64,000 bases of DNA from Thermodesulfobium acidiphilum (lineage in GTDB: Bacteria; Thermodesulfobiota; Thermodesulfobiia; Thermodesulfobiales; Thermodesulfobiaceae). The notes beneath the pieces were generated by a model that had not been told where the DNA came from, made no database searches, and worked only from the letters and a program-made list of their open reading frames with translations. The stretch covers positions 546,916 through 610,915 of the forward strand of contig NZ_CP020921.1 in assembly GCF_003057965.1 (NCBI RefSeq), given 5' to 3'. Both the position numbers and the translations under genes were made by a program. Below, one piece after another: positions 1-64,000 of the stretch (within the stretch, counting starts at the first letter, position 1; every line of letters begins with the position of its first letter).

Positions 1-31
1 ATTGAACACTGAAATGGGTGAGCAGTTCTGA
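1..31 (+). CDS. 3' end of upstream gene (partial; probably rbfA by synteny)
   Basis: Frame 2 is open from the window edge (LNTEMGEQF) to TGA at 29-31. rbfA-nrnA-truB-ribF is a common gene order; the identity is inferred from synteny only. Confidence 0.35.
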   Translation, partial: LNTEMGEQF

Positions 32-987
32 GTAAAATATGTGCTAGAATTTTAAACTTATTAAGTAACGCCAATTCTTTTGATATTTTTACACACTTAG
101 AACCTGATGGTGACGCTATAGGTTCTAGTCTTGCTTTATATTTTTACCTGAAGTCAATAGGAAAGGATGTAAGATTTATAAAGCCTTACAGAACTCCAAA
201 TAGTGTTATGGATTTTCCGGGTATGGAAAACGTATATACTGGCAATGATTTTGATTTTTCGAGAGTTGCAATATTACTTGATGCATCTTCATTGAAAAGA
301 ATAGGGAAACCATATGAAGAAATTTTTCCAAAATACAAGAATTTTTTTATAATCGATCATCATCACGGTCCATATTTTGATTCTGCTAACATATACATTG
401 ACACTACTGCTAGTGCAACTGCTGTTTTAGTTTTTGATGTTATAAAAAAGATGAAACAAAATATAAATAATCTGGTAGCGACGTACTTATATTTGGCTTT
501 ACACTACGATACGGGCGGATTTTATTATACAAATACTAATGAAAAATGTTTAAAAGTTGCTTCAAAATTATTAGAATACGGTGTAGATATGAGTTTGGTT
601 ATGAGGTATTATGAGAGAGATGCGAGCAGTATTGCAAAAATGGGTTTTTTATTATCTAAACTAAAGGCTTCTGATGGTATTTCATGGCTTTCTATATCAT
701 ACAAAGATTTTATAAATTTTTCGCTAGAACCAGATATTACTAAAGGTCTTATTGAATGGTTAAGAAGAATAAAGAATTGTAGAGTATCGATAGTCTTTAG
801 AGAGGATCAACCAGGTAAAGTAAAAATAAGTTTTAGAGGGAAGAATACAGGAAAGCTTAACTCTATTGCTGAACACTTTGGAGGTGGGGGACATCCTGAA
901 GCAGCGGGAGCTGTTGTTGATGGTAACTTTGATGAAATAGTCGATTTAGTTTTGAGCTACACTAAAAAAGAGGTTTTTGGTGCTTAA
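28..987 (+). CDS. nrnA: DHH/DHHA1 family phosphoesterase (nanoRNase/pAp phosphatase NrnA); probable CTG start
   Basis: Motifs THLEPDGDAIGS (upstream of the called ATG at 208), IDHH, DTGGF, SFRG and GGGGHPEAAG. The frame is open from 22; CTG at 28 follows SD-like GGGTGAG. Confidence 0.85.
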   Translation: MSKICARILNLLSNANSFDIFTHLEPDGDAIGSSLALYFYLKSIGKDVRFIKPYRTPNSVMDFPGMENVYTGNDFDFSRVAILLDASSLKRIGKPYEEIFPKYKNFFIIDHHHGPYFDSANIYIDTTASATAVLVFDVIKKMKQNINNLVATYLYLALHYDTGGFYYTNTNEKCLKVASKLLEYGVDMSLVMRYYERDASSIAKMGFLLSKLKASDGISWLSISYKDFINFSLEPDITKGLIEWLRRIKNCRVSIVFREDQPGKVKISFRGKNTGKLNSIAEHFGGGGHPEAAGAVVDGNFDEIVDLVLSYTKKEVFGA

Positions 988-1885
988 CGGCTTTTTAAAC
1001 GTTTTTAAAGATAAATCTAAAAGTTCTTTTGAAGTTGTTGACTCAATTAAGAAGATGTTTAAAGACGAGCTTGGTGCTGACATAAAGATAGGACATTTAG
1101 GAACGCTTGATCCGTGCGCAGTAGGAGTTTTACCTATAGCTTTAGGAAAGGCTACCAGGCTTTGTGAATTTATTGAGAATAAGGATAAAAAATATCTCTT
1201 TGAGCTTACTTTGGGGTTTAAGACTACTACTGGAGATCAAGAAGGAGATGTTTTAGATGTTCAAACTATTCCACATATTTCTGATGAAAGGATTATTTCT
1301 GTTTGTTCTGATCTTATAGGTTGCTATTTCCAAAAAGTACCTTCTTATTCTGCTTCTAAGGTTGAAGGCAAGAGGTTTTATGAGTTGGCAAGAGCAAATC
1401 AGAAAGTCCCTGAGCGATATAAAGAAGTAAATATAAAGCAACTTAAATTTATTAAACGAAATAAAAATTCGCTTTGGTTTGAGGTTTTGTGTTCCTTTGG
1501 AACATATATAAGAACTTTGTGTGAAGATATAGCTGTAAAGCTGGGAACTATTGGGACAATGACATTTTTGCTTAGGGAAACATCTGGAGACTTTCATCTA
1601 AAGGATAGCATTAGTCTTGAGAAATTAAGAAATTTGATTATGAGAAGAGAATATTTTAAAGTTATAATTCCTGTGAACAAGATGTTGTCACATATACCAG
1701 TTGTAGTATTAAATTATGAGAATGCTAAGAAATTTGTAGCTGGTCAAGAAGTTTGGATAAAGAAGGATTTTGATAATTTTGAAATATTAAGAATATTTTG
1801 TATGTCTGGGACATTTCTGGGTTTGGCTGAAAAATCTAAAGGTGAGAAAAAAATTTGGAAACCTAATAAGGTGATAATTATATGA
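977..1885 (+). CDS. truB: tRNA pseudouridine(55) synthase
   Basis: KIGHLGTLDP, PSYSASKVEG and CSFGTYIRTL motifs. Confidence 0.95.
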   Translation: MVLNGFLNVFKDKSKSSFEVVDSIKKMFKDELGADIKIGHLGTLDPCAVGVLPIALGKATRLCEFIENKDKKYLFELTLGFKTTTGDQEGDVLDVQTIPHISDERIISVCSDLIGCYFQKVPSYSASKVEGKRFYELARANQKVPERYKEVNIKQLKFIKRNKNSLWFEVLCSFGTYIRTLCEDIAVKLGTIGTMTFLLRETSGDFHLKDSISLEKLRNLIMRREYFKVIIPVNKMLSHIPVVVLNYENAKKFVAGQEVWIKKDFDNFEILRIFCMSGTFLGLAEKSKGEKKIWKPNKVIII

Positions 1886-2805
1886 TAAGAGGTATTTATA
1901 GAAAAGAAAATAAAAATGGATCAAGATTTTTGACCATTGGTACATTTGACGGAGTACATTTAGGACATCAATTGTTATTTAAGCAACTTAAAAAAATGAG
2001 AAAAGATAGTGAGGATTTAATTAGCGTAGTAACATTCGAACCGCACCCGAGGATTTTTTTTAAAAGCATAGAAAATCTGTCGCTAATTACTATTATTGAG
2101 GAAAGAATAAGGTTGTTGTTAGAACACGTTGATGAGGTAATAGTTTTGCAGTTCGATGAGTCACTCTCAAAACTTACTCCAGAAGAATTTATTAATTTTC
2201 TTTGTAGTAATTTTAAAATTAATACAATTGTTGAAGGGGAAAATTTCCATTTTGGACGCAAAAAAGGTGGAGACGTTAATCTTTTAAAGGAACTGGGAAA
2301 TAAGTTTGGATTTAACGTAGACATTGCAAACCTGTATATATTTGACGGAGTTCCAATTTCAAGCTCAAGAATTAGGAGGCTTATAATATCTGGAAAGATT
2401 GATGAGGCAAATAAGCTACTTGGTTGGGATTTTTTTGTTTCTGGAGAAGTAATTCATGGAGACCGTATAGGCACATTTTTAGGCTTTCCAACTGCTAATC
2501 TTAGATTGCCTGAATATAAAATCGTTCCACAATCAGGAGTTTATTCTGCTGAGGTTGAAATTGCAGGTGAGAGATATTTAGGAGCGCTTAATATTGGTGT
2601 AAAACCAACTGTTGGTGGGAAAAGAAGATCTATTGAAGTACATGTAATAAACTTTGAAGGCAATCTTTACCAGGAAGTTATTACAGTTTACTTTAAATCT
2701 AAAATTAGAGACGAGATAAAATTCGATTCAATTGCCGCGTTAAAAAAACAGATAAAGTTAGACATAGAAAACATTGTAAGGACTAGCAATAGAGAGAAAG
2801 TTTAA
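1882..2805 (+). CDS. ribF: Bifunctional riboflavin kinase/FAD synthetase
   Basis: IGTFDGVHLGHQ, ISSSRIR, GFPTAN and NIGVKPT motifs. Confidence 0.95.
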   Translation: MIRGIYRKENKNGSRFLTIGTFDGVHLGHQLLFKQLKKMRKDSEDLISVVTFEPHPRIFFKSIENLSLITIIEERIRLLLEHVDEVIVLQFDESLSKLTPEEFINFLCSNFKINTIVEGENFHFGRKKGGDVNLLKELGNKFGFNVDIANLYIFDGVPISSSRIRRLIISGKIDEANKLLGWDFFVSGEVIHGDRIGTFLGFPTANLRLPEYKIVPQSGVYSAEVEIAGERYLGALNIGVKPTVGGKRRSIEVHVINFEGNLYQEVITVYFKSKIRDEIKFDSIAALKKQIKLDIENIVRTSNREKV

Positions 2806-2814
2806 TATATATTC

Positions 2815-3198
2815 TTAATCTCTTATAAGATCGGGCCTTAATTTTGATGCTTCATTAAGAAATATATGTTTTATTTGGTTTTTTGCCTTTTTGCTATAGC
2901 ACTGTAAAAGTATTCTTATACACATTTTTGGTGCATTAACAACTTTTGCCTCTAATGTCCCGAAAACTGGAGTGGATGGAAATGTTTCTCTTACAAATTT
3001 TCCTGCAAATTCAGAGTGAATGTCATTAGTTACTGATATAAAAAAGTTAACCATATCTTCTTCCTTTATATCATTTTCATTAACCATTTTAGTGACCAAC
3101 TCAATAACCTTTTCCTTTATTTCATTTGGATCGTCTTTTAATAGAGTAGTAGCTCCTCTAATTGCCAGTAGCCTTGAATTTTCTTTATACTCTTCCAT
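2815..3198 (-). CDS. aroH: AroH-type chorismate mutase
   Basis: AIRGATT at the N-terminus, MCIRILL, and a C-terminal LRPDL. Confidence 0.9.
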   Translation of the reverse strand: MEEYKENSRLLAIRGATTLLKDDPNEIKEKVIELVTKMVNENDIKEEDMVNFFISVTNDIHSEFAGKFVRETFPSTPVFGTLEAKVVNAPKMCIRILLQCYSKKAKNQIKHIFLNEASKLRPDLIRD

Positions 3199-3294
3199 TC
3201 TATGCTCTCCTCTTTAAGTTTTTTTTTATAATAATTAAAAAAATAAAATAAAATTTTTTACCTTATTGTCTTATAATAAAGTATCATAAAAAAT

Positions 3295-4173
3295 ATGGAG
3301 TTGATAAAGTTGAGTGCAATTATATTAAACGGAAAAGAGGTAGCTAGTCAATGGGAGAAAAAAAATATTTTAAGAGTGCAAAATCTAAAAACAAAAGGAG
3401 TAAGTGTCTGTCTTGCGGTTGCAAGATTTAATGATGATGAAGCGTCAAAGGTTTATGTTAAAAAGAAAGTTGCAATGTGTGAAAAATTGGGCATAAAACC
3501 CATTCTTATAGAAGAGGAAGGCCTGGATCAGGAAAGAATAGAAAATAGAGTTTCTTCTCTGAATAAAGACAAAGAGATAAATGGAATAATAGTTCAATTA
3601 CCCTTACCCAAGGGCATTGACAAAGAAAGGGTTTTATCTTTGGTTAGTCCTGAAAAGGATGTAGATGGCTTAAATGTTTTTTCATGTGGCTTGTTATACA
3701 AAAACATGCCTGGTTTGAGGCCATGTACTCCAAGTGGGATAATTCGCTTATTAAAAGAATACAAAATAGAACTTATTGGTAAAAGAGCTGTAATTCTTGG
3801 AAGGAGTCAACTTGTAGGTCTGCCAATTTTTTTGATGCTTTTGCATGAGAATGCCACACCAACTATTGTACATTCAAAAACTATGGACCTAAAAAATATA
3901 TGCAAAGAAGCAGACATATTAATTGTTGCCACTGGAAAAGCAAAAATGGTAAATAGAGAGTATGTAAAAAAAGGGGCAGTAGTAGTTGATGTAGGAATAT
4001 CCAGAGTAGATGGTAAAATCGTTGGTGACGTTGATTTTGATGATGTTTTTGATGTAGCTGGTTATCTTACTCCAGTGCCGGGTGGTGTAGGACCTCTGAC
4101 TATAATGTCTTTGATGGAAAATGTAATTAACGCAGCTTCTATTCAGGCAGGCATAAAAGATGACGTTGTTTAG
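3295..4173 (+). CDS. folD: Methylenetetrahydrofolate dehydrogenase/cyclohydrolase
   Basis: GIIVQLPLP, KDVDG, PCTPSG and TPVPGGVGPLT motifs; the true start may be TTG at 3310. Confidence 0.95.
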   Translation: MELIKLSAIILNGKEVASQWEKKNILRVQNLKTKGVSVCLAVARFNDDEASKVYVKKKVAMCEKLGIKPILIEEEGLDQERIENRVSSLNKDKEINGIIVQLPLPKGIDKERVLSLVSPEKDVDGLNVFSCGLLYKNMPGLRPCTPSGIIRLLKEYKIELIGKRAVILGRSQLVGLPIFLMLLHENATPTIVHSKTMDLKNICKEADILIVATGKAKMVNREYVKKGAVVVDVGISRVDGKIVGDVDFDDVFDVAGYLTPVPGGVGPLTIMSLMENVINAASIQAGIKDDVV

Positions 4174-5209
4174 AAAGGACCTTTTAGAGATTGAACCATA
4201 TAGACCAGTAGAGGTTGAAGATGCAATTAGGCTTGATAGAAATGAAAGTCCATTTGATTTACCAGTGCAGGTGAAAGAGGAAATTATTAGTGCGTTTTCT
4301 AGGCTTCGACTGAATCATTATCCTGATGCGTGGTGCAGTTCTGTAAAAGAAGCATTTAGCCAATATGTTGGTAAAATAAAACCCGAAGAAGTTACTGTAG
4401 GAAATGGTTGCGATGAAGTTATCCAAAATGTAATTATGGCATTTGCATTAAATAATGGTCCTGTCCTTTCCTTTAGGCCGACATTTCCTACTTATCAAAT
4501 AGCTTCAAGGAATTTGGGAGTTGAGTATATAGAAATTCCTTTAAATGAAGACTTTACAATACCTATTGAAAAAACAATTGATGTTTTGAAAGAAAAAAAG
4601 CCTTCAGTAGTTGTGATATGTAATCCTAACAACCCAACTGGAAACTGTTTTCCAGAAGAATATATAGAAAGTATAATTAATAGTACAATAGGAGTTGTCT
4701 TAATTGACGAGGTTTATTTTGAGTTTAGTAAAAAAAGCTTTGTTGACAAATTTAGGCTATATCCAAATGTTTTAATATTGAGAACCTTATCTAAAGCCTT
4801 TTCGGGTGCAGGAATAAGAATTGGTTTTGCTTTTGGAAACAAACTTCTAATAGATGAAGTTGAAAAGGTAAGATTACCATATTTACTTTCCCACTTTTCA
4901 CAAGTGGCAGGGAGCATTCTACTTAAAAGTAGTAACCTATTCAAGCCGAATATTGATGCTATTAGTGCTGAGATAAAAAAAATTTACGATGGCTTATTAA
5001 AAATGGGAATCAAAGCCTATCCTACTGAAGCTAACTTTTTGTTAGCAAAATTTGATAAACCTGCTAAAAATATTGTTGAAAAGCTTAGAAAAAGAAAAGT
5101 TTTAGTAAGATATTTTCCATATTTGCCTAACTTTATTAGGATTTCTGCTGGCAGAAGTTCTGATACAAATATCTTGTTAAAGGAGCTTGAAAGAATACTA
5201 AATGAGTAA
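4160..5209 (+). CDS. hisC: Histidinol-phosphate aminotransferase
   Basis: LDRNESP, CNPNNPTG, IDEVY and LRTLSKAFSGAGIRIG (PLP lysine); lies in the his cluster. Confidence 0.9.
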   Translation: MTLFRKDLLEIEPYRPVEVEDAIRLDRNESPFDLPVQVKEEIISAFSRLRLNHYPDAWCSSVKEAFSQYVGKIKPEEVTVGNGCDEVIQNVIMAFALNNGPVLSFRPTFPTYQIASRNLGVEYIEIPLNEDFTIPIEKTIDVLKEKKPSVVVICNPNNPTGNCFPEEYIESIINSTIGVVLIDEVYFEFSKKSFVDKFRLYPNVLILRTLSKAFSGAGIRIGFAFGNKLLIDEVEKVRLPYLLSHFSQVAGSILLKSSNLFKPNIDAISAEIKKIYDGLLKMGIKAYPTEANFLLAKFDKPAKNIVEKLRKRKVLVRYFPYLPNFIRISAGRSSDTNILLKELERILNE

Positions 5210-6011
5210 TTTTATAGTTTTTGATATAGATGGAGTTTTGATCCAAACTAACGGTTCTTTTGTAGAATCTACAATTAAGACCTTTGAGTATGTTAGAAAT
5301 TTATTTGGTAAGAGCTCAAAATGTAATATTGAACACATAGGCTTTTTAAAGTCACTGCGGGGGTTTAATAATGATTGGGATTTAACATATGCTCTTTTGG
5401 CAATTAGCTGGAATTATCCTACTTTTGAAGAGGCAGAATTTCTTGAAATTTTGAAAAATTATTTCAAGAAAAATAGTGAACTCCCCAAAATAGAAATTGG
5501 TTATGAGTTTGTTAAAAGAATCTTTCAAGAATTTTACCTTGGTGAAAAACTTTTTTTTGACATATATTTGGAGAAACCAAAGTATGTATTTTTTAAAGGT
5601 TTTATTTATCAAGAAAAACCTTTGATTAATTTTTGTAATTATTCTATAGATAGGCAAAAAATAGGAATTTATTCTGGAAGATGTTTTAAGGAAGCCGAAG
5701 TTGCTTTGAGGGCAGTTAATCTAATTGTGTTGAATGATTTTTATTTTACTGATGATAGCGGCTTTAAAAAGCCTGATCCTACCCCTCTTGAGAAGATGTT
5801 TGTTATGAACAAATGTTCACAAATGACTTACGTGGGCGATACTTTGGATGACCTTGAATTGGTTATAAGAGCAAGAGAAAAAGGATTACCTGTAGAATTT
5901 GTTGGAGTTAAAACTGGAACATATTCAAATCAGCTTATTGACAAAATAGAAAACTTTTCCTTTGCAAAAATGTATGAAAATGTAAGGGATTATTTGGATA
6001 AAATTCTTTAA
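5202..6011 (+). CDS. HAD-superfamily hydrolase, candidate histidinol-phosphate phosphatase
   Basis: FDIDGVL, GFNNDWD, KKPDP and YVGDTLDD motifs; lies between hisC and hisB. Confidence 0.75.
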   Translation: MSNFIVFDIDGVLIQTNGSFVESTIKTFEYVRNLFGKSSKCNIEHIGFLKSLRGFNNDWDLTYALLAISWNYPTFEEAEFLEILKNYFKKNSELPKIEIGYEFVKRIFQEFYLGEKLFFDIYLEKPKYVFFKGFIYQEKPLINFCNYSIDRQKIGIYSGRCFKEAEVALRAVNLIVLNDFYFTDDSGFKKPDPTPLEKMFVMNKCSQMTYVGDTLDDLELVIRAREKGLPVEFVGVKTGTYSNQLIDKIENFSFAKMYENVRDYLDKIL

Positions 6012-6130
6012 ATTAAGCTACCTTTTTAAGCTTTATTTTTATGATTAAACTGGTGTTTAAAAATTTAGTAAAGTTTGGTTTTGGAATTTATAGTTACTTT
6101 CAAACAAACAAAGAGAGGTAGGTTTTCAAA

Positions 6131-6739
6131 ATGACTTTTGGAAGCAAGAAAAAAATAGCAAGAGTGTCAAAAATTAAAAGGAAAACTTATGAAACCGACA
6201 TTGATTTGGAAATTAACATAGATGGAACAGGAGAAAATTCAATACTAACTAATATTGGTTTTTTTGACCATATGCTCTCTACTCTTTCAAAACACTCAAA
6301 TGTTGACATGAAATTGAGGTGTACAGGAGATTTAGAAGTTGATTATCATCATAGCGTTGAAGATGTAGGAATTGTTGTTGGAGAAGCTTTATTAAAGGCC
6401 TTAGGGGATAAGGTTGGTATAAAAAGGTTTTCAAATGCAATCCTGCCAATGGACGATGCGTTAGTTTTGTGTGCTATAGATATTTCTGGCAGACCTTATT
6501 TTTCTTATGATGTTGAATTTGATTCCAAAATTATAGGCAAATTTAATACAGAACTTGTAGAAGTTTTTTTTAACTCTCTAGCGATGAATTTGAAAGCAAA
6601 CCTTCATTTTAAGAAGATTTCTGGATTTAATAGCCATCATATTGCAGAAGCATGCTTTAAATCATTTGCTATATGTTTGAAAGATGCTGTAGCTTTGACT
6701 AATTCGGGATCTATTCCATCTGTTAAGGGGAGTATTTAA
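6131..6739 (+). CDS. hisB: Imidazoleglycerol-phosphate dehydratase
   Basis: FFDHML, DYHHSVED, PMDDAL, NSHHIAEACFK and PSVKG motifs; monofunctional form. Confidence 0.95.
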   Translation: MTFGSKKKIARVSKIKRKTYETDIDLEINIDGTGENSILTNIGFFDHMLSTLSKHSNVDMKLRCTGDLEVDYHHSVEDVGIVVGEALLKALGDKVGIKRFSNAILPMDDALVLCAIDISGRPYFSYDVEFDSKIIGKFNTELVEVFFNSLAMNLKANLHFKKISGFNSHHIAEACFKSFAICLKDAVALTNSGSIPSVKGSI

Positions 6740-7347
6740 TGATAGGGGTTTTGTGCTATAAAGGAGGAGGAAATTTAGGTAGTGTATTTAAAGCAATTAG
6801 TTATTTGGGTTATGAATTTAAAGAAATTTGGAATCAAGAAGATTTGAGAAAAGCCGATGCTTTGATTTTCCCTGGACAAGGCTCCTTTGCACAGGCAAAT
6901 AAATCTCTTAAAGAAGCTAATCTTTGGGAAGCATTAAAGGAATTCATATACTCAGGTAAACCCTTCTTTGGAATCTGTTTGGGCTTGCAATTGCTTTTTG
7001 ATTATTCTGATGAATTTGGATTTACAGAAGGTTTGAAAATTATTTCTGGAAAAGTTGTAGAATTTCAAAAGGATTTCATAAGACCGCATCTTGGTTGGAA
7101 CCAAGTTTTTAATACTTCTGACTTGAAATTTTTTAAAGATATACCTGATGCTTCTTCTTTCTATTTTGTTCATTCTTATTATCCAGAAGTTTATGATCTG
7201 TCTTGCAAAAAGGGATTTAGTGAATATGTGGATAAAAAATTTGTATGCGTTGTTGAAAAAGAAAACGTATTTGCCTGTCAATTTCACCCTGAAAAGAGTG
7301 GACGTTGGGGACTTAAGCTCTTGGATAATTTTTTGAGTTCAATATAG
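6739..7347 (+). CDS. hisH: Imidazole glycerol phosphate synthase glutaminase subunit
   Basis: PGQGSF, GICLGLQ, PHLGWN, YFVHSY and QFHPEKS motifs. Confidence 0.95.
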   Translation: MIGVLCYKGGGNLGSVFKAISYLGYEFKEIWNQEDLRKADALIFPGQGSFAQANKSLKEANLWEALKEFIYSGKPFFGICLGLQLLFDYSDEFGFTEGLKIISGKVVEFQKDFIRPHLGWNQVFNTSDLKFFKDIPDASSFYFVHSYYPEVYDLSCKKGFSEYVDKKFVCVVEKENVFACQFHPEKSGRWGLKLLDNFLSSI

Positions 7348-7439
7348 TTATAAAAGTTATAAAATAGTTATAGATTATAAATTTTTTACCTTTATGTTAT
7401 CCAACATCAACAGGGCTAATTACTTTTTAAGGAGGTTAA

Positions 7440-8147
7440 ATGTTTGAAATAATACCTGCAATTGATATATACCGGAATAATGTTGTTAGACTCTATCGAG
7501 GTGATTTTGATAAAATAAAAATATATGGGAAACCTGAAGAATATTTTGATAAGCTAAAATCTTCTGGAATTAATTTTGTGCACATAATTGATCTGGAGGC
7601 TTCTAAAAGTGGTAAATTTACTGCATTTAACGTTCTTGAAATGGCAAAGTCAAGGGGTTTTGTCGTCCAATGGGGGGGAGGAATAAGAAAATACGATGAT
7701 GTTAAGGAACTGGCAAAGTTGGGAGCCGATAGAGTTATTATTGGAACGGTTGCTTTTACTGATGAGGAAACTCTTGATAGGATTTTAAAAGATTTTGGAG
7801 ACAAAGTCCTTATTTCTTTAGATTTTAAGGATGAAAAACTTTGTTATCATGGATGGACTTCTTCAATTTCCTTAGAATTAAAAGATTTACAGAATAAATT
7901 TGCGAACAAAAATAATCTGGGTTTTTTGGTTACAGACATAAATAAAGATGGTACGCTTTCTGATCCTTCGGAAGAGTTATTTGAAAGTATTAGAAAAATA
8001 TTTCCAAAACACAGATTAATAGGTGCTGGAGGAATCTCAAAAAAAGAACACATTCATGTCCTTGAAAGCATTGGGTTTAACGGTGCGGTAATAGGTAAAG
8101 CATGGGTGGAAGGTCATATAAAATTTTTTGATGGAAGGGTAATTTAA
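7440..8147 (+). CDS. hisA: ProFAR isomerase
   Basis: IIPAIDI..VVRL, HIIDL, QWGGGIR and TDINKDGTL motifs. Confidence 0.9.
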   Translation: MFEIIPAIDIYRNNVVRLYRGDFDKIKIYGKPEEYFDKLKSSGINFVHIIDLEASKSGKFTAFNVLEMAKSRGFVVQWGGGIRKYDDVKELAKLGADRVIIGTVAFTDEETLDRILKDFGDKVLISLDFKDEKLCYHGWTSSISLELKDLQNKFANKNNLGFLVTDINKDGTLSDPSEELFESIRKIFPKHRLIGAGGISKKEHIHVLESIGFNGAVIGKAWVEGHIKFFDGRVI

Positions 8148-8149
8148 TC

Positions 8150-9535
8150 ATGTGTGGAATATTTGGAATTCTTTGCCCATCGAGGAAAGATGTTGCTAAG
8201 CATACATATTTTGCTTTATATTCACTTCAACATAGAGGGCAAGAAAGTTGTGGTATAGCTGCTACTGATGGGACAAGTTTGATGATACAAAGGTCTATGG
8301 GTTTAGTATCTTCTGCATTTTCTGAAAGAGAACTCCAGGAATTATATGGTTATGCTGCTCTTGGTCATGTTAGGTATTCAACAACTGGAAGGCCTAGTAT
8401 AGAAAACGCACAGCCTTTAAAGATGAGATATAAAGGCGGAACCTTTGCTTTAGCGCACAATGGAAATATTGTGAACGTCAAAGAACTCAGAGAGCAAGTT
8501 TATAGCCTTGGTATTTCACCATACACATCTTCTGATACAGAGCTTATGGGCCATTTAATTGCTAGAAACTTCCAGGATGATTTTAAATCAACTCTTGCCA
8601 ACGTGTGTAAGGGATTCATTGGTGCTTATTCTTTAGTTTTTTTAACTGAGGAAGAAATTTATGCAATTAGGGATCCATGGGGTTTTAGACCACTTTGTAT
8701 GGGCTCTTATGAAGATGGTTTTGTGATATCGTCTGAAACTTGTGCATTTGACATTATTGGTGCGAGATTTATTAAGGAAATTTCACCTGGCGAAATGGTT
8801 AGGATTCACAGAAATGGTTATGAAGTGGACCAAATATTAGAACCACAAGGTAATTTCTTGTGTTCTTTTGAATATATATACTTTGCTAGACCTGATTCTG
8901 TAGTTATGGGAAAGCGACTTTATGAGGTTAGAAAGAGATTTGGCGAACTTTTAGCTGAAGAATCGCCAGTAGATGCTGATATAGTTGTCAGTATACCAGA
9001 CTCAGGTACTCCAGCTGCAATTGGCTTTGCCCAAAGGTGCAAAATACCCTTTAACGAGGTATTTATAAAAAATAGATATGTAGGAAGGACTTTTATTCAA
9101 CCTACAAAAGAATTAAGAGAAAGAGGCGTTCGCCTAAAATTAAATCCTATTTCGGAATTGGTTAGAGGAAAAAGAGTTGTGGTTGTAGATGATTCTATTG
9201 TTCGAGGTACGACAAGTAAGGAAATTGTTAAAATGCTTTGGGAGTGCGAGCCAAAAGAAATCCATTTTAGAGTAAGTTCTCCAATGGTTAGCCATCCATG
9301 TTTTTATGGTATTGATACTGCTTCAAGAGGAGAGCTTTTGGCTAGTAAAATGAATGTTGAGCAGATTAGGGAGTTTCTTTGTGTAAATAGCCTGGCATAC
9401 CTTTCAACAAAAAGTACTATTGAGGCTATCGGGATTGAATATCCATGTCTTGCCTGTTTTGGGGCAGATTATCCTACTTATATACCCAGTGAGGAAGTTA
9501 GAGAAAAGTATGTGCTTGAAAAAAACGAAAAGTGA
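8150..9535 (+). CDS. purF: Amidophosphoribosyltransferase
   Basis: N-terminal MCGIFG, LQHRGQE, GHVRYST and VVVVDDSIVRGTT. Confidence 0.97.
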   Translation: MCGIFGILCPSRKDVAKHTYFALYSLQHRGQESCGIAATDGTSLMIQRSMGLVSSAFSERELQELYGYAALGHVRYSTTGRPSIENAQPLKMRYKGGTFALAHNGNIVNVKELREQVYSLGISPYTSSDTELMGHLIARNFQDDFKSTLANVCKGFIGAYSLVFLTEEEIYAIRDPWGFRPLCMGSYEDGFVISSETCAFDIIGARFIKEISPGEMVRIHRNGYEVDQILEPQGNFLCSFEYIYFARPDSVVMGKRLYEVRKRFGELLAEESPVDADIVVSIPDSGTPAAIGFAQRCKIPFNEVFIKNRYVGRTFIQPTKELRERGVRLKLNPISELVRGKRVVVVDDSIVRGTTSKEIVKMLWECEPKEIHFRVSSPMVSHPCFYGIDTASRGELLASKMNVEQIREFLCVNSLAYLSTKSTIEAIGIEYPCLACFGADYPTYIPSEEVREKYVLEKNEK

Positions 9536-9608
9536 TAAATGATAAATACTAATATTTATTACTTTCTTATCATAAATTTATAATTGTTTTATAGAAAGAA
9601 GGTGTGTT

Positions 9609-10625
9609 ATGCAAGAAGAAGAACTAACATATAAAAAATCTGGAGTGAATATCGAGAGTGCAAATAAGTTTGTAAATGAGATCAAAAAGATAACTAATAA
9701 AGCTTTTGGATCTTTTTCTGAGAGTTTGGGAGATGGTTTTGCCGGTTTTTATCCTCTTGATAATTTTGGTTCTGATTTTATCTTGCTATCTTCTTGTGAT
9801 GGAGTTGGGACAAAAGTTTTAGTTGCAAAAAAGGCAAATATCTGGAGTGGAATAGGTCAAGACTTAGTAGCTATGAACGTTAACGATATATTGGTGCACG
9901 GTGGAAAGCCTTTATTTTTTTTAGATTATATTGCATGTTCTAAATTAGATACAAAAATCGCATTAGAAATTGTTTCCTCCATAATCGAAGCCCTAAAACC
10001 TACAGGTGGAGTTTTATTAGGGGGAGAGACTGCTGAAATGCCAGATCTTTATAAAAAAGGCGACTGGGATCTCTCAGGTTTTGTAGTAGGCGCTGTTAAG
10101 AGGTCTTCTCTTTTGCCAAGGAATATTAAATCAGGAAATATTTTAATTGGATTAGCTTCAAATGGAGTTCACAGCAACGGTTTTTCTCTAATAAGAAGAA
10201 TTATTAAAGATTATAAAATTAATATACTTAAAAGTGTAACTCCAGAAGGTATCAGTTTGGCTAAAGAACTTTTGAAACCTACTAAAGTCTATTATTCAGA
10301 TATATATCCTTTTATTGAAAAAGGTATGATTAATGGTCTTGCACACATTACAGGAGGTGGTATAGAAGGAAATTTAATTAGGATTTTACCAAAAAACGTT
10401 AAGGCAGTGATAAAAAAGGATTTTGACATACCATGGATTTTTAAATGGATTTCAGATCACGGTGTGAGCGAAGAAGAAATGTATAGGGTATTTAACATGG
10501 GTATTGGGATGATATTAGTTGTCAACCCTTCGAACGTAGATGAAATTTTAAGATATTTAGGTTCAAATGCTAAAGTAATAGGCAAAATTGTTTCCTCTGA
10601 TGAGAGGAGAGTTGAATTTGAATAA
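9609..10625 (+). CDS. purM: AIR synthetase
   Basis: DGVGTK, GGETAEMP, SNGVHSNGFSL, HITGGG and FNMGIG motifs. Confidence 0.97.
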   Translation: MQEEELTYKKSGVNIESANKFVNEIKKITNKAFGSFSESLGDGFAGFYPLDNFGSDFILLSSCDGVGTKVLVAKKANIWSGIGQDLVAMNVNDILVHGGKPLFFLDYIACSKLDTKIALEIVSSIIEALKPTGGVLLGGETAEMPDLYKKGDWDLSGFVVGAVKRSSLLPRNIKSGNILIGLASNGVHSNGFSLIRRIIKDYKINILKSVTPEGISLAKELLKPTKVYYSDIYPFIEKGMINGLAHITGGGIEGNLIRILPKNVKAVIKKDFDIPWIFKWISDHGVSEEEMYRVFNMGIGMILVVNPSNVDEILRYLGSNAKVIGKIVSSDERRVEFE

Positions 10626-11220
10626 ACTAAAAGTTGGAGTTTTAGCTTCTGGTAGAGGATCAAATTTTAAAGCTATTGTACAAAAGGTAGATAGTGCTGA
10701 AGTAAAGGTGTTAATAGTTGATAATCCAGATGCAAAAGCTATAGAAATAGCTAAAGAATTTGACGTTCCGTATGAAGTTGTGGATAGAAAAAAATTTATC
10801 AGTAAATTAAGTTTTGAAAAAGAAATAATTAATATTTTGGAATCATATAAGGTAGAACTAATAGCTTTAGCTGGTTTTATGAGAATTCTGAGTTCTGATT
10901 TCGTAGAACGCTTTAAATGGAAAATAATGAATATACACCCCTCTCTTCTACCCTCTTTCCCTGGGCTTAACGCACAAAAACAGGCTCTTGATTATGGTGT
11001 AAGAGTTAGCGGTTGCACTGTTCATTTTGTTGATGCTGGGACTGATACCGGTCCAATAATCTTACAAGCTGTTGTTCCTGTACTTGATGATGACAACCCG
11101 GAGACTTTAGCCTCAAGAATTTTAAATGAAGAACACAAAATATATCCATTTGCTATCACACTCTTTGCTCAGAATAGATTGGTAATTGACGGAAGAAAGG
11201 TAAAAATTAAAAATATATAA
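10588..11220 (+). CDS. purN: Phosphoribosylglycinamide formyltransferase
   Basis: SGRGSNF, LAGFMRIL, NIHPSLLP and GCTVHFVD; the true start is probably TTG at 10612 or 10618. Confidence 0.95.
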   Translation: MFPLMRGELNLNKLKVGVLASGRGSNFKAIVQKVDSAEVKVLIVDNPDAKAIEIAKEFDVPYEVVDRKKFISKLSFEKEIINILESYKVELIALAGFMRILSSDFVERFKWKIMNIHPSLLPSFPGLNAQKQALDYGVRVSGCTVHFVDAGTDTGPIILQAVVPVLDDDNPETLASRILNEEHKIYPFAITLFAQNRLVIDGRKVKIKNI

Positions 11221-11250
11221 TATGTACAATGAATTTTAAGGAGGTCTAAT

Positions 11251-12747
11251 ATGCAAAGAGCTTTAATAAGTGTTTATAATAAGAATGGTATTGAAGAATT
11301 TGCAAAAGAAATAAATAAATTAGGCTATGGTTTACTCTCAACAGGTGGAACTGCAAAGTATCTAAAGTCTTTTGATTTTCCTGTAATTGAAGTTTCTGAA
11401 TATACTCACTTTCCTGAGATTTTGGGTGGAAGGGTAAAAACTCTTCATCCAATAATTTTCGGTGGTATTCTGGCCCAAAGAGATAACCCAAATCATATAC
11501 AACAGATAAAGAATTTAGATACTATAGATATCGTAGTGGTAAATCTTTATCCGTTTCTTGAAACTTTGAATAGGGGTGCTCCAATTGAGGAAATAATTGA
11601 GATGATTGATATTGGAGGAGTAGCTCTTATTAGGGCTGCTGCCAAAAATTATAAAGACGTACTTGTTTTGGTGGATCCAGACGATTATAAAAAGACCATT
11701 GAACTTTTGAGAAACAATACAATGACACTTGAGTATAGAAAATATCTTGCTGCTAAAGCCTTTCAACACACTGCCTCCTATGATTCTCATATAGCAGCGT
11801 ATCTTTCAGAAGATCTATTCCAGGAACAATTTACCCTTACAGGCAAGAGAGTTCAAAGCCTTAGATACGGGGAAAACCCTCATCAGAAAGCTTTTCTTTA
11901 TAAAACTGAAGATGGATATCCACTTGATGCTGAGTTTTTAAGCGGAAAGGAACTTTCTTTTAATAATATTGTAGATATAGATGCGGCCTTACGCTTTCTT
12001 TATGATTTTATAGATGAGAAAGCAGTTGTAATAATAAAGCATAATCAAGCGTGTGGTTTTGCAGTTGCTGATGATCTCTTGACTGCCTATATTAAGGCTT
12101 ATGAAGGTGATAAAGAGTCGGCTTTCGGTGGTATAGTGGCTATAAATGGTGTAGTTGATGAAGTTTTGGCTAGAGAAATTTATAAAAACTTTTACGAAGT
12201 AGTATATGCTATTGATTTTACCGAAAAGGCTCTTGAAATTTTGCAGGAAAAAAGAAATTTAAGAATTTTGAGAGGTTCAACCAAAAGAACTAATTGGAAT
12301 TATAACATAAAACAAGTTGGGGCTGGTTTTTTGCTTCAAACTGAAGACTTTTTAAAAATAGATAACCTAGAAGTAGTTACTAAGGTAAAGCCAGATGAAA
12401 AGACAATGAAAGATTTAATCTTTGCCTGGAAATTATGTAGAAACTTTAAGTCGAATGCAATTGTTTTTGCAAAAGATGGCCAATTAGTAGGTGCTGGCGC
12501 TGGCCAGTCAAGTAGAGTAATGTCTGTAAGAATTGCTGGAATGAGAGCGCAGGAAAGATCTATTGGAGCCAGTCTTGCTTCTGATGGATTTTTCCCATTT
12601 AAAGATTCAATAACTCTTGCAGGAGAATATGGTATCAAGGCAATTATTCAACCTGGTGGTTCTAGGAGAGATGAAGAAGTGATTGAAGAGGCCGATAGGC
12701 TTGGGATACCTATGGTATTTACTCACAGAAGACATTTTTATCATTAA
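11251..12747 (+). CDS. purH: Bifunctional AICAR transformylase/IMP cyclohydrolase
   Basis: RALISV, GRVKTLHP, IDIGG, LRYGENPHQ and SDGFFPF motifs. Confidence 0.97.
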   Translation: MQRALISVYNKNGIEEFAKEINKLGYGLLSTGGTAKYLKSFDFPVIEVSEYTHFPEILGGRVKTLHPIIFGGILAQRDNPNHIQQIKNLDTIDIVVVNLYPFLETLNRGAPIEEIIEMIDIGGVALIRAAAKNYKDVLVLVDPDDYKKTIELLRNNTMTLEYRKYLAAKAFQHTASYDSHIAAYLSEDLFQEQFTLTGKRVQSLRYGENPHQKAFLYKTEDGYPLDAEFLSGKELSFNNIVDIDAALRFLYDFIDEKAVVIIKHNQACGFAVADDLLTAYIKAYEGDKESAFGGIVAINGVVDEVLAREIYKNFYEVVYAIDFTEKALEILQEKRNLRILRGSTKRTNWNYNIKQVGAGFLLQTEDFLKIDNLEVVTKVKPDEKTMKDLIFAWKLCRNFKSNAIVFAKDGQLVGAGAGQSSRVMSVRIAGMRAQERSIGASLASDGFFPFKDSITLAGEYGIKAIIQPGGSRRDEEVIEEADRLGIPMVFTHRRHFYH

Positions 12748-12817
12748 AATATGACATTTAGGTAAAAAACCAAGAGGTCTTTAAAGGAATTAATATATTT
12801 TTAGTTGGGAGGTATAT

Positions 12818-14050
12818 GTGGGTTCGATTTTAGTTATTGGTAGTGGAGCAAGAGAACACGCGATTGCCTGGCGTCTTAAAAAGGAAGGAAAGGATGTTTT
12901 CCTTTCTCCAGGAAATGGTGGTACGTCTTTAAACTGGATAAATAAGATTCTCTCAAAAGATGAGATAGAGTCTTTTTGTAAGGTTGCAGGAGTAGACCTT
13001 ATAGTTGTAGGCCCTGAAAAACCGCTTACCGAAGGAATTGCTGATTTTTTGAGATCAAAAGGCTTCTGGGTTTTTGGGCCAGGTAGGGAAGGTGCAAAGC
13101 TGGAAGGAAGTAAGGTTTTTGCAAAATCTTTTATGAAGAGAAACAACCTTCCAACTGCTGACTTTGTTATATATGAAGACGAAGGTTCCTTAATAAAGCA
13201 CTTTGATAATTGTAAGTATCCTGTTGTTATAAAAGCTGATGGGCTTGCAGCTGGAAAGGGAGTAATAGTAGCTCATGAGAAAGAAGAGGCTCTTGAGGCA
13301 ATAGGTTTTCTAAAAAATAACTTTCCTGAGGCCTCCAAATACATAATTGTAGAAGAGTGTTTGGTAGGGAAGGAACTATCTCTTTTTGTGTTAATTAATG
13401 ATAAAGGCCATGTAGTTTTGGATAATGCAAGAGATTATAAAAGGTTAAACGATTTTGATGAGGGTCCTAATACAGGGGGTATGGGTTCATATTCGCCTGT
13501 TGACGATCTACCTGAATTTCAAATTAACAAAATTCAAAATAATATTGTTGAACCTACAATCAGAGCTTTGAGAAAGGAAAATATCTCTTACCAAGGGGTT
13601 TTATATTTTGGAATAATGTTGACAAAAGAAGGGCCGTCGATTTTAGAATTCAATTGCAGGTTTGGCGATCCTGAAGCACAGGTACTTGTTCCAAGAATTC
13701 TTAATTTTTCAGAACTTTTGTATGTCGTAGCAAAAAACGAAAAAATACCTGAACCAAAAATTTCAAGTAAAAAAGCCCTGTCAGTGGTTCTGACTGCAAA
13801 GGGATATCCAAATAATCCTGAGACAGGAAAGAGAATAAATATTGATGAAAGAATTTTTGAGGATGAGGACGTTGTAATCTTTTATGCAGGGGTAGTAAGA
13901 GACAAAAATAATCTTTTTACTTCTTCTGGTAGAGTTTTGAACGTAGTAGGTATGGGAGATACCTTTGAAGAAGCAAGAAATAAGGCTTACAGTTCGATTA
14001 AGTATATAAATTTCGAAGGTATGCATTTTAGGAGGGACATAGGTTTATGA
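12818..14050 (+). CDS. purD: Phosphoribosylamine-glycine ligase
   Basis: GSGAREHA, KADGLAAGKGV, GPNTGGMG and EFNCRFGDPE motifs. Confidence 0.97.
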   Translation: MGSILVIGSGAREHAIAWRLKKEGKDVFLSPGNGGTSLNWINKILSKDEIESFCKVAGVDLIVVGPEKPLTEGIADFLRSKGFWVFGPGREGAKLEGSKVFAKSFMKRNNLPTADFVIYEDEGSLIKHFDNCKYPVVIKADGLAAGKGVIVAHEKEEALEAIGFLKNNFPEASKYIIVEECLVGKELSLFVLINDKGHVVLDNARDYKRLNDFDEGPNTGGMGSYSPVDDLPEFQINKIQNNIVEPTIRALRKENISYQGVLYFGIMLTKEGPSILEFNCRFGDPEAQVLVPRILNFSELLYVVAKNEKIPEPKISSKKALSVVLTAKGYPNNPETGKRINIDERIFEDEDVVIFYAGVVRDKNNLFTSSGRVLNVVGMGDTFEEARNKAYSSIKYINFEGMHFRRDIGL

Positions 14051-14538
14051 TTTCTTTGGTAATTGGAAGTTACAATGATTATGAAGCAATTATTCCTGCA
14101 ATCAAGGAACTTAAAAAGTTTAACCTTAAGTTTGAACTTGTTGTTAGTTCTGCTCATAGAAACACAGAAGAAACTATAGAGTGGGCAAAAAAAGCAGAAA
14201 GTAGAGGTACAGAAGTAATTATTGCTTTTGCTGGCCTTGCTGCTCACCTCCCTGGTGTATTAGCTGCTGTAACTACTCTACCTGTTATAGGAGTTCCTTT
14301 AACGAATTCTCCTGTTTCGGGTATGGATTCAATGTTTTCTATTGTTCAGATGCCTTCGGGAGTACCTGTTGCAACAGTTGGACTTGGAAATGTAAAAAAC
14401 GCAATTTATCTTGCCATGAGAATTTTGTCAATTAAATATCCTGATATCAAGAGCAAGCTTTTAAAGGCTTCTGAAGATATGAAGAAAAATATCCGTGAAC
14501 AAAATAAAGTTCTTCAAGAAAAGTTAAAGGATCTGTAA
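14047..14538 (+). CDS. purE: N5-CAIR mutase
   Basis: SAHR, AGLAAHLPG and VQMPSGVPVATV motifs. Confidence 0.97.
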   Translation: MISLVIGSYNDYEAIIPAIKELKKFNLKFELVVSSAHRNTEETIEWAKKAESRGTEVIIAFAGLAAHLPGVLAAVTTLPVIGVPLTNSPVSGMDSMFSIVQMPSGVPVATVGLGNVKNAIYLAMRILSIKYPDIKSKLLKASEDMKKNIREQNKVLQEKLKDL

Positions 14539-15342
14539 TTGCTTTTTTTAATAATGTTTTTTGATTTTTCGATTCACCTTTCGGAGGCTACAGCTTCTGC
14601 GCTACGTTTAGCGGGTTTAAGAACAGGTAAGATTACTACTTCTTTATCCTTCTATAATATAATCGCTCTGGTTTCAAGGATGTCAAATATGTTTCAAGCT
14701 CCTCTTTTAGGCGTACTTGTTGATTCGGCGGTATTGACAGGTAAGATTGATACATTGGGAAATAATTTTAGAGCTGTTATCTTTTGCGGCGCACTTGGAG
14801 ATATTCTGGCAATAATATTACTACCATATTCTGTTGCTTTTTTCTCAAGAATAATTTTATGGTTTGAGGAAACCGGATCAGTTCCAATGGCCCTTTTTAA
14901 GCTTTTAAGCTTTAAAAATATTAAACTTGTTTCAAGGGATTTTGCTAATGTAAAGTTCATAAAGAGGTTTGAAGATTTTGATTTTAAAGGAATTCCAAAA
15001 AAGTTTATTTTTTTTAATATTGTGGTTGTTGCCGTATATACAGTTGGAGTGATGTCATCACTGTTTGCTGGAGCACACCTTGCTGCTTATAGAGTGACAG
15101 CTACTCAACTTTCTGGAATTGTAAATGGTCTTGCTACTATATTAATGGCTTTTGTTGTCGATCCTACTGCAGCACTAATTACTGATGACGCTTTGCACAA
15201 AAGAAGGACTTACAATAACGTTGAGTCTATGGTATATCTACTCCTCTTTACAAGAATTTTAGGATCTCTAATTTTATCTCAAATCATTTTTTTGCCTGCT
15301 ACCTGGTATATAATGAGTGTAACTTTATTTTTACACAGATAA
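14539..15342 (+). CDS. amj: Amj-family alternate lipid II flippase (DUF2837)
   Basis: Multi-TM 267-aa protein with RLAGLRTG, LVSRMSNMFQAP and SGIVNGLATI..DP, as recalled for the Amj family. Confidence 0.8.
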   Translation: MLFLIMFFDFSIHLSEATASALRLAGLRTGKITTSLSFYNIIALVSRMSNMFQAPLLGVLVDSAVLTGKIDTLGNNFRAVIFCGALGDILAIILLPYSVAFFSRIILWFEETGSVPMALFKLLSFKNIKLVSRDFANVKFIKRFEDFDFKGIPKKFIFFNIVVVAVYTVGVMSSLFAGAHLAAYRVTATQLSGIVNGLATILMAFVVDPTAALITDDALHKRRTYNNVESMVYLLLFTRILGSLILSQIIFLPATWYIMSVTLFLHR

Positions 15343-15382
15343 TATCTTTAAGTTTTTAAATAAACTTTTAAGGAGGATTGTT

Positions 15383-15682
15383 TTGATTGACAAAGAGACA
15401 ATACTACATGTTGCCAATCTTGCAAGATTAGAATTAAAGGATAGTGAAGTTGAGAGCCTAAAAGAAGATCTTGGTAAAATCTTGAATTATTTTATTACTT
15501 TAAACGACGTGAATACTGATGATGTAGAACCTACCTTTCATCCTTTTCCAATAAATAATGTTTTTAGGGAAGATATTGTAAAGAAGTCTTTTCCTGTTGA
15601 GGAAATATTATCAAATGCTCCTGATAGGACTTTAACTTACTTTTTGGTGCCCAGGATCGTGGAGGAGAAAAATGGAAATTAA
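15383..15682 (+). CDS. gatC: Asp/Glu-tRNA amidotransferase subunit C
   Basis: HVANLARL, REDIV and FLVPRIV; precedes gatA. Confidence 0.95.
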   Translation: MIDKETILHVANLARLELKDSEVESLKEDLGKILNYFITLNDVNTDDVEPTFHPFPINNVFREDIVKKSFPVEEILSNAPDRTLTYFLVPRIVEEKNGN

Positions 15683-17117
15683 TGAACTCACAATTAACTC
15701 TCTCAAGAGTGAATATAAGAAAGGAAACCTTTCTCCAAAAGAGCTATTAGACTTTGTTTTTAAGAGGATAAAATTATATGATCCAAAAATAAATTCTTTT
15801 ATTACGCTTACCGAAGAATATGCCTATAAAGTAGCAGAATCTCTTAGATTTGACGAAATGGATTCCAAACCTCTTTGGGGGATTCCTGTGGCTATTAAGG
15901 ATAACATGTGTTTTAGAGGTTTTAAAACCACGTGTAGCTCTAAAATACTTGAAAATTTTATACCAATATATACTTCTACTGCAGTTCAAAGACTAATTGA
16001 TGCAGGAGCAATTATAGTAGGAAAAACTAACCTTGATGAATTTGCAATGGGATCTTCTACTGAAAATTCTGCATTTTTCACCACTTCAAATCCGTGGGAT
16101 TTGGAAAGAGTTCCTGGTGGAAGTTCTGGGGGATCTGCTTCTGCTGTGGCAGCAAGATTTGTTCCTGTTGCAACTGGTTCAGATACAGGTGGTTCTATAA
16201 GACAGCCTGCCTCTTTTTGTGGCGTGGTAGGATTTAAGCCAACCTATGGAACTGTTTCAAGATACGGCCTGGTTGCTTTTGCCTCTTCTTTGGATCAGAT
16301 AGGTCCTTTCGGAATAAAGGTTAAGGATGTAGAACTTGCTTTTCGAGTTATGAGCGGGAAAGACGATATGGACTCTACTTCACACCCTTACAAATTTATT
16401 CCAGTGGATAAAAGTATAAAGGAATATAAAGTGGGCGTTATAAAAGAACTTTATGAAGCAGAAGGATTTGATGCTGAAGTCTTAAATTCTTTAAGCAATG
16501 TTATAAAACTTCTTAAATCTGAGAATATATATGTTGATGTGTGTTCTTTGCCTCACTTAAAATATTCTTTACCTGTTTATTATCTGGTAGCCACTTCTGA
16601 AGCAAGTTCAAATCTTGCTAGATTTGATGGCGTAAGATATGGACTAAGGGTTAAAGGCAAGGATATAAATGAAACCTTTTCAAAAACGAGAGGACAAGGA
16701 TTTGGAAGCGAAGTAAAGAGAAGAATTATGTTGGGCACTTATGCTCTCTCGAGCGGTTATTATGATGCCTATTATTTAAAGGCTTCAAAGGTAAGAACGC
16801 TTATTGTAAATGACTTTGAGAAAGCTTTTAGAGAATATGACTTTTTAATATGCCCAACTTCACCAACTACAGCCTTTAAAAAGGGTGATAAGACAAGCGA
16901 TCCCCTTTCTATGTACTTATCTGACATTGCTACTATTCCTGTGAATCTTGCTGGTCTTCCTGGTATTTCTATTCCATCTGGATGTGATAATAAAGGGTTA
17001 CCAATTGGATTGCAGATTATTGGGAAGCCTTTTAATGATAATGAATTATTAAACTTCGCAGATCAGCTGGAATCAATTATAAATTTTGAAACCAAGCCTC
17101 AATTAGGAGGTATATAA
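15672..17117 (+). CDS. gatA: Asp/Glu-tRNA amidotransferase subunit A
   Basis: Amidase signature [19 protein letters not shown] and RFDGVRYG. Confidence 0.97.
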
Positions 17118-17121
17118 GTTT

Positions 17122-18573
17122 ATGAGCAATAATGTAGTAATTGGTTTGGAAATTCATGCCCAACTAAAAACTGAAACAAAAATGTTTTGTGGATGCAGAA
17201 CCTCTTTTGGCGATGATCCTAATACAAATGTTTGCCCTGTATGTATGGCTTTACCAGGGTCTTTGCCAGTTCCCAACAAAAAAGCAATTGCCTTTACGAT
17301 AATGAGCGGTTTAGCTCTCAATTGTACAATTTCGAGATATTCAAAATTTGATAGAAAGCAGTACTTTTATCCTGATATGCCTAAGAATTATCAAATTTCT
17401 CAATATGATCTTCCTTTTTGTAGAAATGGATATCTTGAATTTCTTTGTGACGATGAGTTAAAAAGGGTAAGGATTCATAGAATTCACTTAGAGGAAGATA
17501 CTGGCAAACTTGTTCATGCAGGAGATATTATGGAATCGGAACAGAGTATGGTGGACTATAATAGAGCAGGTACTCCATTGATGGAAATTGTTACTGAACC
17601 TGATATATCTTCTCCTAAAGAAGCCAGACTTTTTATGTCGGAGCTTAGGAATATTTTAAGATATCTTGGCGTTTCCGACGGGAATATGGAAGAAGGGTCA
17701 ATGCGTTGTGATGCAAATATTTCACTAAAAAATCCTGATGGTACTTTTGGGACAAAAGTTGAAATTAAAAATATGAACTCTTTGAGATCTCTTGAAAGAG
17801 CACTGGAATTCGAAATCATTAGACAATCAGAAATTTTGAATTCGGGTGGAACTATAATTCAAGAAACAAGACATTTTGATGAACGTGATGGAACAACTCA
17901 TTCTTTGAGAACTAAAGAAGAAGCTCACGATTATAGATATTTTCCAGATCCTGACCTGCTTCCTGTTGTTATTTCTGATGAAGAAATACGAAGTATATCT
18001 AGCAATATACCTGAACTTCCATTAAAAAAATATTTTAGATTTATTGATGAATTTGGTATTAATAAAAGTGATGCTGCTGTTTTAGTTTCTGATTTAAAGT
18101 TGGCTAACTTTTTCGACGATTGCGTGAAATGTAATTGTTCACCTAGAGAAGCTGTGAAATGGATTTTAGGAGATTTGACTTATTTTTGGAACGAAAAAAA
18201 ATTGCAACCTGATAGTAAAGTTTTTGAACCTTCATATTTGAAAGAAATTTTAGACTTCATTGATTCAAAGACGATAAGTATCAGACAAGCGAAGGAAGTA
18301 GTTGAAAAAGTTTTTGATATGAAAGAATCTCCAAAGAATATTATCGAAAAACTTGGCATTAAACAAATTTCAGATGAGGATTTTTTAATTAATGCTGCTA
18401 AAAAGGTTATAGAAAATAATCCAAAAGCTGTTCAAGACTTTTTTAAAGGAAAAAAGAATGCAATAGGATTTCTAGTTGGTCAACTTATGAGAGAGACTAA
18501 AGGTAAGGCTTCTCCAGAGATATCTAATAAGATAATTTATGATCTGTTAGAAAAACTGAGGGTTAAAGAATAG
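17122..18573 (+). CDS. gatB: Asp/Glu-tRNA amidotransferase subunit B
   Basis: [25 protein letters not shown] and [10 protein letters not shown] motifs. Confidence 0.97.
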
Positions 18574-18598
18574 CGTTTTAAAAAAGGAGGGATGGAAG

Positions 18599-19204
18599 AT
18601 GTCTTACAAAAAAATCTTTTTGTTACTTGCTTGTTTTTCCATATTTTTTTGTGGACAGTCTTTTGCAAGCTTGGGGGATAAAACTCATGAATATATTATG
18701 GAAACTATGATAGGTAGTGGGCTTTATAAGAGCGCTATAGAATATTCTCATACTTTTACTAATCATAGCGATAATATAATGAAGATGAATCTTAAATCAG
18801 CAGCTCTTAGTCTAGATAAGCCATTGATTGAAAGGATTTTAAGTTCTGCGCCTGTATCTTTGATGAACTCAAATGAGTATTTTTTCGCAGAGGGAGTAAA
18901 GTATTATTTAGATGGTAATTATTCTCAAAGTATTGGCGCATTCAGTATCTGTATTGATAAAGATCCGTTGGATGTTTATAGCTGGTATTATATGGCTAAG
19001 GATTATGAATTGAGAAATGATTATAATAGCGCTAATTATGCTTACCAAAAGGCACTGTCAATAGAACCAAATAATATAGGTATTTTGAAAAGTTATGCAA
19101 AGTTTTTGGAGTTAGCGGGATTGACTGATCAATATAATATAGTCATAAAGCATATTAGACATATCTATTCGAGAGGTAGTAATCTTGAGATATCTTGGAA
19201 TTGA
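18599..19204 (+). CDS. Exported tetratricopeptide-repeat protein
   Basis: Signal-peptide-like N-terminus; TPR-like helices (SWYYMAKDYE...AYQKALSIEPNN). Confidence 0.7.
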   Translation: MSYKKIFLLLACFSIFFCGQSFASLGDKTHEYIMETMIGSGLYKSAIEYSHTFTNHSDNIMKMNLKSAALSLDKPLIERILSSAPVSLMNSNEYFFAEGVKYYLDGNYSQSIGAFSICIDKDPLDVYSWYYMAKDYELRNDYNSANYAYQKALSIEPNNIGILKSYAKFLELAGLTDQYNIVIKHIRHIYSRGSNLEISWN

Positions 19205-19604
19205 TTGGGGAGTAACTCATCTGGGGTTAAGTATAAGCGATCCTGAGGAAAGGATTGTATTTCCTATAGGCACTATTGTTAGAACTACCTGGGATAAAGA
19301 TTTGAATATGATTAAACAAATTGTTGAGGAAAAAAATATAAAGACAATAGTTCTTGGTGATCCTTTAAGAACAGATTTTCCTTTTACGTCATCTAAATCA
19401 ATTCTTAAAGTGAAGAAGAAGTTAGAAACTATAGGGGTCAGAGTGATACTCTTTGATGAGAGATATTCTACTAAAGAAGCGCTAAAACTTCAAAAGATTT
19501 TAGGAAATAGGAATAAAGATAAAGTTCATGAAATTGCAAGCTCGATTATATTAAAATCATTTTTAGATTTTATATCTAAAGATAAGAAAAACATAGGTGA
19601 ATGA
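19185..19604 (+). CDS. ruvX: RuvX/YqgF pre-16S rRNA nuclease
   Basis: YLGIDWG..LGLSISDP and DERYST motifs. Confidence 0.85.
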   Translation: MRYLGIDWGVTHLGLSISDPEERIVFPIGTIVRTTWDKDLNMIKQIVEEKNIKTIVLGDPLRTDFPFTSSKSILKVKKKLETIGVRVILFDERYSTKEALKLQKILGNRNKDKVHEIASSIILKSFLDFISKDKKNIGE

Positions 19605-19812
19605 TAAAAGTAATTTTATGATTCTTACAAAATCTATTTCTTTCATCTCTGATAGGTGTAATAAGTGCGGAAAGTGTTCTTTAATTTGTCCTAAAGGGGT
19701 AATTTATTTAAATGGTTTTTTCAGGCCGATATTTGTTAATTTATCAAGGTGTAATGCTTGTAAAAGGTGCGAAAGAATATGTAAAAGTAATGCGATTGAG
19801 GTTTTATTATAG
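19597..19812 (+). CDS. 2x[4Fe-4S] ferredoxin-like protein
   Basis: CNKCGKCSLICP and CNACKRCERIC motifs. Confidence 0.8.
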   Translation: MNDKSNFMILTKSISFISDRCNKCGKCSLICPKGVIYLNGFFRPIFVNLSRCNACKRCERICKSNAIEVLL

Positions 19813-21191
19813 TGAATAAAAGTTTTAAAAAAGTTTTAATATCTGCTCCATTTGGTCGTTCTGGTAAAACATCCTTTTCAATAGGTCTAGCTCGTGCGCT
19901 TTCAAGAAAGGGATATAAGGTTCAAACATTTAAAAAAGGACCTGATTTTATAGATCCCAGCTGGCTTTCTATGTCTTCAGGAAGATTCTGTAGGAATCTA
20001 GATTTGTTTATGATGGATAAAGAAACAGTTTTAAGATCTTTTATAACAAGTTCTATTGACGCAGATATTGCCATAGTTGAAGGTGCAATGGGGCTTTATG
20101 ATGGGATTGACTATTTAGGTACCGGCTCAACTGCTGAAATTGCAAAAATAATAGATAGTCCTATTATATTTGTTTTGCCTGTTCAAAGAATAACAAGGAG
20201 CAGCGCTGCACTTATAAAAGGGTATGTTGAGTTTGATAAAGAAATAGATATTAGAGGCATAATATTGAATAAAGTGGCAAGAGATAGACAAAAAAATTTA
20301 ATTATTAACGCACTGAAGCACTACAATTTGCCGGAGGTTTTAGCCTCTTTTCCAAAAGATGATAAAAGATTATCTATTCCAGATAGACATTTAGGTTTGA
20401 TACCTGCCAAAGAAAGATCGGAATTAAATTCTGTGATTGATAGTTTTGCTGATGCTGTAAATGAACATATGAATTGGGACCTGTTTTTTAATATAACCAA
20501 GAGTTATGAAGTAAGCAGCGAAGTATTAGGCGATCTTGTTAACTTTGAAAGGTTATTTGATGTTAGGATAGGTATAATTCAGGACATATCGTTTTCCTTT
20601 TATTATCCTGAAGTATTTGACTTTTTGAAAAAGTTAGGTGCGAAAATAGAAATTATAAACTCTTTAGCAGATAAGCACCTTCCAGATATAGATGTGCTTT
20701 ATATTGGAGGTGGCTTTCCTGAAGTTTTTGCTAAAGAGCTTGAAAAAAATGATTCGCTAAGAAGATCTATTAAAGAATTTGGTGAGAACAATTATCCAAT
20801 TTATGCTGAATGTGGTGGGTTAATGTATTTATCTGACTTTATTGAAAACGACGGTAATAAATATAATATGGTAGGACTTTTGCCATTTGGCATCCATATG
20901 GATAAAAAACCTGTTGGACATGGTTATGAAGAAGTTGAGGTATTTGAAGAAAACCCATTTTTCAGAAAGGGGATAAGAATAAAAGGACATGAATTTCATC
21001 ACAGTAGTGTCTCGATCAGTAGAAGTACTGATATTAAATTTTCTATGAAAGTTCTTAGGGGAAATGGCATAATGAATAAACTCGATGGCGTGGTATATAA
21101 AAGGGTTATGGCATCATATCTTCATATCCATCCATTGGGGTTTAAGGATTTTGTAGCTAATCTGCTAAGATCTATATACGTTTGTAAATAA
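19812..21191 (+). CDS. CbiA/CobB-family glutamine-dependent tetrapyrrole amidase (possibly DsrN siroheme amidase)
   Basis: GRSGKT P-loop, FKKGPDFIDPSWL, VEGAMGLYDG, RHLGL, YAECGGLMYL and GHEFH motifs. Confidence 0.85.
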   Translation: MNKSFKKVLISAPFGRSGKTSFSIGLARALSRKGYKVQTFKKGPDFIDPSWLSMSSGRFCRNLDLFMMDKETVLRSFITSSIDADIAIVEGAMGLYDGIDYLGTGSTAEIAKIIDSPIIFVLPVQRITRSSAALIKGYVEFDKEIDIRGIILNKVARDRQKNLIINALKHYNLPEVLASFPKDDKRLSIPDRHLGLIPAKERSELNSVIDSFADAVNEHMNWDLFFNITKSYEVSSEVLGDLVNFERLFDVRIGIIQDISFSFYYPEVFDFLKKLGAKIEIINSLADKHLPDIDVLYIGGGFPEVFAKELEKNDSLRRSIKEFGENNYPIYAECGGLMYLSDFIENDGNKYNMVGLLPFGIHMDKKPVGHGYEEVEVFEENPFFRKGIRIKGHEFHHSSVSISRSTDIKFSMKVLRGNGIMNKLDGVVYKRVMASYLHIHPLGFKDFVANLLRSIYVCK

Positions 21192-21268
21192 AACGTAGAC
21201 TTAAAATAGTTTATTTTTGGAATAAATTTGATGTATAATTACTTAAGAAATTTTGGAGGTGGAGGGTT

Positions 21269-21571
21269 TTGAATATTTTTGTAAAAATAGTGAGAAAGAT
21301 TATGTTGTCTGTTTCGATAGTTTATGTATTGCTTATTTTAAGTAGCTTATTTTTTGCTGTAAAGAGGTTTGCTTCTTTTGGTTGGGGGGTTAGTGCCTGT
21401 GTTTTTTGGGTTTTGATTGTTTTAGTAGTAATTTTTGCTAGAGATCTCTATATAAAACGTTTTCTAGCTCTATTAGAGAAAGTTTCTTTTTTAACCTCTT
21501 CGCGCTTTAATTGGATTATTGAAGATATTAGCTTAAAAGATTATCGTGATTCGGAAGTTATTGAAAAGTAG
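21269..21571 (+). CDS. Small hypothetical membrane protein (2 TM)
   Basis: Strong SD (GGAGGTGGAGGG) before TTG; two hydrophobic segments. Confidence 0.55.
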   Translation: MNIFVKIVRKIMLSVSIVYVLLILSSLFFAVKRFASFGWGVSACVFWVLIVLVVIFARDLYIKRFLALLEKVSFLTSSRFNWIIEDISLKDYRDSEVIEK

Positions 21572-21602
21572 TTAGATTGATATTGATTATATATAGTACT
21601 TG

Positions 21603-22076
21603 TTATGGTTTTCTTTTACATTTAGGGCACATAGTCAAATGTTTTGGGACTGGTTTTCCCTCACCAAACAATTTGTGTGCTATTAACGTCATATCCGGTA
21701 TAAATGCGCCACATTTTGCGCACTTTATAAGTTTTATTTGATGATCGACCTTAAAATCATCGAGATTGGTAGCAACAAAGTATGGGTTTGGTCTATGTTT
21801 TATTGCATTGGTAGGGCAATAATCTATACACTGTCCACAACAGGTGCACTGATCTAGGTCCATGTGATAATTCATTTTGTCATCTATTTGTGATATTTTT
21901 ATAACCTTTGCCGGGCAAAAGTACTGACATATACCGCATGCAATACACCTGCTGGGGTCGTGTTCTGGATAGCCATGAAAACCTCCTGGATGCTCTGGTA
22001 AGTTAGCAGCCGATATTTCTTCTGTTATAGGCGGTTTAAAAATATTCTCAATTAAGATTCTTATCAGTGGAAGCAT
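21603..22076 (-). CDS. Group 4 hydrogenase 2x[4Fe-4S] subunit (NuoI/EchF/CooX/HycF-like)
   Basis: GFHG.PEHD..RCIACGICQYFCP and CTCCGQCIDYCP, plus a C-terminal CAKC...CPKC. Confidence 0.88.
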   Translation of the reverse strand: MLPLIRILIENIFKPPITEEISAANLPEHPGGFHGYPEHDPSRCIACGICQYFCPAKVIKISQIDDKMNYHMDLDQCTCCGQCIDYCPTNAIKHRPNPYFVATNLDDFKVDHQIKLIKCAKCGAFIPDMTLIAHKLFGEGKPVPKHLTMCPKCKRKP

Positions 22077-22100
22077 GGCGTCTCCTTTCTAATATACAAT

Positions 22101-23042
22101 TTAAACATGTGTGAAAAATGCTAATAAAAGCCCTAATATAGAAATTGGCCAGGTAAACTTTACAAATATATTAATTGCCTGACTGAGCTCAATTCTTGCT
22201 GTTGCGGCTTCTAATAATGAGAGCAGCGATGCGAATACAAAGCAAATTAATATTATTGAGATTAATATAAGATTTGTTGGTATGATAAATATTGGTAAAA
22301 ATAGATAAGAAAATAAAAATCCCAAAATAACCCACTCCATAAAATGCGAGATTTCAAAAAGTGCTAGAGCTGGTCCGCTTGCCTCTACCATAGGTCCCTC
22401 CAATATTTCTTGTTCAGCATTTGGTATTGAAAAGGGATTAAGCTTTAGCTTCGCAAGTGAACATAAAATGAATATCGGAATAAATATGATTTTTAAAAAG
22501 ATTGATGTGGTATTTAAACCCTTTGTAGCAAGGTCAAATAAATTGAAAGTTGGGGATCCATTTACGCTAAAAGCTAGTGCCGTAATGATCAATATCATTG
22601 GCACGTTGTATGCAAAAAGAAGTTGGGCCTTTCTTGACGCTCCTATTTGACCAAATATAGAATTTGTAAAATATCCAAATAAAAGATAACAAATAGTAGG
22701 CACTTCAGAGAGATAGAATATCACTATTAGATCAAATGGTATTTTGTGGGAGTTAAACTTGACAAAGGGTAATGGAATAGGAAAAAGAGAGAGCGCAATT
22801 GATATGGAAACTACGCCTATAATTGGGGGTATAAAATATAGAACCCATGGCATATTTTCTGGGATTAAGGTTTCTTTGCTAAATAACTTTATAATATCGT
22901 AGAAACCCTGTGTCAGTGGAGGACCAATTCTAAGCTGCATTTTTGCCTTTAACTTTCTTCTAAATGAGTCCATAAGACCTCCAAGCAAGAATGAAAAGAG
23001 AAAACCAGGAAAGATCAAAATTGAAAGTATGTATGAGATCAT
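22101..23042 (-). CDS. Group 4 hydrogenase membrane subunit (NuoH/EchB/CooK/HycD-like)
   Basis: RRKLKAKMQLRIGPP..Q.FYDIIKL and PFSIPNAEQEILEGPMVEASG; multi-TM. Confidence 0.9.
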   Translation of the reverse strand: MISYILSILIFPGFLFSFLLGGLMDSFRRKLKAKMQLRIGPPLTQGFYDIIKLFSKETLIPENMPWVLYFIPPIIGVVSISIALSLFPIPLPFVKFNSHKIPFDLIVIFYLSEVPTICYLLFGYFTNSIFGQIGASRKAQLLFAYNVPMILIITALAFSVNGSPTFNLFDLATKGLNTTSIFLKIIFIPIFILCSLAKLKLNPFSIPNAEQEILEGPMVEASGPALALFEISHFMEWVILGFLFSYLFLPIFIIPTNLILISIILICFVFASLLSLLEAATARIELSQAINIFVKFTWPISILGLLLAFFTHV

Positions 23043-23461
23043 CTTCCCTCCTTAAAAACCTCTATTGCTTTTTGTAATCCCAGAAATATATTCTTAGGAT
23101 GAGCAGAGCATCCTCCGACATAAGCGGTTACGGGAATCAATTTATGAGCAGGACCTACTATGCTATATCCGTCTGTAAATACTCCTGAACTTATAGAACA
23201 GGTGCCAACGCACACAACTACCTTTGGGTTTGGCAGCATGTCGTATATTCTTAAAAGAGGTTCCTTAGATCTTGCTGTTACAGGGCCAGTGACCAGACAT
23301 ATATCTGCATGTTTTGGGCTGCCAACTAATTTGCAGCCAAGTCTCTCTACATCGTATCTTGATGCAAAGAGGGCTATAATTTCTATATCGCAGCCATTGC
23401 AAGAGCCTGTATTTAGATGAAACAGCCAGGGTGATTTACTTCTTCCAATTTTAAAAATCAT
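23039..23461 (-). CDS. Group 4 hydrogenase small subunit (NuoB/EchC/CooL-like)
   Basis: GSCNGCDIE, SPKHAD..LVTGPVT, VGTC and GGC: four Cys ligands for the proximal cluster. Confidence 0.92.
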   Translation of the reverse strand: MIFKIGRSKSPWLFHLNTGSCNGCDIEIIALFASRYDVERLGCKLVGSPKHADICLVTGPVTARSKEPLLRIYDMLPNPKVVVCVGTCSISSGVFTDGYSIVGPAHKLIPVTAYVGGCSAHPKNIFLGLQKAIEVFKEGR

Positions 23462-23462
23462 T

Positions 23463-24752
23463 TCAGTGTACCACCTTAATCAAGTTATTGATGACGTTTA
23501 TTAAATAGTTTGGGTATATACCAAAAAATAAAATTGCTATACATAAAATTGTTAGCGAGACATTCGTAGCAAATTTTTCTACAAAACTCATCTTATTTCT
23601 TGCCATGCTTTCTTCACTTCCCCAAAAAATTTTATGATAGGCACGGATGTAGTAAATAAGAGTTAAGCAGCTTGCAATAATTAGAAAGATACTAAGTAAC
23701 AAGCTTTTATCAAAAGCTGCCTGATAAAGTAATAATTTGCCAGAAAAACCAGGTAAAAAAGGCGCACCTATAAGGCTAAGTGAAAAAATCAAAAATGTTA
23801 TTGATAAAAAGGGATATTTTTTTGCAATGCCGCTTAAATCTGACATATTTGTGGTGTAAAAAATGTTTTCAATTTTGTCAGTTATAACGAATAGTCCAAA
23901 TTTTGAAACGGAATGATTTATTAATATTATTACGGCTGCGATTAATCCTAAACTATTTCCAATTGCAAGCGCTAAAAGAAAGTAGCCCGTATCATCAATT
24001 GTCGAATAAGAGAGAAGTCTTTTTAGATCTTTTTCAAGGTATGCCATTATTGCTCCGACAATAATTGATAATATTGCCATGAAGAACAGCATATTGTTTA
24101 GATCTTGATATGTTATAAATGATATCGACTTAACTTCTTGCAATATGAAGAACAGTAGGTAAAAGTCTATTACTTCTCCGACACATACAACTGCTGATGA
24201 TATTATAGGATTTGTGATGCTAACGAATTTTGGTTGCCACCAGTGAAATGGTGTGGCAGCTAACCTTAAAGATATTGCAATTAGAGCTAGAAAACCAATA
24301 AATGGAATAAAACTAGTGGTATTTAAAATAAAAAGTAAATAATATATTACGTTAACAATAAAATATATCTTATAAGAGTTGAAAGATTTGATTGTCATAA
24401 ATAAAAAGCCAAATGCTATTAAACTTAAGAGTTCCAACACAATACTATAAAGCAATGCATCGTGATTTAAGAGTGCAAATAACTGAAAAATGAAAGCTAT
24501 GATATATAAAGGTGAGACTGATTTCTCGAAATCCTTAACTGACAATATGATAGAAATCAAAGTAGAGACGATAAATATAGTTATTATAAAAAATGATTTT
24601 AAGTCAAAGGGTGAAAAAATTTCAAAGTTAATTAGATCATATCCTAATGAAGAAAATGTAATCAAAACTAATATGAATCTTATAATTTTATTTTTTGTAT
24701 TAGAGAGTAATATTAGACATATTGCTAAAAATAAATCAGATATTAATAACAA
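23463..24752 (-). CDS. Proton-translocating antiporter-like subunit (NuoN/MrpD family)
   Basis: PFHWWQP, DLKRLLSYSTI, NHSVSKFGLF and GAPFLPGFSGK motifs. Confidence 0.85.
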   Translation of the reverse strand: MLLISDLFLAICLILLSNTKNKIIRFILVLITFSSLGYDLINFEIFSPFDLKSFFIITIFIVSTLISIILSVKDFEKSVSPLYIIAFIFQLFALLNHDALLYSIVLELLSLIAFGFLFMTIKSFNSYKIYFIVNVIYYLLFILNTTSFIPFIGFLALIAISLRLAATPFHWWQPKFVSITNPIISSAVVCVGEVIDFYLLFFILQEVKSISFITYQDLNNMLFFMAILSIIVGAIMAYLEKDLKRLLSYSTIDDTGYFLLALAIGNSLGLIAAVIILINHSVSKFGLFVITDKIENIFYTTNMSDLSGIAKKYPFLSITFLIFSLSLIGAPFLPGFSGKLLLYQAAFDKSLLLSIFLIIASCLTLIYYIRAYHKIFWGSEESMARNKMSFVEKFATNVSLTILCIAILFFGIYPNYLINVINNLIKVVH

Positions 24753-24768
24753 ATTAACATCTCCTTGC

Positions 24769-26658
24769 CTACCATTTAATTAATTGAGCAAAAGCTATTA
24801 CTATTATCATTGAAACCATACTCATTACCAGCCACATCTCGTTTTCAAGCCACCTTATAGGTATATATATAATTTCAAATGCAGTTTTTAACAAATCATT
24901 TGAAAAGTCATACCACTTGTCAGAATCTGTAAATCTATAAAAGTTTTTTGAAAGACTTTCAACATCGAATATGTAATCAAATGCATTGATACTTTTTAAT
25001 GAGCTAATTTTTACTTCTCCACCGGTAAAGCTTTGAACTCTCTTGAAGCTTTTGTTTGAGACGAAAATTATTATGATAGGTATAAAAATAGCTATTATTG
25101 CGAATATAGCTGTAAAACTTGCAAGGTAGCCTCCTCCAGAGGATAACAAGACCCCCAGGTTAAAGTTGAATATTTCCTGGTTTAAATTTAAGTTAAGGCT
25201 ATGAAGAGCTGGAACAAGAAGATAGGAAATCAAAAATTGTGGCAATATTCCAATTAGTATGCAAAAAATTGCGAGCAGGGAAATTGAGAATATTTCAATT
25301 TTATATTTGCCTTCTTGTATATTTTTAAATTCTTCTTTTTGGAATCCAAAAAAGGCTGTTGAAGATGCCTTTATGAAAGAAAGCAGGGTAAGAGTGCTTG
25401 CAATAAGACCAATAGCCGCAGCAAATGGATAATTTGCCTGAATTGCTGCATAATAAAAGATCCATTTACTTATAAATCCATTAAAACCCGGCACGCCTGA
25501 TATTGAAAACGATCCTATAAGAAAGAGGGCAGCTGTAAATGGAAGTTTTTTAAAAAGCCCACCCATTTTTGTAAGGTCTTTGCTGCCTGTAGCGTTTTGT
25601 ATTATTCCAGAGCATAAAAATAGAGTGCATTTAAATAGCCCATGATTAAGTGCGTGAAAAAGTGCGCTTGCAATCCCAAGGGGGGTTCCAAGTCCGATTC
25701 CTGCTACCATATATCCAATTTGAGATACGGTGTGAAAGGCAAGAAGTTTTTTTATCTCTGTCTGTTTTAGTGCATACATTACGCCAATTAGTGATGTTAA
25801 CGAGCCTACAGTAACTATCAGTGCGTTCCATGGGAAGGGATAGGGGTATAATATCAAATACGTCTTTACAAGAATATATACGCCAGCCTTAACAAGGCAT
25901 GCAGCATGTAAAAGTGCGCTGACAGGAGTTACAGTGTTCATGGCGAAGGGTATCCACGTGTGAAGCGGCCATTGAACAGACTTTGCCATACATGCAATTA
26001 ATATTCCCATAAGAATTAGATTGATATATATGCCAAAATTACTTCCTTCAAGTTTTGAGATAATAAGGTTTCCGTTTGTACAATATGCAATAGCAATAAT
26101 GCCAAGTAACAGCCCGTATCCAGCAATGTGTGTCATAAGATATGCCTTTTTTGCAGAGTAGCTTGAAAGATCTCTTTCATACCAAAAGCCAATTAATTGA
26201 TAAGAACAAAGTCCAATAAGTTCAAAGAAAACATATGTCCAAATTAAATTATCACTCAATACTACTCCAAGATATCCTCCAATAAAGAGCTGCATAAATC
26301 CAAAAAATCTGCCCATTCCATTTTTTTCATGGGACATATATTCAAAAGAATAAATGCAAACGCAAAAACTAATAAAGGATCCAAAAAGTGCAAAAAATAA
26401 GTTGATACCATCAGCTCTTAGTATTAAATTTAAATTAATGATGTTGAAAAGGTTTTGACTGAAGGGACTGGTTGAAAAAGGATAGTTAATAAAATTTATA
26501 CAAAGGTAAATTATAGCTAAAAAGGAGATTAAAGAAGTAATTATCGAAATAGATCCATGAAACTTGCACGAATTTATTTTATAAAATAAGAAAGAGATTA
26601 TACTTCCAGAAAAAAGAATTCCTATGCTTAGAAAAATTATAAAATTTTTGTCTATCAA
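24769..26658 (-). CDS. Proton-translocating antiporter-like subunit (NuoL/MrpA/EchA/HyfB family)
   Basis: AKSVQWPLHTWIP, TPVSALLHAA, IKKLLAFHTVSQIG and NHGLFK motifs. Confidence 0.9.
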   Translation of the reverse strand: MIDKNFIIFLSIGILFSGSIISFLFYKINSCKFHGSISIITSLISFLAIIYLCINFINYPFSTSPFSQNLFNIINLNLILRADGINLFFALFGSFISFCVCIYSFEYMSHEKNGMGRFFGFMQLFIGGYLGVVLSDNLIWTYVFFELIGLCSYQLIGFWYERDLSSYSAKKAYLMTHIAGYGLLLGIIAIAYCTNGNLIISKLEGSNFGIYINLILMGILIACMAKSVQWPLHTWIPFAMNTVTPVSALLHAACLVKAGVYILVKTYLILYPYPFPWNALIVTVGSLTSLIGVMYALKQTEIKKLLAFHTVSQIGYMVAGIGLGTPLGIASALFHALNHGLFKCTLFLCSGIIQNATGSKDLTKMGGLFKKLPFTAALFLIGSFSISGVPGFNGFISKWIFYYAAIQANYPFAAAIGLIASTLTLLSFIKASSTAFFGFQKEEFKNIQEGKYKIEIFSISLLAIFCILIGILPQFLISYLLVPALHSLNLNLNQEIFNFNLGVLLSSGGGYLASFTAIFAIIAIFIPIIIIFVSNKSFKRVQSFTGGEVKISSLKSINAFDYIFDVESLSKNFYRFTDSDKWYDFSNDLLKTAFEIIYIPIRWLENEMWLVMSMVSMIIVIAFAQLIKW

Positions 26659-26676
26659 ATTTCTCCTCCTTTACTC

Positions 26677-27096
26677 TTATTCTGCAGAAATTGCTGCTAT
26701 TTGTACGATTGCCCCTGTTGGACAGGCCTGAGCACACACAGCAACAAAGTTGTTTTTTTCACAGAGATTACATTTTTGAGCTATTATTTTTACATAATGT
26801 GTGCTTTGTCTTGATATCATTTCAATTGCCCCAAATGGGCACATATAGTAGCAAGTTTTACAGCCAACGCATGCATCAGGATTTATATCAATTACTCCCT
26901 TTTTTCTATCTATAGCTTTTACAGGGCAAACCTTTTCACATATTCCACACATTGTGCAATATGTGATTTTGTAGCTTTCTGTAGATTCATTCTTCGATAT
27001 AAAAATCCTTGGTTCAGGTGAATTATTTATTTTCCTGCATGCATCCATGCATTTGAGGCACCCAATACATTTTTTTTGGTCTATTCTAAGTCTCAC
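26677..27096 (-). CDS. Polyferredoxin electron-transfer subunit (HycB/HyfA/CooF/DmsB-like)
   Basis: CIGCLKCMDAC, CTMCGICEKVCP, CVGCKTCYYMCP and CNLC...CAQACP. Confidence 0.88.
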   Translation of the reverse strand: MRLRIDQKKCIGCLKCMDACRKINNSPEPRIFISKNESTESYKITYCTMCGICEKVCPVKAIDRKKGVIDINPDACVGCKTCYYMCPFGAIEMISRQSTHYVKIIAQKCNLCEKNNFVAVCAQACPTGAIVQIAAISAE

Positions 27097-27105
27097 ATTT
27101 TCCTC

Positions 27106-28203
27106 CTATCTTTGAGTGCATGAGAGACATGGATCTACGCTGGCAACTATTAATGTAGCATTTGCCAAATCGTTATTGGGCAGCATTGCTGAGAGGGCTG
27201 GAAGATTGACAAAGCTTGGGGCTCTAATCTTGTGCCTGAATGGGACATCTGAACCATCAGAGATAAGAACGTGAACGTCTTCGCCTCTTGGTGCCTCATG
27301 CCTACCTACTGCTGTACCTTCTGGAATTATTGGTCTAATTTCTTTAGCAATCGGGCCATCTGGCATAATTTTTAGAAGTTTTTTGATAATGTTTATGCTT
27401 TCCAGAATTTCTAAGAGCCTTACTTCTACTCTTGCAAAGACATCACAGCCATCAGAGACGATTACTTGCCAGTCAATCATGTCGTAGGCAGCTCCTGGCT
27501 CGTCAATTTTTCTAATATCTTGTGATATTCCCGAAGCCCTTGCGACAGGTCCTACGACTGAATATGTAATTGCATCTTCTTTTGTGAGGATTCCAACCCC
27601 CTTAGTTCTGAGTTCAATCGTTTTATCATTCATAACTACATCAATAAATGATTTACAGTTATCTTCTATTTCGTTTAATGTCTTATAAATTGATTCTAAA
27701 TCTGTAATATCCCTTCTTACTCCACCAATTGTATTAAATGAATAGTTTGCTCTATGCCCGGTGGTTAATTCCATTAGGTCTTTAACCTTTTCTCTCGAAT
27801 TCCATATTAAATAAAATACGCTTATAAAACCAATTACATGTGCTGCTATTCCTGCCCAAAGAAGGTGTGAGTGAATTCTTTCAAGCTCACTAACTACTGT
27901 TCTTAAGCATTTAGCCCTTGGTGGTACGTTAACATTTCCAAGTTTTTCTACTGCCTGGACCCAGGCCATTGGATGGGACATACTTCATATTCCACAAACT
28001 CTTTCTACAAGTGGGATTACTTGCCAGAAATTTTTGGTTGCAGACAGATATTCGATACTGCGATGTACGTAACCTAAATCTATTGTAGCGCTCTTTATTT
28101 TGGAACCTTCTGCTTCAAGAGTGTATGTGGCTGGTTCTTCGAGGGCTATGTGAATGGGCCCAATCGGTAGAGAAAAACCTCTCTTTATTTCATTTTCAGA
28201 CAA
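27106..28203 (-). CDS. Group 4 [NiFe]-hydrogenase large subunit, predicted selenoprotein (365 aa, in-frame UGA at codon 73)
   Basis: ORFs 27985-28203 and 27106-27981 are in the same frame, separated by TGA-AGT. The joined protein has GPIHIALEEP, GYVHRSIE, ERVCGI(U)SMSHP, ELERIHSHLLW, EAPRGE and ends DPCLSCTQR. Confidence 0.88.
27950..27969 (-). promoter_or_regulatory. Candidate bacterial SECIS stem-loop
   Basis: Minus-strand AUG-GCCUG-GGUC-CAGGC-AGU: a 5-bp GC-rich stem with a G-first GGUC loop starting 23 nt 3' of the UGA. Confidence 0.7.
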
Positions 28204-28663
28204 TTTTGTCCTCCTGAAGTTTATTTTTTCTTATTAAAATCTTTTCTCTTTCCTGTTTAAGAAGGGGTACCTTTACATCTTTTTGTGAGGTGAGAAGCAG
28301 TCCATTTTTTAAATCCTTATTATCAATAAAATCAATTCCGAACATTTCAAAACATTCCCTCTCTCCCCAATTGGCATTTGGATATACTGAAGTTATGCTT
28401 GTATACGTGGCAGGAAGATTTTTCTTGAACTGAAATAAAAATAAACACCCCTCAATATCGTATAGGTTTTCCAAAATTATTGATTTTTCATCTTCAAGAT
28501 CTACGTATGCATTTACCAGGATAAGTCTGGCATTAATTGATCTCATAATAATAGCAACTTCTAAGGGAGTTTTGTCTTCTGTGTTATTTTTATAAATGCC
28601 CCTTTCTAAGACACAGGAACTTTTGATTTTCTCAAATATAATGTTTAAATTTTGTTTGTTCAT
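28196..28663 (-). CDS. Group 4 hydrogenase NuoC/EchD/CooU-like subunit
   Basis: SITSVYPNANWGERECFEMFGIDF motif; first gene of the operon. Confidence 0.88.
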   Translation of the reverse strand: MNKQNLNIIFEKIKSSCVLERGIYKNNTEDKTPLEVAIIMRSINARLILVNAYVDLEDEKSIILENLYDIEGCLFLFQFKKNLPATYTSITSVYPNANWGERECFEMFGIDFIDNKDLKNGLLLTSQKDVKVPLLKQEREKILIRKNKLQEDKIV

Positions 28664-29008
28664 ATAAGCATTTTTGCCCCTCTCACCGAAATTTATTTAT
28701 TTATAAAAACTATTTTTTATTGCTTTATATTTTATAAATATATTTTATAATAAAAAATACTTATTTTTTAATAAATTAAATTTACTAATTACTTAGACAA
28801 TTCTAAATTTTCTCAATCTTGTATGTAATGATTATGCTTTTAAGTCAATTAATAAAATCTATGAATAGTTATGTAGATTAGATTAAATGATTTATAGAGT
28901 TAAAGAAGATGTGATTGGTTTGATTAAGATTTCTAAAAATAAGCTTTGGAATATTCAGTTCTAAGATTCATTCTTATTGCAGATATATTATTTAGAATAA
29001 ACACTGAA

Positions 29009-29030
29009 AGGGTGCAAAACTTTGCACCCT
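29009..29030 (-). terminator. Intrinsic terminator of the MFS gene
   Basis: Inverted repeat AGGGTGCAAA-ac-TTTGCACCCT just past the MFS stop, followed by a weak T-run on the minus strand. Confidence 0.65.
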
Positions 29031-29037
29031 GATAAAT

Positions 29038-30291
29038 TTATTGTAATTCTATTCCTTTTGTTTCTGGTAAAAAGAATATTAGAATTGCGCCGAGGAAAAA
29101 GAAAAGTGAGGTAATAGTGAGAGATACGCCAAGACCATAACTAATGGCAAAAAACCCAACAACTGTAGGTGCAAAAGCGCTTAGCGCTCTTCCAGTATTA
29201 TATGTAAAACCTACTCCCGCCCCCCTTGCTTTTGTTGGGAAGAGTTCTGAGATGAATGCTCCAAATCCACTAAAATACCCTGAACCAAAAAATCCTAGAA
29301 AGGGCCCAATTAACATTAATGTGTTTGCATCTCTTGTATGTCCATAAATATATACCAAAATTGCTGATATTATAAGATAAAAAGAAAATGTTGGTCTTCT
29401 CCCCAATCTGTCAGCTATAAAGCCAAAACTAATGTAACCTAAAAAGGCACCGATCATGGTGGGCATCATAAAGCTTGAACTCTTTACTATACTAAGTCCA
29501 GCTCCACCTTTTTCTACTGGAGAGCTTAAAAATCCAGGCAACCAGACAAATAAACCCCAATAGGCAAACATAACTGCTGAGCTAATTAAAGTGGTAATTA
29601 TTGTAAATTTAAGCAGGTATGGTTTAAAGATTTCAATGAATGATGAAATAAAAGTTCTGTTTTTATCAGTCTTTTCAATCCATATTCTTGGTTCATCTAC
29701 GAATTTTCTTACATAAAATATAAATAAAGCCGGGAGTATGCCTATAAAAAAGAGCATCCTCCACCCATATGCTGGAATAACGAAAGAGGATGCTAAAGCA
29801 GCTAAAAAATATCCTATTGCCCAACCGCTTTGCATAATGCCAATCGCTTTTCCTCTGTGTTCTGCTGGCCAGGATTCGCTTACAAGCAAGGCACCCGTAG
29901 CCCATTCACCGCCCATTCCAAGTCCAAGTAAAGTCCTTGCTATAGCAAGCTGCCAGATATTCTGAGATAAACCGCTTAAAGCCGAACAAATTGAAAAAAT
30001 TAATACAGTTGACATCAAAGCTTTTTTTCTGCCAATCTTGTCAGCGATAATGCCCCATATTATACCACCAGCAGCTGAAGATAGTAGGGTAAGAGATGCT
30101 AAAAGTCCTAGTATTGCTGTGTTTATTGACCACTCCTTCATGATACTTGTGAGGGCGAAGGCATAAAGCATAACATCAAACGCATCTAGTCCCCATCCCA
30201 TAAAACCTGCAAAAAGAGAATACCACTGGCTTTTGTTGACCTCTAAGTACCATGGAACGCTTTTTTCTGACACAGTTTGCACCCCTTCCAC
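29038..30291 (-). CDS. Major facilitator superfamily transporter (organic/aromatic acid:H+ symporter-like)
   Basis: GWGLDAFD, IADKIGRKK, GLGMGGEW, ESWPAEHRG and ELFPTKARG motifs; about 12 TM. Confidence 0.9.
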   Translation of the reverse strand: MEGVQTVSEKSVPWYLEVNKSQWYSLFAGFMGWGLDAFDVMLYAFALTSIMKEWSINTAILGLLASLTLLSSAAGGIIWGIIADKIGRKKALMSTVLIFSICSALSGLSQNIWQLAIARTLLGLGMGGEWATGALLVSESWPAEHRGKAIGIMQSGWAIGYFLAALASSFVIPAYGWRMLFFIGILPALFIFYVRKFVDEPRIWIEKTDKNRTFISSFIEIFKPYLLKFTIITTLISSAVMFAYWGLFVWLPGFLSSPVEKGGAGLSIVKSSSFMMPTMIGAFLGYISFGFIADRLGRRPTFSFYLIISAILVYIYGHTRDANTLMLIGPFLGFFGSGYFSGFGAFISELFPTKARGAGVGFTYNTGRALSAFAPTVVGFFAISYGLGVSLTITSLFFFLGAILIFFLPETKGIELQ

Positions 30292-30535
30292 TATAGAAAT
30301 TATTATAATAATACCATTAAGCGTTAGAAATTTATAATAGAGATAGTTAGTTATATATTTTAATTTTTTATAAATATATAAGAAAAACTAATAATATGTA
30401 TGGCACTAATCTATTTCTAATTTGTTAGTAGAATAATATAACTTGTTATAAAAATTTAAGAAAAAGTTATATAATATTTTGTAAGTTAATTTTAAATAAT
30501 AACTGTTTAAAATTATTCTAGGTGTGAGGTAAATA

Positions 30536-31660
30536 TTGTTTTTATATTTTATAATATTAACTTGTTTTATTAGCTGGTATTTTGTGTATCTATTTTTTAA
30601 ATTAAGAAAAAAGCATCCGGTGGATCCTAACTTTAACCCAAAAGTGCTCTTAATTACACCCTTTAAAGGATTGGAGCAAAACACCAGAGCAAATGCTTTA
30701 TCAATTTTAAATCAAGATTACAATAATATTCAGATTTACTTTGTTGTTGATTCAAAGAAGGATGAAGCATATCAAATCTTAAAAGATCTGGAGAAGGACT
30801 ATGGTAATAAATTAAGCGTTATAATCTCTGGTATTTCAAAAAGTTGTAGCCAAAAGGTATATAACATTGTAAGGGCAATTCAGAAATGTAAGGAATACGA
30901 CATACTTGTAGTTCTTGATTCTGATGGCAGTCCCTCTTCTGACTTCATTTCAAAACTAATTTCTCCACTTCGATCTGAGAGAATTTCAATTACAACCGGT
31001 TATCCAAAATATTTCCCGCCTAATAAGACATTTTTTGGTTTTGGTAGGGCTATACTTGTAAGTCTTGGAATAGTGCACGCTCTCAATCCATTTAATAGAG
31101 GTATCTGGGGTGGAGCTTTTGCTATAAAAAGAGAAGATTTCGAGAAAATTGGGGGAGTTAAAATTTGGGAAAGAAGTGTTTGTGAAGATAGAGATCTTAC
31201 CTGTGCAATTAGTAAGGCCAATCTAAACGTTTCATTTGTTCCTGAAGCCTTTTTGCATTCACCTGAAGATGCCACTTTATCTTCGTTTTTAGAATACTGG
31301 AGAAGACGGTATCTTATATTAAAACTTTGGGATAAACCGCTTTGGATTTCTTCAGGAGTTATTTATTTTGCTTTTTTGGTTCCATATATTGTTTTGCTTT
31401 TGGATCTTGTAGACCCACTGTATGAAGCTAATCTGGTTTGGACAATTGCTTCAATTCTAATTATCATTATTGGCTCGATACTTATTTTAAAGTTTGACTT
31501 CAAAGAAGAAAATCAGCTCGTTTTGAGAGCTTTCTTCTTGCCTATTTATTTTTTTGTTATGCTTTTGGCTTTTTGCCAGGGAATCTTTCAGAACGAACTT
31601 CAGTGGAGAGGGGTTACATATAAGTTTAATAAAGCGGGAAAATTAATTGTTTTGAGATAA
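30536..31660 (+). CDS. Membrane GT-A glycosyltransferase (GT2/GT21, ceramide-glucosyltransferase/HpnI-like)
   Basis: N-terminal TM, ITPFKG, QDY, QKVYN, LDSD, WGG, CEDRDL, C-terminal TMs and WRGVTY. Confidence 0.75.
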   Translation: MFLYFIILTCFISWYFVYLFFKLRKKHPVDPNFNPKVLLITPFKGLEQNTRANALSILNQDYNNIQIYFVVDSKKDEAYQILKDLEKDYGNKLSVIISGISKSCSQKVYNIVRAIQKCKEYDILVVLDSDGSPSSDFISKLISPLRSERISITTGYPKYFPPNKTFFGFGRAILVSLGIVHALNPFNRGIWGGAFAIKREDFEKIGGVKIWERSVCEDRDLTCAISKANLNVSFVPEAFLHSPEDATLSSFLEYWRRRYLILKLWDKPLWISSGVIYFAFLVPYIVLLLDLVDPLYEANLVWTIASILIIIIGSILILKFDFKEENQLVLRAFFLPIYFFVMLLAFCQGIFQNELQWRGVTYKFNKAGKLIVLR

Positions 31661-31731
31661 AAATATTTTGTTATGTTATACTTCTTATTTAACAAACATA
31701 AGGCATAAAACCTTTAAAAGGGGGTAAGAAT

Positions 31732-32670
31732 TTGAGTGTTGCTGATCGATTTACGAGATGGATAACAGGTTTTTTTACTTTATGGGTTATAATTTTTGCG
31801 CTGTTAGCATTTTATAATCCTGATTTTTTTAAATGGTTGTTGCCATATATTTCTATACTGTTGGGGATAATAATGTTTGGCGTGGGTATAACTTTGGACT
31901 TAAAGGATTTTGGTCAGATTATAAAGCAACCGAAAAATGTTATTATTGGCGTTCTTCTTCAATTTATTATTATGCCTTTGTTAGGTTTTGGGATCGTTCT
32001 TTTGTTTAAACTGCCATATCAATTAGCTGCTGGAGTTGTACTGGTTGGATGCGTCCCCTCAGGGACTGCTTCTAATGTGATGACCTTGATAGCAAAAGGA
32101 GATGTATTGCTTTCCGTTACTGTATCCTCACTTACCACTTTGCTTTCTCCTTTTGTTACCCCATATTTATACTACTGGCTTGCTGGAACATGGATTCCTA
32201 TTAATCCAAATGCTATGTTTATAGATATATTTAAAATTATTATAGTTCCAATAATTCTTGGCTTTTTGATCAGGATATTTCTGGGTGCAGAAAGGGCCAA
32301 AGCAATTTCTTATTTTTTGCCTTCTATTTCTGTTTTTGCTATTGTTTTAATTATCAGTGCCGTTGTGGCAGTTACAAGAGATAGGTTGTTATTGGTGGCA
32401 ATTCCTATTGTTATAGTTGTTGTTATGCATAATAGCTTAGGTTATTTATTTGCTTATTTGTTCTCAAAATATCTTTTTGGTATGACAGAAAAGCAAGCAA
32501 GGGCTATATCTTTTGAGGTAGGAATGCAAAATTCAGGTTTGAGTACTGTGTTGGCTATGAAATTTTTAACTCCAATTGCAGCGCTTCCCTCTATAGTTTT
32601 TAGCGTATGGCATAATATTTCAGGTTCTATGCTTGCAAATTTTTGGTCACAGAGAGATCCTGAAATATAA
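31732..32670 (+). CDS. Bile acid:Na+ symporter (BASS) family transporter, PanS-like
   Basis: LGIIMFGVG, QFIIMP, PSGTASNV, EVGMQNSGL and FSVWHNISG motifs. Confidence 0.9.
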   Translation: MSVADRFTRWITGFFTLWVIIFALLAFYNPDFFKWLLPYISILLGIIMFGVGITLDLKDFGQIIKQPKNVIIGVLLQFIIMPLLGFGIVLLFKLPYQLAAGVVLVGCVPSGTASNVMTLIAKGDVLLSVTVSSLTTLLSPFVTPYLYYWLAGTWIPINPNAMFIDIFKIIIVPIILGFLIRIFLGAERAKAISYFLPSISVFAIVLIISAVVAVTRDRLLLVAIPIVIVVVMHNSLGYLFAYLFSKYLFGMTEKQARAISFEVGMQNSGLSTVLAMKFLTPIAALPSIVFSVWHNISGSMLANFWSQRDPEI

Positions 32671-32706
32671 ACTCAATTAAAGTATATTAGGAGGTTTTAG
32701 TAAAAA

Positions 32707-33711
32707 ATGGGTTTAAAGGTTGCCGTAGTCGGTGCTACGGGAGTTGTGGGTTCTAAGATGCTTTCAATTCTTGAGGAAAGAAGTTTTCCTGCAGAAGAGG
32801 TTAAAGCTCTTGCTTCTGCTAAATCTGTTGGTAAAAGACTTTTATATAAAGGTAGGGAAATTGTTGTAGAGTTAGCAAGACCTGAAGCTTTTGAGGGCGT
32901 GAATATAGCTTTATTTTCTGCTGGTGGAGAACTTTCAAAAGAACTTGCTCCTGAAGCTGCAAAAAGAGGATGTGTAGTAATTGATAATAGTAGTGCTTGG
33001 CGTATGGATCCTGATGTTCCTCTTGTGGTTCCTGAGGTAAATGAGAACGATGTTTTTAAAAATAAAGGAATAATTGCTAATCCAAATTGTTCTACTGCTC
33101 AATTAGTTTTGGTGCTTTGGCCCTTACACAAGAGATATGGTTTAAAAAGAGTTGTAGTTTCTACATATCAAGCTGTTTCGGGTGCTGGCAAGAAAGGCAT
33201 TGATGATTTAAACAATCAAATTGATGCTATAGTTAATGGGAAAGAAATAGTTTGTAAGAAATTTCCTTATCAAATTGCTTTTAACTGCATCCCTCATATT
33301 GATGTTTTTAAAGAAAACGGTTATACAAAAGAAGAAATGAAAGTAATCGAAGAAAGTAGAAAGATTATGCACATTGATAATCTGGCAATTACTTGTACTG
33401 CAGTTAGAGTGCCTGTTTTGAATTCTCACAGTGAAAGCGTTAATGTAGAACTAGAGAAAGAGTTTGATTTAGATGAAGTTAGGGATCTTTTTTCTAAGTC
33501 TCCTGGAATTAAACTCTACGATGATTATACAAAAAACGTATATCCTATGCCTATAATAGCTACCAACAAAGATGAGACTTTTGTAGGACGAATTAGAAGA
33601 GATTTTTCAGTTAAAAATGGCTTAAATCTTTGGGTTGTATCAGATAATTTAAGAAAGGGTGCGGCACTGAATGCTGTTCAGATTGCCGAGTCATTAATAA
33701 ACAAAAAATAA
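32707..33711 (+). CDS. asd: Aspartate-semialdehyde dehydrogenase
   Basis: VGATGVVG, IDNSSAWR, ANPNCST and DNLRKGAALNAVQ motifs. Confidence 0.97.
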   Translation: MGLKVAVVGATGVVGSKMLSILEERSFPAEEVKALASAKSVGKRLLYKGREIVVELARPEAFEGVNIALFSAGGELSKELAPEAAKRGCVVIDNSSAWRMDPDVPLVVPEVNENDVFKNKGIIANPNCSTAQLVLVLWPLHKRYGLKRVVVSTYQAVSGAGKKGIDDLNNQIDAIVNGKEIVCKKFPYQIAFNCIPHIDVFKENGYTKEEMKVIEESRKIMHIDNLAITCTAVRVPVLNSHSESVNVELEKEFDLDEVRDLFSKSPGIKLYDDYTKNVYPMPIIATNKDETFVGRIRRDFSVKNGLNLWVVSDNLRKGAALNAVQIAESLINKK

Positions 33712-33739
33712 CTTTCCAAATTTAAAGGAGGTTTTTGTC

Positions 33740-34630
33740 ATGCAAGTCAATTTTGGAAGAGTTTTAACCGCAATGGTTACTCCCTTTGATGAAGATGGAA
33801 AGGTTAATTATGATGAAGCGGTTAGACTTGCTAATTTCTTACTTGAAAATGGTTCTGATGGCGTGGTTCTTGCTGGTACAACTGGTGAGTCTCCTACGCT
33901 GACTCATCAAGAAGAATTCGAACTTTTTAAAGCAGTTTATGATTCATTGAAACACAAGGGGACTATAATTGCTGGAACTGGCTCAAATTCAACTGAAACT
34001 GCTATAAACTCTACAAAGATTGCTGAAAACGTGGGGGTGCATGGAGTATTGCTTGTAGCCCCATATTATAACAAACCACCTCAGGAAGGATTGTATCAAC
34101 ATTTTAAGGCTATTGCAAAATCAACGTCTTTGCCTTGCATTTTGTACAATATTCCTGGTAGAACAGGTGTTAACGTAAATCCAGATACTATAATAAGGCT
34201 TTCAGAAATAGATAATATTGTAGCTTTAAAGGATGCAACAGGTTCAACGGAACAGGTTTCCCAGATACTTACTTCTGTAAAGGAAAATTTCTTGATTTAT
34301 AGCGGTGATGATAGTATGACACTTCCTATGTTGGCTGTAGGTGGTTACGGTGTAATTAGCGTTGCAAGTCATGTTGTAGGTCCTGAGATTAGAGAGATGA
34401 TTATGGACTTTGTTAATGGAAATATAACTAAAGCAAAGGATATGCACTTAAAACTATATCCAGTTTTTAAAGCAATGTTTACCAGTACAAATCCAATACC
34501 AGTTAAAGCAGCTACTAATCTTATAGGCTTTAAGGTTGGAAATCCAAGGCTACCCTTAGTAGCGCTTAGTAAGCCTGAATTAGAAAAACTAAAAGAACTT
34601 TTGATAAAATTCAATAAGATTTCTCGGTAA
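33740..34630 (+). CDS. dapA: 4-hydroxy-tetrahydrodipicolinate synthase
   Basis: GTTGES, PYYNKP, YNIPGRT and KDATG motifs. Confidence 0.97.
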   Translation: MQVNFGRVLTAMVTPFDEDGKVNYDEAVRLANFLLENGSDGVVLAGTTGESPTLTHQEEFELFKAVYDSLKHKGTIIAGTGSNSTETAINSTKIAENVGVHGVLLVAPYYNKPPQEGLYQHFKAIAKSTSLPCILYNIPGRTGVNVNPDTIIRLSEIDNIVALKDATGSTEQVSQILTSVKENFLIYSGDDSMTLPMLAVGGYGVISVASHVVGPEIREMIMDFVNGNITKAKDMHLKLYPVFKAMFTSTNPIPVKAATNLIGFKVGNPRLPLVALSKPELEKLKELLIKFNKISR

Positions 34631-35176
34631 ATGAAAGTACTTTTACATACTTGTTGTGGCCCCTGTGCTAGTGGAGTGATTTCCTGGTTTAGAGCACAGG
34701 GACTTGACTTTGTTGGTTATTATTATAATCCGAATATTCATCCATTTTCAGAATACGAAAAAAGAAGGCTAAATCTAGAAGAAGTTGCAAGGATATTATA
34801 TTTTGAAGTGATTTATTCTTTAGACTGGGATGTTGAAAGGTGGATAAATAGTTTTTCGAGCGAAAGAAGGTGTAGTAATTGTATATTTATACGTCTGGAA
34901 AGAACAGCCCAATTAGCAAAAGATCTAGGTTTTGATGCCTTTTCTACCACTCTTTCTATAAGTCCCTACCAACCTCTTGATGTTATAAAGAATTGTTTTG
35001 AAGAACTTTCTAATAAATATAGAATTGATCACATTTTTAAAAATTTTAGACCTTTGTATCAGGATTCTATTAAATTTTCTAAAGCAAATGGTATATATAG
35101 ACAACACTATTGTGGTTGTATTATAAGTGAATATAATATGTTAATTAAAAAAAGAGCAAGAGGTGATAAGATTTGA
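34631..35176 (+). CDS. queH: Epoxyqueuosine reductase QueH
   Basis: LLHTCCGPC, YNPNIHP, RCSNC and YRQHYCGC motifs. Confidence 0.9.
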   Translation: MKVLLHTCCGPCASGVISWFRAQGLDFVGYYYNPNIHPFSEYEKRRLNLEEVARILYFEVIYSLDWDVERWINSFSSERRCSNCIFIRLERTAQLAKDLGFDAFSTTLSISPYQPLDVIKNCFEELSNKYRIDHIFKNFRPLYQDSIKFSKANGIYRQHYCGCIISEYNMLIKKRARGDKI

Positions 35177-35397
35177 GCGAGTTTGCTAAAATTTTTATAG
35201 GAATAGGTTTTTTACTAATCTTTATGGGATTGATTTTATTATTGTTTGATAAATTGCCCTTTTTTGGAAAGCTTCCAGGTGATTTTGAATACAGAGGAAC
35301 AAATATTAGAGTTTATTTTCCTTTTTTGTCTATGTTAATTGTAAGCTTAATACTAACAATATTGCTAAACATATTTTTTTATTTCTTTAGAAGATAA
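35173..35397 (+). CDS. DUF2905 small membrane protein
   Basis: GKLPGDF and YFP motif between two TM segments; this family often neighbours queA. Confidence 0.85.
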   Translation: MSEFAKIFIGIGFLLIFMGLILLLFDKLPFFGKLPGDFEYRGTNIRVYFPFLSMLIVSLILTILLNIFFYFFRR

Positions 35398-35849
35398 AAG
35401 GCTTAAAACCTTTATTTTCTTCATCATCTTTGTTTCATTTCTCATCACTGAATCCTTTATAAATATTTTATTATATAACTAATCAAAAGTTTAAGGATTA
35501 TTAATACCTTTCTCAATTGCATATTTCTCTGAAGTAAAATAAAAGTTTGATTAAAAAATTCACGACTTTTATTGGCTTAAAGAGATATTTTTAGTAAAAT
35601 ACCAAATACTTTAGAAAAAGAAAAATTGATATAGTTTGATTTAAAAATTTCAAATTTGATGCTTAATAAATATATAATATTTTCTAATAGTTTGTGAAGT
35701 TCAAAAAAATCGCTGAATTTAAAATCTTCCTGGATAAAATTTTTTAAACTTTGAATATTTTTAGGATATGATTACTAAGATGGGTAAATCTGATATTAAT
35801 TATAAAAATATCATTTATCATCATTTTTTAGGTATGGAGGTAGTGAGAT

Positions 35850-36860
35850 TTGTTCCTTGATAAAGAATTAATGAATGATCTGTGTTATTTTCTTCCAAAT
35901 GAAAGGATCGCACAAAGTCCTATTGAACCTCGAGACAACGCAAATCTTCTAGTTGTAAATAGGGAAAAATTAAGTTTCGAAGACTGTATTGTGAGAGATT
36001 TACCTAATTTTCTGTATAAAGGCGATCTGATAATTTTAAATAATACTAAAGTAATTAAAGCAAGGCTTTATGCAATTACTGATACTTCTGCAAAGGTTGA
36101 AATACTTTTAATAAAAAAAATTGATATCAAAACTGGTTTATTTATGACAAAACCTGGAAAGAGATTAAAAAAGGGTAAAGAAATTATTATAAACAATAAA
36201 AAAATTGGGATAGTTAAGGATGTCGATTCACAAGGTAGGAGAATTATAGAGTTTTATGAAGAAATTGATACAATACTTGAAGAATTCGGAATGATCCCAA
36301 TACCGCCATATGTAAAAAAATTTAGTAAAGATTTTAACGAGAAATATCAAACAAAATTTGCAAATGTGCCTGGTTCTGTTGCTGCGCCAACAGCTGGACT
36401 TCACTTTACTGATAATTTATTAGAAGAATTAAGAGAGAAAGGAGTTTTAATTAAATTTATAACTCTTCATGTAGGTCCTGGAACGTTTAAGTCTCTTTCA
36501 AATGAAGGCGAAGTCCTATTAGAACCTGAATGGGTAGATATTTCACAGGATGTTTGCGATTCTATTAAGAAAGCTAAAGGGAATAATAATAAAATTCTTG
36601 TTGTTGGTACTACAACAATGAGAACTGTCGAGTCTACAAATTTAGAGCCATACAGTGGTTATATAGATACTATAATATTACCAGGGTATAATTTTAAAGT
36701 CCCGGATATGTTTATGACTAACTTTCATCTTCCAAAAACAAGTCTTTTAGCGCTTACTATGGCTTTTGGCGGCATTGAATTAATTAAAAAAGCTTATAGC
36801 TATGCTATAGAAAATGATTATAGGTTTTACTCTTTTGGCGATGCTATGCTAATTATTTGA
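35850..36860 (+). CDS. queA: S-adenosylmethionine:tRNA ribosyltransferase-isomerase
   Basis: IAQSP, NNTKVIKARL, GSVAAPTAGLHF, TNFHLPKT and YRFYSFGDAM motifs. Confidence 0.97.
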   Translation: MFLDKELMNDLCYFLPNERIAQSPIEPRDNANLLVVNREKLSFEDCIVRDLPNFLYKGDLIILNNTKVIKARLYAITDTSAKVEILLIKKIDIKTGLFMTKPGKRLKKGKEIIINNKKIGIVKDVDSQGRRIIEFYEEIDTILEEFGMIPIPPYVKKFSKDFNEKYQTKFANVPGSVAAPTAGLHFTDNLLEELREKGVLIKFITLHVGPGTFKSLSNEGEVLLEPEWVDISQDVCDSIKKAKGNNNKILVVGTTTMRTVESTNLEPYSGYIDTIILPGYNFKVPDMFMTNFHLPKTSLLALTMAFGGIELIKKAYSYAIENDYRFYSFGDAMLII

Positions 36861-36928
36861 CCTTTTCTCTCGCAAAAGCAAGAGGATTTTGTAAGTTATA
36901 TTAAACTACCTTACAGAATGCTATTCGC

Positions 36929-37122
36929 TTATCTTTTGGTAAATGCAGAGTTGATAGCTTTCTGTAAATCCTTTAAGGTTTTTTGTAGTGTTTGGGATGG
37001 TGCTTTATTATTTGAAAGCTCATATTGTTGCGTTGATTTTCAAAACAAAAGCATATTTGCTAAATCATAGTAATTTGGCAGATAGCTTTAAGTTTAAATT
37101 TAATAGTTTAACAAATTTTCAT
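36929..37122 (-). pseudogene. tnpB: tnpB N-terminal relic
   Basis: ATG at 37122 with KFKLK, then in another frame YLPNYYDLANMLLF*KSTQQYELSNNKAPSQTLQKTLKDLQKAINSAF; contains a stop, frameshifts and deletions. Confidence 0.7.
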
Positions 37123-37143
37123 AAGAAAATTATGATTCGGTCT

Positions 37144-37240
37144 ATGAAAAAGTGAGGTGAGATTAGAACAGGCGACACTGTGTATTTACAATGTATATTC
37201 ATCTGGTATTTGCTACCAAATACAGAAAAAACATATGCTT
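37144..37240 (+). pseudogene. tnpA: IS200-type tnpA (Y1 HUH transposase) N-terminal relic
   Basis: MKK*GEIRTG, then a frameshift, then HCVFTMYIHLVFATKYRK, matching the HLVFxTKYR hallmark. Confidence 0.75.
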
Positions 37241-37290
37241 AAAGACAGAGCTTGTATGGGAAAAAATCTATAAAAATATAAAAAAAATAC

Positions 37291-37316
37291 AAAAATCCCC
37301 CACTCAAAGTGGGGGA
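37291..37316 (-). terminator. Intrinsic terminator of hsp20
   Basis: TCCCCCACT-caa-AGTGGGGGA hairpin with a T-tract on the minus strand, 25 bp after the hsp20 stop. Confidence 0.75.
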
Positions 37317-37341
37317 ATATCTGAATTCCTTAATATTATTT

Positions 37342-37812
37342 TTATTTCTTTACTTCTTTAACAAAGTTAACAGGTATTTCTTTTGGCTGAGATTCTGGTT
37401 TTTTGGGCATGGTAATCTTTAAAAGACCATTTTCATATTTAGCTTCGATTTTATCTTTCTCTATGTTATCTGGCAAGGAAAAGCTTCTTGAAAAGCTGCC
37501 ATAACTCCTTTCAATTCGATAATAATTTTCTTTTTTATCTTCCTTTTCAAATTTTCTTTCGCCATTAATGGTAAGCATGCCATCCTCAATTTTGATCTTT
37601 AAATCATCTTCTTTGAGACCTGGCGCTTCCACTTCAATAATTATATTTCCTTCTTTTTCATAAACATCCATTGCAGGTATCCAACGAGAGGTAGTTTCAA
37701 ACTCCGTTGAGGGCAGCAAGTCGTTAAAAACTTTATTAATCCTTTCCTGCAGAGCAAATAAACTTTCAAAAGGATCTGATGACCTTAATAAAGATCTAAC
37801 AGGCTTTAGCAT
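37342..37812 (-). CDS. Small heat-shock protein Hsp20/alpha-crystallin family
   Basis: WIPAMDVYE, ERSYGSFSRSFSLP and YENGLLKITMPK. Start moved to ATG 37812, which follows SD GGAGGTG. Confidence 0.95.
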   Translation of the reverse strand: MLKPVRSLLRSSDPFESLFALQERINKVFNDLLPSTEFETTSRWIPAMDVYEKEGNIIIEVEAPGLKEDDLKIKIEDGMLTINGERKFEKEDKKENYYRIERSYGSFSRSFSLPDNIEKDKIEAKYENGLLKITMPKKPESQPKEIPVNFVKEVKK

Positions 37813-37835
37813 ACTAACACCTCCTAATTTTTTTA

Positions 37836-37862
37836 TTAGCACTCATCATTCTTGGGTGCTAA
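37836..37862. promoter_or_regulatory. CIRCE element (HrcA operator)
   Basis: TTAGCACTC-N9-GGGTGCTAA, one mismatch from the consensus TTAGCACTC-N9-GAGTGCTAA; lies between the hsp20 promoter and RBS. Confidence 0.92.
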
Positions 37863-37866
37863 TAAT

Positions 37867-37894
37867 ATTATAATAATAAAATTTATCTTGTCAA
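37867..37894 (-). promoter_or_regulatory. Sigma-70/SigA promoter of hsp20
   Basis: Minus strand TTGACA-N16-TATAAT directly upstream of CIRCE. Confidence 0.8.
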
Positions 37895-38010
37895 TAGGTG
37901 GAATTGCTTCATTAAAAATCTAAATGAAAAATAAAAAAGCTTAAAAAATAATATCGTGGATAGTGTGAATATTAACTCATAGAATATATTTGGGATTTAC
38001 ATAATTAAAT

Positions 38011-38040
38011 TTGACTAATTCGGTATAAGTAGGTTATAAT
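38011..38040 (+). promoter_or_regulatory. Sigma-70/SigA promoter of the tRNA gene
   Basis: TTGACT-N18-TATAAT, 14 bp upstream of the tRNA. Confidence 0.65.
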
Positions 38041-38054
38041 ATCACACGAAAGTA

Positions 38055-38129
<75 letters not shown>

Positions 38130-38147
38130 ATTTAAATTTAGGATTTT

Positions 38148-38197
38148 AAGTCACGAAGACTTATGTTTTTATATGTCTTTGTGACTTTTTTGTTTTT
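38148..38197 (+). terminator. Intrinsic terminator after the tRNA
   Basis: AAGTCACGAAGAC...GTCTTTGTGACTT stem followed by TTTTGTTTTT. Confidence 0.75.
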
Positions 38198-38257
38198 GGA
38201 GGAGGTGATAAATCTTTTATTTTTTTTATTGAATAAAAAATACTTGGGAGGGTTATT

Positions 38258-39823
38258 ATGAAAAGATTTTTTACGGCCTTTTGCTTTCTCTTCGTTTCTG
38301 CTTATTTTGTTTCTTTTGCTTTTGCAGGACCATTCTCAGATGTACCAGCTAATTCTTGGGCATACAAGGCAGTGCAAGATTTAGCAGCAAAGGGATTGGT
38401 CATTGGTTATGGCGATGGAACTTTTAGAGGAGAGAGACTTGCCACTCGTTATGAGATGGCAATGGTAGTTGCAAGAATGCTTGATATGTATGAAAAGGGT
38501 CAAAACGCTCAGGATCAAAAGATAGAGCTTAACGCTAACGACATCGCAACGCTTATGAAGTTAGCCCAAGAGTTTAAGTCAGAACTCGCATCTTTAAACG
38601 TCAGAGTTGCAGCACTTGAGAAGAAAGCAGCTCTTGACACAGTAAACTTCACAGGGGATGCAAGGTTTAGGTTCGGGAGCGAGAAAAGAACGTTTTATCC
38701 GATGGCTACATCTGGAACAAACGTGTTTATTAATACAGAAGGTTCATCTAAAAATGGATTTATAGTAGGTGACACCTCTCCTGCAATGTTGGCTCAAGAT
38801 CCAAACCTTTCCCAGCAAAAGGACAATACGTTTATGCAGTATAGAATAAGGCTAAACGTATCAGCTCCTGTAGCAGACAACATATCCTTTAACGCAAGGC
38901 TTACAATGGAGAAGAACGCAGGAGTTAATTCAGACGGCTCTTCAAACAGCAATCCTTTGTATGCCTCTCTTACAGGTTACAATGATGACAACAACACGTT
39001 GTATGTAGAGAGATCTTACATCACCTGGACTCTTAACCCATATCCTGTAACCTTTGTACTTGGTAGACTTCCTACTATGGATTCAGGCGCTTATTACAAC
39101 AACCTGTTTATGGATACAGGCACAGAAGGCGCTATGGCAATATTTGATCTGAGCAACATATTTCCCTCTACATCTCTTTCAGCTGCATGGGTAAAGATGT
39201 TTGATGCCGGGCTTATAACATCAACAGGTGAAGCAAGCGGTTTAAAGGATAAGGATGCCTATATCTTGAACCTTAGCACAAAATTATTTAATACCTTTGG
39301 TTTAGAGGCAGACTATGGAAACGTAAACAAGTTTTCGTATATGGGAAGTGCACCAAATGGCGTATACGGAAAGTATGATTGGTGGGCAATAATAGGTAAC
39401 TGGACTATGTATAACGTAAATATGTGGGCAGGTTACAACGGCACATCTACAGATATGCCAGCACAGACCGCCACAGGTCCAAGCTTTACAAGTTTACATT
39501 CTGTAAATGGAGGAGCATTCAGAGTTGGAGCTACCATTCCTCTTCCAGTGGGCTCTCTTACAGGAGATTTCTGGTTTGGGAATAACAAGTGGTACAATCC
39601 ATTTAACCTAAATACAATGGTTACTACAGAGTATAAGGACTATTACAACGTCTACTATACCTTCCCCGTTGCAAATAATGCCACTCTTACTCTAAACTAC
39701 GATTATTGGAAGGGCAAAAAACCATACTCAACTGACTCTGTAAATAGTTACTACTATACCTTCAATCCAGATCAGATCGATAAAGACCAAAGATATTATA
39801 TTCAGTTAGACGTGAATTTCTAA
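38258..39823 (+). CDS. OmpM/SlpA-like SLH-domain outer-membrane beta-barrel protein
   Basis: Signal peptide, SLH domain (FSDVPANSWAY...GYGDGTFRG..TRYEMA), coiled coil, alternating beta-strand pattern and C-terminal YIQLDVNF. Confidence 0.85.
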   Translation: MKRFFTAFCFLFVSAYFVSFAFAGPFSDVPANSWAYKAVQDLAAKGLVIGYGDGTFRGERLATRYEMAMVVARMLDMYEKGQNAQDQKIELNANDIATLMKLAQEFKSELASLNVRVAALEKKAALDTVNFTGDARFRFGSEKRTFYPMATSGTNVFINTEGSSKNGFIVGDTSPAMLAQDPNLSQQKDNTFMQYRIRLNVSAPVADNISFNARLTMEKNAGVNSDGSSNSNPLYASLTGYNDDNNTLYVERSYITWTLNPYPVTFVLGRLPTMDSGAYYNNLFMDTGTEGAMAIFDLSNIFPSTSLSAAWVKMFDAGLITSTGEASGLKDKDAYILNLSTKLFNTFGLEADYGNVNKFSYMGSAPNGVYGKYDWWAIIGNWTMYNVNMWAGYNGTSTDMPAQTATGPSFTSLHSVNGGAFRVGATIPLPVGSLTGDFWFGNNKWYNPFNLNTMVTTEYKDYYNVYYTFPVANNATLTLNYDYWKGKKPYSTDSVNSYYYTFNPDQIDKDQRYYIQLDVNF

Positions 39824-39829
39824 GAAGAC

Positions 39830-39868
39830 AAATCCCTTCAGAACTATTTAAATGGTCTGAAGGGATTT
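39830..39868. terminator. Terminator hairpin between the convergent ompM-like and lgt genes
   Basis: AAATCCCTTCAGA...TCTGAAGGGATTT inverted repeat followed by TCTTT; the right arm lies inside the last codons of lgt. Confidence 0.7.
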
Positions 39869-40597
39869 TCTTTGTAGATAGCTCCTTAATATAACAGCAA
39901 ATGTAAATAATATTATGCTAAAAACCTGGGAATGAGTAAGACCAAAGAAGATTCTTGCTTCATCGCGCAAAAATTCTATTAAAAATCTTGATATAGAATA
40001 CATTATTAGATATTTTGTAGTCAGATCTCCTTTAAATTTTTCTTTCCCTCTTTGAAAGTAAAGATAAATAAAAAATAAAAAACTTACAAACGAGTCTATC
40101 AGCTGAGTAGGAATTCTTTCTCCAGGAACGTGGGCATCGGCAAATACAACTGAAATAGGAGTTTTTGCGACGATTCCATAGCAGCATCCATTAAGGAAAC
40201 ATCCAATTCTGCCTATTGCATATGCAAGTGGTAGAAAGGGAGATATTAAATCAGATAAAGTAAGTAAATCGATTTTGTAATATTTAGCCATAAAATAAAA
40301 GGCTAGTGCAAATCCGACTAAACCTCCATAAAAAACCAATCCGCCATCCCATAAATAAAAAACGCTAATCAAGTTATTCACGAAGTCCTGGTGATGTTCT
40401 ATAACGTAGTATATCCTTGCACCAATTAAAGAGCAAAATATACTGACAATACCAATATTTAGAATGTTATCAGGGTTGATATTCTTCTTTTTAGCGTCTC
40501 TTAAGATAAAGATTGTTGAAATAATAATTCCTAAAGCAACCATAAAGCCCCACGAATATACCTTTAATCCATCAAAGCTGAATAAAATTCTGTGCAT
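39848..40597 (-). CDS. lgt: Prolipoprotein diacylglyceryl transferase
   Basis: IGARIYYV, GGLVFYGG, IGRIGCFLNGCCYG and RFLIEFLR motifs. Confidence 0.95.
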   Translation of the reverse strand: MHRILFSFDGLKVYSWGFMVALGIIISTIFILRDAKKKNINPDNILNIGIVSIFCSLIGARIYYVIEHHQDFVNNLISVFYLWDGGLVFYGGLVGFALAFYFMAKYYKIDLLTLSDLISPFLPLAYAIGRIGCFLNGCCYGIVAKTPISVVFADAHVPGERIPTQLIDSFVSFLFFIYLYFQRGKEKFKGDLTTKYLIMYSISRFLIEFLRDEARIFFGLTHSQVFSIILFTFAVILRSYLQRKSLQTI

Positions 40598-40720
40598 ATT
40601 ACCTCCAATTTTCTTAATCTTTCATATTTTAAACTAAAATCTTAAAAAAGTTATTACAGTTTTCTAAATAATACAAAGAAATGAATCCTTATAAAAATAT
40701 AATTGATATTTATTCAATTA

Positions 40721-40775
40721 TTGACATTATGTGTATTTGAGTGTTGAATAGTGTTTATGAGTGGGATAAAGTGGG
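40721..40775 (+). promoter_or_regulatory. dcw promoter with MraZ-binding direct repeats
   Basis: TTGACA at 40721, then GTG-initiated boxes at an exact 10-bp period: 40731 GTGTA, 40741 GTGTT, 40751 GTGTT, 40761 GTGGG, 40771 GTGGG. Confidence 0.8.
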
Positions 40776-40785
40776 ATAAGAAATT

Positions 40786-41202
40786 ATGTTAGGTGGAGAA
40801 TATCTACATTCTTTAGACTCTAAGGGTAGAGTTACTATTCCCTTTAAGTTAAGAGATGAGATATCCTCAAAGATTATTCTCACAAGAGGCTTTGAAAGAT
40901 GTTTGTACCTTTATCCGGTAAGGTATTGGGAAGAATACGTAGAGTATTTGAAAGAAAAATCAAGATCAGATATAAAGCTTAGAGATGTAATTCGTTTTTT
41001 GTTTTCGGGCGCTTATGATGATGAGTTAGATCGCGCTGGGAGACTTTTGCTTCCTCAACAATTAAGAGAGTATAGCAATATACAAAAAGAAGTTGTAGTG
41101 ATTGGTGCAATGGATAGGGTTGAATTGTGGAATCCTGAGGAGTGGGAGAGCCAAAAAAAGAAGATTTCAAATTCTGTCAAAAGATTTATAGAAAATGAGT
41201 AA
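40786..41202 (+). CDS. mraZ: Transcriptional regulator MraZ
   Basis: Two DxxGR motifs (LDSKGRVTIP, LDRAGRLLLP) and RVELW. Confidence 0.97.
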   Translation: MLGGEYLHSLDSKGRVTIPFKLRDEISSKIILTRGFERCLYLYPVRYWEEYVEYLKEKSRSDIKLRDVIRFLFSGAYDDELDRAGRLLLPQQLREYSNIQKEVVVIGAMDRVELWNPEEWESQKKKISNSVKRFIENE

Positions 41203-42091
41203 CTATACAAAGAATATTCATATTCCAGTTCTTCTGAATGAAGTTTTAGAAAATTCTAAGTTAACTCCTGGAAAAGTAGTAATAGACGGTACAATTGGTG
41301 CTGGAGGACATAGCTTTAATTTTTTGAAAAAAATTCTTCCAGGCGGTTTTCTTTTAGGATTTGATAAGGATGTAGAGGCAGTAAAATTAGCAGATGAGAA
41401 ATTGTCTTTATCCTTTAATAGGAATTCCTTTGCTATTTTCAATGATAAATTTGAAAATTTTGCCAAATATTTAAACCTTTTGCCTTATGGTAGATTTGAT
41501 TTATTTTTTTTAGACCTCGGGCTTTCCACTATGCAAATTAAGGAGTCAAATAGGGGATTTAGTTTTATAGGGGATGAAAAATTAGATATGCGAATGGATC
41601 CCAGAGAAAAATTGACCGCTTCAGACTGGCTTAACAGTGCAAGCGAGGAAGAAATGGAAGAAGTTTTTAGAAAATATGGTGATGAGCCTAGAGCAAGAAA
41701 ATTGGCTAAGATGATATCTCTGAGAAGGCGCGAAAAATTGTTTGAAAGTACTATGGATCTTACCCAACTTGTAAAAAAAATCTATCCATATGGTAGAAGG
41801 CATCCTGCAACAAGAATTTTTCAGGCAATAAGAATTGTTGTAAACGATGAAATTGAACATCTTGAATCTACTTTGAGGGAAGCTACAAAATATATAAATT
41901 CTCTTGGAAGAATAATTGTTATTTCTTTTCATTCAGGAGAAGATAGAGTTGTTAAGTGGACATTTAAAAATTTAGAAAAGGAGGGAAAGGGAAAAGTAAT
42001 AACAAAAAAGCCTATTATAGCTTTGGAAAGTGAAGTTAAAGAAAATCCATTGGCTAGGAGTGCCAAAATGAGGGTATGGGAGGCAATATGA
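41195..42091 (+). CDS. rsmH: 16S rRNA m4C1402 methyltransferase
   Basis: HIPVLLNE, DGTIGAGGHS, LDMRMD, FQAIRIVVN and ISFHSGEDR motifs. Confidence 0.97.
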   Translation: MSNYTKNIHIPVLLNEVLENSKLTPGKVVIDGTIGAGGHSFNFLKKILPGGFLLGFDKDVEAVKLADEKLSLSFNRNSFAIFNDKFENFAKYLNLLPYGRFDLFFLDLGLSTMQIKESNRGFSFIGDEKLDMRMDPREKLTASDWLNSASEEEMEEVFRKYGDEPRARKLAKMISLRRREKLFESTMDLTQLVKKIYPYGRRHPATRIFQAIRIVVNDEIEHLESTLREATKYINSLGRIIVISFHSGEDRVVKWTFKNLEKEGKGKVITKKPIIALESEVKENPLARSAKMRVWEAI

Positions 42092-42438
42092 AAAGAGATT
42101 ATGATTTGAGCTTTTCTGAAATTGAAAGTATCAAAGGACTTAGAACTTTTGAATTAAAAAACATTCTTATAAATATTAAGAACAACATCTTAATAGTTTT
42201 GTTTTCTTTATTTATAATATTAATTCTGGTCTATGGTCTTTATTTAAGATCAGATATAATATCAATGTCTAATGAAGTTGATAGTATTAAGACTTCAATT
42301 CAACGATTAGAAACAATAAAGACGCAAAAAACTTTAGAGGAGGCAAATGTTTTTAATGCAAAAGTGATGCAATCGGTTGCTTTGAAAAGGGGAATGAGTT
42401 TACCATCAGAGATAGAGTATATCCAAATAAACCATTAG
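42076..42438 (+). CDS. ftsL: FtsL-like cell division protein
   Basis: Single TM plus coiled coil, located between rsmH and the PBP gene; assignment mainly by synteny. Confidence 0.65.
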   Translation: MGGNMKRDYDLSFSEIESIKGLRTFELKNILINIKNNILIVLFSLFIILILVYGLYLRSDIISMSNEVDSIKTSIQRLETIKTQKTLEEANVFNAKVMQSVALKRGMSLPSEIEYIQINH

Positions 42439-42491
42439 ATCAATCGCATAATGAATTTATAAATAAAAGAATTGCTTATATACAAAAAATC

Positions 42492-44105
42492 ATGATACTC
42501 TTGTTTTTTGTTGCTATATTTAAACAACTTTATTTTGTTACAATTGATAGACAAAAATTAATTTCTTATGCTCAAGAACAAAGAAATGAAACAGTGAAAG
42601 TATCAAACCCTAGAGGTGAAATTATTGACAGAGAAGGATTGATTTTAGCTTTTTCAATTCCTTCCTATTCGTTGTATATACAACCGTCACTTATAAAAAA
42701 TGATGAAATTAGAAACAAATTATATGATGAACTTTCAAAGATTAAGGGTATACCAATTGAAAACCTTAAAAAAATTTTCGATAAAAATGCACCTTTCACT
42801 TGGGTTTATAGAAAGATGCCATTTGACATTGAAAAGCAAGTTAGAGAAATTCTAACTAAATTTCCAGAACAGGGAATAGGTCTTATAAAGGAAGAAAAAA
42901 GGGTTTATCCATATAAAGACCTCGCTGAGCCTCTTTTAGGCTTTGTAGGGACTGATAATCAGGGATTGGAAGGTGTAGAAAAGTTTTATAATTCATATTT
43001 AAGTAGTATTTCGAAAGAAGAGAATTTGGAGTTTGATGCTAATGGAAGGATAGTGAATATAGATAAATTAGAAAATCTGGTGCAATCGTCTCCGGTAAAA
43101 TTGAAACTGACGATAGATTCTAAGTTGCAAGGTCTTACTGAAAGTCTCTTAGATGAATGTATAAAGGAGTATAAAGCAAAAAGAGGAACTGTAATTGTAG
43201 TTGATATTAAAACAGGGGCAATTCTAACTTTGGCTCAAAGTCCAAGGATAAATCCTGATAAGTTTTATGATTTTCCAGAAGAAGACTATAGAATTATTTC
43301 AAGGGATTTCCTATATGAGCCTGGTTCAATACTAAAACCTATAATATTTAATATATTGTTGGATAACAATATAATATCCAAAGACACAACAGTTAATATT
43401 GGAAAATATTTACAAGTTGCTAATAGAAGAATTTTTGATGCTGAGGATGGATTGGGTTTATCAGGTCCATCTACTATTAAAGATATTTTAAGATATTCTA
43501 GCAATATTGGTGCTGGTTCTTTAGCTTTGAAAGCTCCAAATAAAGAGTATTTTGAGTTATTAAAAAAATATTTTTGTGATGATGAAAAATATCTTTTTTC
43601 TGAAAACTTTCTTAAGGGGTATGTTCATCTACCTGATTATAAAGGTCCAGTTGAGCAGGCAACAACGGCATTTGGACAGGGTATTTCACTTTCCTTCTTG
43701 AACGTTGTTGCTTATTATTCTGCTATCGCAAATGGAGGAGAGATTGTTCCTTTAAAGATTATTGAGGATGATATTGGCAGACCTCAAAGGCTATTTGAAA
43801 AAAGTAATGCTGATTTTATAAGAAAGTGCCTGATAAGCGTTGTGCAGAATGGAACTGGCGTAAGTGCTCAGATAAATGGAGTAGAAGTTGCAGGAAAAAC
43901 TGGAACAGCTCAGAAACCATCAAAACTGGGTGGATATATTCCAGGAGAATATGTAGCTTCTTTTATAGGTTTTTTCCCTGCTAATAAACCTAAATATGTA
44001 ATTGGTGTATTGATTGATAACCCGGTGGGTATACACTGGGGTGGTTCTGTTGCAGCGCCGTTATTTAGGAAGATAGCTATCGCTACAATGTCAATGAACA
44101 AATGA
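42492..44105 (+). CDS. ftsI: Class B penicillin-binding protein (FtsI/PBP2b)
   Basis: RGEIIDR, RVYP, GLEGVE, EPGSILK (SxxK), SSN and KTGTAQ motifs. Confidence 0.9.
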   Translation: MILLFFVAIFKQLYFVTIDRQKLISYAQEQRNETVKVSNPRGEIIDREGLILAFSIPSYSLYIQPSLIKNDEIRNKLYDELSKIKGIPIENLKKIFDKNAPFTWVYRKMPFDIEKQVREILTKFPEQGIGLIKEEKRVYPYKDLAEPLLGFVGTDNQGLEGVEKFYNSYLSSISKEENLEFDANGRIVNIDKLENLVQSSPVKLKLTIDSKLQGLTESLLDECIKEYKAKRGTVIVVDIKTGAILTLAQSPRINPDKFYDFPEEDYRIISRDFLYEPGSILKPIIFNILLDNNIISKDTTVNIGKYLQVANRRIFDAEDGLGLSGPSTIKDILRYSSNIGAGSLALKAPNKEYFELLKKYFCDDEKYLFSENFLKGYVHLPDYKGPVEQATTAFGQGISLSFLNVVAYYSAIANGGEIVPLKIIEDDIGRPQRLFEKSNADFIRKCLISVVQNGTGVSAQINGVEVAGKTGTAQKPSKLGGYIPGEYVASFIGFFPANKPKYVIGVLIDNPVGIHWGGSVAAPLFRKIAIATMSMNK

Positions 44106-44140
44106 TTGTGAAGTACTAAAAATTATAAAACCTCTAGGGA

Positions 44141-45619
44141 GTGGTTTATTTGACTGTTAAAGAACTTTTTGATAAATCAAATATTATAATAGAAAACCTA
44201 AAAGAATACTCTTCTAAAGAATTCTTAGACAGTCAAGTAACTAGCATTAGTTATAATTCTAAAGAAATTAAAAGTGGATGTTTGTTTTTTGCAATCAAAG
44301 GCAGCAGAATTGACGGTCATGATTTTATTCAGGAAGCTTTTAAAAATAAAGCTATAGCTGCTGTTGTTGAAAAGGACGTAGGATATGCTAATATTATTCG
44401 AGTTAAGTCTACTCTTCAGGCTTTAAGAAAAATAGCTCTTGTATTTTATGATTATCCTTTTAAAAAACTTTTTTTAGGTTCAGTTACAGGAACAAACGGT
44501 AAAAGCACCGTTACATGGATTTTGTCTCATGCTGTAAATAAGTTATTGGGAAAATCTTTTGCTTTAGGTACATTGGGTTGGATGCACGCGGGAAAAATTA
44601 TTAAAAAGACCACCAATACCACACCAGAATCAAAGGATGTATGTGAATTTTTAGATCAGGCAGTTCAATTAGATATGAAATATGGTTTTTTGGAGGTATC
44701 TTCTCATGCACTAAAACTTGGTAGACTATATGGCATAAAATTTGATGCTGCACTGTTTACTAATCTTGCCAGGGATCACATGGATTTTCATCCATCTTTG
44801 GAAGATTATTTTGAGACTAAAAGTTCTTTGTTTACTTCTACTTATTTAAAGGAGAATGCATTTGTTGTAATTAATACGGATGATATTTATGGTATAAAGT
44901 TATATGAAAGTATAAAAGATTTTAGAAAGGTATCCTTTTCGTTGGAAAACGAAAAGGCAAACTTTTTTGGGAAATTTGAACCTGTTGATATGGGTATAAA
45001 TTTGTTAATTGAGGACCAGAAAATTTTTGCTCCTATTTATGGAAGATTTAACGCTTCAAATTTATTGGGAGCCTATGCTTTTTTGAGAATGATGGGGATT
45101 GAAAAGGATAAATTAAGATATGTTTTTACTGATTTAGTGGTACCTTATGGACGCCTGGAATGTGTACAAACAAAGCCCTTTAAAATATGGATAGATTATG
45201 CTCATACTCCTGATGGGCTTGAAAAAGTACTAATGTCTTTGAGAGATATGGTTAAAAGGAAAGTAATTTTAGTCTTTGGAGCAGGCGGTAATAGAGATAA
45301 AGGCAAAAGATCTATTATGGGCAAAATAGCTGCGCAGCTTTCGGATTATACAATAATTACTTCAGACAACCCTCGCTATGAAGATCCGATGACAATTATT
45401 AATGAAATAAAATCTGGTTTTTTGAGTATAAAAAATTCAAATTTTGAGATACTTTCTGATAGACGAGAAGCTATAAAAAGAGCTTTAGAAATAGCAAGAA
45501 ACGATGATGCAATAATAATTGCAGGGAAAGGCCATGAAGACTATCAAGAGATAAATGGTGTAAAATATCCTTTTTCAGATAAAGAAGTGGTTAAAGAGTT
45601 GATGCGAAGACAATTTTAA
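44141..45619 (+). CDS. murE: UDP-MurNAc-tripeptide synthetase (meso-DAP type)
   Basis: TGTNGKST, EVSSH, DYAHTPD, DNPR (DAP specificity) and AGKGHE motifs. Confidence 0.95.
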   Translation: MVYLTVKELFDKSNIIIENLKEYSSKEFLDSQVTSISYNSKEIKSGCLFFAIKGSRIDGHDFIQEAFKNKAIAAVVEKDVGYANIIRVKSTLQALRKIALVFYDYPFKKLFLGSVTGTNGKSTVTWILSHAVNKLLGKSFALGTLGWMHAGKIIKKTTNTTPESKDVCEFLDQAVQLDMKYGFLEVSSHALKLGRLYGIKFDAALFTNLARDHMDFHPSLEDYFETKSSLFTSTYLKENAFVVINTDDIYGIKLYESIKDFRKVSFSLENEKANFFGKFEPVDMGINLLIEDQKIFAPIYGRFNASNLLGAYAFLRMMGIEKDKLRYVFTDLVVPYGRLECVQTKPFKIWIDYAHTPDGLEKVLMSLRDMVKRKVILVFGAGGNRDKGKRSIMGKIAAQLSDYTIITSDNPRYEDPMTIINEIKSGFLSIKNSNFEILSDRREAIKRALEIARNDDAIIIAGKGHEDYQEINGVKYPFSDKEVVKELMRRQF

Positions 45620-45640
45620 GGAGGCTTAAATTTTAATAAA

Positions 45641-47074
45641 TTGAGTGCTGATAGGGATGTTAATAAATTGAATAGTATCCAAAATTTTGATCCTGGTGGT
45701 TCTATTTCGTTAAGCTTTATTACATCTTTAACTAATTGTGAAATTGAAAGAGTTGGCCCTATGGAATTTGAAAGAATTTCAATAGATTCAAGAGATATCA
45801 AAGGGAAAGAACTTTTTATTGCCATTAAAGGTAAAAATTTTGATGGACACAATTTTATTAGGAATGCCTTAGAACAAGGTGCTTTTGGGATAATTTCTGA
45901 ATTGAGTTTGGCAGGAATTGCCAGTTCTTTGGGGGATATAGTTTTTGAGAATGACTTTTCATTTATGAGAGTTCCAAATACCATTCTTGCAATGCATGAT
46001 ATTGCAAGAGGATTTAGACAAAGGATTGAAAGGGTTATAGGCATTACTGGAAGTGTAGGTAAAACAACTACCAAAGAAATTTTGAAAACGCTTCTCAAAA
46101 GATATCAGACAGTATCAACTTTTGGTAATTTCAATAATGAAATTGGTTTGCCATTAAGTCTTTTTAGAGCTAAAAAAAATGATAAGTTTGGAATTTTTGA
46201 AATGGCTATGCGCTCAAGAGGGGAAATTTCTCAGCTTTGTTCAATAGCCTTGCCTGATATTGGTATAATTACAAGAATTGCAGAATCTCATATTGGACTC
46301 CTTGGTTCGATGGAAAACATAGCAAGAGCAAAGGGAGAAATTTTAGATTTTGTAAATAGTGCTTTCTTAAATTTCAATTGCACATATAGCAGAAAAATTT
46401 TTGGCGAGATGCTTAAGAATAAGAGGGAAAAGCCTAAAGAGATTTTTTGGTTTGGAAAAGTATCAGATATTTACATTAAATCATATGAAATTTCCATATA
46501 TGGTTCAAGGCTTGAATTTTCCGGAAGGTTTGGGAATTTTGCTTTAAATGCACCAAATATTTTTTTGCCTCAATTTGAGCCGCTTTTGGCGTCAGTAGCA
46601 GTTGCAAGATTTTTAGGCCTTGACTGGAACGAAATAAATGATAATTTACAAAGTTATGTGCCTTTACAGGGCAGATTTTTAATTAAAAAACTAAGAGATC
46701 AAATTGTTATTGATGATTCTTATAATGCAACATGTACTTCTTTTATAAAGGGATTGGAGACAATTAAGAGTTTAAAATTTGGCAGCAGAAGAAAGATATT
46801 TATATTTGGAGATATACTTGAGGCTGGAGATGAGTCTAAGGATTTACACAGGAAGGTTATAAAAAAAATTGAGGAATTAGATCCATATTTGGTATATTTT
46901 GTTGGGACAGAGTTTGTAAAATCAATAGATCATAATTCTAAGATAAGGTTTAAAAATATGGATATTGACTGTGTTAAAGAGGATTTAGCTAAAATCTTAT
47001 CCAAAGACGAAATTGTTTATATTAAAGGTTCGAACTCTACAAAAACATGGAAAATTCTTGAGTTGTGGAATTAA
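45641..47074 (+). CDS. murF: UDP-MurNAc-tripeptide:D-Ala-D-Ala ligase
   Basis: ITGSVGKTTTKE, NFNNEIGLP and DDSYNA motifs; the exact start is uncertain. Confidence 0.93.
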   Translation: MSADRDVNKLNSIQNFDPGGSISLSFITSLTNCEIERVGPMEFERISIDSRDIKGKELFIAIKGKNFDGHNFIRNALEQGAFGIISELSLAGIASSLGDIVFENDFSFMRVPNTILAMHDIARGFRQRIERVIGITGSVGKTTTKEILKTLLKRYQTVSTFGNFNNEIGLPLSLFRAKKNDKFGIFEMAMRSRGEISQLCSIALPDIGIITRIAESHIGLLGSMENIARAKGEILDFVNSAFLNFNCTYSRKIFGEMLKNKREKPKEIFWFGKVSDIYIKSYEISIYGSRLEFSGRFGNFALNAPNIFLPQFEPLLASVAVARFLGLDWNEINDNLQSYVPLQGRFLIKKLRDQIVIDDSYNATCTSFIKGLETIKSLKFGSRRKIFIFGDILEAGDESKDLHRKVIKKIEELDPYLVYFVGTEFVKSIDHNSKIRFKNMDIDCVKEDLAKILSKDEIVYIKGSNSTKTWKILELWN

Positions 47075-47113
47075 ATATCAAGAGTTTATTTGCATTGGAG
47101 GTTAGCTTTATAA

Positions 47114-48055
47114 ATGATTGAGCTCTTTTTTAGCTTTTTAATAGGAATTTTTGCCTTTTCAATATGGGAGAGATATTTTGGGAGGTTTTTTGGGCAAAGA
47201 ATAAGGGAAGAAGGTCCTGAAACCCACAAGATAAAAAATGGAACGCCTACTGCATCAGGAATATTTTTTATTCTTATTATCGCTTTATTTTTGCCTTTCT
47301 TTGACTCAAGGATGTTTATAATTTTTCTTATTCTACTGCCCTTTTTTATAATTGGCTTTATAGATGACTTTCTTTCAATAAAAAAGGGCAAAAACGAAGG
47401 TCTAAAGCCTCGACAAAAGATGATCTTGATCGCACTGTTTTCTTTTATAGCGGTGTTTTTTCTGGCATTCGTACTTAATTCTCAGATTTTTACCAGACTT
47501 CAAATATCTCCTACAATACAATTTTATGTTCCTGGTATACTTTTGTGGCCCTTTTTAATTTTTGTGATAAGTGGTTCTACTAACGCAGTTAATTTAACAG
47601 ACGGTCTTGACGGTCTGGCTGCGTTGTGTTCTTTATCTATTCTTTTTGGTTATTTGTTTTTTTCATATCTAGATGGAGACGTACCATTAATGTTAATGCT
47701 TCTTTCCTTTATTGGGGTTTTGCTCTCTTTTTTGTGGTTTAACGTAAACCCAGCAAGAATATTTATGGGGGATGTTGGTTCAATTGGTATGGGTGCTCTT
47801 TTAGCAATACTTGCGATTTTTACAAATAGAATTGTTTTTTTCATTATTTCTGCAATGCCTTTTATAGTTGAAACTCTATCTGTGATTATTCAGGTAGCTT
47901 ATTATAAAAGAACAAAACAAAGGATATTCAAAATGAGTCCTCTTCATCATCATTTTGAACTATCTAATGTTAAGGAAACACACATATCTATGAGATTTTT
48001 TATTATTTCTTTGTTGTTTACACTTCTTGCTGTGAGTATACAGATATGTTGTTAA
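47114..48055 (+). CDS. mraY: Phospho-MurNAc-pentapeptide transferase
   Basis: GTPT, NAVNLTDGLDGL, FMGDVGS and PLHHHFE motifs. Confidence 0.97.
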   Translation: MIELFFSFLIGIFAFSIWERYFGRFFGQRIREEGPETHKIKNGTPTASGIFFILIIALFLPFFDSRMFIIFLILLPFFIIGFIDDFLSIKKGKNEGLKPRQKMILIALFSFIAVFFLAFVLNSQIFTRLQISPTIQFYVPGILLWPFLIFVISGSTNAVNLTDGLDGLAALCSLSILFGYLFFSYLDGDVPLMLMLLSFIGVLLSFLWFNVNPARIFMGDVGSIGMGALLAILAIFTNRIVFFIISAMPFIVETLSVIIQVAYYKRTKQRIFKMSPLHHHFELSNVKETHISMRFFIISLLFTLLAVSIQICC

Positions 48056-49440
48056 ATTGGGAGAGAATATTTGCAAAGCTTAAAGTTCCAACTAAGATTA
48101 TTATTGTTGGTTATGGTAAAAGTGGTTTTGCTATTGCGAAACTTTTAAGGAATGAATTGAAAAACGTTGAAATTGTGGTGACTGATAAAAACCAGTTAAA
48201 GTTTCCTGAGATTAAAGAGATAAATTATCTTTTAGGAGAACACGATCCAAAGATTTTAGATAAAACTTCATGGATAATTAAGAGTCCTGGAGTTCCCCTG
48301 AGGTTAGAATTTTTTAAATTTGCTAAGGAAAAAGGTATTCCTATTATTGGAGAACTGGATTTGGTATTTGGGCTTTTACCTGATGGAATAAATACTATAG
48401 GTGTGACTGGAACCAATGGGAAAACTACAGTTACAGAATGGATAGGATATGGTTTTGAAGTTGCAAAACTTCCTTATTATGTTGCTGGGAATGTAGGAAC
48501 TCCTCTTTCTGAAATTATTTATGATATCATTCCTGGTTCTAATCTGGTTCTTGAGCTAAGTTCATATCAGATTGAGAATTCAATTTTTTTGAAACCAAAA
48601 ATAGCGATGATTACAAATTTAACTTTAGATCATATAGATAGATATGCCAATCTTCACGAATACTTTGAAGCAAAAGTTCACTTATTTAAAAACCAAAAAG
48701 AAGGTTTTTCTATCTATAATAAAGACGATCCTTATTTAGAGAAAAATATTAAAAATTTAGCTTTGAAAACAAAAGTCTTAAACGTTTCTAAAGGGAAGAA
48801 TTTTTCTATTGCTGGTGTTGTAGAAAATGAAATTTTTGTAAAAGATAACTTAGATTTAGTTAAAATTACAAGTCTTTCTGATCTCTCTCTAAAAGGCGAG
48901 CACAACATAGAAAATGCTTTGTTTGTAGTAAGTTCACTTTATCTTTCGTCTGTAGAACTTAAACACATAAGAAAAGCTTTATCAAGTTTCTCAGGAGTCG
49001 AACACAGACAAGAAATATTTCATACTAATAATGGGATAATTTGGATAAACGATTCTAAGTCAACGAATCCAGAATCTACTATTGTTGCTCTAAAGACATG
49101 GGGGAAGAAAAACAATCTTATTTTAATTTTAGGAGGTAGAGACAAAAATACGCCTCTTGATGAACTTGTAAGCTTGACAGCTAAAACATGTAAAACAGTA
49201 ATTCTTTTTGGAGAGGCAAAAAAGAGGTTTTTAGAACACTTTAAAGGCTTTTCAAACGTTTTTGTTGTGGATTCTTTTGATGATGTAATTGATAAAGCGT
49301 TTGAATTGACCAGGCCAAATGATATAGTTCTCTTTTCTCCTGCTTGTGCAAGTTTTGATATGTTTGCAAATTTTGAAGAAAGAGGAAAAATTTTTAAGAA
49401 AAAAGTCAAAGAGAAAAGCAAATGTGAGGAAATAACATGA
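48046..49440 (+). CDS. murD: UDP-MurNAc-L-Ala:D-Glu ligase
   Basis: KSPGVP, GTNGKTT, ELSSYQ, NDSKSTN and SPACASFD motifs. Confidence 0.95.
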   Translation: MLLNWERIFAKLKVPTKIIIVGYGKSGFAIAKLLRNELKNVEIVVTDKNQLKFPEIKEINYLLGEHDPKILDKTSWIIKSPGVPLRLEFFKFAKEKGIPIIGELDLVFGLLPDGINTIGVTGTNGKTTVTEWIGYGFEVAKLPYYVAGNVGTPLSEIIYDIIPGSNLVLELSSYQIENSIFLKPKIAMITNLTLDHIDRYANLHEYFEAKVHLFKNQKEGFSIYNKDDPYLEKNIKNLALKTKVLNVSKGKNFSIAGVVENEIFVKDNLDLVKITSLSDLSLKGEHNIENALFVVSSLYLSSVELKHIRKALSSFSGVEHRQEIFHTNNGIIWINDSKSTNPESTIVALKTWGKKNNLILILGGRDKNTPLDELVSLTAKTCKTVILFGEAKKRFLEHFKGFSNVFVVDSFDDVIDKAFELTRPNDIVLFSPACASFDMFANFEERGKIFKKKVKEKSKCEEIT

Positions 49441-50540
49441 GAAAGATGAAGGACAAAAAGCTCTTGCTGCTTTTGACTTTTATATTAAGCCTGGTAGGTA
49501 CGCTTTTTACTGCTAGCTCAGCTGCTCAGTTGGGGATTCAGCTTTATTCGGACCCGCTTAATTTCTTTAAACATGCTGTTGTTTATTTTATTATAGGATG
49601 GTTGTTCTTTTTCATTATAATTAAGTTACCATCAAGCTTTATTAAAAAATATATTGATTTTTTGTTTTATTTAAGTATAACCCTTTTGATAATTACTCTT
49701 TTACCTTTTTTTTCTCACAAGATTAATGGAGCTAGAAGATGGATTAATTTTGGTCCACTATCATTTCAAACTTCGGAACTTGTAAAGCTAAGTTTGGGGT
49801 TAAAAATTGCCAATAGTGCTTCGTTTTTTTTGGCTTTAAAAAATAATATATCAGGTTTTATAGTTAATATATCCTTATATCTTGTGCCAATTAGTATTTT
49901 AATAGCGATGCAGCCAGATTATGGTACGATGACTTTAATTGTTGTTACGGTATTCTTATTTTTATTGTTTATGGGAATTAATTTTAGATTTTGGTTAAGT
50001 ATAACAAGTATTGTTTTTGTAATTCTTTTGATTGGAGCACTTCTTGCTCCATATAGACTTCAGCGAATAACTTCTAATTTTAATCCCTGGGCTCATATGC
50101 AAACCAGTGGCTATCAGATTGTTCAAGCTCTGTATGGGATAGGAGATGGTGGCTTTTTTGGACAGGGACTTGGTAGTGGAAAACAGAAATTGGGTTATCT
50201 TCCAGAGGCACATACTGACTTTGTTTACTCGGTTTTTTCAGAAGAAGTTGGCATGGTTGGAGGGGCTGCTTTTTTGTTTACCTTTTTAAATCTTGTGTTA
50301 TTACTTTATAAGATGGCAAAAAAAGTTACAGATCCTTTTGATAAATCATTTATTTTTTGGACTGCCACGATATTGGGTTTACAGTGTTTTTTGAACGTTT
50401 TTATGGTTTTAAACATCATACCTGTTATTGGTGTACCACTACCCTTTCTTAGTTACGGAGGAACTTCTGAGGTAGTTAATTTAATAATGATTGCCCTATG
50501 TTATAAATTTTATTCTGATTTGCCAAGAGGTTTGCAATGA
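49437..50540 (+). CDS. ftsW: SEDS family peptidoglycan polymerase FtsW
   Basis: GARRWI, QPDYG, LPEAHTDF and LPFLSYGG motifs. Confidence 0.93.
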   Translation: MRKMKDKKLLLLLTFILSLVGTLFTASSAAQLGIQLYSDPLNFFKHAVVYFIIGWLFFFIIIKLPSSFIKKYIDFLFYLSITLLIITLLPFFSHKINGARRWINFGPLSFQTSELVKLSLGLKIANSASFFLALKNNISGFIVNISLYLVPISILIAMQPDYGTMTLIVVTVFLFLLFMGINFRFWLSITSIVFVILLIGALLAPYRLQRITSNFNPWAHMQTSGYQIVQALYGIGDGGFFGQGLGSGKQKLGYLPEAHTDFVYSVFSEEVGMVGGAAFLFTFLNLVLLLYKMAKKVTDPFDKSFIFWTATILGLQCFLNVFMVLNIIPVIGVPLPFLSYGGTSEVVNLIMIALCYKFYSDLPRGLQ

Positions 50541-51619
50541 GGATTTTAATTGTAACATCTGGTACTGGTGGGCATTTTTATCCTGCACTTTGTATAGCTG
50601 AAAAATTTAAAAAAATACATCCTGAATCAAAATTATCCTTTTGGTCTCAAGGTCTACTTTTTAAAAATACGATGCTTGAAGGAATTGAAAAGAAGGAGAT
50701 ACCTTCATATCCATTTGTCGGAATGCCAAAAATTGCACAATTTTTGTCTATTATAAAAACTATTTTTTTATCTTTAAAACTTATCCCGGAAATTACAAGA
50801 TTTAAGCCTGATTGTTTAGTTTCTTTTGGCGGTCACACAAGTGTTGCACCTTGTATTTCAGCTTATATATTAGGTATACCAATATTGTCTCACGAGCAAA
50901 ATTATAAATTAGGCCTGACGAATTATCTAGTTTCTCGATTTGCTAAATTTATAATGATTTCCTTTCCGAAGGCCGATCCAAAGTTGCCAGAAAATAAAGT
51001 GGTATTTACGGGACTTCCCATTAGAGAAGACATTGGAAAAGTTGAAGTAGAAGAAGCAGAAAAAAAATTGGGGCTTAAGAAACTAGAGAGAACTATTTTA
51101 TGTTTCGGTGGAAGCCAAGGCTCTGAGGTAATAAATAAGACAATATGGTCCTTGTTGCCAAAGCTTGATGAGAAATATCTTGTGATTCATATTACAGGCA
51201 ATCAATTTGTTCCTCAAATAAGAGGTCTAAAATGCCAATATGTCAATTTCAAATACTTTAAGGAGATGTCCTTGTTGTATGCATTGTCAGATTTAGTTAT
51301 TTCTCGAAGTGGTGCATCCACTGTATTCGAAATTATAAAAACAGGTAAAAGAGCTATTTTAATTCCCTATCCTGGAGCAAAATCGCATCAAAAATATAAT
51401 GCTATTTATCTTGAAAAATTAGGACTTGGGAAAATTGTATTTCAGAATACTCTTTCTGAAAACTTACTCTATAATATTATTAGAGAAATATTTGAATTAA
51501 ATAATAAAAATGTTAATGTAAATTATAATGAACTTTTAAAGCTTCAAAAGATTGATGCAACAAAAAATATTGTTGGTCTTGTTGAAAAAATTATAGAAAG
51601 GAAGATGATAATTTCTTGA
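50537..51619 (+). CDS. murG: Lipid I GlcNAc transferase
   Basis: GTGGHFYP, HEQN, GGSQG, SRSGAST and HQKYNA motifs. Confidence 0.95.
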   Translation: MRILIVTSGTGGHFYPALCIAEKFKKIHPESKLSFWSQGLLFKNTMLEGIEKKEIPSYPFVGMPKIAQFLSIIKTIFLSLKLIPEITRFKPDCLVSFGGHTSVAPCISAYILGIPILSHEQNYKLGLTNYLVSRFAKFIMISFPKADPKLPENKVVFTGLPIREDIGKVEVEEAEKKLGLKKLERTILCFGGSQGSEVINKTIWSLLPKLDEKYLVIHITGNQFVPQIRGLKCQYVNFKYFKEMSLLYALSDLVISRSGASTVFEIIKTGKRAILIPYPGAKSHQKYNAIYLEKLGLGKIVFQNTLSENLLYNIIREIFELNNKNVNVNYNELLKLQKIDATKNIVGLVEKIIERKMIIS

Positions 51620-53055
51620 TGAAAAACATTGTGAAAGATCTGAAGAATGTTTTTTTTATTGGAATAGGTGGTACAGGTATGAGTGCCTTAGCATTCTTTC
51701 TTCTTGAAGATGGAAAGATTATTTCGGGTTCTGATAAGAAAGAATCAAGGTCTCTTTTAAAACTAAAACAAAAGGGAGTAAACATATACATAGGTCACAA
51801 TCCTGATAACATTTCGAAAGACGTTGACGTGGTTGTATATTCTGGAGCTATACCATCTGACAACTGTGAGCTTTTGAGCGCAAAGCAAAGAAATATTCCG
51901 GTTCTATCGAGAGCCCAAATGCTGTCTAAAATAATTGAACAAAAATTTTCAATTGCTGTTGCGGGAACGCATGGTAAGACAACAACTACTTCGATGATCG
52001 GCAAGATGCTTAACGATGGGGGGCTCGATCCTTCTTTTTTGATTGGTGGTGAGTTGAATGATTATGGTGCTAACGCAAGACATGGGAGTGGCCCATATAT
52101 AGTGATTGAAGCAGATGAAAGCGATGGTTCGTTTTTGAATTACAAACCTAATATTGCTGTTATTACCAATATTGATTTTGATCACCCTAGCTTTTTTAGC
52201 GATTTAAAAATGGTTGAAGATTATTTTGAAAAGTTTATGCAAGGAGTAAATAAGGACGGGAAATTGGTAATTTGTGGTGATCATGCAATTACTAGGAGTG
52301 TTGCAGAAAAGATAACAGATAAAGAAAAAATATTTTATGGTTTTGGTGATAACAATCAAGTGCAGTGCAAAAATTTAATATTGAGTGGTTTTGGTAGCTA
52401 TTATGACTTATATATTGAAGGTAAAAAAATTGGAGAGATAACTTTGAATGTACCAGGGATTCACAATGTTTTAAATTCACTTGCAGCATTTAGCGTTGCT
52501 AAAATAATTGGACTTGATTTTGTTTCTGCTTTCGATTCAATTGCATCTTTTTCGGGAGTCAGAAGAAGATTTGAACTCAAGTGTAAAGATCCTTATATCA
52601 TTGATGATTATGCTCATCATCCTGAAGAAATAAATGTAGTTTTAAATACGGCGAGAAGTATATTTAAAGATAAGAACTTAGTTCTTATCTTTCAGCCTCA
52701 TAGATTTACCAGAACTGAAAAATTTTTGGATAATTTTTGTGATGTTTTAGCAAAAGCAGACACTTTATTACTTGTTGATATTTTTCCAGCAGGTGAAAAG
52801 GTTACAAACCCTTATTTGGGGAATGAATTGTTCAAAAGGTGTAAGAAGAAGATGAAAGACAACATCTTTTTTGCTTCTAAGGACTCAGTTTGTGAAATCA
52901 TCCAAGAGATACATAACGAAAAGAACGTATACTTGTTTATGGGTGCTGGTGATATTACAAAGATATGTGATAAGGTGGCTTCTATTTTTTTGGACATTAA
53001 AAAGGACGAGAGAAAAGAGATAAGTGATCCGAATACTTCGGAACTTTCAACTTAA
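51616..53055 (+). CDS. murC: UDP-MurNAc:L-Ala ligase
   Basis: GIGGTGMS, GTHGKTTT, EADESDGSF, DDYAHHPEE and FQPHRFTR motifs. Confidence 0.97.
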   Translation: MMKNIVKDLKNVFFIGIGGTGMSALAFFLLEDGKIISGSDKKESRSLLKLKQKGVNIYIGHNPDNISKDVDVVVYSGAIPSDNCELLSAKQRNIPVLSRAQMLSKIIEQKFSIAVAGTHGKTTTTSMIGKMLNDGGLDPSFLIGGELNDYGANARHGSGPYIVIEADESDGSFLNYKPNIAVITNIDFDHPSFFSDLKMVEDYFEKFMQGVNKDGKLVICGDHAITRSVAEKITDKEKIFYGFGDNNQVQCKNLILSGFGSYYDLYIEGKKIGEITLNVPGIHNVLNSLAAFSVAKIIGLDFVSAFDSIASFSGVRRRFELKCKDPYIIDDYAHHPEEINVVLNTARSIFKDKNLVLIFQPHRFTRTEKFLDNFCDVLAKADTLLLVDIFPAGEKVTNPYLGNELFKRCKKKMKDNIFFASKDSVCEIIQEIHNEKNVYLFMGAGDITKICDKVASIFLDIKKDERKEISDPNTSELST

Positions 53056-53911
53056 GAACCTTACCACCTTTGGAACTGGCGGGGTAGGCAGAAGTATCTA
53101 TCTTCTTAGAAGTTCTGATCTGCCTATTGTTTTAGGAGAGATAGACGATTTCGTAATTTTAGGCAACGGTTCAAACGTTATTTTTTCTGATGAATATTTT
53201 TCTAAAAATATTTTATATGTTGTTCCTTTAAGTTCTTTTGAAGGGATCAATATTGTTTCTGATCTTTTAGAGGTTGATGCTAATGTTTCTTCAAGCGCCC
53301 TTTCGTGGTGGTGTGCCAGGAAGGGCATAAGTGGCTTTGAATTTGCAGCAGGGATTCCAGGAAGAATCGGAGCATGTATTTTTGGCAATGCAGGTTGTTT
53401 TGGTTCAGATTTTTCAAAAAATCTAAAAAGTATTTTTGTTTTTGACTGTATTAGCAAGACCTTTAGCGAAATAGATTCAGGTAACATACAATTTTCTTAT
53501 AGAAAGAGTTCTATTAAAAATAAAGTTATATTGAAAGCGTATTTTGAGACAAGTTTTAATAAGCCTGAGAGCGTTTTTGCAAGAACCCTCGAACTTTTAA
53601 ATAAAAAGAAATTGTCTCAGCCGCATGGAATTAAAACTTTTGGGAGTATTTTCAGAAATCCACCGGGTAACTGGGCTGGAAAATTGCTTGATAGTTTGGG
53701 TTTTAGAGGTTATAAATTAGGTGGAGTTATGGTATCTGAGAAACATGCTAATTTTTTAGAAAATATTGGAGGGTCAACTTCAGACGCTGTAAAGATTATA
53801 AAATTGATGCAAGACAAGGTTTTGGAAAGATACAATATTTTATTGGAGCCAGAGGTAAGATTTTTGGGAGAATTTAAAGAATTGCCAATTTTATCTGGTG
53901 ATGAATTATGA
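53024..53911 (+). CDS. murB: UDP-N-acetylenolpyruvoylglucosamine reductase
   Basis: LGNGSN, GIPG..G...GNAG, FSYRKS, GSIFRNP and SEKHANF motifs. Confidence 0.95.
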   Translation: MIRILRNFQLKNLTTFGTGGVGRSIYLLRSSDLPIVLGEIDDFVILGNGSNVIFSDEYFSKNILYVVPLSSFEGINIVSDLLEVDANVSSSALSWWCARKGISGFEFAAGIPGRIGACIFGNAGCFGSDFSKNLKSIFVFDCISKTFSEIDSGNIQFSYRKSSIKNKVILKAYFETSFNKPESVFARTLELLNKKKLSQPHGIKTFGSIFRNPPGNWAGKLLDSLGFRGYKLGGVMVSEKHANFLENIGGSTSDAVKIIKLMQDKVLERYNILLEPEVRFLGEFKELPILSGDEL

Positions 53912-54834
53912 AAATTTTGATTTTATGTGGTGGGACTTCTTCGGAAAGAGAAGTTTCTATATGGTCCGCAGAAAACGTGTATAAAACTTTAATAAATACT
54001 GACTATATCGTTGAGATGGTGGATATTGCTAAACTTTCTCCTTATGAATTGTGTAAAAAAATATTGTGTGAAAATTTCGATCTCGTTTTCCCCGTTTTGC
54101 ACGGAAAGCCTGGTGAAGATGGTTCTATACAGGGCTTTTTGGATACTCTTGGAATAAAATATATTGGATCTGGAGTTTTTTCTTGTGCTGTAACTATGGA
54201 CAAATACAGGTGTAAATTAATTTGTAAATCTTTAGGACTCCCCCAGCCAGATTTTATTGCAATAAGAACAAGGGACTCGAAAGAGATTTATGAATTTTCG
54301 CGCTCAAAAGGTTTCCCTTTGGTCGTGAAGCCTAATTCACAGGGTTCAAGCGTAGGAGTATCTATTGTGAACAATGATAGTGAATTGAAAAGTGCTCTGG
54401 AACTTGGGTTCAAATATGATCCAATTGTTCTAGTTGAAGAATTTATACGCGGAAAGGAAATAACATGTGGTGTTATTGGAAATAATAACATAATTGCCCT
54501 ACCCCTTGTGGAAATATTGCCTAAAACAAAATTTTTCGATTATGAGTCGAAATATAATCCTGAATTGTGTGACGAAATTGTTCCTGCAAGGTTGAACGAT
54601 AACCTAAAGAACAGATTGCAAGAACTTGCAATAAAAGCGTATAAGGTTTTTGATTGTAAGGGTTTTGGCAGAATTGATATGTTTGTAGATGAGGATGAAA
54701 ACATTTACCTCTCCGAAATAAACACTATTCCTGGTTTAACTGCTAATAGTCTTTTTACTAAGGAGGTTAAGGCTGCTGGATATACCTTTCAGGAAATCGT
54801 CAAACTTCTTATCAAGCTGGCGTTGGAGGATTAA
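53908..54834 (+). CDS. ddl: D-alanine--D-alanine ligase
   Basis: GGTSSEREVS, LHGKPGEDG, GSSVG, YESKY and EINTIPG motifs. Confidence 0.97.
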   Translation: MKILILCGGTSSEREVSIWSAENVYKTLINTDYIVEMVDIAKLSPYELCKKILCENFDLVFPVLHGKPGEDGSIQGFLDTLGIKYIGSGVFSCAVTMDKYRCKLICKSLGLPQPDFIAIRTRDSKEIYEFSRSKGFPLVVKPNSQGSSVGVSIVNNDSELKSALELGFKYDPIVLVEEFIRGKEITCGVIGNNNIIALPLVEILPKTKFFDYESKYNPELCDEIVPARLNDNLKNRLQELAIKAYKVFDCKGFGRIDMFVDEDENIYLSEINTIPGLTANSLFTKEVKAAGYTFQEIVKLLIKLALED

Positions 54835-55480
54835 TTTTTTTATTTCTATAATTTTTGTTTTTATCTTATGTTATTTTTTTTGGTTTATTTTTTCAACAAA
54901 CAGTTTTACTTCTTTAAAAGTTGAAGGTATGTCAAACTATATAAGAGATAAAAGTTTTTACTTTTTACATAAAGATAAATATGGTGTTTTGGGTTATAAA
55001 GCCTTTTTTAATAATTTAAAAAATCAATTTGAAAACAGCGAATTTTACAGAATTAAGTCAATAACTCATACAAGTTTAGGAAAAGTTAACGTAATTTTTT
55101 ATATCCCAGACTATTTAATAAAGACGAACTCTGATAAAAATTTTTATGATTTAAATGGAAACGTAGTATCGGGTGAAAATTTAAAGAATAAAAAATTTAT
55201 ATTTGTCAATAGTATAATTAAAAATAGTGAATTTTTTGATATGTTACAAAATATTGTCTATTATTCTACACTTTATGGTTTTACTCCGGATTACATATTT
55301 TTTTATGATGATATTATAAAATTTAAGGATAAAAGCACAACAGTTTTTGAGTTTAAGAACGATGGGAAATTTGACGAAAAATTTAGAAATATTTTCGATT
55401 TTTTAGAAAATTTAAACAATAAAAATTGGCCCAAGGAGATAATTTTGCTAGATGAAAGAAGGCTTGTGGTTAAGAAATGA
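54773..55480 (+). CDS. Divergent FtsQ/DivIB-like protein; probable CTG start inside ddl
   Basis: The frame of ORF 54929 stays open upstream and encodes a basic tail plus a TM (RINFFISIIFVFILCYFFWFIFS) and LKVEG. SD TAAGGAGGT precedes CTG CTG at 54773/54776; the gene sits in the ftsQ position. Confidence 0.65.
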   Translation: MLDIPFRKSSNFLSSWRWRINFFISIIFVFILCYFFWFIFSTNSFTSLKVEGMSNYIRDKSFYFLHKDKYGVLGYKAFFNNLKNQFENSEFYRIKSITHTSLGKVNVIFYIPDYLIKTNSDKNFYDLNGNVVSGENLKNKKFIFVNSIIKNSEFFDMLQNIVYYSTLYGFTPDYIFFYDDIIKFKDKSTTVFEFKNDGKFDEKFRNIFDFLENLNNKNWPKEIILLDERRLVVKK

Positions 55481-56241
55481 ACGGTGAAAATAAAGTTCAT
55501 CATATTCAAGAAAAGGTTATTCACAGTATTCATCCGCCAAAAAGGTGGGAGTTAATTTTAGGCATTATTGCTTTTATTTTGGGTTTTTTTATCGTAGTTC
55601 AATATAGAACTCAAAAAGATTTGTTTCACCTTATTCCTACAAGACAGGCAGAGGAAATGGCAAGCCTTTTAAAAGAAGCAGAAAATAAGAGACTTGATTT
55701 GGAAAGGGAACTTTTTGTTTCAAGGCAAAAGATAATGGATCTTCAAAATAAGCTTGAACAAGAAAAAAATAAAAATATTTCAATAGGCGAAGAGAGCAAA
55801 AAAATTGCGCTTTTGGCTGGTTTTACTCCTGTTAAAGGTCCGGGTGTGATAGTTACTGTTAAGGATGCAAAAAATGGTCAAGAAGGCAACGCTTCTTTAG
55901 TTCATGATGAGGATCTGTTGAGGGTTGTAAATGAGTTGAGAGCAGGTGGTGCAGAGGCAATAAGTGTTAACGATCAAAGACTCGTTGCAATCTCTGAAAT
56001 AAGATGTGCGGGTCCTGTTATACTTGTAAACGGCGTGAGGCTTGCCCCACCTTTTATAATAAAAGCTATAGGTTCGCCAGAAATGCTTTATAACTCTTTG
56101 ACGATGAGTGGCGGTATAATAGACTATTTAAAACTATTAGGGATCAGGGTTTCTGTTGAAAAATCAGATTCTCTTTATATTCCTGCTTTCAATGCAAACA
56201 TACAGATTAATTATGCGACCTTGATTAATAAAGGAGAATAA
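55477..56241 (+). CDS. DUF881 family protein (YlxW/YlxX-like)
   Basis: TM plus coiled coil, GPGVIVT, VHDEDL, NELRAGGAEAISVNDQR and IRCAGP. Confidence 0.9.
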   Translation: MNGENKVHHIQEKVIHSIHPPKRWELILGIIAFILGFFIVVQYRTQKDLFHLIPTRQAEEMASLLKEAENKRLDLERELFVSRQKIMDLQNKLEQEKNKNISIGEESKKIALLAGFTPVKGPGVIVTVKDAKNGQEGNASLVHDEDLLRVVNELRAGGAEAISVNDQRLVAISEIRCAGPVILVNGVRLAPPFIIKAIGSPEMLYNSLTMSGGIIDYLKLLGIRVSVEKSDSLYIPAFNANIQINYATLINKGE

Positions 56242-56244
56242 ATT

Positions 56245-56592
56245 ATGTGGTTTATATTACTATGTTTTGTTCTTGGAATGATCGCAGCCTATTTTTTCCC
56301 TATTGAGATGCCATTTGTTTATACTAAATATATGGCAGTTGTTATTCTTGCTTTTGCTGATTCGTTTTTTGGTGCATTTAAAAGCGGTTTGGAGGGGAAG
56401 TTTAGCGGATGGCAAGCTATAACAGGTTTTTTCGGTAATTCTATTGTTGCAGCTGGTCTGACTTATGCAGGGGATCTGTTAGGTATTGATCTATACATAG
56501 CAGCTGTAATATTGTTTGGCATAAGGATTTTTAATAATATAACTGCTATAAGGCATTTATTATTTACCCCTCCTTCTTCAAAGTATGAATGA
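56245..56592 (+). CDS. sbp: Small basic protein Sbp (DUF1290)
   Basis: ADSFFG, GFFGN, GDLLGIDLY and FGIRIFNN; lies between DUF881 and ftsA. Confidence 0.85.
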   Translation: MWFILLCFVLGMIAAYFFPIEMPFVYTKYMAVVILAFADSFFGAFKSGLEGKFSGWQAITGFFGNSIVAAGLTYAGDLLGIDLYIAAVILFGIRIFNNITAIRHLLFTPPSSKYE

Positions 56593-57733
56593 TATAAAAG
56601 AGAGCAATATTCTAGCTGTTGATCTTGGTAGCACCTTTATAAGAATTGTTGTTGGAAAAGACCAACTTTCAAATAAAACTATTGCACACTTTATATCTTT
56701 ACCCTCATATGGAGTTAAAAATGGTACAATATATGATTTTGAACAGGTAAGAACAATCCTAAATGCCGGTTTGAAAACTATTTACCAAAAGGAAGGTTCT
56801 AATTTTAAAGAGAAGTGCATATTAAATCTCTCAGGGAAGGTTTATGTTTCAAAAAATATTAAAATTGAACAGAAATATCCTAGAGAAATTCAAATTAGAG
56901 CTAAAGCAATAAATGACTTACTTATGAATATCTCTGAAGAAAAAGATTATATTCCTGTGCATATTTGTAAGAAATCATTTTTGGTTGATAATTCCTTTGA
57001 AACCCTAAATCCATCTGGGATGTTTTGCAAATCGCTTCAAGCAAACTTTCATGTTATATACATGCTTTCAACTTATTACAAAACTCTTAAAGAATTATTT
57101 AATTCTTTGCATTTAGATCTGGTAGATATTCTCCCTAGCTCCATTGCAAGTGCAAATGCTATTTTAAAAGATAATGATTATCTAATTCCTAAATTTTTAG
57201 TAGTGGATATAGGTGCTTTGACGACTGATTTTGTTTTGTATTCTTCGGGAGTTCCAGAATTTACTTCTACAGTTTTGTTAGGATCAGAAAATATTACTAG
57301 AGATATATCATTTGGCCTTAAGGTAAATAGAGATGAAGCAGAGAAACTAAAGTTAGATTTTTCTGAGCCTGAAGATCAAGATGATTTTAAAAATTTTTTA
57401 AAAAATATTATTTATTCGAGATCAGAGGATATTGTTTTATATATTTATGATAAACTAAAAAAAATTTCTGACAATATGATCCCTTTAAGAATTTATCTTA
57501 CAGGACAAGGTTCTAAGTTAATTGTTTTTAAGAAATTATTCGAAGAAGTTTTTGAATGTCCGGTTGAAGTTAGAAGACCTCTACCATTTTCGATAAATGA
57601 AAAAAGGGATTATGAGCACTCAACTGTTTTGGGTTTGATTAATTATGCTTTAAATAATACAATATTATCTAACAAATATGATAACCAAAATTTAATAAAG
57701 AAATTTTGCACGATTTTTTTTAAAAGAGGATAA
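56585..57733 (+). CDS. ftsA: Cell division protein FtsA (divergent)
   Basis: VDLGSTFI, VVDIGALTTD, ITRDI and AEKLK; directly upstream of ftsZ. Confidence 0.88.
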   Translation: MNDIKESNILAVDLGSTFIRIVVGKDQLSNKTIAHFISLPSYGVKNGTIYDFEQVRTILNAGLKTIYQKEGSNFKEKCILNLSGKVYVSKNIKIEQKYPREIQIRAKAINDLLMNISEEKDYIPVHICKKSFLVDNSFETLNPSGMFCKSLQANFHVIYMLSTYYKTLKELFNSLHLDLVDILPSSIASANAILKDNDYLIPKFLVVDIGALTTDFVLYSSGVPEFTSTVLLGSENITRDISFGLKVNRDEAEKLKLDFSEPEDQDDFKNFLKNIIYSRSEDIVLYIYDKLKKISDNMIPLRIYLTGQGSKLIVFKKLFEEVFECPVEVRRPLPFSINEKRDYEHSTVLGLINYALNNTILSNKYDNQNLIKKFCTIFFKRG

Positions 57734-57736
57734 TAA

Positions 57737-58837
57737 GTGGGAGGTTTTTATATGTATGATGAAAAAATGGGGCCCTCTATTAAAGTTTTAGGTATTGGAG
57801 GAGCTGGTGGTAATGCTATAAATAGAATGATTGAGGCAGGACTTTCTTCTGTTGAGTTTTGGGCTATTAATACTGATGTCCAGGCTCTTAGTTTATCTCG
57901 AGCAGATCAAAAATTACAAATAGGTCCTAAAGCGACAAAAGGTTTGGGTGCGGGAGCTAATCCTGATCTTGGGCGAGAAGCGGCTGAAGAAAGTGAGGAC
58001 GATTTAAGGAGTATTTTAGAAGGTGCTGATATGGCTTTTATAACAGCAGGTTTGGGTGGTGGTACGGGTACAGGTGCTGCTCCTTATATTGCAAGCATTG
58101 CAAAAGAAATGGGTATATTAACTGTAGCTGTTCTTACCTTTCCGTTTAAATTTGAGGGACCAAAGAGAAAAAAGAATGCAGATCAGGGTTTGGAGGAATT
58201 AAAAAAAATTGTTGATTCATATATCGTAATTGATAATCAAAGACTTCTAACCTTTGCAGATTCAAAACTTTCTTTTTTAGAGGCATTTCGTTTAGCTGAT
58301 GACGTATTAAGACAAGGAGTACAGGGAATCTCTGATCTTGTGACTGTGCCTGGTATTATAAATCTTGATTTTGCTGATCTTAAGTCTGTTCTTACTAATA
58401 CTGGAAATACTATTATGGGAGTCGGATATGGACAAGATGAAATGAGGGCTATTGATGCTGTTAGAAGCGCTGTTGATTCACCCCTTCTAACGATACCTGT
58501 AAAGGGTGCAACAAATATTATTATGAACGTAACTGGCGGTTATGATTTAACTTTGCTTGAAATAAATGAAGCTGCTGATGAATTAGGTTCACTAACTTCT
58601 GAGAATGCCAACTTATTATTTGGAGCAGTTATAAACCCAGAAATGGAGAATTCTATAAGAATAACTATTATTGCTACTGGGTTTTCAGAAACTATAAGCG
58701 ATATACCTTTAAAGAAAAAGACAGATTCTACCTATTCAACTCCTTCTAAAAAACGTTTATTTGATGAGACGGTTGATTTTGGCTTTGATGACCTTCCCAG
58801 TTTTTTAAGAAGAAGCCCTGAAAAAGAAGAACAATAA
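57737..58837 (+). CDS. ftsZ: Cell division protein FtsZ
   Basis: GGAGGNA, GLGGGTGTG, INLDFAD and the C-terminal DLPSFLR peptide; the start is probably ATG 57752. Confidence 0.98.
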   Translation: MGGFYMYDEKMGPSIKVLGIGGAGGNAINRMIEAGLSSVEFWAINTDVQALSLSRADQKLQIGPKATKGLGAGANPDLGREAAEESEDDLRSILEGADMAFITAGLGGGTGTGAAPYIASIAKEMGILTVAVLTFPFKFEGPKRKKNADQGLEELKKIVDSYIVIDNQRLLTFADSKLSFLEAFRLADDVLRQGVQGISDLVTVPGIINLDFADLKSVLTNTGNTIMGVGYGQDEMRAIDAVRSAVDSPLLTIPVKGATNIIMNVTGGYDLTLLEINEAADELGSLTSENANLLFGAVINPEMENSIRITIIATGFSETISDIPLKKKTDSTYSTPSKKRLFDETVDFGFDDLPSFLRRSPEKEEQ

Positions 58838-58879
58838 ATTTTTAATTGTTTTTTAATTTATTTCTTATACAAATAAAGC

Positions 58880-59866
58880 ATGTTAAAAAGACGATGTGAA
58901 ATATTCCTTTTTTTTCTATTTTTAAGCATTATTGTTTGTGAAAATTCTTTTGCAAACAATTTTAATTATATTAAATTAACGCCCGAAGGAAGTGTATTAT
59001 CGTTTGGCTCTTCTGTTGAAAAAGGTATAAATTTTTTCCCATTTAATCCAGCCTCAATAGCTTCTAGTAGAGGTTTACAATTACTAATGACTCATTCTCT
59101 CAGACATTTTCCTGGAAGAATAAAAAATCTTGATCAACTTGATGCTGATGTATATGGTTTTAGTTTACCATTTGAAGCTGGCAAAACAAATTTTGGATAT
59201 CTTTGGATGACACCTCATGAAACAGGTTTTGACTGGTGTACCCAAAATTCTGGTGAAAATGGGAGAGTGCCCAGAAGAACGCTAAAGGGTGGGCTTTTTG
59301 AAATTGGTCTGGCTCACAGAAATGATATATCTAATGTAGGTTTTTCTTTAGCAAAGGGTGATTTTTGGCTAAAGGATGATAAAACTGGAAAAACTATATA
59401 TACACATAAATTTTTTATGTTACAACCAGGCTATATGTGGGAAAGTTCTACCGATAAGTTTAAGTATGGCATTACTCCATCTTTCTCAACTGAGGAGCTT
59501 AAAGATAGCTCTGGTACCCATACGAAAAAAACTATAAATTTACAATTTTCTTGGGGATATAAACTTGATAGCAGAAGTGATGCTATAATTTCATCTGATG
59601 TGTCCATATCTTTAAATGATGGAAAATTAAAAATTGGAATAAAACCAATAACTGGAATTGGTTATCGAACTTTTGCTTTGAATAAAAAAAATTTACTTTT
59701 AGAGGTAGGATATCATGACGGTGCAATTCACTATGATGCAGGAGTTAAGACTGGTTCTATGATAGTAGATTATGCTACACTAAAGAATTCTATAGGGTTA
59801 ATAACAGGGCAAAATGTGCAACTCATGAAAGATGTACATCTAGCCTCTATAACTCTGAAGTTTTAA
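58880..59866 (+). CDS. Exported hypothetical protein, probable outer-membrane beta-barrel (PorV/FadL-like)
   Basis: Signal peptide, FNPASIA motif, amphipathic strands and C-terminal HLASITLKF. Confidence 0.55.
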   Translation: MLKRRCEIFLFFLFLSIIVCENSFANNFNYIKLTPEGSVLSFGSSVEKGINFFPFNPASIASSRGLQLLMTHSLRHFPGRIKNLDQLDADVYGFSLPFEAGKTNFGYLWMTPHETGFDWCTQNSGENGRVPRRTLKGGLFEIGLAHRNDISNVGFSLAKGDFWLKDDKTGKTIYTHKFFMLQPGYMWESSTDKFKYGITPSFSTEELKDSSGTHTKKTINLQFSWGYKLDSRSDAIISSDVSISLNDGKLKIGIKPITGIGYRTFALNKKNLLLEVGYHDGAIHYDAGVKTGSMIVDYATLKNSIGLITGQNVQLMKDVHLASITLKF

Positions 59867-59882
59867 AAATTTTTAGGAGTTT

Positions 59883-61070
59883 TTGATGGATAAAAATTTA
59901 GAAAATTTGAATAATGGAATATCTAAAAGGATTTTAAGAAAGCGAAAGAGTTCTACCAGGCGAAAAATTATGATTTTGTCTGTAATATTGTTCGTTTTAT
60001 CTGGATTTTGTGGATTTGTCTTCGGTTTGTTTACTCCTACTAAAAATATAGGTGACTTATTAACCCCAAATTTTATGGCTCAACCTGCAAAAGGAGAGTT
60101 AAATTTGGTGCTTTTTGGTATAGATGATGTTGATGAGACTCATAGAACTGATACGATTCTTTGGTTAAATATCAACACAGATAATAAAACTATAACTATG
60201 ATGTCAGTACCAAGAGACACTCTTGTCCCAATACCGGGACATGGTTATGACAAAATAAATGCTGCTTATGCATATGGAGAAACTGAACTTGCACTCAGAA
60301 CACTTGCAAATTTTATTGGGGTTAAGCCTGATAAGTATGTTGTTTTGGGGTATAAGGGTTTTATGAAAATTATAGATGCTATTGGCGGGGTAGATATCAA
60401 TGTTGACAAAAGAATGTATTACGTTGACAATTGGGCACATTTTACTATTGACCTATATCCTGGAATGCAGCACTTGAATGGCTTGCAATCTTTAGAATAT
60501 GTAAGATTTAGGCACGATGCTTTAGGTGATTTAGGAAGAATGAGAAGACAGCAAGAATTTCTTCTTGCAGTTAAAAATAAGCTTTTTTCAAGTCCAGCTA
60601 TGATAGCAAAGATACCAGATATTTTAAAAGTAGTTCTGGATAACGTTCAAACAAATATGTCATTTAATGACGCTCTTAGTTGGGCTCTTGCTGTTAAAGA
60701 AATTATAAACCAACCAAACTTTCAAATTAAGAGAGTCTTTCTTGATGAAGGAATGGTGCCAAAATATGCTTATGGGATAGATTATCTATGGCCAACTCAG
60801 AAGGTTGTTTCAATTATAAAAAGTGCTTTTCCCAATGCCAATCCTGATGTTCCATTAACCTTTCCCTTCCCAGAAGACAACACGACTTATAGTAGCATAA
60901 ATACAGTTGTTCAAAAAACTCCTCCAACTCAAACAACGAGTGAGGCTAAGAATAAGAACACTACAAAAAATGAACCTAAAACTAATATAAATAGTTCCAA
61001 TACTAAAATTAATGAAAATCAAAAGACTTCACCAACAAATAATAATACAATTACCCTTCCTCAAAGATAA
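59883..61070 (+). CDS. LytR-CpsA-Psr (LCP) family protein
   Basis: TM, RTDTI, SVPRDT, KINAAY, YVRFRHD..GDLGRMRRQQ and a low-complexity N/T tail. Confidence 0.92.
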   Translation: MMDKNLENLNNGISKRILRKRKSSTRRKIMILSVILFVLSGFCGFVFGLFTPTKNIGDLLTPNFMAQPAKGELNLVLFGIDDVDETHRTDTILWLNINTDNKTITMMSVPRDTLVPIPGHGYDKINAAYAYGETELALRTLANFIGVKPDKYVVLGYKGFMKIIDAIGGVDINVDKRMYYVDNWAHFTIDLYPGMQHLNGLQSLEYVRFRHDALGDLGRMRRQQEFLLAVKNKLFSSPAMIAKIPDILKVVLDNVQTNMSFNDALSWALAVKEIINQPNFQIKRVFLDEGMVPKYAYGIDYLWPTQKVVSIIKSAFPNANPDVPLTFPFPEDNTTYSSINTVVQKTPPTQTTSEAKNKNTTKNEPKTNINSSNTKINENQKTSPTNNNTITLPQR

Positions 61071-61126
61071 AGTTTTTTAGCTAAGAAGTAGTTAAATCAT
61101 TTAAAAATTTTTTTATGGATTTCAAA

Positions 61127-62227
61127 TTATTGAACAGATAAAAGTTCTAATTTTCTCATATTTTCTGCAGCAATGAGAGCATCAATTATTTCGTCTAAAT
61201 CACCATCTAAAATTTCGTTTAATCTATATAAAGTAAGATTTATCCTGTGATCAGTTACTCTACCCTGAGGGAAATTATAAGTTCTAATTTTTTCGCTCCT
61301 ATCGCCTGATCCGACTTGTATTTTTCTAAATGTTGCTATTTCTTTTTCTGATGCAATTCTCTTTTCTTCAAGGATCTTTGCAGCCAGAATTCTCATAGCT
61401 TTTTCTTTATTCTGGAATTGAGAACGCTCGTCCTGACAGGCAACTACTATTCCTGTAGGCAAGTGCGTTATTCTTACTGCAGAATCAGTTTTGTTAACAT
61501 GTTGCCCACCCGCTCCTCCGGCGCGGAAGGTATCAATTTTTAAGTCCCTTTCATCAATTGTGACGTCAATTTCATCTGCTTCTGGTAACACTGCAACTGT
61601 TGCTGTAGAGGTATGTATTCTACCTCCAGATTCTGTTTCTGGCACCCTTTGGACCCTGTGAGTTCCACTTTCGAATTTTAATCTGCTGTATATCCTTTTT
61701 CCTTTTATTGAAATTATTGCTTCCTTTATACCACCAATTCCTGTTTCATTGATAGACAATATTTCTGTTTTTGCATTTTTTCTTTCAGCATATCTAAGAT
61801 ACATTCTTAAAAGTTCTGAAGCAAATAATGCTGCCTCTTCTCCACCTGCGCCAGCTCTGATTTCAAGAATTATGTTTTTTTCATCAAGTGGATCCTTGGG
61901 CAAGATAAAATTTAGCAACTTTGATTCTAAATTGTCAATATTTTTCTCTACAACTTGAAATTCTTCTTCTGCTAAAGTTTTTATCTCTTCGTCCTCACTA
62001 TTTTTTAGTTCTTTGAGATCAGATAAATAATTTCTCAGTTTATTTAGTTCTTTATAGTTATTTACAACCTCCTCTAACTCTGCTTTTTCTTGAGAAAGAG
62101 ATATAAGTTTAGAAGGATTGTTTATTATTTCTAAATTTGATAAAAGTTCATTTATTTCATTATAACGGTTAAGCAGCTTTAAAATATTGTCTTCAAAAAC
62201 TTTAAAATCCAAACCTATTACCTCCAA
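61127..62227 (-). CDS. prfA: Peptide chain release factor 1
   Basis: GGQ motif, PET anticodon-mimic tripeptide, [11 protein letters not shown] and RTYNFPQ; the start is probably TTG 62212. Confidence 0.97.
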
Positions 62228-62294
62228 TAGTAATTGATATATTTTAGTTAAAATGATAACATATTGTTTTGATATTATTGAAGTGAGGTGAATC

Positions 62295-62621
62295 GTGGAA
62301 GAAGATAGAGAGTTTGATGAATTGGAAATCTTTGAAATTGAAGAAGAAGAAGGAGTTAAAAAGCAATACGAACTATTAGATAAGTTTGAACTGGATGATA
62401 AATTGTATTTTGTCCTTACTCCTTACTTTGAAGAGGAAGTTGATAGTGAATATGTGCCAGAAATATCAATTTTCAGGCAGGAAAGTGACAATTTTTTAAC
62501 TCCAGTAGTAATATTTGGTTCTGAAGATACAAAAGTGGATGAGTCTTTAACAGACGAAGAGTTTGACAAAATATACCAATATCTAAAGGAAAGTTTTGAT
62601 TTCGAAGATATTTCAGAATAA
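62295..62621 (+). CDS. Acidic DUF1292-like protein
   Basis: Very acidic, with [11 protein letters not shown] and DEEFDKI; upstream of mltG as in Firmicutes. Confidence 0.7.
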
Positions 62622-62639
62622 TTTAGTTTAATTTAAAGT

Positions 62640-63629
62640 ATGCAATTCAGAAAAACAATGTCTCGTTTGAAGAGATGGTGTATATGTTTTGTTGTTTTTA
62701 TGGCATTTTTAATTGTTATCAATTTTCCTTATGTATTATTCTATAGATTGCCCGACAAGGTAGATTTTCATGTTTACAAGGGTGAATCATCGAGCGATGT
62801 TCTACAGAAACTTTATAAAGTTTACGGTACTAGCCCATCGCTTTTTGCTGATTTATACTTTAGGCTAAAGAACTTTGATCCAAAACCTGGTAACTATAGC
62901 TTAGAAGGAAGCTTTTTAGATTCTGTATATGCTATACAAAAAGGTCCTGATGACTTTTTAAAGGTTACCTTTCCTGAGGGTTTGAGAATTAGGGATATGG
63001 TTTTAATTTTAAAGAAAGACGGATACAGCAAATATAAAGAGTATGAAAATATTGCCTATAATGATTTAAAATCCTTTTCGAAGAAGTTTTCCTTCTTGCA
63101 GGGAATTAATTCTAATTCTCTAGAAGGTTTTTTGTTTCCGGATACTTATTTTATTAGCAAAAATGAATCCCCTAAAGAAATTATTGATATGCAATTGAGT
63201 GATTTTGAGAAGAGGGTATGGCCGCTTATTAAAAATAGAAGAGATTATTATGATGTTTTGAAGCTAGCTTCTTTGGTTGAAGGCGAAGCAAAAGTTGATA
63301 AAGAACGACCTATAATTGCTTCGGTTTTTTTAAACAGATTAAAAATTAATATGCCTTTAGAATCCTGTGCAAGTGTGGAATATTTTCTTCCTGTTCATAA
63401 AGATGTATTATCTTATGCTGATACGAGAATTGAATCGCCTTATAATACTTATATACATTATGGTTTGCCACCAACACCTATTAATAGTCCTTCAATCAAG
63501 TCAATAGAAGCGGTTTTACACCCAGCTCATACTAAATATTTGTATTTTGTAGCAAAGGGAGACGGGACGCACTTTTTCTCCCAGACGTATGAAGAACAAC
63601 AAGCTTTTATAAAGAGCCTTGGAGGGTGA
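62640..63629 (+). CDS. mltG: Endolytic transglycosylase MltG
   Basis: TFPEG, LEGFLFPDTY, LASLVEGE, SPYNTY..GLPPTPI and YLYFV motifs. Confidence 0.95.
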   Translation: MQFRKTMSRLKRWCICFVVFMAFLIVINFPYVLFYRLPDKVDFHVYKGESSSDVLQKLYKVYGTSPSLFADLYFRLKNFDPKPGNYSLEGSFLDSVYAIQKGPDDFLKVTFPEGLRIRDMVLILKKDGYSKYKEYENIAYNDLKSFSKKFSFLQGINSNSLEGFLFPDTYFISKNESPKEIIDMQLSDFEKRVWPLIKNRRDYYDVLKLASLVEGEAKVDKERPIIASVFLNRLKINMPLESCASVEYFLPVHKDVLSYADTRIESPYNTYIHYGLPPTPINSPSIKSIEAVLHPAHTKYLYFVAKGDGTHFFSQTYEEQQAFIKSLGG

Positions 63630-63633
63630 TAAT

Positions 63634-64000
63634 GTGAAAAATAAATTTTTTTATACATTCATAATTACATTGGCTTGTTTGTTGTCGTTTTTTGGGTTTT
63701 ATCTTGTTGGAAAAGGTTTTAATCTTTTGTTTTTTAACAGACCACATACCCAAATTACTGCATCTAGCGAAAATAATAATGTTGAGATCCCGGCTTCTTC
63801 ACAAGATAAAAGTTCTGGCTCTAATATAAATTCACAGCAAAAAGGTTATAATAATGAAACTGTTACTGGTGGTAATTCTAAACCCATAATACAAGAGAAT
63901 AGTCAAGGAATTGCTAATGAATCTCAAAGTAACAATTTGAAAAGCACAACAAATTTGCTTTACAAGGTAAGAGTGGGTCCTTTTGATAACGAACAAGATA
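63634..64000 (+). CDS. SPOR-domain membrane-anchored protein (partial, runs off the window)
   Basis: GTG at 63634 after GGAGGG; N-terminal TM, N/S/Q-rich linker, then YKVRVGPF. No stop before the window end. Confidence 0.75.
   Translation, partial: MKNKFFYTFIITLACLLSFFGFYLVGKGFNLLFFNRPHTQITASSENNNVEIPASSQDKSSGSNINSQQKGYNNETVTGGNSKPIIQENSQGIANESQSNNLKSTTNLLYKVRVGPFDNEQD

Follow-up and report, generated by a model that had tools for sequence, protein, structure and literature searches.

The Ech2-type hydrogenase of Thermodesulfobium acidiphilum is predicted to carry selenocysteine (Sec) in place of the second, Ni-Fe bridging cysteine in the N-terminal motif of its large subunit, Ech2E. In the window analyzed here (the whole 64,000-nt stretch of contig NZ_CP020921.1), the large-subunit gene ech2E contains one in-frame TGA codon at precisely this ligand position, and we estimate a probability of roughly 90% that Sec is inserted at this codon and that the product works in an Ech2-like ion-pumping complex with a bridging U73, the two taken as a whole. 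A bridging-Sec variant of group 4g hydrogenases is already known in silico for Thermodesulfobium from the report of Takano et al. (Front Microbiol, 3 Sept 2026; PMC13582414), to which the present analysis adds dN/dS, synonymous-site and tRNA-discriminator checks.

An in-frame TGA codon at a metal ligand of the large subunit

The minus strand of the ech2E region (28203-27106) reads GAA AGA GTT TGT GGA ATA TGA AGT ATG TCC CAT CCA around the N-terminal motif, and the translated frame has a single internal stop, the TGA at codon 73 within ERVCGI*SMSHP. The product terminates in DPCLSCTQR* with no C-terminal extension, and its Cys/Sec ligand positions are C70 and U73 in the N-terminal motif and C359 and C362 in the C-terminal motif. 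The read-through product exceeded the cut-offs for both PF00346 and PF00374. The start codon is TTG, with AGGAGG located 7 nt to its 5' side, and an internal in-frame ATG at 27981 has no AGGAGG-like motif upstream. An earlier note, made from the sequence alone, had placed the TGA on the second Cys of an RxCxxC motif at codon 73, with both halves of the gene in frame and a plain DPCLSC motif at the C-terminus; translation and alignment bore out each of these statements. It had also foreseen that standard gene calling would misannotate the gene, and indeed the table 11 call comprises only the 291-aa downstream piece, while in the 90% protein cluster all of the members (12/12) are downstream fragments of 287-291 aa. 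The features of the locus are listed in Table 1.

Table 1. Features of the ech2 locus, in window coordinates
Feature	Position	Strand	Remarks
ech2D, NuoC-like, PF00329	28196..28663	minus	overlaps ech2E start by 8 nt
ech2E, group 4 [NiFe(Se)] hydrogenase large subunit	27106..28203	minus	365 aa; N-motif RVCGIU, C-motif DPCLSC
In-frame TGA, codon 73, predicted selenocysteine	27985..27987	minus	Ni-Fe bridging ligand site, second Cys in the N-motif
Predicted SECIS apical hairpin GCCUG-GGUC-CAGGC	27953..27966	minus	loop 27961-27958 begins 23 nt past UGA
HycB/CooF-like multi-[4Fe-4S] ferredoxin subunit	26677..27096	minus	
ech2A1, NuoL/MrpA-like antiporter subunit	24769..26658	minus	629 aa
ech2A2, NuoM/N, MrpD-like antiporter subunit	23463..24752	minus	429 aa
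ech2C, hydrogenase small subunit, NuoB-like, PF01058	23039..23461	minus	
ech2B, NuoH-like membrane subunit, PF00146	22101..23042	minus	
ech2F, NuoI/HycF-like 2x[4Fe-4S] subunit	21603..22076	minus	

Conservation and selection across the TGA codon

The TGA at codon 73 was found in all six close loci (7/7 counting the window's own), which share 85-93% DNA identity with the window's ech2E. Among the 41 genomes searched, three of the same genus carry ech2E at 92-94% amino-acid identity with one TGA each, and the same TGA is also present in locus L001 and in two metagenome loci (90%). Since L001 and L007 do not differ in DNA and L035 and L036 share 99.1% identity, these loci amount to four independent sequences besides the window's own. 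The pattern-based locus searches found close relatives only (one locus in genome contigs and three in metagenomes), and the protein homolog search covered predicted proteins, in which Sec forms appear split. The column aligned with codon 73 was Cys in 20/20 aligned homologs (20 chosen among the 120 matches listed), in PDB chains 6CFW_L and 7Z0S_E, and in the seven more distant loci that keep the NiFe motif (L009-L015).

When the near-duplicate pairs L001/L007 and L035/L036 were set aside, dN/dS ranged from 0.014 to 0.165 upstream of the TGA and from 0.042 to 0.098 downstream of it, and dS among the close ech2E loci reached 0.87, indicating that the halves on either side of the TGA are both under purifying selection. 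That databases hold just the downstream fragment would fit a pseudogene, a nonsense allele or a sequencing error. We consider this extremely improbable, because purifying selection acts on both halves across an old stop codon, and because the same TGA recurs in independent assemblies (three of three same-genus genomes, L001 and the two metagenome loci), which argues against chance or sequencing error. The eight subunit genes of the operon are moreover all intact, and apart from Ech2E no group-4-type large subunit retaining the Ni ligands was found in the genome.

Translation could also stop at the UGA and restart at ATG 27981, in which case two peptides would result, forming a module of complex-I-like or Ehr-like kind that has no NiFe site. 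This ATG stands in frame two codons past the TGA in 7/7 loci, at a position where most Cys relatives differ, and the genome encodes another group-4-like subunit without CxxC. A split subunit is nevertheless highly improbable, given that C70, E22/E23, H77, R306, C359 and C362 are all retained in the alignment, that the internal ATG lacks a Shine-Dalgarno motif, and that every one of these stops is TGA, with no TAA or TAG among them, and lies precisely on the Cys column. E22/E23 would be the proton-relay Glu pair and R306 the canopy Arg, roles taken from PMC9474812 and PMC8020662 and from general background on such enzymes.

Predicted SECIS hairpin

The read-through of ech2E is predicted to be guided by a hairpin located shortly after the TGA, in which the loop guanines are the third base of the Trp81 codon and the first base of the Val82 codon. 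Its GGUC loop at +23 was unchanged in 7/7 loci, and the longest invariant run of ech2E, which is 42 nt long (27972-27931), spans the hairpin in all seven. In this run, 12/12 synonymous-capable codons were invariant, compared with 153/302 overall (five non-duplicate sequences). Shuffling codons within each amino acid gave a permutation p of 0.038 for the longest invariant run anywhere in the gene, a figure obtained from five related sequences; the p of 4e-4 for codons 78-91 belongs to a segment picked after inspection, and 0.038 is the fair figure.

The folding energy of the hairpin was no better than that of shuffled sequences (z from -0.64 to +0.59), and in locus L008 the minimum-energy fold departs from the predicted hairpin. 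Of 312 ordinary TGA stops, 31 also triggered the ad hoc hairpin rule, and all that the three SECIS candidates of the genome have in common is a G close to the start of the loop. The SECIS assignment in ech2E thus draws its support from where the hairpin lies and from its conservation; folding energy adds none.

Selenocysteine machinery and decoding of the UGA

In the single-contig genome (1.77 Mb, with 99.99% completeness), matches above cut-off were found for selA, selB and selD, and a tRNA-Sec gene (selC) with a UCA anticodon and a G discriminator (G73) lies directly before selB. The genes selA and selB and the tRNA-Sec were present in 4/4 genomes of the genus, in each of which the single tRNA-Sec ends in GCCA with G, not U, as the discriminator; a G discriminator is the criterion for SelC in PMC13582414.

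Were the UGA instead read as Cys, through SelC*/tRNA-ReC recoding or leaky decoding, the enzyme would be an ordinary [NiFe] Ech2. The tRNA-ReC can place Cys at a SECIS-dependent UGA (PMC13582414), Cys is the ancestral residue at the codon-73 column, and a relaxed ARAGORN search gave three further weak candidates with a UCA anticodon. These three candidates are, however, absent from the RF01852 matches, and the one that was viewed is malformed. The only tRNA above the Rfam tRNA-Sec cut-off is the one with the G discriminator, in all four genomes. No tRNA-ReC was found among the remaining RF01852 matches in the genome, which sit on ordinary tRNAs, and there is one CysRS motif match only. We regard a Cys reading as very unlikely; judged from the sequence evidence, the UGA at codon 73 very probably encodes Sec.

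An alternative genetic code was considered as well and rejected, as TGA terminates 312 long ORFs and the tRNA-Trp reads CCA.

Genome-wide TGA scans, which covered 18,406 TGA codons with an upstream start and used ad hoc filters that short or motif-less selenoproteins could escape, yielded three credible selenoprotein genes only: ech2E, selD itself with a catalytic-site TGA (CAG-U-AAK), and fdnG, encoding formate dehydrogenase-N alpha, also with a catalytic-site TGA (ARI-U-HSS). The fdnG gene is located on the minus strand at G000:C1 1089377-1092379 (L044:3378-6380) and matched TIGR01553 above the cut-off. A few kb from it (C1:1084825-1086444) there is a second molybdopterin-family frame, 998 aa long and free of stops.

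Operon organization and enzyme class

The operon has the order D-E-HycB-A1-A2-C-B-F, and the order of D, E, HycB and A1 is kept in relatives as far as their loci extend. A promoter and terminator scan remained at chance level (27 found, 36.7 expected). The read-through Ech2E had its best PDB sequence matches in 6CFW_L (E 2e-79) and 7Z0S_E (2e-75). An AlphaFold model of Ech2E, with Cys in place of Sec and no metals, had a pLDDT of 86 with low confidence for residues 361-365, and its top fold match was 7Z0S_E (TM 0.89).

In a midpoint-rooted tree of 70 rows (P0003-P0060 of the 120 listed matches plus loci, with P0061-P0121 and duplicate loci omitted), the five Sec sequences formed one clade (100/100) nested among Cys enzymes. 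Its sister group consisted of six Cys-type Ech2E sequences (P0003-P0008, including those of Thermoanaerobacter kivui and Thermodesulfobacterium; support 100/99). By sequence, the PF00346 and PF00374 matches, the Ni-ligand motifs at both ends, the best PDB matches, the co-encoded small, NuoH-like, antiporter-like and Fe-S subunits and the hyp genes place Ech2E among the group 4 energy-converting, complex-I-like hydrogenases, and the tree and gene order identify the Ech2 type; the subgroup label 4g is borrowed from PMC13582414. The simplest reading of the tree is that Sec was gained from Cys once, in the ancestor of the genus clade. Named members in four of the five clusters looked up were Thermodesulfobium, and the assignment is kept at genus level.

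The earlier note had proposed that Sec replaces the bridging Cys in a group 4 hydrogenase that is energy-converting and resembles complex I. It had suggested checking this by the recurrence of UGA opposite Cys in relatives, the Sec genes of the genome and the phylogeny of the enzyme, counting against it a lack of Sec machinery, or close relatives with a Cys codon here and no conserved hairpin. The proposal is well supported on all of these points: the TGA recurs in 6/6 close loci where 20/20 homologs have Cys, the GGUC-loop hairpin is invariant in 7/7 loci, selA, selB, selC and selD are present, and the enzyme groups with Ech2E.

Several other genes of the genome and the window were recorded alongside the operon. 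Elsewhere in the genome there are two all-Cys hydrogenase large subunits and NuoD. A 506-aa group-4-like large subunit without CxxC is encoded on the minus strand at G000:C1 957413-958933, and was also found in same-genus genomes with a lower score; it presumably resembles the Ehr-type complex. An anaerobic CO dehydrogenase catalytic subunit is encoded on the plus strand at G000:C1 31553-33451 (L043:4569-6452) and matched TIGR01702 above the cut-off. In the window, a cobyrinate a,c-diamide synthase gene preceded by a small ferredoxin-like ORF (19597-21191, plus strand) converges on the end of the ech2 operon; the synthase matched TIGR00379 above the cut-off and the CfbB model below it. Upstream of ech2D there is an MFS transporter gene (29038-30291, minus strand; aromatic acid/H+ symport-like, below cut-off), which occupies the same place in the four related loci that reach that far, and a family 2/21 glycosyltransferase gene lies at 30536-31660 on the plus strand, with a weak HpnI match of 99 bits compared with a cut-off of 310.

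Proposed mechanism and its implications

In the mechanism that we propose, SelB and tRNA-Sec, guided by the GGUC-loop hairpin 23 nt past the UGA, would insert Sec73. In the full-length Ech2E, C70 and C359 would be terminal ligands on Ni, while U73 and C362 would bridge Ni and Fe, and the terminal Cys that exchanges protons would stay sulfur. We infer this ligand geometry by homology: C576 is terminal and C579 bridging in the enzyme of PMC8020662, and the Sec of N-terminal CXXU motifs is predicted as bridging in PMC13582414. The Hyp proteins, whose genes hypA, hypB, hypC, hypD, hypE and hypF are all in the genome, would load the cofactor, and an endopeptidase step would probably be unneeded because Ech2E ends three residues past its last Cys.

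The eight-subunit complex would act as a reversible ferredoxin:H+ oxidoreductase, as does the Ech2 of T. kivui. Electrons would pass through the iron-sulfur clusters of the HycB-like, F and C subunits to the NiFeSe site, and the A1, A2 and B subunits would couple this transfer to the translocation of ions. Reducing power of ferredoxin (e.g. from CO or pyruvate) would thereby be released as H2 while the membrane is charged, and in the reverse direction H2 would reduce ferredoxin. The codon, its conservation, the selection on both halves, the Sec machinery, the gene order and the tree are direct observations, and selenium incorporation, the coupling ion, the physiological direction and any benefit of selenium are inferred from them. 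The CO dehydrogenase, encoded far from the ech2 operon, is a candidate source of the reduced ferredoxin.

On a further and rather unlikely reading, in which the bridging selenolate is an adaptation, ferredoxin-linked energy conservation (e.g. from CO) would depend on selenium. In the genome, no ion-pumping hydrogenase with Ni ligands other than Ech2 was found, ech2E is one of only three selenoprotein genes identified, a CO dehydrogenase is encoded, and RnfD was looked for and not found. On this reading Ech2 would also become the first natural bridging-Sec hydrogenase to be characterized. The predicted bridging-selenolate chemistry is testable in cultured Thermodesulfobium strains.

Comparison with known systems

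The closest known system is the clade described in PMC13582414, where 47 group 4 [NiFeSe] sequences are reported (27 of type CXXU, 4 of type UXXC and 16 of type UXXU), 44 of them from metagenome bins. According to the same article, a group 4g CXXU subclade with the Ech2 gene organization occurs in Thermodesulfobiota, three of the group 4g Sec-type sequences are from cultured Thermodesulfobium species, the SECIS guanines are located at position 3 of the Trp UGG codon and position 1 of the Val GUC codon, and the Trp is replaced by Phe in Cys relatives; exceptions described earlier, with an N-terminal CXXU in groups 1 and 3, are also cited there (Baltazar 2011). Our locus has the same genus, CXXU motif, Ech2 organization and SECIS loop guanines, has Trp where Cys relatives have Phe (AWVQA compared with CFVQA), and likewise has Thermodesulfobacterium Cys-type relatives; no difference was found from the clade as described there.

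The earlier note had further supposed that this active-site chemistry was not characterized. This stands for the natural enzyme, which appears uncharacterized: neither an experimental study of a natural bridging-Sec hydrogenase nor proteomics of Thermodesulfobium hydrogenases was found in the literature searched, which covered few subscription papers. It does not stand for the idea as such, which was preceded by the in silico report and by the engineered C79U variant of Escherichia coli Hyd-1 (Evans et al. 2021, PMC8020662).

The group 1/3 [NiFeSe] hydrogenases (HysA of Desulfovibrio and Desulfomicrobium, Vhu/Fru of Methanococcus) likewise have one Ni-ligating Cys replaced by UGA-encoded Sec, but their Sec is a terminal ligand in a C-terminal UxxC motif, where the present enzyme has CLSC, and the Ech2E enzyme would be membrane-bound and complex-I-like by its gene content. 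Ech2E scored 37 and 47 bits against NF045518 and NF033181, far below their cut-offs of 780 and 600, and its sequence does not qualify as the canonical group 1/3 [NiFeSe] type.

In the Hyd-1 C79U variant, Sec takes the place of the corresponding residue, the N-terminal motif's second Cys, but this variant is artificial and was made in a group 1d uptake enzyme. As described in PMC8020662, it retained 13% of the native H2 oxidation rate with a lower KM for H2, was nearly inactive at 10% O2 with no gain in O2 tolerance, and showed no H2 evolution. A benefit of selenium is therefore not evident, since the engineered enzyme was less active and less O2-tolerant than the native one. It is doubtful that the bridging selenolate is an adaptation conferring distinct catalysis, for instance stronger H2 evolution under stress from H2, CO or acid. 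In the natural [NiFeSe] enzymes that have been characterized the Se is terminal, and nothing was gained in the engineered bridging variant; this lineage nonetheless keeps the UGA under purifying selection.

Among enzymes of known structure, subunit L of the Pyrococcus furiosus MBH (6CFW) and HycE of the E. coli FHL (7Z0S) are the best sequence matches, but both have all-Cys active sites and other subunit sets. The Ech2 of T. kivui (PMC4320612) is closer, with an identical eight-gene order (ech2D-E-hycB2-A1-A2-C-B-F). Its Ech2E was the best full-length match among those listed (58% identity over 99%) and has the same xQR end without extension. The differences are that the T. kivui protein has Cys at position 73 (CGICSHSHPICF) and that T. 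kivui has a second Ech, whereas the present genome yielded no further group 4 subunit with Ni ligands. T. kivui lacking Ech2 is impaired in growth with pyruvate and CO as substrates, and not with sugars or H2/CO2 (PMC10986591). T. kivui Ech2 offers a 58%-identical, genetically tractable Cys counterpart, so that among natural bridging selenolates ech2E would be the case easiest to test.
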